This document shows, in pieces, positions 1-64,000 of a stretch of DNA of 64,000 nt. The translations under genes and the position numbers were made by a program. A model generated the notes under the pieces. That model made no database searches, was not told the DNA's origin, and was given only the letters and a program-made list of their open reading frames with translations. Positions within the stretch are counted from its first letter, which is position 1, and each line of letters starts with the position of its first letter. This DNA is from Entomortierella parvispora E1425 (Eukaryota > Fungi > Mortierellomycota): assembly GCA_020891255.1 (NCBI GenBank), contig BQFW01000001.1, forward strand, positions 1,736,001-1,800,000, in the 5' to 3' direction.

Positions 1-225
1 CATTGTTCAGAATCCCTACAGAGGTGCAAGCGTCAAAGGATCAGCTGCTGCATTTTGGGTACACAGATACTGCACGCGAGGAAATAACAAAAATAATATC
101 GGCGTAAGAGTGAAGGTCCATGCCATGGGAACAATGAAAGCACATACCTGCTTCTGCCAGCTCAATCTCTCGGCGTTGCTCCATGAGCAAGCCAGTCTGC
201 TTCTCATTCAAGGCCTCCCAACCAG
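1..225 (-). CDS. Partial unidentified spliced gene running off the window start (exon 148-225, intron 16-147, exon from 15 to <1)
   Basis: Acceptor TTTTAG, 78-nt exon reading GWEALNEKQTGLLMEQRREIELAEA, donor GTATGT, then acceptor CTGTAG. No family recognised and start codon not located. Confidence 0.3.
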
Positions 226-695
226 CTAAAAGTCAAAATAAGACAAGTCCGGTCAGTTTTTCAGTTCGTCCGTCAGTCAGCAAGACGCGTCCATGGGGGA
301 CCATGGAAATACTGCAAAAATAAATATGAGTTGCACCACAAGGCAGTCATCCTCCCCAAAACAGAGAGATTTGCATGAGGGACAGTGGGGCACACGCACC
401 AGGAGGAGTCCCATTCATTGATGGCAGTGTGTTTCAGGGGGGGAGATGATCTTGGATGCTGCCGATGGAATGATGATGATGATGATGAGGTTAATGCAGG
501 GTCCAGTGCTGTCGACCGAGTCCAGCGAGGCTGTCGATGTGTGGAGATGATGTTGGAAGGTAACTTCCCCAAGTGAAAGAAAAAAAAATGTGACGTCACT
601 TTTTTTTTTTGTCACGCCACCAAATCCATGTGGCCTGAACAGATCCAAACGATACGAGATTTATTGGTCAATCATCAGGCAACGCAACAGTTGAC

Positions 696-2274
696 CTATT
701 TGCGAGGTGCCATGAGCAACGCTGCGCCGACAGCCGCGGATGCTGCCGTCAACAACTTTGGCCAGATGCGCTGACTATAGGTCTCTTGCAGCCATCCGTC
801 TATCTGGCCATCGAGACCGCCGTTTCCGAGTTTGGGCTCCTCCGTCAGTTCGAACTGGGTTCGGTTCCTTCCTATATGGCGTCTGACCATCATGTACTGG
901 AACTCGAGGAATAACGGCTTTCGGATCCGGAGCCACCACGGAAAGTTTGAACTGACCCATAACTCTGCGTACAGGAAGTACATGACCACCGTTCTCAAGA
1001 ACCGATAGGGTCTGCTCATCGTAGGCAGGCCATTGGCCTTCCATAGCTTGGGGCCTAATAGAGATTCGGCCAACGCCATATGAAACTTGAACGGATCCGG
1101 GAGTCCCACCGCGGATAGGACCTCTCTTGGAATAAACAGGGGCTTGGGTGCCATATGCCTCAGCAACGTCGCACACATTTTTCCACTCTCCGTATCAGGG
1201 TCGGAAAGATGGAGTGTGATGGATTCAATGCAGGCATCTGCACGATCTGGTGTTCGGACCGCCCCTAAAATATCATCCACACCCATAATATATCCAACGT
1301 ATCGCCAAAGATGTAGGTAATCTTCACGCTCTTGCGTTGTCATTTGAATGTCCATCCGGGCCTCCATTACCCGCCACATAATATTCGAGAACCCAAACAG
1401 GGTTGCAAGCAGGTCCTCTTGGTTGATGGGTACCCCGTGCTCGTTCATGTCATAGTATTTCGAGTGAGCACGGCTAATCTTGGCCAAACGTGCTCGAACA
1501 CCAGCATGTAGGAACCGGACCTGGACGATCGACTCCCAAGCTGTCCCTGTGCCTGGGAAGAGATACTCGGGTGAATGGACCACATCGAGAACGAATTGCT
1601 GTGTTTCCAACACTCGCTTCTTGGTGCTCTTGCCCGACAAATAGCCGGTTGAATTAAGGACTTTTGTGATCTTGGGGATCACAAATCCACCCGCAAGTGA
1701 AAAGTGCAGCAGTGCATGCGATATGAACAGTGAGTATCGCCTGGTAGGACCCATTGGCGCAGCACACCGAGAACAGTTGCACAAAAATAAAGAGATCGAA
1801 TACAGAGAGAGTAAGCAAAGGCCTTTTTTTCCATTCATTTCTGGCCACAAAGAAATAAAAAACCCTGCATTGCCCACCAAAAATAATGGGTTTGTTTCGT
1901 ATGTACCAGTAGACATCTTGGCCTCGGCGGACTTTGTCCCAATCCACCCAGTCAGGCACAGTCATCAACTGATCCATCAGGAGTCTAGGAGCAGGACTTT
2001 CTTGTTCACACTCTGGTCGAGCAACGTACGCTCTCAATGCCGTAAGGGCGTCTGCCCCGGGTTTGACTTGCAATGCTTCGAAGGCGTTGTCGGCAAGAAC
2101 ATCGCCAATCTTACGTAGAGGCTCAAGTCGGCTGGCAGGAATATGATCTTCAGTCCACATCACATCATAGTCCCAAAAGGCGATACGTTGGCCAGGCTCA
2201 AGAACCTCTGTTGCTGCTGCGTAAGGTGCGTTTTGATGCCCTTCTGGCAAAGAATAACCCGCTGGGCATGCCAT
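696..2274 (-). CDS. MpaB / rubber-oxygenase (Lcp)-like DUF2236 putative heme oxygenase-type protein; exons 2274-1907 and 1740-696
   Basis: Phase-2 intron 1741-1906 (GTACAT...CCAG) joins VPDWVDWDKVRRGQDVYW to RYSLFISHALLHFSLAGGF. Family motifs seen: RVLETQQF, VRFLHAGVRARL, GVPINQEDLLATL, YLHLWRYVGYIMGV. C-terminal hydrophobic tail. Confidence 0.8.
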
Positions 2275-3343
2275 GGTGTTGTAGAGTGTTAGATTGAAAG
2301 GAGGATGCGGTCAGATTATGAGGGATGCTCGTGCGATGCGGGTGAAAGTGGTGCCGGTATGTGGGTAAATTAAGAGATCGTGTGTGAGGCAAGCTGGAGA
2401 AGATGAGAGAGTCTATGGTGTCAGCGATGAGCAAGGGGATGGTCTGTTCGGAAGTGAGAAGAACTGCTGCCATCTTACTCTTTTTATCTCCTCTTGCCAA
2501 AGACCCCTCTTGTCCCCCAGCTAACCAACCAGCAGCAAACAGGAACTTTGAAGTCCCCATTTGGCCATTGGAGTCTCCTGGCATGTGTCAGGGATGGGGG
2601 TTGTCTTCAAGACTAGTCAGGGCACATTTCACTGTGTGCTTTGGGTACTTTCATGGAGAGAGCAATCCAGGAGGCACGACTCCCCTCATCCCCTTGGGGT
2701 AAGAAATGCAACAGTAAAAGGATCCGAAAGTATGACCTGAGGGTTGAAAATGTGGCGGCTCTTACTCTCGTTTGTTCGGCTGCTTGAACCCTAGGTCAAG
2801 AGGATCTTCACCCACGGCTTGGAGGTACAAACAAATAAACAAAAGCTGCTCGGCTCGCAGCCGACCTCTCGGAGGATTAGTCTGCCAATACACCGCTGGA
2901 TGTTGAACTATTAAAGCTATAGCTCAGTGCACATTCTTCCCGACCCAACGAAGTCATGCAGGACAACGAGTATCGGGCCTCGCGGCTGGGATTGTTGTTG
3001 TTGCCTTCTGCTCACCCCCAAAACCCAAGTCCTAGGAACGCGTCACTTTGTCTCTAGGCTGGCCGAGGCTGATCAAGATCTCAAGGATGAAGGACTGCAG
3101 ACGCGTGAAGTTTAGACCTAGGACTAGGCACAGCAGCAGTAGAGCGAAGAAATTGACCAGTTTCGTCGTAGTTTCTTAATCAGTTCCTTCGTAATGGCCA
3201 AGTCGAGAAGGGGGAAAAAAATGTCGAGTTCGCAGGTCACATGATGACTATTCTCCGATTGGTGGCGTCCTCGTTGACATGCATTGCATGCAAGGAAGGA
3301 ATGCATGTTGTCACCGCGCCCATCTCCGCGATCACGACACGCC

Positions 3344-5854
3344 ATGGGCTTCCCTCGATTGCTTTCCATCTTTTACTGCACCTTTCACCCGATCCAGGGC
3401 CCCAAGGTGCTCTACGAAGTCCCTGAAGGCTCGATTCTCTCCAAGACCTCTCCCCTTGTCGACTTTGACTCCATCTCTGAGTACTTAATTCCAAAGGTCG
3501 AGCTCTGCTCCAAGCTCGTCACCATCTCGACCCCAACCTGCAAAGTCATTGGATTCCCCATTAATCTTGAGCACAAAAAGTTCCAGCGCAATGCTTTAAT
3601 GTTCAACCTGGCATTCGTCTTTGACAAAGACGCAGAGATTTCTTCCTACGAGCCTGTGGTCCGAAAAATGGCGAGGGTGCTCAAAGCCCTCGAGAAAGAG
3701 AACGAGTTCCTGAGCAAGCAGACGAGGCTTCTCATGATGGACCACCCAGCATCCGTTAACAATCCTGCTCCGTCTCTGCCTCCTACCCCTGCAGAAACTC
3801 TGTTACAGAACTCCAGCACTGCTGCCACCACCGCTACCACCGTTGCAACTGCCTCAACCACTTCTGGGGCGACACCTGCACTTGTTACCGCCACTGCTCC
3901 CACTGCTGTGCCCTCGAGCACAACGACGGCGGCGACAGAGAATGCAGAAAAGACAGAGAAATCAGAAAAAACGGACAAAACAGAAAAGGTGGAGATCATT
4001 TCGTCCCCTGAACCGGCCAACGGCGAGAGCGACTCTAAAGGAGCAAGTGGAACGTTGACGCCTCCAATTGATATCTCTCCGAATACGTCCATACTACCGA
4101 CCGCGCTCCCTCCGTTGCCATCGGACGGTTCGACAATCACATCCACTGTGTTGGTCTCTTCACCACCATTCATGTCATCCAACTCGATCTCTGCCATCAT
4201 AACTGCACCGCCATCGTCTTCTCCTTTCCCCATCTCCAAATCCAGCTCGTCTGGTTCAAATAACTCTACCGGTGGTGTATCTCATTCCGCGCCAAACTCG
4301 TTGCAGAAAACCGTAGCTTCTTCTACATCTACATCGGCTGCAGCCCCCACACTCCTTGAACTGGCGCAGACGAATGGCAGCGGAATGCAAAATCTCATTG
4401 AACAGTTGATCGAAGACTTGAACAGCTATTGTGAATGTCAAATCCCGATTGGTAAGTTTGAAATAGTTACATTTACCTGCAGTTTGTCCATTTCCTTCGC
4501 CCTCTCACTGTTACTTCTCTCTACGCTGTAGATTCGGCAAACACCATCAATCTGAAGTTGTTCCCCACATACACAAATCCCGCGCCTGTATACGATTACC
4601 AGGTTCCGATCTCAACTGTGAACCTGGAGGCACTCACAGATGTTAACTGGGACATGACAATGCAGCGGATCACTGGCTATATCAATGGTGTGAACTCTGT
4701 CAAGCGTATTGCTGAATATGCGGATGTCGAAACTGGCTTGGCGAGAATGTGCATGCAGCATCTGTTGTAAGTGACAAGATGTCGGTTCCGAAGCACGGAC
4801 GAAAATATGGATACAACTCTAGAATCTCATGATTATTGAATGGATGCTATAGATATTACGGCTGTATCATCATGGTGGACCTCTTCCAGTTCAAGAATAT
4901 CTATGCGGTGAAGCTGGAAATGATGCGATTGACTGAGGATGTTGCCCTCCAATGTGAATGCGTGAGCTACGTAACTCTTCCTGGTAAGTCTCTTGAACAG
5001 TTGGGCAAACTCTTTGATTGAATCGAGGGCGGGTATTTAACTCTTATCACTTCGTGGCACTCGTAGATATGCATGCGCCATCCTTCGCAAAAATCTTCTC
5101 ACTGTATTGCTCCCTGCAATACGGAGTGGTTCTTCAGGACTGGATCGAGCAGAATCAGATTGCAGATTACAATATTGACGTGAGGTATGTCCATCTGAAT
5201 TACAAGGATATACGAGGAATCCCGTTATTTATTGGAACCGATCCTGTCTTTTATTTCACATTAGACGCTTCATATCTTTTGGAGTTATCAAAGGGTTCCT
5301 CTATAGGGTGCACAAATACCCCATTCTGGATTCTCATGACCCTAACTCCGAGACAGGAACAGGATCAAAAGCAGAGCAAGAATCGAACTCGATCGCCCCA
5401 TTCATACCAGGCTCTTCCAACCAAAACGGAGAAGTACTCACGCCTGGACATTCAGCGACAGCAGCAACGACAGCATTTCCAGCTACGGCTGCGGTGCCTT
5501 CGATTTCCAGTCGACCAGGCACTCCCTCGGCGACGATAACTTCCACGCAAAGGAAAATATACGGCGACACACTGGCACCAACAGATCAAAACACCTATAA
5601 CCCGCAATCTCAACAACAGTCCTCCCATGACGCGCCACAGCCCTCGGTTGTTATACCCCCTGCTCTTAGGAGGTAAGATATGATATCATCCACGATGCTA
5701 AAAAAAAAGTACTAATGTCAGTTCAATTACACTTTCTAGGCTATTGAATGGTCAGCACCACTATGACGAACTTTGCACACAGTTCGGATGTAGCGTTCGC
5801 GAGATGGACCTGATCCTTGCCACGGACAGCCGTGTTAAATTCATTTACCGATAG
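3344..5854 (+). CDS. NPR2: Nitrogen permease regulator 2 (NPRL2; GATOR1/SEACIT subunit), multi-exon
   Basis: Motifs MGFPRLLSIFYCTFHPIQGPKVLYEVP, YLIPKVELC, RNALMFNLAFVFD, YEPVVRKMARVL and, after intron 4452-4531, DSANTINLKLFP; also YINGVNSVKRIA and HLLYYGC. C-terminus reads NGQHHYDELCTQFGCSVREMDLILATDSRVKFIYR* (TAG 5852-5854). Confidence 0.92.
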
Positions 5855-6074
5855 AAGGTGGTTGAGCAATAAAACAGCAACGTTACACATCAAACAGGCC
5901 ACCTTTTTAACATGTCCATCCATGTAGGGGTAAAGATCACTCCCAGAAAATAATATCTGGTTGGTAAATGTGGAATGGTGATTAAAGACTGCTCCTTCAG
6001 AACACAAAGTTTGTATCTGAAGGATGGTTTTTATTCCTGCTTTTTTGGGTTAAAAAAGAGTTGGCAGTCTTTCC

Positions 6075-7211
6075 TTAACGGAGACGACGGGCCTCACGCT
6101 CAGACTCCATAAGGCAGAGGATATCGCCTAATGAAAACATGGACAGATGGAGATAAAATGTTAGACAATGGGCTATAAAAATGAACTTGGTCCTTGTCCT
6201 CAGAGTAGAAGCGATTATAACGACGTTCTATAGCACATCCTTTGGAGATTGTCGTATGTTTCCTTTGACTGCCTGCTCGCCAACTGAAGTGTTATCTCTC
6301 GAGCCTTCCCTGCGCCCCTCTAAAAATAAGAGCTCTATGTTGTATACTCTCTCATCTTCCTCTCAATGATCACCCTCTCCTTTGATCCTGTCCACGATAG
6401 TTGTCTTTCCTGATATGATCGAGATTGATAAAAGAAAAAAAAGAGACGTACCCTCACGGACGGGACCCTTGACGTTACGGATAACGTTACGGACGCTGTT
6501 GGAGTTGGAAGGGTCGTCGTTAAGCTCGACCTTGACCTGGGTGACACCTCCACGGGAGCCGGTACGGCCGAGAACCTTGAGAACCTTGGCGTGCTTGACA
6601 ACGGTCTTATCCTGAAGTGAGGGGAAAAAAATAGATTTGGAAACGAAATCACAATGTGATTAGTCTCTGCTTTTTTTTTGCCTGCATAGGCTGATTTGAT
6701 GAACCTGACGAGATCCCAATCTAGATTCCTGATGTCCATGTATTGTTCTTCCGTAACAATGTCAAGACTGATCCGTTTGTTGGTAATTGATCTTTGGTCA
6801 CTTGTTGACTGATTCCATGTTTCCAAGAAGTCATTTGTAAAAAATAAAAAAAAGAAACTCTTTGTCGTTAAAGAGTAACAGTCTGGGAAAGACTGTAAGG
6901 CGGCATAGTTCCTCTGCAGCTATGTGGAGTTGTCTCTCGGAGTCGGATATTGGAGGATTGAAGAATCCCTCCATTTCCATGTCCATGTAAAAAAAAAGGA
7001 AAAACTGATGAAATCTTTCGCTCAAAAAAAAAAAGCGAGTCGAGAGTGATTTCTGGTGTTGAGCTTGTCGGAAAGTCTCGATCCAACCATGACGGATGGG
7101 CGATGGGTTCTGTTGGTTATTTGTTGGCGTTGCCGATGGATCGATGGATGTGTCCGTTGATGTTCCCGATAGATCGCTCGTGGATGCAAAAACACCCCTT
7201 AAACGAACCAT
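6075..7211 (-). CDS. RPS28: 40S ribosomal protein eS28; exons 7211-7209 (ATG only), 6611-6452, 6127-6075
   Basis: Spliced product [71 protein letters not shown]. Both introns are GT-AG and frame-consistent. Confidence 0.95.
6860..6990 (-). ncRNA. Candidate intronic H/ACA snoRNA in RPS28 intron 1
   Basis: Hairpin TGGAGGGATT-CTTC-AATCCTCCA, ANANNA box AGACAA (6935-6930), hairpin ACAGTCT-TTCCC-AGACTGT, ACA at 6865-6863; the block is bracketed by poly-T tracts. The 3' half is not a textbook single hairpin. Confidence 0.25.
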
Positions 7212-7442
7212 TTTGATAGTTTTGAAAGAGGAAGGAAAGAAACTCAGTGGCCAACCACGATTAAAATAGAGCTGCGAACCCCTTAACAAAGACCTGGCCT
7301 CTCTTGCAAACTCCGAAGTTCGTCTTGCATGAATGAGTGCATGCAACCTCTCCGTCTCGGACTCATTCATTCACGACTACATCAAGAGAAGCATTCTTCG
7401 AATGAATCCGCCTTCAGACCTAGCTTGGACAGATAGCCTGTA

Positions 7443-8822
7443 ATGCGGATCGCCAGGGGAATCACTCATGAGCAGAGGTATCATCTCTGTCTCAAAAAGC
7501 AAGAGTGCCCAACTATGAAGCAAGCAGAGCTGGCTGCCTGGTTCGAGGCCCGGTATTCGTTCTCTATCAGTCAACCAACTATATCACATTCACTCCGGAA
7601 AAGCAGCGAGATTTTGGCTATGGGACCTTGCGCGGTGGGCATAGATTCAACGCGTGTTCGCAAGAGACCAGTCCGACATCCTGATCTGGAACTGGCCATC
7701 TATCGGTGGGTTCAATCCCAGCAGCTGGAGCAACAACAACGATGGCAGCGTCGTCAAAAGCAAATACAGCATGGGATGAAGAAGCGAATCAAAGGTCAAT
7801 CGATCAAAGGGATCGAGGAGCAAACACCACCACCGCTAGACAAACTCACAGGTCCAGCCTTAGTCCGACAGGCAAAGAAGATTGCACAGGAGATGAATAT
7901 CCAGGACACCGTCTTTTGTCCAGGCTGGCTGTCGAGGTTCAAAAGCCGATACAACATCAACTTTGTCGAGCTCAATGAGATTCCACCTCAATCCCAAGGA
8001 GCAATTACGATTGCCAATGACTCTGCCTCCTGCTCTACGTTGTCCTCTGGAATGTCTACACCTGTCTCCGGACCAACCTCAAACTCTATAATGAGCATGT
8101 CGCTGGTGGACGTTCGTCCTTCGATCGCTATTCCGTCGAGCAGTCATGGCGCCTATTCTTCACCACAGCAAGAAGCTGCGAGCTTGGCAGGCTTACAGGA
8201 TCTGGACGGATCGTCAGTGCAAGGCGTTACTACCGATGACACCAATTTCGGACAGTTGGTGTCCATCGCATCCAGCATGGATAGTGCGCCCTCGCAACAG
8301 GATTTGATACCTCCTCACCGCCCACCGCTACAACAAAGAATCATGTATGGACTGTCAAATACTGAACAATATTCATACACACATCCTCAGGATCATACCC
8401 AAAGTCAACTGCCTCATGATCACCAGCTGTCTTTACTTCAACCCTCGTCAGCATCAAGCGCATTGAGCATCGGCCTCCTTCAATCCATCCCAGCATCGGT
8501 AGCGGGTCAAGTTCCCACGGCTCAGCTTCACTCCCCCTCTGCAACACCTACTCCCATCTCTTTAACAACTTCAAGCGTGTCGACATCTCGACCCTTCACT
8601 ACCAGCAACCAGTATTCAAACAATCGTTACTCAGAGGCGCTTGCTCCTCCATTACAGGACCCTGAGGATGTACGGCAAATTCTGAGACGACTTAGGCAGT
8701 ACGCATCTTTCCATCTCAAGGACTCCTCTCGAGCTCTTGAACATCTGAATAGCTTGGAACTGGAGCTCGTTTCTTTGCAGGGCCAAAGTCATGGAGCAGA
8801 CACTGTGTGGCGAACAGAATAA
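7443..8822 (+). CDS. CENP-B / pogo(Tc5)-transposase-derived DNA-binding protein with two HTH domains and no DDE domain
   Basis: First HTH ITHEQRYHLCLKK...KQAELAAWFEARYSFSISQPTISHSLRK. Second HTH HPDLELAIYRWV...LTGPALVRQAKKIA...FCPGWLSRFKSRYNI. The remainder is S/Q/P-rich with a short C-terminal helix. Single 459-aa ORF. Confidence 0.85.
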   Translation: MRIARGITHEQRYHLCLKKQECPTMKQAELAAWFEARYSFSISQPTISHSLRKSSEILAMGPCAVGIDSTRVRKRPVRHPDLELAIYRWVQSQQLEQQQRWQRRQKQIQHGMKKRIKGQSIKGIEEQTPPPLDKLTGPALVRQAKKIAQEMNIQDTVFCPGWLSRFKSRYNINFVELNEIPPQSQGAITIANDSASCSTLSSGMSTPVSGPTSNSIMSMSLVDVRPSIAIPSSSHGAYSSPQQEAASLAGLQDLDGSSVQGVTTDDTNFGQLVSIASSMDSAPSQQDLIPPHRPPLQQRIMYGLSNTEQYSYTHPQDHTQSQLPHDHQLSLLQPSSASSALSIGLLQSIPASVAGQVPTAQLHSPSATPTPISLTTSSVSTSRPFTTSNQYSNNRYSEALAPPLQDPEDVRQILRRLRQYASFHLKDSSRALEHLNSLELELVSLQGQSHGADTVWRTE

Positions 8823-8933
8823 ATAAAGCGATTCATTGTCTAATAGTACTAGGTTGCTTTATATTTGTCTTACGAGAAAACATATAAAAGTACAGGTATT
8901 GAAATGGGTAGCGTGAATGATCCACTCTTGACT

Positions 8934-10594
8934 TTAAAGGGTAAGCATGAAAGAGGCCACGGCAGACAGGCCCATGGCTGCATATCCCAGAGCCTGGAGT
9001 CCATCGTGAAGCATGATCGCGTCATTCTTCTTGGTCTTGGAGGATGCCAAAGGATCCTCAGAGTTCTTCGGGGCAGTTTCATCAGCGACCTTGTTGTTAT
9101 TGTTAGGGGAAGGGGCAGCCTTGTTGTTATTGCTAGGGGAAGGGACAGCCTTGTCGTTATTGTTAGGGGAAGGGACAGCCTTGTTGTTGTTGTCAGGGGA
9201 AGGGACGGCCTTGTTGTTAGGGGAAGTGACAGCCGCTCCGCCATTTCCACCACTAGTAGAGGCAGGCTTGGTGGTATCACTCTTTCCATTGTCCTCAGAT
9301 CCGGTCCCGGCCTTGGGTCCTTGGTAAGGTGAGGGGTCGCCCAAGCATTGAGCCAAGCTCATGGGCTTCAAGCCTTTAGCTACTCCAAGAGGGATGATCT
9401 TCTTTGACAAGTTGATGGTCTCTGGGATCAAGTCGTGCTCCAACGTAATGGGGCCGCCCAATTCGCCTGTCCTTTGGGACTTGACAAGGCCCAGGTTATT
9501 GAGGGCGCTATTGAAAGTGGACATGATCTCGGAGGTCTTGATCTGATGTTGCAGCAGACGCCAATCGTTCGTGTCCCAGCCCAAGGTCCAGATCACTGTA
9601 CTATAGCCCATCTGGCGTAGGATCTCTCGAACACGGTTGTCAGTATCACCGTATGGGGGGCGAACATACTTCATGGTCAAACCTGTCACATCCTTGATAA
9701 TCTTTTCAGTCCATTTAATCTCGGCCACGATCTGATGGTTGGTCAAAGTTGTCAATCCAGCGTGAGACCAAGCTGGATGAGAGCAATGTGTAGCGACCTT
9801 TCGTTAGTTCATGGAGAGGACAAGAAAACCAAGATGCAAACTCTTTTTTTTTTTTTTTTTTTTTTTTGCCCATTAAACTTACTGTGCATGGCAAGGTGAT
9901 GACCTTGAGCAACCTGCTCTTTCAATATCTCTGGGTACTCTAAGACGCGACTTCCGACAATGAAGAATGTGGCAGTGATCTTCTTGGACTTGAGATGGCT
10001 CATAAGGTCACGGGTATCCTCACTTGGACCGTCGTCATATGTCAAACCCCAATCACCCTGTGTAGGGCATGTCATGATATCGGATTCTGCGACACAACCA
10101 TCACAGGACCACCAACAGGCCTCACTGTCAACCTTTTCTTTGGGTGGGCATTCTGGGAAATTAGGCGCGTCCTTCAAGCCCTTGGCCACGGGGATGTTGG
10201 GGACCTTTGACCAATTAATCTCCTCGATCCAGGCCTTGACCTCAGGCGAGTTCAGATCAGGGATTCGGTCCTTGATTGGGTAAGGAGCCGCATTCATGCG
10301 GTTCTTGGCGCGAGAAGCCGGTTCTCGCTCATCTTCGACAGCTTCCAGTCGAAGAAGGTCTGGTCGGGACCACCGAACGGCACCGTGATAGTTGCGAGGA
10401 CTCGAGAGAAGCTCCATGGCTTCGTCCAAGGATGGAGAGGTTGCATGCGAATAACTGGGATTGTTGTAACTGACGGCCGTGCCAGCGACGGCGCGGAAAA
10501 GGATGGGAGCAGTCAAGGCCAGAACCACCAGAAGCATGATCTGGCGGCGCAATTGTGAGTTTTTGGTTGATGGATTAAGGGAGAATTGGACCAT
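8934..10594 (-). CDS. Chitin deacetylase / CE4 polysaccharide deacetylase, secreted and probably GPI-anchored; exons 10594-9883 and 9772-8934
   Basis: Motifs WGLTYDDGPS, ATFFIVGSRV, HHLAMHTWSH (joined across intron 9773-9882), YVRPPYGD and GPITLEHD. N-terminal hydrophobic segment and C-terminal hydrophobic tail LGYAAMGLSAVASFMLTL. Confidence 0.92.
9089..9232. repeat. Coding tandem repeat, 30-nt unit x ~4.8, encoding (A)VPSPxNNxK in the deacetylase stalk
   Basis: Unit ccttgttgttattgttaggggaagggacag recurs at 9089, 9119, 9149, 9179 and partially at 9209. Confidence 0.9.
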
Positions 10595-11672
10595 GACGGG
10601 TTAAGCGACGAAATGAATGTTGTTTTTAATGTAGCGATCAACGGAGAGAAAATTTGAGCGGTTAGGAAGGCGTTGAAGAGAAAAGTATTTATATGAAGAA
10701 TAGACTGGTTCTCTTTTGGCACTACTCTGGCTCTCTGGACATCTGATCGTCTGATCGTCTGGTCAAAGGCCTAATCTCAGGCTCCAAAAAGCCAAGTAAC
10801 GGTTGGCGTGTTAATGGTATTGCAGGAGCAGATCTGGGCTGATTTGCAACCGTCGAGATGGGAATCGTCCGTTGTGATGATCGCGATCAATTCTGAACTC
10901 CTCAGAACCAGTCAGGAGAGCACAATAGAGATTTATCAACAACAAGTGACAAAACGACTCATGCTTCCCTTTATTTTGACAAGTCAAAAGTGTTATTATT
11001 AATATGTATATTTTTTGGTTTTCTAGTAGTAGTAGCAGGGATGGGTATGTACATAGCAAAGGTAACGGGCAGAAAACGGACTGGGCAAGAAGACAAAGAC
11101 ACAGGACAAAGGAACAAAGAAAGTGGACAGTGCGCAAAGTCCAAAGGTACACATTTGAAACACAGCCAGAGACAACGACAGCAAAAGCGTCTGTGCCTGA
11201 GGGACAATAAGAAAGATTAAAAAGGGAATACAAGGGTAACCTACACCCGACATTCTCTCACGGTGTCTCTGTCTAAAGGAGACAAGATGGAAAAGGAAAG
11301 GACATAGGAAAACAAAAGAACAAACAAGAAGAAAAGAGAACAGCAGCACAGCACCATAGCACGGGCAAAGCGGCTTTCCCGGGACAATGAATAAACAGCG
11401 TTCAGTTCAGACTCTGAACTCAAAAGAGCTCCCCCTCTCATCTTTGGTTGGGGATTGGCTTGGCTTGGCTCTTGCTTCCCGCACTGGCGTGGGTAGAGTT
11501 TTTTGGGTAGTAGTTGTGGGGGCAGGCGTGGGAGGGGCTTTAAAGGTCGGGAACTCGAGCAAAAGACCAAGAGCCGTTACTGACTTGCTGCAAGGAAGTT
11601 GGTCGGTATTTTTTTTTGGGTTGATGGGTTAATTGGGTGGTTGGGTGGTTGGGTGGTTGGGTTGTTTTTTTT

Positions 11673-11705
11673 TTGTTGTTGTTGTTGTTGTTGTTGCTGT
11701 TGTTG
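11673..11705. repeat. (GTT)n microsatellite next to GGGTGGTT repeats in the 3' flank of the ECL1-like gene
   Basis: Direct reading: ttgttgttgttgttgttgttgttgctgttgttg. Confidence 0.85.
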
Positions 11706-11815
11706 CTCCTGTTGTCACAGCTGTCACTCGGTAGTGTTCGGATGCCTGGGGGAGGGGGCCAACTGTCGTAGCAAAGTGACAGCAGACAAAGCTGAACAAA
11801 GACCGATTCGCGCGA

Positions 11816-12382
11816 CTACCGCTGCTGGTCTTGGATTGGTCCTGAAGGTGAAACTGGCCGAAGCGCATTCAAAGTTGCGTAGAACAAAGGATATTGTGGG
11901 GCAGACGATCCTGGTCCTGGCGCCCCTGCTGGGTGGGCTGTTGGTGGCGTCAGACCGTGGGACTGGGAGGAGTGATGGTGCGAAGGCATCATGGGTGCAC
12001 TAAAATGAGCCGAGCTCAGCAGGGACGGACTCTGGTTGGGATTGGCGGTGCAGTGCGCATAGATATTGGGTATGCTCGTCCTTTGCTTGCGAACGAGTGG
12101 TAGCATCATCGGATAGTTGTCGTCGTTGAATGAGGATGAGCACGAGGACGGCGAATGGACGCCGAGGGTATTGTTGCCAGGATGGCTGGTATGAGTATTA
12201 TTATTGCTGTTATTGCTCATAGTGTTAAAGTAGGACGACCCTGTTGAGCTTGCTGAAGATGAGGCCGATGAAGATGAGGAGGAGGCCAAGAGGTCTGTAT
12301 GACGGCATTCCTCGGAGCAATAAGTCGCTCCATTGGTCTTCTTGTCACAGACCAGGCACCAGTCGCAGTCGACGCCATCCAT
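11816..12382 (-). CDS. Ecl1/2/3-like (extender of chronological lifespan) zinc-binding small protein, 188 aa
   Basis: MDGVDCDWCLVCDKKTNGATYCSEECRHTDL matches the CxxC...YCSxxC..D pattern, followed by an S/P/H-rich disordered tail. ATG at 12382-12380. Confidence 0.75.
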   Translation of the reverse strand: MDGVDCDWCLVCDKKTNGATYCSEECRHTDLLASSSSSSASSSASSTGSSYFNTMSNNSNNNTHTSHPGNNTLGVHSPSSCSSSFNDDNYPMMLPLVRKQRTSIPNIYAHCTANPNQSPSLLSSAHFSAPMMPSHHHSSQSHGLTPPTAHPAGAPGPGSSAPQYPLFYATLNALRPVSPSGPIQDQQR

Positions 12383-13670
12383 GGTGCAGGCAAGAGAGAG
12401 GGTGGGGTGGGTGGATGTGGCAAGGGTATGTGTGTGGGTGCGGTGCGGGCTAGTGTGCGATGGCAACGCGCGATGAGGTGAACAAGAGAAAGATGATCTT
12501 GAGAGAAGAAGAAGGACTGATGGAATGATGGAATGCAAAAGAGAAGGAATGAGCAAGGCAGAAGGTCGCGTTTCAGCTTTCTTGAGCAGGGCAGGACAGG
12601 GCAATGCAAGACAGAGCAGGTCCAGCAAGGCGGGCGGGGTCTGTTCGTTCTTTGGCTGAGATCGAAAGGTGGGGAGTGCACTTGTGGAGAAACCAGGGAC
12701 GGAGAATAGATTCAAGGAATGGGATGGCGAAGCACGGCAGGACTGTTGGAAGCAGAGAGAGACAGATGAGCAAAAAGGTGGACTGATGGGATGGATGTAA
12801 AAGGAAGAAGACAAGATAGATGCAAAGAGGATGGAAGGTTAGAAGGAAGAGAACGAAACGAAAAAGGGCCAGACGAAAGTGAGTCAGAAGGGTGTCTTCT
12901 GGCCTTGGCCTTGGCTGGTGGGTGGCAGTGGGGTGGGTCGTGGGACCATCCAATGATGTATTGTCGTCATCTCTGTGCTCTCGGCCCGTCTCGTCTCGTC
13001 CTTCCTTCGTTCTCCCCTTTTGCGTTTCTGACTAGGACTGAAGGGGAAGAAGACAGAGGGCAGCCCAACCCCAGGGCTGGTGATGGCGCAATTCCTTCTC
13101 TCTGTCTTTGTCCTCGCTGTTGCGCCTCTCCGAGACAGTTGTCTGCGGAAGGATGCATCCCGACGACTGAGACTGGACGGGTGTGTTCTCGACAAAACTC
13201 ACTCCCGTTGCTGCATTTGCATTTGGGGCTGATTTGGGGCTGGGAGGGGGCTGCATGCTGCACGTCGCACAAGAAAGGACTGACAGACACAACGTGTTTC
13301 CACCCCTCTGCCCTTCTTTTCTTTTATTTCTTTCCTCAACCTGCTCCTCTGTTGTCCCACCTTGACCTGTCATGCCATTTCATGTCCTGTTCAGCCCTGT
13401 CCTTCCTTGCTGCACGCAGAGGAAAACTCTAGGTCGCAAAGGTGATGCTATTCATTTTCGCTAACATCACACGACTCCATGCCACGTCCATTCGGATATG
13501 CATTGCATACCTGAAGATTAAGCGATCAAGGGGCTACGGCTGTTTGGGCGACCCAATCCCCTTCTTTTTATATTTTTCCTTCTGGAATCAGGGGAGCGCG
13601 TAGGTGCTGAAAAAAAACGTAGCGGTGATGTTGCCACTAATTTATTCTGTTCATTCAATATGTCCTATTC

Positions 13671-16600
13671 TCACATCAACAGGTCAAAGCCAGAGTCGCG
13701 ACGTGCCGCCTCTGACACTGGCACCTTCTTACCATGCTGGTCAATCGTGAATTGCTGTTGTGGGGCCTGTGCGCTGTCGTGCTTGCCGTCTCTGGTCTGA
13801 GTCTTGTTGCTCTTCTTGCCTACGACACCTTGCAACTCTCCATGGCCATGCTCAAACGAAAGCGTAGTCGTGGCTGGTGCACCGGCTCCCACTATTCCTC
13901 CACTCAGAAACTGTGGCTGACGAGCGTCATGGGGGTGGATGACATGTTGCAAAAGATGGTGCACAGGCTTCTCCTTCTCCAACCCCTGCTTGTGGTGCTC
14001 CCCGTGCGATCGGAGAGTTTCGCTCAAATGTCCAACCTCGTGGTCGTCATTGTGAGTCAAGTCTAGATGATGATGATGGTCATGATGAGCCACTGGTGCA
14101 ACCACGAAGTTCTCACTGGAGAACAAAGAGTCGTTTTGGTGAAGGTCTTGAGCACGAGTTGCCTGGCTGTGGGGTAGAGGCTGAGGACGACCTGCAATAA
14201 AGATCTCGCTAACACCGATGGCAGCGCCATGATCATTCTCATTCACATTCAATTGAACGGCGCCACTGTAACTCAATCCAGGCTCTGTGCTAGTGTGGAG
14301 AACCGAAGATACACCTGAGCGATGACTGGCCGCACTCTCGGGACGGGAGACAGCAGGTGTATCAACATGCAAATGCTTTGGATCCTTCGGCTGGAGTTTC
14401 TTCTGATGAGCTGCATGTTTCTCAACCTGTTTCAGAAGATGCGAGGACAAGGATGAAGTGGCGGCAGTAGTAGTAGTTTTCTTCTTCTCCTCCTCTTGAA
14501 CGAGATCAGGGTCCTCGACAACAATAAAGCCGTCCTTGTCATAATGATGGCTCTTCAAGTTAGGCTTGTACGCATGGCCCTCCTCTGGAACGTGCACCTC
14601 AGTATGGGATGCGGCTGCTGCCAGGTTGATGTCTTTAAGATTAGCGCCAGAACTGCTCTCGTGGGCCTTGCTTTCGCTGGAGGTCGTTGTGGACGCTGTG
14701 GGGGCCATGGAAGAAGCAGTAGTCTTGGAGGCATTCTTCTGGTTCGCCTTGTTTTGCCTCTTATTTGCCTTATTGCCACCAGCCTTGGAATCTTGGTTGC
14801 CTTTGTCATCTGCACTGGGCTTTTTCTTATTGGCGCCAGTAGCAGACTTGGTCGATGGCTGGGACGCATATTGCTGGCCGATCGCCGGCTTTGAATGCTT
14901 TTCTGCTGGAGAGGCTGAAGTGACTTGAGAGGAAACAGCGGCATGAACTTCAGCAGAGCGCGTTAGGGGGCTAGAAGTTGCCGCGTGAGCGGGAACATTG
15001 GCATGGGCTTGCGTGGGGCTGCTGCCTCGAGAGATGGTCTCTGTTGCAATCTCCTTGACCTCCTTCACGGCCTTGGAGACCGAACTCTTGGCACCTGTGA
15101 TCATCTCGGATACATTATCGGCCACATCAGCCAAGCTGTCAGTCGCGCCGCTCACAGTATTTTGGGCTGTACCTAAGACTCCGCGACTCGAGTGTGTTGC
15201 AAGGGAAGAACGCCCCGAAGTTCTGGAAGAGGACTCTGAGGTAGCCTTCTTGGTTACATTGACAGTAGCGCTTGACGCGTTGGCTTCGGTCTGGGCCGAT
15301 TGTGCAAGCGTCTTCGGGGAGTGAGAGGGCGCGTGCTCGAGGCAGTCAGACTGAACCTCGTCATCGTCTTGATCGTTTTCCTCGGGTTCCTCGTGGCCAG
15401 CAATGTTCTCGGTAAAGTTGTCGACCATCTCTTCAATCATGTGCTTAGCGTTATCAAAGTTCTCATAACCAACATCCGCTGCTTTAGCGACAATGGCACT
15501 AGCAGCGACTTTAGCATGGTGAAGAATGGATGGAGCTGAAGCAAAAATGCTATTTCCACCTGCTCCTTTGGACTGGTCATCATCCTCATCCTTGTCAGAG
15601 TCCTTGTCAGCCTGCTCCTCGCTCACACGATCTCCGTCTTTGTTCCTGTAGACATAGTCGTCGTGATCCAATGTAAGGGACGCCTTCTTCTTTGATGAAC
15701 TGCGGCCCTTGCTCTTGGATTGTCCAGAGGCAGAAGAGGATGCTGAGGATGACGACTTGCCAGCTGTAGCGCCTTTAATGCTCTTGGCGACAATCTCTTC
15801 AGTCTTATGTGCCTTAGAAAGAGCTGAGTCCAGAGTTGACTTGGCGTCATGGCTTCCTTTTTGCGCTTTTGTCTCTTCCCTGGTTGCCGCAGACTTCAAA
15901 CTTTGTGCAACATGGTCCTCAGTTTCGTAAGCAGTGGCAAGGGCATTGTCCATGACAATTTTTGCTGCGTGACTCGACTTTCTCGCCGTCCTCTTGGAGT
16001 CCTGTTCATACTTCTCCGCGGCCTCGCGAGCACCTTGAATTGCTGCTTCAACAGTACCCCTTCCAATCTCAACAGCAGACCCGAGCATATGCTCGGCCTG
16101 ACGAACTGGAGTGACCACATTCTGGACAATTGCGTTTTTGGCAGCGCCTATAGCAGAGTCGACGTTGGCTTTGGCTTGATGAACTGCTCCTTGAGCAGCC
16201 TGACTTGCCCGTTGCACGGCCGCATCCTTTGCCTGATAAGCAGTCCCAATGGCGCCGTCAACGGACTTCCTGGCTCCCAGAGCGACAGTCTTAGCAGCAA
16301 ACTCGGCCTGTTTGACGCCTTCTTGGGCGCCATACACGACAGCATCTTTGGTCTTTTGAGCGGCTCCAACAGCAGATCCAATGGTCTCTCTGGCCTTTGC
16401 AACTGCATTTTCTGCGGCCTCACGAGCATCGTGCGCAGACTTGTGAAGGCTCTTGGAAGCGGCTTCCGTAGACATTTGAGCCATATTTAAAACTGTAGCC
16501 TCTGCGTCATGCACAGTCTTGGGCACAGCATGGACAGCACCAGAAACGGTTCCTTCGATAGAGCTAAAAGTGCTTTGGACGGTATTCACGGCGCTCTTTT

Positions 16601-19600
16601 TGACATTTTGAGCAGACTCGACCGCAGCGTCGACCGTCTCAATTGCTTGGTGAATTGTCTTGCCAAGGGAATCATGGGCGACATGGGCTGCCTGCAAGAT
16701 CAACTCTTCTGCACCCTCAACAGTTCCAACCATATCCTTGACGACCGCACCTGCTGCCTCACGGGCGAGGCCTAACGCTGACTCGACGTTTTTTTCAGCG
16801 CCATGAGCGGCCACTTGGAGCACAGCTTCGCCCTTGGCAACAGCATCTTGGGCGCTGTGAATAGCAGCCTGCACACTGGACTTGCCCTGCTCAACCGCTT
16901 GACCGACAATGGCTTTCGCCTCTTTAGCAGCTTGCTGAGCCGCTTCATCGACCTCGGCGGACATGGCCTTCACGTCGTGGATAGCCGACTGAAGATCCTC
17001 TTTGGTTTGATCCGCAATTTGACCAGCAATTGCCTTGGCATCATGGGCAGTGGTTTGGAGTGCGGCCTCACCCTTGGCAACAGCATCCTTGGCGCCATGA
17101 ATAGCAGCCTGAACACTGGACTTGCCCTGCTCAACCGCTTGATCGACAATGGCTTTCGCCTCTTTAGCAGCTTGCTGAGCGGCATCGTCGGCCTTGGTAG
17201 ACATGGCCTTTACGTCTTGGATGGCCGCCCCCTTGACTTTGGATGCGACTTTGACAGCTGATTGCAAATCCTCTTTCGTTTGATCAGCAATTTGACCAGC
17301 AATAGCCTTGGCGTCATGAACCGCTTGCTTGGCAGCGCTGTCAACTTTGGTTGCAGTCTCTTCCATCTGCTTGATTGCACCGGCAGTTTTCTTGGCTGTA
17401 GAGTCCTTAGCCCTTGAGAAGGCTTGAGACGCTTCCCTTGCAGCATGTTCAGTGCTATCGGCTACCTCCTGAACCAGATGCTTTGCCTTCTTGGCAACTT
17501 GGGAGGCGTCTTTAGCGGCATGTTTAGTGCTGCCTGCTGCCTGCTGGGCAGTATGGCCCGCCTTCTTGAGGGAAGAATCCACAGACTTCTTGGATTCCTC
17601 TGCCACCTTCTTGATATGGGCTGGGGCTTCATTGAATACTTTTTGGACCTTGGATGCGGCATCTGCAGTGGCAGATGACGTATTCTTGAAGGAGGCAGAG
17701 GTTGAAGAACCATGCTGCTTATCATCAGTGGCCTTCGATGATGATGTGGTTTTCTCCTGATGCTTGTTGCTGCCCGAAATTGCACCATGGCTGGAAGAAT
17801 CTGGGGCCCAATCGGCAGCGCCAGCATTGTTGCTCATGTCTGCACCCTTATTGTCGCCTTGAGTGGCCGTCGAAGACTTGGGCCAGGACTTGGAGGCATT
17901 GGCAACATTGTGAGCTGCCACGGCGTCAATCTTGGAAGCAACCCCTTTAACATTAAGGCCGGCGGTGACTGTGGATGATCCCGACGAGTGGGCGCGGCTT
18001 TGGGAGAGATCAATGCTCTCTGCAATGTTGTCCTTGGCCTTTTCGCTGTTCGACCTAGCTTGACCACCGCTCAAGCCAACACTAGTATGTTGCTTAGTAG
18101 AGCTAAGGGTTGGGGTTGCTGATGCAGGCTCAGATTCTTCAACCTTGGCCTTTGTCTTTTGCTCAAGCTTCGGATTAGGACGCGCAGAAATATCCTCGGT
18201 GGACACCTTAGAATGGCTGGCGGACTTGGGTGCTGCAATAGGGGCAGAAGGAGCAGTATTCGACGTGTTACTGGCGTTCACATTTGCGGTGCCAGTACTG
18301 TCCTTGTGGGAATTGGCGGCATTGGCGGCGGCGGCGGACCCAGCGGTGGCGGCAGCGGCAGCAACAGCATTGGCCAAGCCTGGCTGACCTTGAGCAACGC
18401 TTCTCCGTCGTAGGCGTGGTGCATTGGCGGCCCTTGCTGGCTCTTTTGTAGCAGGGATACCGGAAGCATCAGTCGAAGCTGCTGAAGAAGAACTGGTCGA
18501 TGCTTTGCCACTTTTGGCCGTCGAAGATGCATTGGAGGTTTGTTTGCCCTTCCCAAAGACGCTTCCAATGTGAGAGGATGAAGCCTTGGAGTGGGTGTCC
18601 ACATTTGACTGCTTGGCATGAGATGGCGCTGAAGTGGCGAAGGATGGTGCAGTGGACAAAGAGGACGAGGCATGAGAAGAGCTTTGGGCCTGGCCGCTAG
18701 TTTTGCTGAATCCCCAGCCTTCATCTTGATCAATGCCAGAGCCCTCCATACCTTCGTCCAGGGCCTCACTGAATGAATCCTTTAGCTCTTCACCCAGTTC
18801 TGATCGTTTGAAAAGCAAAAATAAAAGGGTTTGGTTAATGATAACTTTTTGATGGGCAAACTCCTTTCACATGGGCTGATGATAAGGTAAGTGCACATAC
18901 CAGACCACGATTGAGGCAAATTTCCTTTCAAGGTGTTCGTGGCTGCTTCCGCAGTGTTGGTCAACATTGCGACTGTCGCCAAAGTAGCTCCAAGGACTCC
19001 GCCAGAGATGCCATCCAAATTCTTCCACATGGGGTTATTCTGAGCAAATTCCATGATCTTGAAAGCAAATCCTGACTGTGGAGCGTCCTGTCCATGCTGT
19101 CTTCCATTGGAGGATGACGATCCCCCCGTCTTACCAAAGGCACGGGAATGAGAAGAAATATGAGGCTGATGGCGGTGTCGGTCAGCCTCCTTGAAGCTGT
19201 GAGCGCGAGGAGTGCGAGTGCGAGTGCGCATGGAGGGAGACTCCAGGGAATCCGAGCCAGGTCCGGCAGGTCCAGATCCAGCTCCAGCGCGCTTCTTTTC
19301 TTGCTGAGGCTGTTGGGCGCCAGGGGCAAAGATGTGTTGATGACTTTCGAGATAATCCGCGTTGGTCTCGTGAAGTTCAGCCATGGGCTTCCAGCTAGAG
19401 GAGTCGGTACCAGAACTGGATTGATCGGCCTTCGTGGCCTTGTTCATGTCTGCGGACGAGCGGTGTGCCTTGTCTGTGGACTGGCGACCATCCTTTTCAG
19501 AGGCGGCGGCAGCGGCGGCTTCGGTCTCCTCATTCACATACTTTTCACGGTTATCCTTTCCGATTTCTGTCTGCTCCTGTTGAGCGTCCGATTGTCCAAC

Positions 19601-21134
19601 GATATCTAAACAACGAGGACGATAACAATAATACAAATGATAGGCCGTCAGTTTCAGGAATACCCACAGCAAGTCCGTGTTCATGGCCCTCCTATTGCAC
19701 AGATTCGCACAGATACCTTCCATGATAGTAGAAACAATACCTTCACCTATGAATAAAACAATGTTAATATTTGTCGTGCAAGGCTGACGCATCTTCTCTC
19801 GACCTCAATTATATTGTCACCGTTGTAGTCGGCTTACCATGAACAGCACTTCCGTGACGAGAATTCTGGGTAGATTCATTTGCAAGGGTTTGAGTAGGAT
19901 GAGACTCGGCCACATCGCCGCTGGCCACAAGATCCGAGTTGGGTCCTTCCTTGGCGGCCAAATGATCCTTGTTTGTGGTGCCTTGGTTGAACCCAGCTGT
20001 GTTTACAAACGAAATGGAGATAAGCACTCTACTATTCATAAATGTACTTTGCATATCAAGAATCAACCTAACGCTTCCTTTACCAACAATATCAACGGGC
20101 TTGAAGCTTTGGGCTTCTGCGCCGAGACGACCTGTCGATCCTAATAAAGTGGCCCAGGAGTCAATACCGTTGCTGTTACCGAGCTGATGCTGATGACTAC
20201 TTGAACCCCCTTGCTGACCTGCCGATCCGGCTATTGTTGTAACCGATCGAATGAATAAGTTACATGTGTCTGGTTATTGTAAACTAATCTCGAACGATAA
20301 ACCCGCTTCGATCTTACCATTGTCCTGAGCTCCACCCTTCTTGGAACCACGGCGATTCTTTCCTCCTTTTCCAGCACTGGAGGATGTGGAAGAGGAGGAA
20401 GAGCCTCCACCCTGTTTAGATGACGAGGAGGAGCCTTGTCCCTGCTTGTTTCCGCTGCCACCAACTTGAGCAGGGTCAGTTTTCTGCCCTGGAGAACGGG
20501 GTCGATCTTCTTTAGAGCTATGACCGGCTCCCAAACAAAGGTAGGTGGACAAGAAGAGCAAGAACAAAGGCAACAACAACAGCAGCATCAAAAGAATGTG
20601 GGGCTCAATGTTCAGGGTCTCTGCCCAATGATGTAATCCGAATCGGGTCTGAACCTCCTCCACGACTCGATCCACGACAGAGGAAGGGCTGAGTTGTTGC
20701 CAAAATTCGGGTTGGGTGAACGACTGAAGAGTCGAGAGCAAAGAGTGATCGTTTCCACCACCGGCACTTGAAGAAGAGGAAGCAGCATGACTGGCAACGT
20801 TTGGAGTGCGACTCGAAGCGCCAAAGGCATTACCATTCCCGTTGCCAGCAACACCGTTGATGTAACTGGCCGCTGCGTTCGCAGCTACGCTAGACGCGGT
20901 CGAGACAACAGCCGCAACTTTGTCCTGTAACTTTTCAGCATAGCTTCCAAAGAAATATCCAGCCCCACCGTCAGCACCTGCACCACCGCCGAGGGGACCC
21001 ATGTTCTCATAGTTTTTGACGCAGGCAGTCGCAGAGGAGGAGGAGCTGAAGGGATCGTATGCTGGACCATTAAAGAACCAGCCATACAAAGTGTCAATGG
21101 CCTTTTTGGCCTGTGCTTTCACTTCGTGTTCCAT
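13671..21134 (-). CDS. Very large (~2,300 aa) low-complexity protein with one N-terminal TM helix and an A/K/Q-rich helical-repeat (LEA/apolipoprotein-like) core; about 5 exons
   Basis: ORFs 21134-20274, 20066-19809, 19792-18782 and 18818-13671 have GT/AG sites at the junctions (e.g. donor 20317; donor GTATGT near 18900; acceptor ...GATCAG near 18800). TM-like segment ILLMLLLLLPLFLLFLSTYLCLG. Internal exon boundaries are approximate. Confidence 0.6.
16831..17310. repeat. Internal coding duplication with 240-nt (80-aa) period in the giant protein
   Basis: cccttggcaacagcatc...cttgccctgctcaaccgcttga...ggctttcgcctctttagcagcttgctgagc is near-identical at 16831 and 17071. A partial further copy lies near 17260-17310. 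Confidence 0.85.
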
Positions 21135-21862
21135 GATCGGGGTTCAAAGGGGAAAAAAAATAGAGAAAATGATAGAATCAGTGGATGTCGGGTGTTGGAT
21201 CGCCGATTGCTGTGCGTTGTGGGCAGTTGAGATCAAGCAAGCAACCAGGTTATATACAATGCGGAATATATACAAGAGTCGTGAGGAGGAAGAGAAGTGA
21301 GGTGGAATGGAAAAAAAGAAAAAAGAGAATATTACAGCCATGAAAAACCGCGGTGCCCAATCGACAGGCGACAGGTCGACAAAAAATTTGCTTGCTGGTT
21401 GTCTCAGCTTGCGTGATGATATGATGGTGGAGAAATGAGGCGCCTTTCTAGAAAGGCGGCTCGTGGATCTACTTGGATATTTGTGTAAGGATGAAAGCAG
21501 ACATGCGAGTGCAAGAGATGATCCCGCTACCTTCTTTGAAGAGCGACAGTGCAGTTGCCAGGCAAATCATCTTCCCCTTGTGCACAGGCCAACAACGCGC
21601 TTCAGCTAGCACCTGTGACTGCTTTATTCAGCGAGCAGTCACAGATTTGTTTACTTTTTTTCTTTTTTTGCACTCAGTCCCTGAACATACATGCACATGC
21701 ACTTGAACCATTTAGGGTCGCTTTCTCTATCTGGTCATATTTCTTCTCCTCGTCCTTCCTTGAGCCCTAATCACTCACAACGAGAGACCTGTCCTTCTCC
21801 ATTTCTTACTTTCATTTATACTTCATCCATACATTCATCCTTCGGAACAACAACACTGACCC

Positions 21863-25077
<3,215 letters not shown>

Positions 25078-25139
25078 ACAACCCATTCTTCCCTTTGTCA
25101 AAAATTGTATAAAAAGTTGCATTTACATTTTCATATTAT

Positions 25140-26370
25140 TTATTTGTCTTGAGAGGATTGGCAAGAATAGAAATGGATGGAGTCTGCTAACGCCTGAGGA
25201 TTGGGTGCCTTAGCTACTGCTATTATGGACTCGATCTTGTGACCCTCTTGCCCTTCCATTGCAGCCAAAAGCTCCATGATACGTTTAGCCGTCGTCTGTC
25301 CAATGGCTGCCCATTGTATCCGTACCTCAGCTCTTGGATCGGATCCGTTATTGTTAGACTCGGACTGTGTCAGGTAATCGCTCAACACAGGCATGGTCAA
25401 ATCAACGCCCCGCGGACTAAATCCCACCAGCCAGATCAAGCGCCTAAAATATCTTCCTTTTGCAAATATTGTTTGATCCTCGGCAACTGCTTCGGCGACT
25501 TTTGTTGCGGAATTTTTTGGGTCCGACTTTGTATGCTGATTTAGCCACTGCAACAGCTCTTGCTCAAACTCCAATCGCGGTCCGGTCTCGTAGACAACAA
25601 TCTCCTGAAAGGGTCGACAATGGGCCTTCAGTTTCTCGGCCAAAGTCTTCATTCGAGTCTCTCCGGTCAAGAACCAGAGCTCCGGCGGTGGGCTCCTTGA
25701 CTTTGGATCCTGTGGCCATTCGAAAGAGAGCAAAAAGTCGACGAGCTGCTCTGCATTGTTAAAGGATGGACGCGTCAGCGGTGCCGGATCATCCTGCCCT
25801 GCTGAATCGATATTATGGGCATTAGGAGAGGTTGGGGTTGGGTTGTTAATATTTTTAAATCCTGCTTTCTGGACACTTGCAAGAGTCGCTCCTGTCAGGG
25901 AATAGATAGGTATCTTGAGCCATGCTTCACGGATTGCTATACACCGGTGAGAATTTGAACACGAATAAAAAGAATTGACCTGTCAGATATCAGATCCATG
26001 TCGGAGCAAATGCTAATATGTGGGTCATCCTGTGCTGTCTCTTACCTAGATCAGGCTGGCACTCGAGTGCCTGAACAAAGGACCGTACTGCGTTCTGAGA
26101 GGTGACAGCAAAGGCCCAAACTCCTCCTCTGGTGGGATCAGCAAGAGGCGGGAGTCCTACTGCAATAGTCTCTGAAAGTAATGACGGCTGCCTGGGTAAG
26201 ATAGTCAGCGGCGCCACGTAGGTCAGATCGAGATCGAGGGCATCATCCGTGGCAAAGGCACTCTGGAGAGCAGCCTCATATTTGTCCTCCTGCTGACCTG
26301 GGCTGGCCGCATCAGGAATGGACGATGACTCCTTGAGCATGAGGATGGAGCATTGAGTCCTATGCTGCAT
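25140..26370 (-). CDS. HEM4: Uroporphyrinogen-III synthase; exons 26370-26046 and 25936-25140
   Basis: Motifs ILMLKE, EDKYEAAL, AFAVTSQNAV, WLKIPIYSLTGATL (across intron 25937-26045), FLTGETRMKTL, EIVVYET, LVGFSPRGV, AAIGQTTA and VAKAPNPQAL. Start codon uncertain. Confidence 0.85.
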
Positions 26371-26606
26371 CCTGCCTCGGAAAGTCGTGTCGATGAGTCG
26401 GAATGAGGAGAAGGAGGAAGGGGGTGGCGAAGCAGCCGAATGCAGCTTGGTAAGAAGGAGCTTGAAAAAAAAAGGAAAGAAAAGAAAAAAGAAAAAAAAA
26501 AATCGCCAAAGCGGATCTCATTTCTTCTTTGCCCACTTCCTCTTGGACCCTCATTCCTCTTCATTTCCTCTTCAACTTCTCTCTTTTGCCATTTCCTTTC
26601 TCCCTC

Positions 26607-29643
<3,037 letters not shown>

Positions 29644-29722
29644 TAACTTTGCTTTGTACAATACACCATATATTACTTCTTTTTTTTTTTCATCGCACAT
29701 CTACAAGAGTCCCTGCTAATGC

Positions 29723-31003
29723 TTATCCTCGAATCATAACCCTCTTTGGCTTGTTGGCCTTCTTCTGCTGGCGTTTTGATTGTGGTGATGGCTGAGCTGC
29801 GCTTGAAGAGGCACCAGCGATCTGTTGCTGTTGTGATGATCCCTCATCTTCGCCATTACCGCCCAAAAGTCCAGCAAGAGGATCCTGGCCGGCCATACCT
29901 GGCATGACAATCGAAAGAGGTGTCAGGGGCGAGAGTGGAGAGAATTCTGAGCGCTCTGTTCCAGCTGCCTGCTCCCTTGCGTGAATCTTGTTGATAGAAG
30001 CAGCCAAGCGAATCAAGAGATCGCGCTCTAGAGGTTGTCATGAAATGAAAATTATAGGTGGTTTTTCGATCAGTATACATCACCGCTATCGAGATCCTGC
30101 TCTGAATGTTGATGGATACATACTTGAGTGAATGCTGGCATGGCAGAAACGGCCACTCTCCTTGAACAATACTCTGACGCGTCCGCGGTTAGCCCAGTCT
30201 CTAGGATGCGTCTTGCCAGGCTATTCATATTTGAAATAGAAAAGAAAAAAGATATCCTTGCACATCAGTCTCTTTGAATCCAGAAACGCCGTTTGTCTCG
30301 AGTTGTACGATGGACGTTGGCTGTTGCGTGCTTTATATTTCCTAGGTGTTGCTGCCCATGCTTTTACCTCGAATGCCTGTGATAACCGGAGCTCCTTCAG
30401 CGCCTCAACAATATCCTTGGCCCATGGCTGCTTGACACACGCCAAATTTTTGGGGATCCTGCGTCCTTCCACCACTGTCTTTGTTCCGTCAATGTAGCAA
30501 GGGTACAAGCACATCCAGCTATTTGAACATGAAAAATGTTTAGATCCTTCGTACGCAGCAAAAGCATATTGTGAATTTAAAAATTCGCCCCGTTTTCTGC
30601 AGATCGCATCAGGATACTGGGGTCCCAAAGAGGCTCCAAAAGTTTGCAGAGTGGACACAAGATACGCCTCTACTCACCTCTTGAACTGATCTGCCTCCTC
30701 CATAGGAATATAACGAACTCCGTTCTCTCCCACGTTGCCCTTGCCGCCGATCGCCCCAGTATCCATCAATCCACGAATCTGCGCCAGCTGTTCAGGTGTC
30801 AATGGGGAAGAAGCGGCATTGGCTGCGGTGTTGGCTGCGACGGCATCATCAGAGGGGAGAGGAAAGTCCATGTTGTCGAGGTCAAACTCATCGTCATCGT
30901 CATTCTGAATCTGGTCGTGTTCCTCCTCGTCCGAGTCTGGCAAGAAGAATGACTCCTTGTTGCTCTTGCGGAGCAAATTCAAGCTAGAAGTCTTTTTAGA
31001 CAT
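29723..31003 (-). CDS. SEC65: Signal recognition particle subunit SRP19/Sec65, multi-exon
   Basis: Acidic fungal N-terminal extension, then WMCLYPCYIDGTKTVVEGRRIPKNLACVKQPWAKDIVEALKEL, then LIRLAASINK, and a basic C-terminus QKKANKPKRVMIRG. Confidence 0.88.
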
Positions 31004-32310
31004 TGTGGCTGGATTCCCTTTTGGCGGTAGGCAAAAAGATGGAAAGGAAGGAGGAGGGGGGTGGAGATGTTCCTGAGATGGATGAAGTTTCGTACTTTCA
31101 AAATGATGGAGAAGCGTTGGTAGATGAGAGTGTGGAAAGTTGCAGGGCGGGTTGTAGCATATGCGATCATGATCTGGTTCCGTGATGCTAATTAATTCGA
31201 TTAAATTTATTTTTTATTAATAATTAAAATTTTTTATTTCGCGTTCATAATCCGTTCATGTCGCGTTCCGGATTTCCTGAAAAGACACAGCTAGGTAGAA
31301 GTCTCGGGCTCGGTGGATTCAGAGTAAGCGTACTACGAAAATTTCATCCAGAAAGAAGTATCAGTACCTATGCAGCACAACGAAGGATAGAAACGGAGAG
31401 CTCACCATCTGAATGCAATCTTGTGCAACGACTATCTGTAGTGAGCTGCCCTCAGCAGAATGAAGCTGACGGATTGTTCAATTCGGATCAACATGGCCAG
31501 GGTAGCCTTCATAACAGAAGCTAGAAGTAGTTTGGAGCATGGGGCTTGGAGTGCAAGAAGCTATGAAAAGACCGCCCATTGAGAATCTACTCCTCATTCC
31601 CATTTAGATCTATTTAAATTTGTTTTGTATATTACAACCATAGTGGACATAGTGCAAGATCTGCGTTGGTAGCCGCCAGATGCTCCAGCACTAGAGAAAT
31701 AAGGATAAAAGCTACTCTGAGAATCCGCATCCGTGCTCTGCAGGCTTCTCACAAGCAAGGATCAAAGAGACGCAGAACTAATCCCCCATCGTCAACGACG
31801 CCGTACTCTGTTGGTGTCACCAGCCACAACAACAGACGAGATGTAGGCTCACTGCCTATTGTTTCAATGGCATCCGTGCTCTGGTCACAATTGTTTTAGG
31901 ACCAGATGATGGAATACCGTGTCAACACTTCCTCGGTCTGGAAAGCTGGAAGTTGACTCTCAGACTGCAATTTGTATTCAGGAAAAAAAAATCCATTCCC
32001 CCCTCCACCTCGCCTCCCTCTTCTATATCATCATTGCCGCCACTCCTCTCACCCTTTGACCTCACCTTCCTATTTTTGCATGAATATCGCCACCTTTCTT
32101 CCTCTGTGTTCTGCCCTCTAGTACCTTCCGACCCTGCACCAGTCGCCCATCTTGTAAAAGAAAACCTCCGTCAAATCTAAAGTCAACCCACTCCTTCTTT
32201 CTTCATTTCAATTTTTGCCTTTACTGTGTCCAAAACCATTTCAGACCTCTCTTTGCGGCTGACGCTCTCTGCAGCTCGCTTCAATACCTTCTCCCTAAAC
32301 CGCTGCAACG

Positions 32311-35300
32311 ATGGCACTCCTTTCTGCATCCTCAACATCTCCTGTCCTCGTCGTTTCCATACTTGTTCTGTCCTCAGCCTCTTTCCCACTCGTCATCGCC
32401 ATTTGGATAATCCAGGCGCAGGACGGTCGTCGTCACTACGCACTCTCACTCGTGGTGTTCTGGCTACTTGTTGTCGCCTTTATTGGAATCCTCGAGCAAA
32501 CTCTTCTGCAGCCCAGCACATTCCCTTTCCCACTTCACAACTTCTCCAAAGCCCAACCAATAGCTACTACCTTTGATCAATCGCCGATTCAAGAGTTTGT
32601 GTTCAATGGCTCTGTTCTTGCGAACAGTGACTCTCTGTCGGGATGGACTGCCATGAGTCTGGTTCAAAACTGGCACAGTCACCTACCCCAGTCTGACCCT
32701 CTTGCGCACAATCCGTCAGTGATGCAGCTTTGTATATTTTTGGCCCATGTCACTGAAATACAATGGCTTGGCGTCTGCATTTCACTCGCGAAATGGACAT
32801 GGTACCTCTATCGATGTTTGTCCCGAAAACTCAGCATTGTAGATCTTCGACGACAGGTCGCTGGCAAGGTTGCTGGGGATAGCACAGAAACAGACCAGAA
32901 CAACTCAGAAGAAAAGGATGCTCGATCAACCCTGGCCGCCACAACTACGATCGAACAAGGACCTCTATGTACTAAGAACACAACGTCCCAATTCGAGGCA
33001 GCTGAAGCACAGGCAACTGTGGCCAGGTTCCATGTCCATAGGCCGATCCGAAGTCTCGACGATTTTCGAGAACGGCTACCAGTCGTTACGATGGCACGAT
33101 TCCTATTGGTGATCCTCTTGATCCGAGATGCCGTTGCAGACTGTATGTGTTGCTGCTGTTGTCGCACTAAGAAAAGACGGGTATCCACTCGCGCCTTCAG
33201 TGATCACGAACAGCCCATTGAAGGCAATGTCCACCATGATTCCTATGAAGCCTGGATGCAATGGTCGTCAATATGCGATGAGGAAATCGCAAGGACTGCA
33301 AATGCGAGCGAAGATAGGAATAAGAGGCAGGCTTTTGCCAATGGGCCGGCCACTCTTTTACCTCCGCTGCGCGGTAAGCAAGGTGAACATCTTACGGAGC
33401 AAGCCAACTGTGGCATCTCAGCCTCAGTGCCTCCAGTCATGATTACTGGACAAACCTCTAGCAGCATTGCCTCGGAGCACCCGACTTCCTCTCTTGCTGC
33501 CAAGACACGGGTTCGGAATTGGGACCTTGACGTGGAACTTGACAAAAGGTTCGGGTACGACATCTCGGGACGACACATTCGGTTCGAAAAAGACTCTTGG
33601 CTTCACAATATCAAAACCCAACTACTCGAAAATGTTGGGCTCTTGACTGATATGGTAGTCTGTATCGGGATGCCAATCTCTTTTTTTCTTTTGAGATTCT
33701 TGATCAAAGCTGACGGTCGATCGTATGATGTTTATTCGGAAAGAGGAGGTTGTCGCATCTCAAGGGACTCGGGTCGCACCGACTGGACCATTACACTTGT
33801 CATGGAGGCCGTAGCTACCGTAACTGCCGTAATCAGCACTGTTCTTGCAGGTACATATATCAATCAGGATGACATTTTCGTGGCGGAAAAGAAAACTAGG
33901 CTCTCAACTTAATCACATTGTGTCATTCATGCTTTCGCGTCGCGTACAGGCCTGTCTCTGTTCAAGTTTAGATATCAAAATGGGACGTTCAACATTGACA
34001 TCAAATCACTGACTCCATCGGCAAAGGTCCTTAGACAGTACAAAGCCACAAGAGTTGTCCGCCATCTTTTGATTCTTTGCTTAATCTTGAACGCCATGTT
34101 TCTTGTGGCTCGAGTTATACATTTTGGACTCTTGAGCTTCAATCCTTCTGTTGTATACCTCAACCAAAATTTGGGCCAACAAAACCAGCAAGATCAAGCT
34201 CGCGGGCCACTGTCGTCCTTGCCTTTGTTTCGAATCGCGGACCGTGACCGAGATGTGATTTGTACTATTGTTTCTCCCGTTGCAATGGTGGTATTGCTTG
34301 TGGCTCTCGGTTGGACCCGATTCGAAAAGTGGCTCGAGGGCCTCTTCTGCTTCGACAAGGAGTCGCGTCTTCGTCAACAAGACAAGGAGGCCAGTAACAA
34401 ATCACTGCCACAGTTGCAGTCGCCATCAAATTTGCAGAGAACTGAGAAAAGAGAAATATTTGCTCACCCTGCTTTTGAAGCGGTCTGGGGCGCTGATGAA
34501 GTGTTCACTCAGCGGATGGCGAACCACCAGCACCTCTTGCGATTCTTTGGCTCAGGATCAATGGACTCCCCATCCTCTGCCACCCCTCCAGGCTTGGAGC
34601 AAGGACAAGAGACTCGCGGATTAGATGAACATGATGAGATGGATGGATTGGAAGACATTGCGGTGTTGGATCCTTCTGCTCCCCCTCCATGTTCACATCT
34701 CAGTGAAAAAGATGCCTGCAGGTAATTGCAAAAACATGGACTCCTTTATTTTTTTCTTCTTTTTTATGGCGTGCTGACATATACCCTAGCCATTCTGCTC
34801 CACATCCTAGCAGTCCGAGCATCGATCATTATAGTCAAGGTACTTCTCGGCCAGGAGGCAGCCCTATTCCCATTCTGATTCCTGAAGCTGCGCTCCAGAC
34901 CTTCGATAGGAAAGCTCGTCGACCGCCAAACGGTGGGCCAATCAAGTCTCCATCAGGCCGCGTTCGATATGACCCCTCCTGGTTACCCTCAGCGCCAGTT
35001 CATGGCCGACCAAGCTCTCCGAGAATGACGGCTGTTGAAAAAGTCCGCGGGCTCGGATCCATCTCAAACAACAGAGGTTCACCCTGCGTCACGGCACCCA
35101 TGGCCACCATATCCTCTCCGCTAGTGCCGTTATTTGTTTCAAAGGAAGGCACCTCCTCTACCCAGGATACCCCAACGACTCGAGTAGAGACATTCTCCGC
35201 TATATTACCTCCTCCAAAAGCAAGGCTCAGTGGGGAAATAGCCGCGGCCGAAGAGGGCTATGACAGAGTTCTTAAAAAACTGGCCAAGAAGCGAAGACGA

Positions 35301-35732
35301 AACCTCTTCAAGCATGGAAAGAACACAGTTGTTTACATGCAAAGCTCAAATGTCAGTCGAGATTATCAAGCAAGTGGGAGTGAAGCAGATGGAGATGTAG
35401 GCGAGGAGTGCGAGGTTGTGACCATGGGATCCATCTCCCTCGACGGACTGCTCATGGAGGAGCCCAACGTGGCCGAGTATGAATTCATGTACCACAAAAT
35501 GATGGTCGAGTCCTTGGCTCGGAGTACCACCATAGAAACGACTAGTCGACCAGAAGGAGGTCGGGGTAGACGACGATCTTCTGTGATTCGATTTGCAAGC
35601 TCATCTTCTGGCGCTACGACGCATCACAGGCGGTCAAGTCCCGATCAGCAAGCGCCCAATCCGTCTTTTCATCTTGTCCTAGACACCTTCGATCAAAGTG
35701 GGCCTTCGTCAGATCTCTATGCAGAGAAGTAG
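32311..35732 (+). CDS. Orphan polytopic membrane protein with about 7 TM segments (GPCR-like); exons 32311-33850, 33950-34721, ~34790-35732
   Basis: Introns 33851-33949 and from 34722 join three ORFs in frame. Seven hydrophobic segments are visible, with a very long loop after the third and a long disordered C-tail. No family motif recognised. Confidence 0.55.
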
Positions 35733-35998
35733 CCATCTCAGACATCTCAAATAACTACGACTATCTACGCTACCCCTCCACAATATGATGGGTGGTTTCG
35801 AAAACAACCCTGCACTTGATCCTAAAGCTTCAGGAGACTAGTACCAATTGTTTATCTATCATGACCATAAGTTTTCCAATCCAGTGTCTCTTCATCATCC
35901 ATTCAAATATGGTCAAGTTTGCCTTTAACTTTAAAGTAAACGTTGCTGCAAGCACAACGCACTTGGTTTTTATTTGTTTTTGTGCACGGTATGAAGAT

Positions 35999-36877
35999 TT
36001 ACAAGTGCTTCTTGAAGAAATCAGTCAGCTTGACAGAGACCTCGCCAACCTTGCGATCGTAGAGATCAATGTGAGTTGCTCCGCCAATGGTAAAGAGCTC
36101 CTTTGGCTCGCCTGCTTTGGCAAAAGCCATTTTGCTGTGATCGAGAGTGTCAGCGGCGGATCCAGCGACCAACAGCAGAGGACGAGGAGAAAGCCTCTCG
36201 ATCTTTGAAAACGAGTCGTATGCAGCGATGGTGTCGTAGCTCCAAAGGGCAAACTTGTTGACAGAGTTCTTGTGACCTCCTCGAGGCGTCAAGTAGTAAT
36301 CAGCGGCCTCCCTCATCAAGACGATGCTGTCCTCCTTGATCTCGGGAATATAAGGAAGGTACTTGACCTCACCTCCCTTGGAGTACTCGATTCTGTTCTC
36401 CCCTGATTGGGCAAGAAGAACTTCCTTTGGAAGGGATCCAGCAAAGAGCAAACCAACATCCACCATGCTTACAGTGGCAATAGCCTTGACACGGGAATCG
36501 GTAGAACTTGCAGCAATGCTGTATCCACCGCCGGCACAGATTCCAAGGATACCAACTCTCTTGGGATCAACCTTGTCGTTCGCACTGAGGAATGTCACGG
36601 CAGACTTTGCGTCTTCCAAGCTCGCAAAGGGATCCTCAACACATCTGGGTGTACCCTCGCTGGCGCCTTGAGAGGTGCGGTCGAAGGCCAGAGCAACAAA
36701 GCCCTGGTTGGCAAGTTCCTGAGCATAGGCACCAGCAGTCTGCTCTTTGACACCACCGCCGGGATGGAGGACGATAACACCAGGAAGCTTCTCGCCTTGC
36801 CTGTACGAGGTTGGAACATAGAGGTGACCAGCGAGCTTTACGTGGTTGCTTGGGAAGGAGACGTCGATAGGAGCCAT
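35999..36877 (-). CDS. Intronless alpha/beta hydrolase, bacterial YcjY/COG1073 (dienelactone-hydrolase-like) type
   Basis: Motifs VLHPGGGVKEQTAGAYA, LAFDRTSQGASEGTPR, nucleophile elbow GILGICAGGGY (Cys), RPLLLVAGSAADT, and GATHIDLYD (His). Confidence 0.88.
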   Translation of the reverse strand: MAPIDVSFPSNHVKLAGHLYVPTSYRQGEKLPGVIVLHPGGGVKEQTAGAYAQELANQGFVALAFDRTSQGASEGTPRCVEDPFASLEDAKSAVTFLSANDKVDPKRVGILGICAGGGYSIAASSTDSRVKAIATVSMVDVGLLFAGSLPKEVLLAQSGENRIEYSKGGEVKYLPYIPEIKEDSIVLMREAADYYLTPRGGHKNSVNKFALWSYDTIAAYDSFSKIERLSPRPLLLVAGSAADTLDHSKMAFAKAGEPKELFTIGGATHIDLYDRKVGEVSVKLTDFFKKHL

Positions 36878-38058
36878 TGTTGTATATGTGTTTTTTTGCT
36901 GTGTGCTGATGAGAGACTGAAAGAGCGACTACTTGTACGGTGTGGGGCCGTAGGTTCGGAGAAATATGTCATCGCCATTTGACTCGCTCTCGGAAAAGGA
37001 TATCCCACCACAGTTGTAGACGAAACGCTCCTATTGGCCAATTGGGTCAACGTTTTCCCCCCGATCGGGGAGATCTCATTTTGTAGCTCCATCGAGACGT
37101 AGAAATTACGTGGGCCCGCCCTCAGTATTGGATTAGGTTTTGTAGAGCTTCAATGCCGGGCCTCGTTCGAACCAAGTAGTCGGCTAACATGCAGCTGTTA
37201 GCACCGAAAGAGGAAGTGGACCTCGTCTCGAAATGGTGCAGACACCTTCTTCAAGGCCATACGACCAAGGTCACCTTTTTTGGAATCGACAATTTTTTTT
37301 TAGGAATCTTGGTCTACTCCAGAACTGGAGATGCTGTGTGCTCCAAATTGTTGACAATGCATCGACGGATTTTGCTCTTTCAAGCAGTGTCCCCTCTCGT
37401 CACCAGCCAGACGCCAACGCTGGCCAGACGCATTGTTCGCACCCCGATCTCTTCGCCACCTTTGAGGTCCTCTACTTCCTCTCTCGAGACAGTAAACCAC
37501 ATATAATCCTGCTACTTTAATGATTAGTCTCGCCTTCGCAGGAGTGGTCACAGTGCAATCCGCATTGTCAAGACTTTCAGAGAGATTGACTTGAAAATAT
37601 TCCCAATAAACTAAACGAGATAAAAGCCACTCTTCAAGGGTGGGGTATGCTGCGAAGAAAACCGAGGAAAGCTCGTTTGGGGGCTTTACCTGAGTTCAAC
37701 CTGTTCACGCCGTCATTCCTTCCCAAAAAAAAATATGGATGAAGTCCCAATCCAGGCAGGCACGGCCAGAAATAATCAATCCGAGCTGGGGTCATGGTCG
37801 GTGGAGAGACTACCAGAGTGTAATCGGAAACAAAGAATCTAACAGGACGCTTCTGCGAAAAGACCATTGGCAAATGGCAACTGGCATTTGGAAAGTTTCT
37901 GTTTATTGGACTTCTTCGGTTCTCTTCTCTCTCTCTATCCTCTCGCTAGAATGGCGTATCTTGCTCTAGAACGGTATAAAACAAAATCTGAGAACTGCCT
38001 AGTAATCTCGCGAGGTTGAGGCCACATGGGCCGCAGCTTTTCTAATTCCCCATGCCAT

Positions 38059-39511
38059 TTACTCCTTCTTTACGTTGTAGGTCCAGTTGACCTCACCATT
38101 GACGGCAACGCCCCATCGCTGGTACAAGTTCACGGCACGGACGTAGGGAGTCATACGCGTGTACTGTTCCCTCAGCTGGACAGCAATCTCATCACGCTGT
38201 TCGCTGTTCTTTCCATCCAGGTTCTTGATCCAAGCCCGCGTGGCCTCATCGAAACTAATCTCCAATCCGTGACGTTCCGCCAAGAGCTCCTCTTTCTTGA
38301 CAGTGTCCTTCATCCTGTCGTTCTCCCCAGGAACAGCGGGGACGTACTCGTACTTCCAATCATCCAAACCATCGTAGTGAATGATGGGCAAGCGCTCGCG
38401 AGGCACAACCTTGTGAAGCTCGGCATTGTTACGCGTGAACACGAACTTTGAGGCGACTACTGGGTCCAAGAGGGGCTGGATCAGCTTCCAGAGGCCCCAG
38501 AAAACAAAGGGAGCACGATGAACAACACACACTCCTAGGGTCTCGGGGTAGAACGCTTCGAAACACTGGACAAACAGACGAACGAAGCCCCAGTCCATGT
38601 TATCAAGTCCGAAGTTGGAGAGATCAAAGATAACAATGACAGTCTCGGCGCCAGGGGGGAGCAACATACGGCCGCACTCCATGGTCTATTTGAATGGGGC
38701 CGAAGAAGGGATAGGAAAGGTGAGAATCGAGGGCACAATGTAACATCAAGACTCGATGCAACAAGAGACGTACATAGAGAGTGAAGCGGTGAATGGTCTC
38801 GGCGGGCTGGTCAGACTTGTGGTGGAGACGAGTGTTGACAACAGACATGGGACGGCCAAGGGGATCAGCGCCACGGAGATAGCCCTTTCCGATCTTCATC
38901 TGTTGAATAAACTTGGGGTACTTGACATCCAGCTCTTCATCCGAGAGCTCAATCAGCTCATCCAGACGCTCGACGATACGCCACTTGAGAGCGTTCAAGA
39001 ACATTTTCATGGCATCCTCCAAAACCCACTTGCGGGCACGGATGAACTAAAGAACCAATGGGAAATAAAAAAGCGAATTAGTGATCTTAGTCGTTTCATG
39101 TCTTTTTGTACTTCACCATGTCAAGACTTAATGGCTTACCTTGAGGACAAGGAGATCAGGGTGATCCATCATGGCCACCTTCCAAAAGGTCTTCTGGAGC
39201 TGAGGACCTGTGAATCGGGGTGCCACGGGTCCAGATTCAGAGGCAGTCCTGCGACCGAACCAACCGGCTTTCTGAACAGGGGCTGCAGGTGTACCATCGG
39301 CATTCTCCTCTTCGCGGGCTTGACCCTTGAAGGAAGAAGGAGCGGTCTGGTCAAACTGAACCTTTCCGTCAAAGATATCAAAGAGCTTGACCCAGAACTG
39401 TTGGAGTTTAATTGTTTGCTCGGGGGTCAAATGGCCGAGGCGGCCGTCGGTCGAGATCACGGGCTGGACATAGGTCGAGGTGGGAGCAGTAGAAGCAGCA
39501 GGAGACGACAT
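38059..39511 (-). CDS. CRAL-TRIO (Sec14-like) lipid transfer protein, CSR1/SFH2-type; 3 exons
   Basis: Motifs DHPDLLVLK, EDAMKMFLNALKWR, GKGYLRGADPLGRP, VIFDLSNFGLDNMDWGFV and FEAFYPETLGVCVVHRAPFVFWGLWKLIQPLLDPVVASKFVF. Confidence 0.9.
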
Positions 39512-41409
39512 GATAATTGATGTGTTTCTGGCCTTGATTGGAGTGGAGCGAAGGGTAGTTGAGTCTGAGAAGGAGAGGGCTGTAAAGATATGTGAAGAGA
39601 AAGTCTTGAGGGGGAAAAGAAAAGAAAAGAAAAAAAGGAAATCCTGTCTTGTGCAATCGTTTTATGGCGGAAAGCGATTCATGCGAAGTCGAGTATTACA
39701 AACTCCTCTTTGGCAAGGCGTCAACAGAGTGAGCTCTTGTAACGGGGACAATCCTATGGCCAATGGCTCATGACAAGGGCTAGCGGGTTTGGCACCCTAA
39801 GGAAGAAGGGACACGCTGTTGTTTGGTGCTTACAATTCTGTATTCACACGGAGGGAGCGAGGTCAAAGAGTGACAAACAAAGGAGAAAGATGAACATAGG
39901 TCGGCGAGTAGAAAATCAACGAGTCTGACCATCCATCTGCCTCCCCTTCCTCTCTGTTCTCTCTGCTGCACTGTCTGACCACAGAGAACGACTTTGACGC
40001 GAAGTTTTATTAAATGACGACTAGCGCGTACCTCATGATGGACAACAAACTCTTCCTTAGAATGATTACTCCTTCGTTCAGTTTCTAGTCCAAGAAAGAC
40101 TTTGTCCTTCATCTATCCCCGTTCCCTCTAGTCGTTGGAGAAGAGACCCGGCGCGCGCGCGCCCTGTCCTCCACCTCTCATTTCAATCTTTGTGAACCCC
40201 ACATGTCCACTGATTGCTCTCATTTTTTCCCTCTCCTTTCCATTTCCCAACCTGTCGTCTTCTTTTCTCCCTTCCATGAAGAAGTGCAACCACAAGAACA
40301 CAATGGCTCCCCTCACCCCCCACAAGTGAGCAGCAGATGCGCCGAAGAAAAGAGAAGAACGACTGCACACAGTTGTGAAAGTGATTCTCAATTCTGCGTT
40401 TTTGAGCACTCGCGTTTTCAAAGAGGAGTGACTCAAAGGACGGGGGTCCTTTTTTTTTTTTACCTAAGCGTGGTATTGAACTATTGCAAAGTCCTTGACA
40501 AAGCAGCAATCGCTCCCATCTACCCTACTCTGTCTTTTATCTTCATCCGTACCGAAATTAGGGCACGCCAAGAAAAAGAAAAAAAACCACAACTATTCAA
40601 CCGAACAGGTTCATCACCACCTGGTCACTCAACCTTCTTCGTCTCTGCACCCTCCTCCTCCAAAAGTAATACAACTCATGTGAGAAAGAACAAGAAAGAA
40701 GAGAGACACTCGACCATGTTGATGCACCACGCAAACAAACAAGCAAAGCCAAAAGGAAAGAAAATACGACAGTGGGCGAAAGCTGTTTGGGGCTTTCCAT
40801 TTGGGCGTCTCTCTTGTTCCACTCTGGATGAACTCTTTGTAGCCCACAATTGTTATTGTTTGAACCCAACGGGCAAGCAAACGGTTGGATGGCGTGGGCA
40901 ACATCAACAGAAGATGCTGGTCACACAAAAAAAAATCAAGAAGTGAAATGCTGACCGTGGGCCCCAAGATTGTTTTCTGCTGCTGTTGTTGTCGTTGTTG
41001 TTGCTGTCGCCCGAGAGTGAGGGTCATTGGAGGACCGAGGACCACATACGCTTTTGCATGTGCTTGAGCTGACCGGCTGTGCCGTTTCAAGGAAATGGTG
41101 ACCAACGGGTCCATTGTCGATGCAGATACTTGAACAACAGGGAAATGGGCAGAGTGAGCAGACACACAGGCACCCCCAGGAGGGTGCGCGTATTTGTCTC
41201 ATCTTCAGTGTGAGCAAACTTTTGGGGTGCATGTCGCGTCCCGCCCAACTCCACAACGCTCACTGCTGATGTACCTCTTGTGCATGAACAAAAGTGAAAG
41301 GGAGGCAAGAGCAATGGGCAATGGGATGTGGAGCAGGAAGAATGAAAAAAAAAACTCTAACAACACTGGCCACCTTATTAACTCTATTGTCCCGACTCTC
41401 CTTCCCTGG

Positions 41410-44400
41410 TTAGCACAGTCTGACCAGGTTGCTCCCGCCACACTCCCACCTGAGTATGAATGCCTCTGCTGATAATGATGTTGCCGCTGAGTCCCATGGC
41501 GGTGAAATGAAAGCGCGCTTTTGGCTGTCACTTAAAGATGTCAATGGTTCAGTCATCTGAACAAAAACTTTATTATTAGAAAAGTAAACGGGCGGAAAGA
41601 TTGTGCCTCCACCTCTCCATCGCACCAACACTCACTGTCTACGCCGAAAAAAGACCACATCAGCCTCCTGTGCTGCAGGCGCAACTGCATCCTCTTTCTT
41701 TGTTGAATCAACCAGCTGGACCGGATCGACGCCTGATTCATTGGGCAACTTTAGCTCCGATGGAGCACTTGGTCTGCCCACCGATTCTCGACTCTGCGCT
41801 GTAGACTGAAAAGAAAGAGACTTGGATAGGTCGGACAGGTCTCGATCTCGATCCAATGTGACTACACGTCCCCTTCCTCGTCGCGCTGGTATTTCACTTG
41901 ACGGTAACGGATTGGATTTAAGCGCAGGGCTCTTCGCTGGCGCAGCTTTGTCGTCCTTCAAATCAATATTCGCCAGTAATACCTCAGCTTGATCGGTACC
42001 GCTATTTGGCGAGCCAGACGAGCATGATATGCCCTCTACTGTTGGCGATAAGCCTCTGCGGCTGTCCTGGACTCTTTTCGGGAGCGCAACGGGTCCTGTA
42101 GCTCTCTCCACAACCAGTGCTGTTCCCGTCATCGCTTTTGTTTCTGTTGTTGCTGTGAATACTATGGCTGCGGGGGCAGCATCATACATGCTGGGTGAGT
42201 GGGACCGTATTTTCTCTGGACCTCCTACAGGGGATCGCCGAAGCGAAGAACTACTGTGTTGCTTGTCGTCGTCTATATGTTCACTGTGTTGGTGTCGACC
42301 CCTGCTGGACGATATGGAGGACTTGTTTGCCTGATGACTATCACTGCCGTGCTTGCTGCTCACCCATCCACTTTCTCTCCGTTTTTTCGTAGGAGGAGTT
42401 GTAAGACGCTGATAACTTTCTAGTGAAGTAGATACATCCATCTGTGGCGAAAATGCAAGGGTCGCCTGTGCTTCGGGTATCCGGGGACCAGTCGGAATCG
42501 CGCTCATATCAAAGCCATTCCACGGTGAAGGAGATCGTCGCTCTCTTCTTCGTCCAGTTGTGATTTCATTTCGGCCCTTGCTTTCCAAAACTCCGTTACC
42601 CTCCTCATGACCATTTCTTACTGGAGAAGATGCAGTATATCGATGTCCACTACGAGGCAAGCTCGGTGATCGTGAAGGGTACCCCACAGTCCTGCGAGCA
42701 ACGTGAATATGCGTGCCGTCGTCCATATGTGGAGATCGCCCTCGAACTGGCTTCCCGTTATTTGAAAGACGTCGAGTGATCGATATTGAGCTTTTTTCAG
42801 ACCTTGACCTAGACCTTGATCTCACATAGGCACGGCCGTCGGTACTGTGATATGTTCTATTGTGGATGACATCTCCACGTCCGCCACGGCTATTGTCGGA
42901 TTCTTGGCTTTGGTGATGTGCTAAGTTAACGTCAAGAGGATGCTTGTCTACGTTTTGGCGGTGTCGTGATATATCCACCCTTTGAGCCTCCAGAGAGATG
43001 GTGTTAACACTCGTGCGATGCTTATTGTGATTGGTAGTTTGGGTATCTGTCGAAGTCAAGTATCCTCTTTCGCCGTCATTATCATCACCAGCATGCGCTG
43101 CTCTATGCTGACGATTTGTGTGCCTGTTTTGTGGCACGATCTGTACGTCCATGGTCCTATTTGCAGTTGCAGAAGCGTTGTATCCGGTGGAGACTTGGCT
43201 TCCAATAAACGGTCCTTCTGCGGGCATTCTGTTTTCAGCCTAATAAATATCAACTATCAGATCATGTTGAGGAACGACAGTTCACTTGGTTATTATGGTT
43301 CTCTCTTCACTTACCATCCACGATCGCCTTTCCTCCATTGCTGTGGCAAGATACTGCTGGGCTGATATATCGGAAGGATCGATTTTCAGCACTGAGAGGA
43401 AATCATCCACTGCTTCCTGCCACATGCACATATTGGCGAAACTAGGATTGTTGTAATTGAGCAGCGAGATGAGTAAGAAATCATTGCTCGAAATACATCA
43501 CCGGCCATAATAACTCAATCCTTACGTGCACCCCCGAGTAAGATAGGCCGCTGCACAGCTTGGATCAGCATCGATTGCCAAAGAATACTCTCCGAGTGCT
43601 TTTTCCAAGAGATTTTGTTGCGCATACTTGATTCCAGTGCAGATCCTAAAAGTCATTGAGCGTCAGGCTCCTAGCCACGTTGCGAGCAACAAGCAACAGA
43701 GAGTTCAGTGCGATTATATACCTCTCCACGGCAGTGTTCCTATTTTGTTCGTTCCTGATATTCATATACGTCTCCGTGCGATGCAGAGGTACCTGCGATT
43801 GAATCCCGGAGCCCGATCTAACATGTCAGAAAATTCGTTATTCGACCGCCTCTTGCTGACGTTCTGCGAACGGGCTCACAAATGATGTTGAAGTTGAGAA
43901 GATGATTCTGACTGCCCTGACCCTGTACCTTTTGCATACGATTACGGGGATGTTCAAATAGCTGTCATCCAATCTTGGCGCCGTACCAAACACTCTCATC
44001 CATCTGTTTACCCAAGTAGGGTTCTGACTTGCGCTCTCGTCATATTTCAGACGGACTCTCAGCTTCTCGTGATCTCGCGGCATTAGCCTGTCCAAAGGCA
44101 TGAACCTGAAAGCTAATGATTGCGCACCGTAGTTCCGTTAGCACCAGATCCCGACCTGAAAAATGGTTTCAAGTTGACGCTAGATCGGCGCCTCAGGAAC
44201 CCACCTTTTTGTCCAGGGACAACAGCAGCCTTTAGGATTGGTTTGATGCCTCGTCCATATGTGCTTCCTTGAATGAATTTCTCTATGCATTTCTCCAAGA
44301 ACGGGTCGATATGGCGCAAGCGCTGAGCAGTGCGCCGAGGAGGTAAATGGGAATGATGCGAGGCGCCTGGGCCATGACCCGGAATTCCTTCGTGCAATTT

Positions 44401-44557
44401 GCCTTGGGGCCCCAGCGGAGCAGAATGGCTCGAACGCTGGTCCTTGACCAGTGGTGTCGATGGCGGTGGGGCTTCGGGCCTGGAGGCCATGTGTACTTAG
44501 AGATGGAGAAAAACGACAGTGGGCGAGAATGGGGCTATGAATGGAAATGACATGCAC
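41410..44557 (-). CDS. TPR-repeat protein with long R/S-rich disordered C-terminus (TTC14-like architecture); 5' and 3' exon limits approximate
   Basis: Exons 43645-43526 and 43441-43315 splice in frame to give ICTGIKYAQQNLLEKALGEYSLAIDADPSCAAAYLTRGCTFANMCMWQEAVDDFLSVLKIDPSDISAQQYLATAMEER (TPR pattern). This continues at 43239 into the 531-aa RS-rich ORF 43227-41632. Confidence 0.6.
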
Positions 44558-45131
44558 CCCCTCGCCTCACTCTTTCATGCGAATTTTTTTATTTTTTCGG
44601 TGGCAAAGCACTCCTACTCTCTATAAAATGAATTACAGAAATACCCTTTTTAGAATGGAATAACCCGCAAACTGGATGCAAGGAAGAAAGGTAGTGGAAC
44701 AAACGGCACAGGGACCGATTCCTGGACGAGGCACGACCAAGGCTATTGGCTGCTGCTGACGAAGATCCAGATGGGATTAGGGACGATCCGGTTGAGGTGG
44801 AGGGACTCGACACGACGACCTTTTGGAAGAACTGAGCGATTCCATCCAGCATTTGCCGCTTGGCGTAAGTGCCCTGGATTGACAGGCGAAACCGGATATC
44901 TTTCTGTTGGACACATATCTTGGCCGGCGCTGCCCTGCAGTGATGGAGAGGATAGGAAGTAGTAAATTTTTATTGTCATAAGGCGACCCTAGACCTCGGT
45001 GCCCGCAGTATCAGAGAGAGTATCAATAGCAATTGTTTTTATTTCAGAGATACTACCATTACTACCACTGTATTTTTTGTAATGATAACATGTATTCGAC
45101 AATACTTGTCCTTTCACCACTTCTCAGATCA

Positions 45132-47764
45132 TTATTCGAATGGGTAGAAGTTCAGCTTGATTTTCTTCCCTGGGTGGTTATCCTCGTATTTGCGAATGGC
45201 AGTTCGGGCATGAGGGAATTTGCGGTAGAAGTCTTGTAGAGATGTAAAGGGCCTTTTCTCCACAACTTCGACGGCATTAGCATCGCCTATCCCTGGAATG
45301 TATTCCTTTATCCTGGCTCGCTCTGAAAAATTGGGATTGATCTGGGTCAAAGCAAAGTTGGCATGCGAGGCAAAAACTGGACCAAAGTATTCTTTGAAGT
45401 TGTCCATCGAAATGACAAGACGGTCATCTTGCTTGACCTCGTCATCGAATGGCTGGGTTGTGAAAATAATTGCTATATGGTGGTACGACATCAATGTCTT
45501 GCGACTCTCAGGTTTGAGTTTCGCAGAGCTGGAGCCGGCAAGATTCTTTTGGTGTTCAGCAGAGAGGTCCTTCGATGTGAATTCGACCGAGTTGTAGTCG
45601 AATTTACCCTGATGAATACTGATAGTCCATTGGCCCTGGGAGGTTTCCCTGACAATGAAGGCGTCCCCCCAAGGAGCAGACTTGCCATTCACGATAACAT
45701 TGTCGCCGCTCTTCCAGTCTATGTTCTTTGCGGTGATTCTATCGGTTAAAGTTTCAGATGGATATTGCTCCTTTGCTTCGCTCACAGAAAGCCGCTTCAG
45801 TTTCAGCTCAAGATCCAAAGTGCTTTGAGTCCCAAAGGCACCAGGGTACAGATCCGATAGCCTTGCTGTTTGTTGCCCAAGATCAATGAGTAAGTTGTTG
45901 CGGAACGCATCGAAACATGCCAAGAACAACTCCCAGCCCTGCCAGTGCAGATCATTTTGTACCCGTAATCTTTCCTCTATTTTGTGATCAACAACTTGCA
46001 GTACGTCATTATAAAGACAGATGAAGAATAGGGGCATCTTGATGGTGAACTGGGTGCCAGCGGGGTTGCAGGCTTCAAGAATAATATGAGAGTCCTCCTC
46101 CAAATGTGCGACGGAAGAGTGTACGTTGTTTGGGTCCATTAATGTTCCTCGTGAGAGAGGGCGTCCAACGATACTGGCATGAAGAAGGCTTAAAGCCAAA
46201 CTTTTGTTTGCAGAGACAGTGCCGTGGATGCTGTAATAGGCTTCGAGACCACTCTTGATGTGCCCAAATATGGCGTCAAAGTTCTGTTTGGCAATCTCTC
46301 GAAAGAACTTCTCTCCATTACCTCCAATTTGAAAGCACCAAGCAAAGAGAAGCTCAAGCGCTCGGGGAAGTCCTCCGGTGTCCTCCAAGAGCTGAAGGAA
46401 ATGTCGACAGAGATTCCATTTATTTGCGATGCATTCGCATTTCTCCGCTTTGTATTTCTTTGCATAATGTCCTGCAATTTCGCGCACTGATTTGGCCGAT
46501 AGTAGAGGAGTACTGACGAATCGGAACGAATTCCGCGATGGATCCTTTGCTGCGATAATAGCTCGAGACGCTGTTCCGGAGAGAAAAACTTGAACAAACA
46601 TGGAGGAACCTGGGGGCTGCATGAGTGGCGCGAGACTTCCGATCATCTCCTTGAAAAGCAGTTGGTTTCGCTTATCCTTATGAAGCAAATCCCATCTATC
46701 GATAAGCTGGAACTCGTCAACATGGAGAAACAGAAAGAGTCGTCGATTGCCCTGAAGCTGGAAATTCTCCGTGATAGCTGGCATGACATTTCCAATTGTG
46801 AACATATTGATATTGCTCTTGATCTCATTCCGAAATTGTGCGAACGACAGCTCATATCTTCCTTCGATGAAAAAGCAAAAGGCGATGCGAGTGCCGATGA
46901 TGATGTCTGGATTGTCAGTCGCGACATCTTCTTCAGTGAGTTTGATTCCGCTTCCAAAATCCATTCTGAGATATTTGAAAATCAGGTCGCATCCTTTCCA
47001 TTCAGGAGGGATCCAGGTATCTTTAAGGTGGTTGAACAACTCCTTGCCAAATCGGGTTTTCCCTATGTACGGGGATTGAAGTTAGCTACGTGCAATCAAT
47101 CTCCTCAGTACGATAAAGACCAAAGCCATACATACCTATGCCGGGGGCTCCACCGCTGACAATCATGTGAAAGTTTGCCTTGGACAGATTGTTTTCATGG
47201 CGAAACTTCACATTCTTGGTAATCATATCAACAGCAACAGTAAAGTCTCGATCCTTCAGGGGCATAATGTCGCCTGAAGGGAAAATGACTGATTCCGTCG
47301 CATGTACGATGATCTTCTTGATGATTTCGCTAACTGCATTTTGAAAGGGCGATAAAAAAATATCGATGACTGCACACCCCAATACCCGATCAACACTCTC
47401 GAAGCATAGTTGGTAGCTCACCAGAAAGTGTTTGCACCTGGACGATGATGTGGACAGCTGTCAAAGGTGGCTGAACATCAAAGATTTGATGCAGGCGGGC
47501 TACCACATCGAGCTCTACCGCTGAGGAGCCGACCTCCTGGAGACCCTTCAGTGTAATTGGCTTTCGTTCTGCAAGCGGAGTCAGAGGGATAGTGACACGC
47601 CAGAGAGTAATTCTTCTTGTATCCACCCCACCAAGTTCACTGGAATTGTCTGTCTTGATGAATCCCTTCAACAATCCCACCGAATCGGAAAACTTGGCGA
47701 TGATTGGGAATGGGTTAGGTTCGCCATCAAAAAGGCAATTAATCTCCAGACTTTCGTTGGACAT
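45132..47764 (-). CDS. Crinkler (CRN)-family protein: ubiquitin-like header + P-loop NTPase + REase-fold nuclease + HhH; exons 47764-47422, 47369-47136, 47062-45132
   Basis: Header EINCLFDGEPNPFPI...SVGLLKGFIK...ITLWRV...VHIIVQ (equivalents of the LxLFLAK and HVLVxxP motifs). Walker A GGAPGIGKTRFG is reconstituted across intron 47063-47135. Walker B FLHVDEFQ; REase-like APWGDAF...IHQGK; HhH IPGIGDANA. Confidence 0.85.
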
Positions 47765-48062
47765 GGCGTTTTGAAGGAAAAGATGTTGTAAAAAGAGACG
47801 GGAGGGAAGAACGAGGCAAGAGATTGAAGCTGAAGGCGAGAGATTGAAGTTGAAGGAAGCAACTTGCTACAGGGGTTGATCCCCAGAGGTTGCGCGTGAA
47901 TGGCTGGTGAACCTATTTATCCAGGAATATTACACGTGACGAGACGCGTCGTGATGATGGCTTTCTCCTGGTCATTACCCCTCTATTCACTCTTGTCTTT
48001 CCAATTCCTCTATCGCGATATACACTTTACACGACACACGACACACGACACACATCACTATG

Positions 48063-49879
48063 ATGTACACCTCCTCCTCCTCAACCCAGCCTGCAGCCTT
48101 AACAGAGAGTGAGTCCCCGGCATGTAAACCGCGAATATACAGTATCAGCCTTTCAAAAGCTAAGCCTTGTACTCTTATTTGCGACAACTAGATGCTGACC
48201 AGCTTCTCCTGTCCGAGTACGATGTTATAATCCACCAGCAGGATAAGAACTCTCCCCTGTATTCCGTGTCCTCGTTTGAGGATCTGCAGCTGTAAGTAAC
48301 CCCACTTTTGCTTTTGGACGCAGCAAGCTACGCATGTTCCAATACATCTTTTCTTGCTATCTTTTATTCGCTTTGAATCGCGAACCACAGGAGCGATGAA
48401 CTGTTGCAAGGGGTCTACAATATGAAGTTTACAAAACCATCCAAGATCCAAGCATCCGCGCTGCCACTTCTTTTGCGCGACCCACCAGAAAATCTGATCG
48501 CTCAGTCTCAGTCTGGAACTGGCAAAACGGCAGCCTTTTCGTTGGCCATCTTGTCTCGAGTACAGGCATCGGATCCGGCGACCCAGGTAACAAGAACAAG
48601 TCCAGCAGAGGCAAAAAGTGAAACTGGTGGCAAAACTCCCCTACAGGTGAGGGGGGAAAAATGGCAAAGGCTTACCCTACTTTGAATTTACTCGCTACAG
48701 GCCATGGTTGTGGCGCCTACTCGAGAACTGGCACGGCAGATTGTGGAAGTCATGAAAGAACTCGGTCGGTTTTCCCCCGTCACTGTCACAGAAGTGATCC
48801 CTGGAGGGGGTGTCTACGACAGGAAAATTGGGGGCCACATTGTGGTCGGGACTCCCGGCACTATGCTGAGACTGATTCAAAGCAAGGCACTGGGTGTTGC
48901 ACGATTGCGTATGCTCGCGCTTGACGAAGCCGACATCATGCTGGATATACAGTCGCTGGGTGCCCAAACGATGCAGATAAAGAGGTAAGCGATCCCACCG
49001 GGTGATTTTTGTACATTTTGTACTTTAATACTGTCAACTAAACAAACCCTTTATAGACGAGTTCCCGAAGCGACCCAGCTGATATTCTTTTCAGCCACCT
49101 GGGCCGAAAATATTGTCAACTTCGCACGTCAGTTCATGGGAAGTGGAGCGAATGAGATAAGGCTTCAAGTGAACGAGCTCACGATTTCAAACATCAAGCA
49201 GTTCTTTATTGACTGCAATGACGAACTTGACCGCTTCGAGATTCTCGTTGACCTCTATGGTCTCATGACTGTATCCCAGAGTATGATTTTCGTCCACGTA
49301 CGTATCAAGAAGCCCGTCATACATCATCATCTCCCACTTTCTTACTCTATGTGACTTTATATGCTCAAACAAGTCAATTTTATTTCATTCTCTATGTGCC
49401 TATAGCGCAAGGACAATGCAGAAAAGATTGCGGAAATGATGACAAGTCGGCACCATCATGTATCGTTCCTCCATGGAGGATTGGACGTGGGTGAGCGAGA
49501 TCGCCGCATGGATGACTTCCGAGCAGGCCGTTCTAAGGTGCTCATCTCAACCAATGTCCTGGCTCGCGGCCTTGATGTCTGCAATGTGAACTTGGTTATC
49601 AACTACGACCTGCCTGTTGGAGGTAAGGGTCTGGCCGACCATGACGCTTATTTGCACCGCATTGGGAGAACCGGTCGATTCGGACGGAGAGGTATCACCA
49701 TCAACTTCGTACACGATGAACCGAGCTATGAGATTCTTAGTCAAATACAAACGTATTTCGGCTGCAACATCATCAAGCTCCCGACTCAGCTTGACTCTCG
49801 GGACGGAGTTACTGCGGATCAAAAGGCCGGTCGATCAGAGAGAATGGAGGATTTCCTAAAAGCGGCGATGAAAGGGTAG
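48063..49879 (+). CDS. DBP5: DEAD-box RNA helicase of the Dbp5/DDX19 subfamily, multi-exon
   Basis: Motifs [75 protein letters not shown] and [15 protein letters not shown]. Could be a paralog rather than the main ortholog. Confidence 0.88.
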
Positions 49880-50060
49880 GGTTTTCTTCTCAATAAACCC
49901 TCCGCAGATTAGGTCTGCAGAAAGCAGTTTATATTCCTGCTGGACAGAGAGCTTGTAGTTCAATGATTTCCTTCTTTTCTTTTTTCTTTTTTTTTTTTTT
50001 TTTTTAATTTGAAACGCACTTTTACCACAAGAGAAAGGGATGGGATGATAACTGGTTTGG

Positions 50061-50507
50061 TCACTTCAAGGCAGGAAAAGGATTAGATGTGTCCACGTTT
50101 CCAAAGTTCTTGGACCCAACCATGAGGTTCTGGATCACGCTCTGAATGGAAGGCATACTCAATCCCCCAAGTTCAAGTTCGTCCACCTCAATCTCCAACA
50201 ATGTCGGCCAACCTTGGACAGTACTACCTGATTGGATCCGAGCTTGAATAGGGCTTTTTCGATGACTGTTGTCTGGTAGCAGCAGTAAGGGTGACGTTGA
50301 CAACAATGAAACAGTTGAGGTAGGAGACACCGTCCCAGACATCTCGCGTTCAGAAATTAGCGGCAGAGTCAACTCCGGAGTGGTAGCGATGAAATCGGGC
50401 ATGCTGGCAGCGCCAGGATCAACGATGGCCGTGGCGACCACGGTGGAGAGGCACCACAGGGTGACCCAGAGATGGAAGACAGCAAATAACAAATACATTG
50501 GGTACAA
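50061..50507 (-). CDS. Hypothetical small, possibly secreted S/T/P-rich protein (148 aa)
   Basis: Single ORF with a signal-peptide-like N-terminus (LLFAVFHLWVTLWCLSTVVATA), flanked by poly-T-rich UTR-like sequence. No family recognised. Confidence 0.4.
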   Translation of the reverse strand: MYPMYLLFAVFHLWVTLWCLSTVVATAIVDPGAASMPDFIATTPELTLPLISEREMSGTVSPTSTVSLLSTSPLLLLPDNSHRKSPIQARIQSGSTVQGWPTLLEIEVDELELGGLSMPSIQSVIQNLMVGSKNFGNVDTSNPFPALK

Positions 50508-51112
50508 GGGGTTCAGAGTTTGCGTTCTTGAGAATGAATCAGGGAAGAATGAGCCACAGCAAGAAGACGAACAAGGAAACTAAGAGAAGATATGAAGCGA
50601 AAAAGAAAAAGAAAAAAAAAAAAGGCTCCGGAATTGCTCTAGGATCTTGTCAGGTCGTCGAATTAAAAGAGTTGAAAAGAGATGACATCTCGGGGGTTTT
50701 TTTTCTTTCTTGCATTCTTGTGACAAATCCGGTCAGGATAGAGCACTGCATTGGGCTCTTCATATCGTTCATGAATGCTGTTGGATGTATTTATGTTGTT
50801 GGTCATAATTCGTGGTACAGGAATGGGTCGTGTCCTTGATACGTGGTAAAAGTTTTTTTTTTTTTTTTTTCGTTGTTCAAGAGAAAAAAAATGCAACTAA
50901 TGAGGTCAATGCTATGAATGCTATGTGCGGAGATATGTTTTGTAGTAAAAAAAGGAGGGGGGAGGAAGAAGAAAGAGAGAGGAGGTAGGGGTATGAAAAG
51001 AACGAAAACGATAAATTAAATGAAAAGGGTACACTTTGCAAGATGAACGACAGCAACCGCTTGCAGATCGACAAGACTGGTAATCCTGCTTAAGCCTCCT
51101 AAACACTTTGAC

Positions 51113-53457
51113 TTAGTAGTGCTGCTCAAACATGGCTGTCATACTGTCACGACGATCCAGGTAAGACCCATTTCCGTTCATGCCGTTCATGGTGTGGAGC
51201 TGGTTGGCAAGGCCGCTAGACTGGTTCACAGCTGAGTTGCGGACGCCCAGTGGGTTCTTGGAGAAACTCAAGCGGATACCGCCCTTGACAGAGTTGCTGA
51301 GAGGGTTGCCATAGAGATCATTCAGGGCCTGAGTCGCGCACTCGACATTCTCAAACTCGACAAAGCACATGGGTCCGTTGGACTTTGTGCGGAAGCAGAG
51401 GCGACGGTATCCCACACAGCGCGAAAAGAGCGTGCGGAGCTCATCCTCCGAGGTGTTCATGGGCAAGTTGCCGACATAGAGCGTGTTGCAAGGAGGATTC
51501 TGGTCGCCAGGGTTGACTGGGGCACGGAATCCGGGAGAAGCAACTCCAGGAGATGGCATGCTGGTCGTCGACAACGCGGCAGCGGCAGCGGTGTTGATAG
51601 GCAATCCTTGGAATCTGTTGTTTGTCATGTCATCATTGTTAAACATGGGGTTGTTGAATCCACGCTCTGTATGGGCCGGAATCGACTTTGAAAGGTATCC
51701 CATGGTGGACACGGGCGCATTCTCATCCAGATCCAAGAAACTCTTGTTGAAGCGCTGCGAGCTGGAGAATCCAGTGTGGCGGTTGGAGAACGAGTTGGAA
51801 ATCGAGTTGGAGAAGGATCCAGAAATCGATCCAGCAAGACCACCCATGTTGTTTCCAAAACTGCCCATTGAAAGGGGATCGACCCTATTCATATCGAACG
51901 CACTCTGGCGACCCAAGAACGATGACGAGACGTCGGACTGCTGCTGCTGTAGGGACTGCTGGTGACGACCTCCAAAAGACTCTGCAAAACTGAGGTTCGA
52001 GTTGTTGGGTGCATAGACATCGGCATAAAAGTCATAGCTGCTGGGGTAGTCATTGGGCGAAAGGAGGTCGCTTGGAAGGGCAGGGCTGCAGGGAACTGAG
52101 TGGAAGGCGTCATAAGCGGCGGTGCCAGCCAAACTGTTGCGGTGCTGCAGGAGAGGGTTCTTTTTGCCACTAATGTTGACGGGATGGATCGAAGTAGAGC
52201 CGACGGGCGCGGGAGGGATCGCGGCCGACGTAAGTGGTCCGAGCCCTGGGGTGGCCACAAGCTCGTTCGAGAGACCCCTGCGGGTGTGGAGATTCTTCTT
52301 TGCCATCTCGGCCTTGAGCAGAGAGCCTTTCTCCGCATCGACCCTGCGCCCGTTGAGCACATCTCGGGCCTGGAGAGCTTCCTGATGAGAGCGAAACTTT
52401 GCAAAGCCAATCTGAGGGGCACACGACAGTCCATGAAAAATAGGAAATAGGTTAGGTGGTTAGGTTGAGTTTGGTCAGGTCAGGTCAGGCTGGACCAGGT
52501 CGAGTCAAAAGCAAACGAAGGAAGGAAGGAAGGAAAGGACAAGGAAGGTTCACAGTTCCCCACCCTTTCTCTATGCCTTGCTGCTGCTCTCGTGAAGATG
52601 ACAGACGGCAGAGGCAGGCAGGGGGGACGAGTCACCGTTGTGCCACCAGGCAACATGTTGCTCTCCATTCCTGCTTCTCCCAACAAAAAAGAGGGAATAA
52701 AAAAGTGACGATGGGACAATGGGAAAGGGGAAAAGGGGGTGGATGGACGACTTACAATCTGCTTGCGGGGGTTGACTCCATTGACACCGAGCGTCAGCGC
52801 ATCATCTTCCTGGACATCCTTGTGGGGAATCTTGAGGGTTGCCGCCTCAAAGCCTGGAGTAAAGACAAACATGTTCTGGAACTCTCTTTCCTGCATATCC
52901 TCGGGGAAACCGACGACAAAGATGGTCGAGATCTCCTCGGCAAGACCACCATTTGCATTACCGTTGCTATAAGAGGCCGAGTTGTCATTAAGTCCGTAGC
53001 CAAAGAGGCTGGAGCCGCCATTGTTGTTGCTCTGGATACCCTGTGCGGCTAGGGAGAGACCACTGAGACCACTGGTGAGGCTGCCGATATGGACACTGTT
53101 GGACTGGTTGTTGCCATTGTTGGGCAGGCTCTTCGGGATACTTGAGCTGAAGTAGTCCGAGAGACCGAAGGGGTCCGAGATGCCATCAGTGACCGCAGCA
53201 GATGAAGAGGGGTTGTTATGGTGGAGTCCATTGAGAATGTTGATGCCCTTGAGCGAAGAGGAGGAACTGCCGTCATTAAAGATGCTGTGATGAGCAATGT
53301 CCTTGGTCGAGGGTGAGCAATGGGATGCAGGGGTAGTCGTAGTGGTGGAAGGGGACGAAGGAAGGTTGGGCGAGGTGGAGGAGGTGGGGGAGGGGGAGGG
53401 AGAGTTTGCGGAGGAGGAAACGGAGGATGACGAAGTCGAGACGGAGTGGATGGCCAT
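51113..53457 (-). CDS. Whi3/Scw1-like two-RRM RNA-binding protein; exons 53457-52756 and 52411-51113
   Basis: RRM1 [23 protein letters not shown]...RKQI|[21 protein letters not shown] joins across the phase-0 intron 52412-52755. RRM2 [18 protein letters not shown]...GPMCFVEF...[15 protein letters not shown]. Confidence 0.9.
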
Positions 53458-53976
53458 TATTGCGGTCGTCTGTCCTTGCGGAATGTTTGTGGAGAAGGAT
53501 AGAGAGGAATGAGTATCAAAAAGATGTAAAAAAAAAAAAAAAAAAAGGTGAAAATGAAAAAGGAGGAAGCGGGAAGGAAGGAAGGAAGGAGAGGAAGGAG
53601 AGGCGGGGGCGAGGCGGGAGAGGAAGGCAAGGGGATGGGATGGATGATTATGAGTGGAAGGGATGAAAAAAAAAAAGAAAAGAAAAGAAAAAGAATGAAA
53701 TAAAAGAGATGGGGAAACGGTAGATGGAAGGTGAGAAGGTGAGAAGGAAGAAAGGAAGGAAGGGAGGACGCAAGGCGACAGGTCGGTTTAGAAGCGAGAC
53801 CCAGTGGAAGCAAGGTAGGCTGGGATGGGATGGATTATGGCCCTGGAGCAAAAAAAGTGGAACGAGACGAAGGACGAACGGAAGGACGTAGAAAAGGAAG
53901 GTTCAGTCAGTGCGGGGAAACAACGGGGGCTGGTGATTGGTGTGTGGGAGAGATGATGAGATTAATGGGGATTGTA

Positions 53977-54134
53977 GTGTGTGTGTGTGTGTGTGTGTGT
54001 GCGTGTGTGTGTGTGTGCGTGTGTGCGTGTGTGTGTGTGCGTGTGGATGTAGCAGTGCTCCTTCTTATTCTTCTTCTTTTCGCGTGCTGACAACGATGAC
54101 AATGACAATGACAATGATGATGATGATGATGATG
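53977..54134. repeat. Compound microsatellite, (GT)n/(GC) followed by (ACAATG)n/(ATG)n, upstream of the Whi3-like gene
   Basis: Direct reading of about 70 nt of gtgtgt at 53977-54045 and gacaatgacaatgacaatgatgatgatg at ~54094-54134. Confidence 0.9.
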
Positions 54135-55912
54135 GTACCGATAGATGAAAGTCTGGAGAAAGAATGAATGAGAGAGGCAGACTTGAGGCTGAATGATCGT
54201 GAGGAGACGGAAAGGGCGTGATCAGTATTTATAATGGCCCAATGTCCCTGGGAAACACACCCGTGGTGAGGCGCCAGGATGGCATCGGAATGGCATACAG
54301 AGATGAGACCCGAGGCAAGCTGGCTGCAGCGACAAGTAGCCCATACAAGGACATCTTCATTCATCCTTGCACAGTCATCTTCCTCTGTGTGTTTTTTTGT
54401 TTTTTGTTTTTTGTGTTTTCGGGCAATGCCTTCGATACTGGAATCCATGTTGGGAACCCTCGTTTATTACATTCGCACGGTCACCCTTTTGTTGGCTTTG
54501 GTGTGCAGCTGCTGATAACTGACTCTCGACAATGACGATGAATACCAAAGATTGCAGGTAGTCAGATCATCGCCTTGAAATCCCAAATGGGACAGCCAGT
54601 AAACAGTGGAATCGGATCCAGTTTCCTCTCACTTCCCATCAGTCCTTGACAGGATGCACTCTCTATTTCTCTGCTCTCTATCTGCTTCCTTCTCTCGCAG
54701 AAAGAAATGAAAAAGAACACGGAGACACGATCTGGTCCTTCCATGCGATCGTCCAGCAATAAAGGAGACAACTTTCCCCGCCCCCTTGCCAGTCCGATCT
54801 GCGCTTTGCGCCCGTCTTGGTAGCAAACAATGACAACAATCCTAATGCGCGTCCAGCACAGCCATCGCTGTCGCATCTGATGTCTGTTTTGATTCACTGC
54901 GAAGCATGCACTCGAGAACAGACATTCCCTGGGAATTCGATGGGGCCATTCCACTGATTTGTTTCGGTCCCCAGGGGTCGATATCCCCGGGATTGGCTGG
55001 TTTGGAACGTCGTTGTGTCGTGTGCCCGCGAAGGGCTTCGAAATGGCTGAGACCTCGGTGGACGTGCGCCCTCTCAATGCTTTGCTCGAGCCCACGCCAG
55101 TGTCATGGTCGTGCTCTGCCTGCTCTTTGCACCGTGTCACTCCTGTGTGTATTTTCGGTCCAAGTAATCCACAGTGATGAGCAGAAATGAGCAACGGTCG
55201 GTGGGGTGTGCGCCGTAGCTCCTTGCTCTGTTTGGTGGCGTCTGCATTGTCAATGCAATAAATCTCTATGCCTTTTGCCTATCCGTCGTCTCTCTTGTTT
55301 CGTTGACTCTCCCCTTCCACCTCACTCTTGCTAATAGTCGCTCTGATATCTTTTTGGACGACAGGCGAATCTCAATCATGCAAAAAATGGGCCATTGACG
55401 TATGGTTGATGCCTGTGCTACCTTCGTTTTCCTTCACACTGCTCTCGAACCTTTGATGATAAAAAAATCGGAGTGCCGAAGTCCGAGGAAACGGACGAGA
55501 AAGGCGGTCAGTGGGCTTTGGGCAAGAGTCCATTTTTTAGTGTTTTGTAGTAGACCATAGCCCGCCTCTTGTCCTGCCCATATGACAGCATGCACAAATC
55601 CCGCCGCTTGGCTGGTTCTCTGACTGCCCAGGCCCATTGATTGCTCCAAAACTCCTGCCAGGTGCCTTATGGCCGCGCCTCGGATCTTTCCTGTGTCCCA
55701 GGCTGCATTGCTCTCACTGCCTACAAAAGTACAAATGCACCACACCCCTGGTTAGTTCACGACTCTTTGGCCGTTGTCATTGCTCACATTTTTTTTTTTT
55801 TTTTTGGTATTTGGACCGGGATTTCGCTCGTTTCCTTCTTCTCTCTTCTTCCTCACGCTCTCTTCTCGATCCCCCCATCTCCTCCCTCACACAGACAACA
55901 AGAATAACTGCA

Positions 55913-58447
55913 ATGGATTTCCTTGGTGATATTGCGCATACCGTCTCTGACAGGATTTCGCATATTATCCATGGTGACGAACACCATGAGAACGAGGATC
56001 AGGTCAAGAACCTCTCCGTTCAAGACCCAAACAACGCCATCGCTGATCGCAACCCTCTTCTTGACGACGATGAGGAAGTCGAGGACGCTGCAATTGAGGC
56101 CGCCCGCCAAGAATACGAAAGCATCAAACCTTCCCCTCAGTTCAAGTGCGGACCCGTCCTCCGTTACCAAGATACCCTCGTGGACCAGCGTCGCTGGGTT
56201 GGTTCTGTCCTCGTCGTCACCGATCGCCAGGACCCTCCCCGCCTTGTTATCCAGGACCCCACGAAATCTCAGGTCGGTTACGCTTCTCCTCGCAGACTCG
56301 AGACCTGGGAGGGTAATCACTTTTACCGTTATGAAATCCAACTTTCACTTCTGAAAAAGCGTGAAAAGAACATCAAGTACTGGTTCGAGACTGAAAACGG
56401 TCGCCGCGTTCAGACTCCTCAGACTTGGAACTTCTTTGTGCCCGCTTTGGAGAATGCCTTCAACTGGGCCTTTTACTCCTGCAACGGATTTACCTCGGAT
56501 GTGGAGGATCCCGAAACCAACTTCCATGGCGCGAACCCGCTCTGGGACGATCTTTTGGCTGCCCACGACGGAAAGCCTTTCCACGCCATGGTCGGAGGTG
56601 GTGACCAGATTTACAACGATGATGTGTTGGCGACCCCAGAGATGGTTGAGTGGCTGGCATTGGATGAGGAAGCACGCGTTGCAACCGAGTTCACAAACGA
56701 CAAGAAGTACGCGGTCGAGAAGTTCTACTTTGATCACTACACCTCCCACTTTACCTCAGGCACTTACTCCAAAGCCCTCTCCTTAATTCCCATGGTCAAC
56801 TGCTGGGACGACCATGATATTATTGACGGATACGGCTCCTACCCCGCCAAGTACCAATTGTGCGCCGTTATGCAAGGTAAGGGTCCTTTCGCAGAATGAG
56901 TGAGTGTGTGGGAATGGACATCTTTTTGAACGAATGCCCGGATTGCCATCATCTCGGGTCGATGTGCAGCAGGTTACGGCATCAGTGTGTTTTACCGAGC
57001 CACGAATTTTGTGTTTGTTTGTGTCTGTGTTTGGACCTTGCGCGTGCCACACGCACATGGGCTAAGGAGCAAAGCGAAACGCCTGGAAGGGGAACCATTT
57101 TCATTGTCCATTGCGCTGACCTTTCTCTTCCCTCCTCTATTACGTAGGTATCGGTGCCGCTGCCGCCAAGTTCTACCTCCTCTTCCAGCAGCATGCTAGC
57201 GGCAACACCACTGAGAAGGCCGGCCTTATTACCGCGTCGTCCGGAAAGGGTTGGAGCTGCATCACCCACTTTGGCAAGCGTACGCTTATGGTCTTGCCCG
57301 ACACTCGCTCGGAGCGCTCCAAGGAGACTATTCTTTCTGATTCTACCTATGAGCTCCTTCAGCAACAGATCAATGCCCAGCTCTTGCCCTCGACCCGCCA
57401 CTTGGTCATTGTCCTTGGTACCCCTCTCGTTTACCCTGCCTTGACCCTCTTTGAGGATGCCTTGGAAACCATGGGCGAGACTTTGTCTCGCGGAGGCATC
57501 ATTGGCAAGGTTTTTGGAAAGTGCAAGGCCTTTGAGAACGTGTTGGGACAGTTTGGACCCGAACTGTTGGATGATTTGGTAAGTTGAAAGAAAAAAAAAC
57601 GAGAGGAAAACACAAACGAGGGCTCTCGTGCTGCTCTTGTCTGGTCTTTTCTCGGGGATACAAAATCATTATGCAGGGCTGCAGGGCTAAAGAACCTCAA
57701 GAATAGCAAGATCTCAAGCTAACAGAAAACCACTCCGACTTTATTAGGTCGACTCTTGGGCCTGCAACATCCACACTGCCGAGAAAAAGAAATTGGTCGA
57801 GTTGTTGCAAACTATTGCTGTCCAACGCGGCGTCCGTGTTACCTTCGTCGGCGGTGATGTAAGTTATAGGCACTCACTATCCTGTCTGGGCTGGAACATC
57901 TTTTCAAGAACACTCAACTTACCCATGCTTCATTCCCTGTATCCCAACTCTCAATAGGTTCACGTCGGAGGCGCCGGTCGTCTTTTCGGTACCACCAGCA
58001 CCTCGCCTCTGCGTGATCCTTACCACATGACTCAGATTGTGTCGTCCGCCATCGTCAAGTAAGTCCCTTTTTTATTTCCTTTCTATTGAATTCAGAACCA
58101 ATTGCTTGAACCTTGATCAAAACACTTATCGCCTCTGCCTATTCTTGCCCCCATTCTACAGCGGTCCTCCTCCTGGCGCCGTTATTTCTGCTCTTCACAG
58201 ATCGTCAAAGACCTACCCCTTGAACGACTTTACTTCCGAAGAGATGACAGAAATCTTCAACCAAGATGTCACTGGTGAGGACCTCGAGCAGAAGAAGCTC
58301 CTGAACCGTCGTAACTGGTGCGAGGTGCGTGAGCTGTCTGGCTTTGAACTCGAGTTCACCATTCGCATCGAGAATGAGGACCATGTCGGTACTAAGAAGT
58401 ACCCCATCCTTGTTGACCGCTTGGAGATTGCTGAGCGTGAGCAGTAA
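55913..58447 (+). CDS. PhoD-like (alkaline phosphatase D family) metallophosphatase, fungal type, multi-exon
   Basis: Motifs CGPVLRY, WAFYSCNGF, FHAMVGGGDQIYND, NCWDDHDIIDGYGSY, VTFVGGDVHVGG and MTQIVSSAIVN. Confidence 0.88.
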
Positions 58448-58599
58448 ACACCAAACTTGTCTATATTTTGTACAAATAAATGCGATCACAATCCAACCAA
58501 CCAAGGTGCTTTTTTTTTTTGGCGTTTTTATGAAGGCGAAGCATCGTCGACTAGTACAGCTAAACTTCCCGAAATGCATAAAGACGTGAGAATAAATTA

Positions 58600-58710
58600 G
58601 TTGAAAATACAAAGGTTTGTGCTTTTGTCTCGGATTTTTGTTGCACTTACCGATGCTGTAAAGAAGGTTGTGCTCATTCCACATGAGCCTCACTCGCGCG
58701 AGTGAACTTT
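58600..58710 (-). ncRNA. Candidate Fanzor omega-RNA scaffold overlapping and following the stop codon
   Basis: Perfect 16-bp palindrome TCACTCGCGCGAGTGA (58690-58705), hairpin GCTCAT-GTGGA-ATGAGC (58672-58688) and stem TCGG...CCGA (58653-58630). The position matches known TnpB/Fanzor guide RNA loci. Boundaries are a guess. Confidence 0.4.
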
Positions 58711-61700
58711 GGCGAGCGCTTTGTCGAGAGGCGCTGGCCATGTCTGTGTTTGTAGGTGAGTACCCAGACATCTGGCGAGATTTTCGCCGGCGTTATGGTC
58801 TCTGTCGATGTCCCAACTGCAGTTTTCACAAAGGATGGATCTGCCTTTCTGAACTGCCCGGAAGCGACATCGGCTGCAGAACTGACTGGATCGAAACTCC
58901 GGGAGCTTCACCGCTGGGATGCCATTGGCATTCGCCTATAACGTATAAGAGAACCAGATGTTAGATATAACACCCCTTACTCTCTTTGAAAATCGACTCC
59001 AGCAACACTTACTGTCCGCGCTAGTTCGTCCAAGGTTTTTTCCTTTCGGCCGCCAAAGTCCCCGTCACCTATTCCAAGAACGGCTGGCGTCTCTCGATAC
59101 TCCTGAACTTCAGTCGGTGGAATATTCGGGTGGGGAATATGCGCCATCTTGATAGCCGCTGCACAGACCAGGCTTCTGTCGCTTCGAATCGCCGTCCTCA
59201 TATCATGAAGATCCTTCTTGAAACTGATTGATCCGTAAAAGGTCCTTAGCTTCTCAAATGCAGCGAGGCGAGGTCTGAGCCAGTCTAAGTGGTTACTATA
59301 GAGTGCGCTGGCAGCTGCCCTCCAATCGCAAACCGTTGTCCCGTTTTCCTGTGTGACCTTCACTTGTACGGGAGCAACATCTGCAATCAATGTGTTCTCC
59401 AGTTTGTCGATCCCATGGGTCTTTTTCTTTGCATTTAGACATCCCATGTATCGCTTTTGAATGTCTTTAGCCACGGTGTCGGTGATATCGAGGGTCTGTG
59501 AAAAGTCAGGGTACTTGGTGTGTACTGCGACCACGCTTGCAGGTTTCGCCCGGCCTGGATCTACCCCGATCCCGATAAAATGCGGGCCACCCAAAGACTG
59601 AACACGCTGCGCTGTTGAAAAGAGGTCCTGGACATACGGTAGGGCTTTCGCATGTACTGCTGCAGTCTTTACGCCTGCGAGGTTTCGCTGTGCCACCTGT
59701 CCCTGCCCTGGATTTCCATGTCCAACACTGGGACCCTCATTAGGATTTTCAGTCTCACTTCCAGGCAGGCTCTCCTCCAGCACAGGATCAGGAGACGTCC
59801 AAAGCTCTGAGTCGTATATATCCAAGGACGAAGGTAAAGCGGAGGATGCAGCAAAAGGTAGAGCGGAAGGCAGAGCAAGAAAACCTTCCTCTGGAGCTAC
59901 GGCAGGGATATTGTGCTGATAACCACTGCCGGTAGGACTGGAGTTGCTCTTCGTATTCTTCTTTGGGTGTAATGTGGTCAAATCAAAAGCCAACACATGG
60001 AGGTTATGACCGTCCGTCTTGATGACACCCGTCGGAACATAGTGTCTTCGAGGTGTGTTCTCGGCGCCACTGCTCGACCCCGCATGCAGACCATGTAGAG
60101 TCACGTCTCGCAGTTGTCGTTGTTGTGTAGCTGACATGTTGCTTAAAACGTCCTTCAGCCGTTGTAATTCAACCTCCATCGACTTGAGGGCGTTCGAGAT
60201 TGATCCACTAGTCGTATAGATGTTCGCGATGGTGGGGGGAGGGTTACCAGGAAGCTGTGACCATTGCCCCTGAAACACCGAGATACGATGGAGTAAATCT
60301 TGAGAATCTGCCAGCCCTGGGTCCTGTTTTTTAGCCAAACTGGAGCATTCCTTCAGGAGAGCGCAGAGTGTTTTGTCGATTGATGTGTATTCATCCAGGT
60401 GCTCCAGCTCTGTTTGAATTCTCAGGCGCGAATCAGGGATGAACAAAGCGCGCTCACTGTTCATGGCCGGGTTCATGAGAGCAGTGCCACGTCTGTACGA
60501 GGTATTTTTCGACATGAAAAAGTTGAAAAATAGCTCCCCTCTGTGGGCGATTGCTCGCTGTTCGGCGGCCACGACCGTTCCAGTGAAGATTGCACCTAGC
60601 GCACTCTTTGTAGTTGGTGTAGGTTTGAGGTGTCGGCATGCATCAACGAACTCCCTTTCGGTTAGGTCCAGGTCCCGGTCTTTGAAGGTGATTACAGGAA
60701 ATAGCGCAACTTGACTGCCGGGTCGCAGTAACGCGTTCAGGAGCAAGTGAACGGATACGGGATCGTGCAGCTTTGACCGACCAGTGCCTTCAATCGAATC
60801 CAGGAAAAGTCGTCCTTGCTCGGACTTTGAGAATTGTATCTGCTGGACAAGAACCTAGCGAACAGGACAGAGACAAGAGTGAGCGACGAGCAAAGAGATA
60901 AAGACCATAAAACATCGCACTAGGAATGTCAAGCACTTACTCGCTGCTTAAGTTCGCCGACGTTTCTCAGAACATGGCTGCAGATTAAGTCGTGCGCGCT
61001 GCGTGCGCAAGATTCCAAGAACTTGGCGCTGACCGCCTTCTCCGGTCTCTTTGTAAAGGGGTCGAATGGGATCCCGCCGGCCTGCTGGTTGATATGCTTC
61101 TTTTTGAACTCCAGTACCACCGTAAACGCAAGCCGCTGTGTGCCTTCGCACTTGAGCTGAGTGATGGTAGCGTCTGTAAGATCGTTCCATCTCCAAAGGG
61201 CCCGGACCACATGATATACGAAGATTTGACTTGTGTAGACTGGACCAAGTGCATCTTTTCTTTTCTTGACGTCGTCTTCGTCAAGTGTGGGGTGAGACTT
61301 GAAAATAGACAGCGCATAGTCTTGCAATACCGCGATCGCCGACCAAATTGCGTCAGAGTTTGCTTTGACCAGGTCCATCATCATTGTCCGCATGGATCGG
61401 TACGTATCCTGTACTTCCAATAGTGTCGATCCCTTCATCTGGCTTTCAAGCCCTTTGTAAAGTGTGGAGCACAGAGTACCTGGCTGGAGTGCCACCTGGG
61501 AAAACGTTGTTTCCAGAGTAGCTTTAATGTGCGTGGTATCGTGCTCCCTCCTTGTCGCAGTGACTGAGCCAGCCGAAGACGTCAAGTCGCCCATCTGTTT
61601 GTTTACAGCATGTCGCGCCTTTCTGCTTGAACGGTTGTAAATGGGCTTGGAGGTAGCCGCCTTTTTTTCGTTCGTCTTTTTCTTCTTCTTTTGGCTTGCC

Positions 61701-63614
61701 TCCTGCGAAAGGGGACGCTTCTGACTGGTTGAGGCAGTAGGAATCGAAGATGAACCTGCTGGGTTGTCACCTTCCAAGATCTGGTTGACTAGATCCGTCG
61801 CAAGTGGTGCAGATCCAGTTTGGTTGTCAGAGTTGCTGGTGTGGGTTGCGTTCGGAGCGACGGGATGGACTTTTGGAGGGCCTATGGACTGATCGTATAG
61901 CCCCACGGGTCCCTCATTCCTAGACCAGCCAGGGGGAAGACTCTCCGACCAAGCTGTGCGATCATGATGCCGAATCTTTGAAAGATAGTCTGGCCGCTTT
62001 CTATCCCTCATGAATCGCAGAAAGCTATTCATAAAGTGGAGTAGTGTTTAGAAAGGGATCTTCGGCATGGTACGCTTTCTCTCTGCATAGCAATATGATA
62101 CCATACCCTTGCTTAGTCTCTGTCTGACTTGAGCTTCCTCCTTCCGGGACCACAGGCAATGATGAGGCGCTTGACCTGATGAGGGACGGATTGATGACAT
62201 TCGTTCAGAAAAGAAAAGAAAAGAAAAGAAAAAAAAAGAAAAAAAAAAAAAAAAGAGTGACAATTTGAGATATCTTACCTTGCGGTTGGTTTGGTCCGCT
62301 TGTTCCTGTTTGAGAAATCGCATAGGGGAGAAAACAAGTCAGTACTGCTGTCCTTGAGTGCCTTTCAATAGGACAAACGCTTGACACTTACCTATATCGA
62401 AGCTTGGAGACTTCATTCACGATATGCAGCATCAAGTGGTCGACGAGCTTTGCCGCATTATCCTCCAATATGATGCCGGTGTCTGTATCCTCCTTATTGT
62501 CGACGAAGATATCCACGCTGTTCTCAAAGACAGCCTGATCGATCGAATTCTGAGAGCAGAACTTCTTGACGTAGTCGACTGCCTTTGGCATGTCTGGCAT
62601 TTCGTCCATGTCGCGGATGGTATCCACAATCTTGGTAAGGCTTAGGCCGGGGACCTTTCGATCGTAATCATTCTCTGCCAGAACTGCCACAGCTTGCCAC
62701 TGTTCATAAGACAGCTCAAGACTCCCGAGAATGGCCCCGATATCATATTTGTAATACCGGCCGCCTTGAGGACTCTTGCGCAACACGTATGAAGCTCCGT
62801 GGAAAACATTGTCGCTATCAGCCGACGCGACCACCGTGTCTTCCTGCTCTTCTTCAGCATGCCTACTGATGCAGACATCAGCCTCCCCTGGGCAGGCGTG
62901 TACCTTCCATCCCTTTGAGCCGAGTTGATTGCCAAGTGTGTGCCAGTCCTTATGAGTGATTGCCTTTGTATTTATCCACGCCTTGAGCAGTGGGCCGCGA
63001 ATCCTCTTCACTAACCGAAGTAGTTGGTTCTTTGTTGGCTTGGCCTTTCCGGCTGCAGTTTTCAGGGACACTTGCGATTGCAGATGGGCAAGATGGGACA
63101 AAACGGATGATGCCTTGTGGACAAACGCTGCAATCGCTCCGATTCGAGAACGATCTCTTTTCTGGCGGGCGTATGTCTTTTGGATGGATCTGGCGCCGTC
63201 AAAGTGGAGTATTCCTTGGTCTTTAGAAAACTTTTTCGACAGTGTTTTGTCGATCGCCGCCGAGATGTCGATCTCAAATAATGCCGAGGGGACTGGAGGG
63301 AGCGTAGACTCGGAGCCGATCAGTGATAAAAACTCCGTGTTGCTCTTGATGGCATCAGTCTCAAGAGGAGGGACTTTGGTCAAAAAAAGAGAGATCTCAA
63401 CGGGAAGCATGTAGGGCGCCTCGAGGTTGGCCGAGGAGTTCATGTGATTTTTCATTTCCGCAAAGATCTTGTTGCAGCGGATGCTTCTCGCAAGCGCAAA
63501 CAAGATAGCAGGAATGTCGATGTGGACTCTCGGGAAAACATCTTTTGGCACAACTTCGGGATACTCCAGGCCTTCGATGTTGGCCAAATACGGCCAGGTG
63601 CTGGCCACGCCCAT
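58690..63614 (-). CDS. 1,496-aa fusion of an XPG/FEN1-like PIN 5' nuclease and a Fanzor1/TnpB-like RuvC-ZnF nuclease; exons 63614-62392, 62305-62279, 62175-62107, 62024-60941, 60854-59013, 58935-58690
   Basis: Five GT-AG introns, all frame-preserving; CDS 4,491 nt. PIN motifs: MGV..W, HIDIP, HFDG, PGEADV, SADSD, LAENDY..VPGL. Fanzor motifs: KTDG, IGVDPG (RuvC-I), GIGDGDF, LPEFRSSQFCSRC (RuvC-II + CxxC), CENC..IDRDHNAGENL (CxxC + RuvC-III). Confidence 0.85.
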
Positions 63615-64000
63615 CTATCACACCAAAGACGATTACACAGCTTTAGTTAGATGGATATGTACTACGCTGACTACAGTTCACTCTCCTGATGGATCTAAGA
63701 GTCCGACTCAAAGAGGACAGCGGAAGTTTGCGCTCTTTTCGCTGTGCATATGCCAAAAGCCTTGTCTCGAAAAGATACACTGTTTTTGTCCATAGAGCGT
63801 GATCCTTACAGTCGGTGACGGCAAGCTCTGAGTGTCCAAGGGCGGTGATAGATGATGATGAGTGCAGAAAAGTAGTAGTTTGTAATATTCAGTGAATAAA
63901 GCAGGGATGGTGAGAAAGGAAAGGCGCGGGGAAAGTAAAGGAGCAAGAAAGGACGAGTGGATGATCGATAGCCGATGGTTCAGGCCATCAGATTTCCCAA

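Follow-up and report, generated by a model that had tools for sequence, protein, structure and literature searches.

The reverse-strand locus at positions 58690..63614 of the window, by which we mean the whole 64,000-nucleotide stretch of DNA analysed here from the soil fungus Entomortierella parvispora E1425, raises the question of whether one gene joins a 5' nuclease of the FEN/EXO1/XPG type to an RNA-guided Fanzor nuclease and, if so, what the two nucleases might do together.

Gene structure and its conservation in relatives

Four open reading frames had been listed at this locus in an earlier note on the DNA (62388-63614, 60929-62032, 58977-60746, and 58690-58911), and all of them were found at those positions. 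The note had further proposed that removal of five introns leaves a stop-free coding sequence of 4,491 nt, and this was reproduced by our re-splicing: the six exons joined by predicted splicing contained zero internal stops and encoded 1,496 amino acids, followed by a TGA codon at 58692-58690. The five predicted introns (62391-62306, 62278-62176, 62106-62025, 60940-60855, and 59012-58936) were all of the GT-AG type, with GTAAG or GTATG donors and CAG or TAG acceptors. On the reverse strand, exon 1 (62392..63614) would encode the 5' nuclease domain (residues 1-407, N-terminus MGV); exons 2 (62279..62305) and 3 (62107..62175) are micro-exons of 27 and 69 nt; exon 4 (60941..62024) carries a linker of low complexity, in which a lysine-rich run resembles an NLS, and then a helical region that is conserved; exon 5 (59013..60854) comprises a conserved region, a disordered stretch, RuvC-I, and a GDG motif; and exon 6 (58690..58935) holds a relocated catalytic glutamate, a zinc ribbon, RuvC-III, and the stop codon.

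The same exon-intron structure was found in two related loci, L001 and L003, the proteins of which are 61–71% identical in amino acid sequence to the window protein and which have all five intron positions and their GT/AG dinucleotides in common with it. Their spliced models were likewise stop-free, with lengths of 1,536 and 1,508 amino acids. Nucleotide identity by codon position was 0.79, 0.85, and 0.56, as against 0.38–0.62 in the introns, and this coding pattern of substitution was present in every large exon, pointing to purifying selection along the whole coding sequence. Because L001 and L003 keep the intron positions, the frame, and the coding pattern, the predicted five-intron structure is more than coincidence. 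Both predicted micro-exons are likely to be real. Exon 2, which encodes a basic KRT(K/R) motif, measured exactly 27 nt in the window, L001, and L003 and had AG/GT flanks in all three lineages, while exon 3 measured 69, 87, and 87 nt, respectively, with conserved splice sites in L001 and L003 and with in-frame indels of 3 and 15 nt accounting for the difference. The micro-exons were weakly conserved (37–43% amino acid identity over 30 residues), and skipping both would also preserve the frame, since their combined length is 96 nt; the fusion itself is independent of them.

The fusion is independent of the splice model as well, because two metagenomic relatives carry both nucleases in single ORFs. 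L008 is an intron-free ORF of 1,102 amino acids with an XPG-like domain and PF07282, and L005 has a single ORF of 1,173 amino acids that runs from the XPG-like domain through the middle region to RuvC-I/II; L005 retains only the last intron, at a position identical to that in the window. A search for homologues with the same domain order, which the earlier note had suggested, further returned six Mortierellaceae proteins in NCBI, and annotated proteins of Mortierella alpina, Podila epigama, Dissophora globulifera, and Mortierella spp. gave collinear matches over three segments. The note's view of a single gene thus held, but its description of that gene as hidden needs qualifying: for the relatives from Mortierella, Podila, and Dissophora, single hypothetical proteins have already been deposited, one of them named only "Cas12f1-like TNB domain-containing protein". 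That the XPG-like and Fanzor ORFs are instead neighbouring genes or decaying fragments of a dead copy, their spliced frame being coincidental, is scarcely credible: the weak conservation of the micro-exons would suit it, but against it stand the single-ORF relatives, the five intron positions and frame kept at the above level of identity, the coding pattern of every large exon, and two intact catalytic sites.

Taken together, the comparisons indicate that one predicted polypeptide joins an EXO1/FEN1-type 5' nuclease to a Fanzor nuclease in a conserved natural design. The window protein is a real, undescribed variant of Fanzor; our literature search found no paper describing a FEN/EXO1-Fanzor architecture, in agreement with the earlier note, which knew of no characterised protein of this kind.

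The two nuclease domains and the region between them

The N-terminal 400 or so residues had been assigned a FEN1/XPG/Exo1 signature, and the structural comparisons were in accord with this. An AF2 model of residues 1-407 (pLDDT 93.9, pTM 0.91) contained a PIN-like alpha/beta core, a helical arch, and an H2TH/H3TH region. The fold search against FEN1 and XPG that had been proposed as a check gave FEN1 3q8k as the top Foldseek match (E 6e-9), with a probability of 1.00 to FEN1, EXO1, and XPG, and VIA-align returned Z scores of 21.3 for human EXO1 (277 residues aligned, 3.4 Å), 20.8 for FEN1, and 17–20 for XPG. Family profiles matched residues 1-261 of EXO1 at E 1.3e-10 and XPG/Rad2 at E 1.9e-10. 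The window protein has seven acidic metal ligands, D33 (63518-63516), D139 (63200-63198), E244 (62885-62883), D246, D266, D268, and D316 (62669-62667), together with gateway residues K146 and R153, and each of these residues was kept in 40–48 of the 48 family members. The reference set in hFEN1 was D34, D86, E158, E160, D179, D181, D233, K93, and R100, to which the residues were equated by motif order, spacing, and fold match rather than by residue-level superposition. These data support a 5' nuclease whose predicted catalytic site is intact and which, in sequence and model, is closest to EXO1 and FEN1.

The domain is, at the same time, a divergent member of the FEN superfamily that lies outside the named orthologue groups. 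Protein Atlas scored it at 0.96 to XPG_I/XPG_N clusters; Pfam XPG_I reached E 5e-4 and 20.8 bits, below the cutoff of 24.9, and Pfam XPG_N gave no match in the window protein. It shares with human EXO1, FEN1, and XPG the fold, the MG(V/I) N-terminus, the acidic ligands, and the gateway Lys/Arg, but only about 15% identity; its arch, a long two-helix hairpin in the AF2 model (H144-182 and H195-214), is much longer than theirs, it has no tails for interaction with PCNA or mismatch repair, and it is joined to an RNA-guided nuclease. The nearest clusters by language-model features (0.96) were XPG/FEN-like proteins from giant viruses, poxvirus G5 among them, which also gave strong fold matches but stand alone, and no viral counterpart of the fusion emerged when IMG/VR was scanned with a motif of the family.

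The C-terminal part of the predicted protein is a Fanzor/TnpB RuvC with a zinc ribbon, and its RuvC D/E/D triad is intact. Pfam PF07282 (OrfB_Zn_ribbon/Cas12f1-like TNB) scored 42.2 bits against a cutoff of 26.3 (E 9e-11) and was also present in the relatives P0052, P0078, P0090, P0104, P0124, and P0147. From alignments, RuvC-I was placed at D1233 (59561-59559) and a GDG motif at the canonical RuvC-II position (59069-59064); from motifs in exon 6, the relocated catalytic glutamate was placed at E1428 (58899-58897), before a CxxC...CxxC zinc ribbon (C1435, C1438, C1451, and C1454), and RuvC-III at D1461 (58800-58798). The Fanzor motif D-X(125,275)-[TS]-[TS]-X-X-[C4 zinc finger]-X(5,50)-RD (Bao & Jurka, PMC3627910) is matched throughout by D1233, S1431-S1432 198 residues on, the four cysteines, and then R1460-D1461. 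Fanzors have, in addition, a rearranged RuvC-II in which Gly or Pro occupies the canonical Glu position and a conserved Glu elsewhere compensates (Jiang 2023, PMC10530073); the window family has GDGxF at the canonical position, and the conserved E of (D/P/N)E(F/Y)xTS precedes the zinc ribbon across the family. A profile search against SpuFz1 and TnpB structures, on which the note's assignment of a split RuvC and Zn finger could have failed, was positive, with matches to ApmFz2 9b0l (E 1.1e-10), TnpB 9nzp (E 3e-9), and SpuFz1 8gkh (E 1.5e-5, ~315 residues); family profiles covered 8gkh across RuvC and TNB, and 9cf0 was also matched.

Between the two nucleases, the lysine-rich run of exon 4 includes KKKKK at about 61690. 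Conservation of the region q520-945 extended to distant homologues (E values as low as 3e-34), and neither this region nor the helical region of exon 4 was recognised by Pfam or Protein Atlas. The conserved region of exon 5 is probably the WED/REC part of the Fanzor; the AF2 model of exon 5 had a pLDDT of 33. Altogether, 400–700 middle residues are without an assigned fold.

The mobile element and a candidate omega-RNA

The right end of the element lies at 58555..58564 on the reverse strand (...TTTAGCTGTA), and the flanks beyond it are unrelated. Five different 3' flanks, those of the window, L001, L002, L003, and L007, began exactly after ...AGCTGTA (window position 58555), and L001 and L002, like L003 and L007, were 99.8–99.9% identical up to this end and unrelated beyond it. 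Because near-identical copies in relatives occupy different sites and diverge exactly at this point, the gene is, by these alignments, carried by a multi-copy mobile element. For this genome itself, DNA run X3 gave fragmented, variant contigs. Upstream, 240 nt (63615..63855, reverse strand) showed 52–62% identity and may represent a promoter, a 5' UTR, or the left portion of the element. Two contigs, L001 and L013, begin 245–247 nt upstream of the ATG, L003 and L007 have at least 1.58 kb upstream in common, and the left end may lie beyond the window. Neither a terminal inverted repeat nor a hairpin was found at the element ends, no target-site duplication or encoded transposase was identified, and no left end was delimited. 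The unit of roughly 5.3 kb contained no ORF apart from the fusion; in one relative, a Tc1/mariner DDE_3 fragment lies just upstream.

Between the stop codon and the right end lies a non-coding segment of 135 nt (58555..58689, reverse strand), with a hairpin, GGCUCAUGUGGAAUGAGC, directly 3' of the stop. The segment showed 66–76% identity among three lineages, compared with 38–62% in introns, 45–57% at four-fold sites, and 29–37% beyond the end, and the hairpin was kept in L001 and L005 with compensatory changes. Third-codon-position identity in exon 6 was 0.75 and 0.63, as against about 0.5 in the other exons. The fold energy of the window copy was no better than that of shuffled sequence (z +1.1), and an Rfam search gave no match. 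The segment is conserved above the neutral level and is therefore a candidate omega-RNA scaffold.

In these respects the family resembles Fanzor1 (SpuFz1, PpFz1, and GtFz1; Saito 2023, PMC10432273; Xu 2024, PMC11423790), which is eukaryotic, contains introns, resides on mobile elements, has Gly at the canonical RuvC-II position and a relocated Glu beside [TS][TS]-x-x-C4 followed by RD, and is followed by a conserved non-coding segment from the ORF end to the right end of the element. It differs in its N-terminal nuclease, its extra conserved region, its lack of detected terminal inverted repeats, and its length of 1,100–1,500 amino acids; most Fz1 proteins have 600–700 (Xu 2024, PMC11423790), which agrees with the note's remark that characterised Fanzors are smaller.

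Possible cooperation of the two nucleases

Bacterial TnpB has a role in transposon retention. The RuvC and TNB core of the fusion matches TnpB of ISDra2 at E about 1e-7, and in both the guide is expected from DNA outside the right end and the likely role is to keep or spread the element; TnpB, however, has about 400 amino acids and a single nuclease and is accompanied by TnpA, whereas the fusion has no visible transposase. The scheme we favour, with somewhat better than even confidence, would be a eukaryotic elaboration of this retention role, consisting of a flank-guided cut by the Fanzor part, resection by the tethered EXO1-like part, and repair directed toward homologous recombination; the division of labour is drawn only from knowledge of the two families. 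The omega-RNA would come from the 3' end of the transcript, its guide being the DNA immediately beyond the right end (58554 downwards). At sites that match the guide, for example one that is empty or from which the element has been excised, the Fanzor part would form an R-loop and RuvC would cut; the EXO1-like domain would then remove 5' strands or flaps from the broken ends, shifting repair from end joining to homologous recombination with an element-bearing copy, by which the element would be reinstalled or homed.

The candidate that comes next assigns the XPG-like domain a different task, namely to incise, without resecting, the non-target strand that the R-loop displaces, at the point where single strand meets duplex; the two nucleases would then divide the strands between them or determine the cut geometry. 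XPG acts on repair bubbles and R-loops, the XPG/Rad2 matches were strong (E 1.9e-10; Z 17–20), and the hairpin H144-182/H195-214 is unusually long, unlike the compact arch of FEN1. We nevertheless regard this reading as rather improbable: EXO1 and FEN1 scored slightly above XPG, the RuvC triad is intact, and TnpB and Fanzor already cut both strands with one RuvC site.

A role in RNA processing, in which the FEN-like domain trims the omega-RNA from the mRNA 3' end or removes the RNA of an RNA-DNA hybrid for turnover of the complex, is unlikely. The candidate omega-RNA does overlap the 3' end of the transcript that encodes the protein, the PIN/FEN fold includes RNases (XRN-type matches appeared lower in the viral fold search), and FEN1 and EXO1 are known to remove RNA primers. 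The best matches, however, were DNA 5' nucleases, the full FEN1 DNA-cleavage site including K146 and R153 is present, and TnpB already processes its own RNA through RuvC.

It counts against the favoured scheme that the new insertion sites in relatives are not explicable by homing recombination alone, and that it still lacks a transposition mechanism. The FEN-like domain might itself serve as an excision or insertion nuclease at the element ends, with the Fanzor part picking the site and no classical transposase involved, as could be supposed from a unit that encodes nothing else, yet occurs in near-identical copies at different sites, and in which terminal inverted repeats were looked for but not found. 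We give this little credence: inspection of the ends turned up neither a conserved hairpin nor a structure that would form a flap, no left end was delimited, no FEN-family enzyme is known to join DNA, and the DDE_3 fragment upstream of one relative hints at mobilisation in trans.

The cut-and-resect scheme has a parallel in engineered Cas9/Cas12-exonuclease fusions and CRISPR type I Cas3, which combine an RNA-guided module with a DNA-degrading one and yield larger deletions or more recombination. The coupling of guided recognition to DNA degradation, with an altered repair outcome, is here proposed in a like manner, but those systems are man-made or prokaryotic and multi-protein, whereas the fusion occurs naturally, as one chain, in a mobile element of a eukaryote. 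More tentatively, and in our view doubtful as yet, the element may be a self-contained RNA-guided homing device, in which the Fanzor part cuts the empty target specified by a guide from the flank, the EXO1-like domain begins to resect its 5' strands, and repair copies in the element from a different chromosome or, the fungus being coenocytic, a different nucleus. If true, the element would act in nature much as a gene drive does, and it would offer a ready template for editors favouring recombination or defined deletions.

Gene model and its conservation in relatives

The earlier note had claimed that four large ORFs on the minus strand (63614-58690) become one gene once five introns are spliced out. 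All four ORFs were present as listed, the splice donors (GTAAGT, GTAAGA, or GTATGG) and acceptors (CAG or TAG) were confirmed, and the six joined exons gave a 4,491-nt coding sequence with no internal stop, comprising 1,496 codons followed by a TGA at 58692-58690. A search with exon 5 retrieved two relatives, with 67% and 61% identity, on contigs L001 (Logan) and L003 (ENA metagenome). The whole gene was present in both contigs in unchanged order, with the donor and acceptor sites of all five introns conserved, and the spliced products (1,536 aa for L001 and 1,508 aa for L003) were both stop-free. Identity between the window and L001 was 0.79, 0.85, and 0.56 at the three codon positions, and a coding-type substitution pattern was seen in each large exon, while the introns were 38-62% identical. 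Micro-exon 2 was exactly 27 nt long in all three sequences, and micro-exon 3 measured 69 nt in the window and 87 nt in both L001 and L003, with in-frame indels of 3 and 15 nt. Because the amino acid identity of the micro-exons is weak (37-43%) and the frame is also kept if both are skipped, they count as likely rather than proven. No RNA run was found to contain this DNA, and two RNA runs matched the gene only in a low-complexity tract at 61660-61697 in exon 4; this run of AAG and AAA lysine codons draws spurious matches from unrelated RNA runs. Intron 2 holds a long T-rich tract (62199-62264).

A HMMER search with exon 1 over 1.84 billion representatives gave 201 matches, and several of the proteins examined have both domains linked. 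Proteins of Mortierella alpina, Podila epigama, Dissophora globulifera, and Mortierella spp. (1,050-1,500 aa) have the same domain order, with an XPG-like N-terminus and a Pfam PF07282 C-terminus, and are collinear with the window model in three segments (q117-430, q520-945, and q1204-1488). In public databases, the relatives' proteins are already listed as hypothetical. The metagenome contig L008 encodes both domains in one intron-free ORF of 1,102 aa. In another, L005, one ORF of 1,173 aa runs from the XPG-like domain through the middle region to RuvC-I/II; this contig retains only the last intron, at the position of window intron 5, and the zinc-ribbon exon then follows. These sequences make the fusion independent of the splice model. 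In AlphaFold DB, residues 5-283 of the 855-aa A0A507C583, a "Cas12f1-like TNB domain-containing protein", have the same N-terminal fold. The fusion is kept across the Mortierellomycota, and probably in chytrids too.

A reading in which the two domains belong to separate genes was rejected because L005 and L008 have single ORFs. An alignment of closer relatives used as a query returned near-copies of L001 and L003 only, and the full-length family alignment retrieved only its own first member in a word-indexed search. Short XPG-only matches came from contigs (L009-L012) that end too soon to show what follows the XPG-like ORF. Pairwise identities of the two domains, compared for co-divergence, were saturated at 20-30%. 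An IMG/VR scan with the GEADVCI motif gave 23 chance matches and no relative of the fusion, so a giant-virus carrier is without support.

The two nuclease domains

The assignment of the N-terminus to the FEN1/XPG/EXO1 type, as claimed previously, agreed across Foldseek, VIA-align, the family profile, and conserved active-site residues. Pfam XPG_I fell below the cutoff against exon 1 (E 5e-4), and PDB sequence searches were blank for exon 1 alone, exon 5 alone, and a three-sequence profile; PDB matches were obtained only with deeper family profiles. The full-length family profile matched EXO1 residues 1-261 (E 1.3e-10) and the XPG core (E 1.9e-10), and language-model features grouped the domain with the XPG_I/XPG_N clusters (score 0.96). 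AlphaFold2 with the family alignment gave a confident model (pLDDT 93.9, pTM 0.91), whose best Foldseek matches were FEN1, EXO1, XPG, and Rad2, and VIA-align gave Z scores of 21.3 for EXO1, 20.8 for FEN1, 17-20 for XPG, and 15.8 for GEN1. The predicted fold is shared with these nucleases, but its arch forms a helical hairpin of unusual length (residues 144-214). Across 48 aligned sequences, K146 and D246 were invariant, D139, G140, R153, D266, S267, D268, and D316 occurred in at least 90% of members, and D33 and E244 in 40 and 41 of the 48, respectively; most family members begin with MGV or MGI. Order and spacing match the conserved residues to the metal ligands of FEN1 and to its gateway residues K93/R100.

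The C-terminus had been read as a Fanzor/TnpB RuvC domain with a zinc finger, and profile searches matched it to both groups. Exon 6 matched Pfam PF07282 (E 9e-11), and family profiles matched ApmFz2 (9b0l, E 1e-10), several TnpBs, and SpuFz1 (8gkh) across RuvC and TNB. Conserved throughout the family were the RuvC-I motif (I/L)D(P/L)G (D1233 in the window), GDGxF at the canonical RuvC-II position (G1397-D1398-G1399), a glutamate inside (D/P)E(F/Y)xTS (E1428), the CxxC...CxxC ribbon (C1435/C1438/C1451/C1454), and a (D/H)RD motif (D1461). The C-terminus encoded in the window conforms to the Bao-Jurka motif definition (PMC3627910) and shares the rearranged RuvC site of Fanzors (Jiang et al., PMC10530073). 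The region between the nucleases is marked by a run rich in lysine and by a conserved segment that was not recognized by Pfam or Protein Atlas. The pLDDT of an AlphaFold2 model of exon 5 from three sequences was only 33, which leaves the middle region and the WED/REC part without a fold assignment.

Ends, mobility, and neighborhood of the element

Two groups of relatives (L001/L002/L006 and L003/L007) were 99.8-99.9% identical up to TT(T/C)AGCTGTA, past which unrelated DNA followed at once in these relatives and in the window; the right end is therefore placed at window 58555. The 135 nt from the stop codon to this end (58555-58689) were 66-76% identical among lineages, a conservation exceeding that of the non-coding introns (38-62%) and four-fold degenerate sites (45-57%); beyond the right end, identity was 29-37%. 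Third codon positions of exon 6 (58690-58935) showed identities of 0.75 and 0.63, higher than in the other exons (about 0.5). These values and the conserved 135-nt segment indicate that the nucleotide sequence itself is constrained, probably by an RNA overlapping the ORF end. Directly 3' of the stop lies a hairpin whose loop reads (A/G)UGGA; it is retained, with compensatory changes, in L001 and the distant L005. The hairpin and conserved 3' end fit an omega-RNA scaffold that overlaps the ORF end and takes its guide from the flank. The fold energy of the window 3' copy was unremarkable, which counts against the omega-RNA reading, and Rfam gave no match. A PhoD-related phosphatase gene (55637-58447, plus strand) converges on the element; since its stop lies 108 nt from the right end, the presumed guide lies in that gene's 3' region.

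Upstream, conservation extends for about 240 nt, where two contigs break. L003:1-1902 and L007:1-1584 were 99.9% identical over 1.58 kb or more 5' of the ATG and unrelated right after the right end; either the 5' part of this subfamily is long and free of ORFs, or one of the two contigs is a chimera or has been rearranged. No terminal inverted repeats, end hairpins, or transposase were found for the element. On L009, a fragment of a Tc1/mariner-type DDE_3 transposase (1221-1616, E 2e-7) precedes a related XPG-like ORF by about 120 nt, a possible hint that mariner-like elements carry or mobilize some members of the family. In the DNA run X3, window 58855-63614 is covered by short contigs that differ by about 1% and have loose ends, and a more divergent second variant is present as well, as is expected where a multi-copy family disrupts assembly. 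Elsewhere, the window holds a host NPR2 gene, whose product is 100% identical to the NPR2 protein of Entomortierella parvispora, a 1,715-aa ORF without a Pfam match at E 1e-5 (13671-18818, minus strand), and an ORF with Tc5/pogo-type HTH domains (HTH_Tnp_Tc5 and HTH_ABP1_N; 7443-8822, plus strand), which by its domains would be either what remains of a pogo-like transposase or a gene of the CENP-B-like kind.

Proposed mechanism and significance

To our knowledge, Fanzors are the sole RNA-guided DNA nucleases of eukaryotes, and their natural role is an open question. Our analysis established a mobile element in which one reading frame, under purifying selection, carries two intact nuclease active sites and is followed by a conserved 3' non-coding end. 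We propose that the RuvC of the Fanzor part would cut DNA under RNA guidance, that the EXO1-like domain would then process the 5' ends, and that this processing would favor recombination-based reinstallation or homing of the element. That the FEN-like domain instead incises the displaced strand of the R-loop seems unlikely, its action on RNA is doubtful enough to rank lower still, and a part in the element's own excision or insertion is the least probable of these roles.

Full-text literature searches found no paper linking Fanzor to XPG or to Mortierella; Fanzor with flap endonuclease, or with exonuclease in fungi, gave only reviews and unrelated work, and TnpB with XPG one unrelated paper. 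Most Fz1 proteins are 600-700 aa long, the sole exception named being the RuvC insertion of PpFz1 (Xu et al. 2024, PMC11423790). According to Jiang et al. (PMC10530073), Fanzors "often contain various domains", a statement made with reference to a supplementary figure that may include prior notice of the fusion. Surveys describing Fanzors of 600-700 aa miss a large intron-split clade of 1,100-1,500 aa.

The fusion is a design found in nature, on a single chain, that can be compared with engineered Cas-exonuclease fusions, and it may be of use for editing biased to recombination or larger deletions. That an active-looking EXO1/FEN1-type nuclease is repeatedly kept joined to a Fanzor directs attention to the events after the cut, namely end processing and the choice of repair pathway, and with two separable active sites the question of what Fanzors are for becomes testable.
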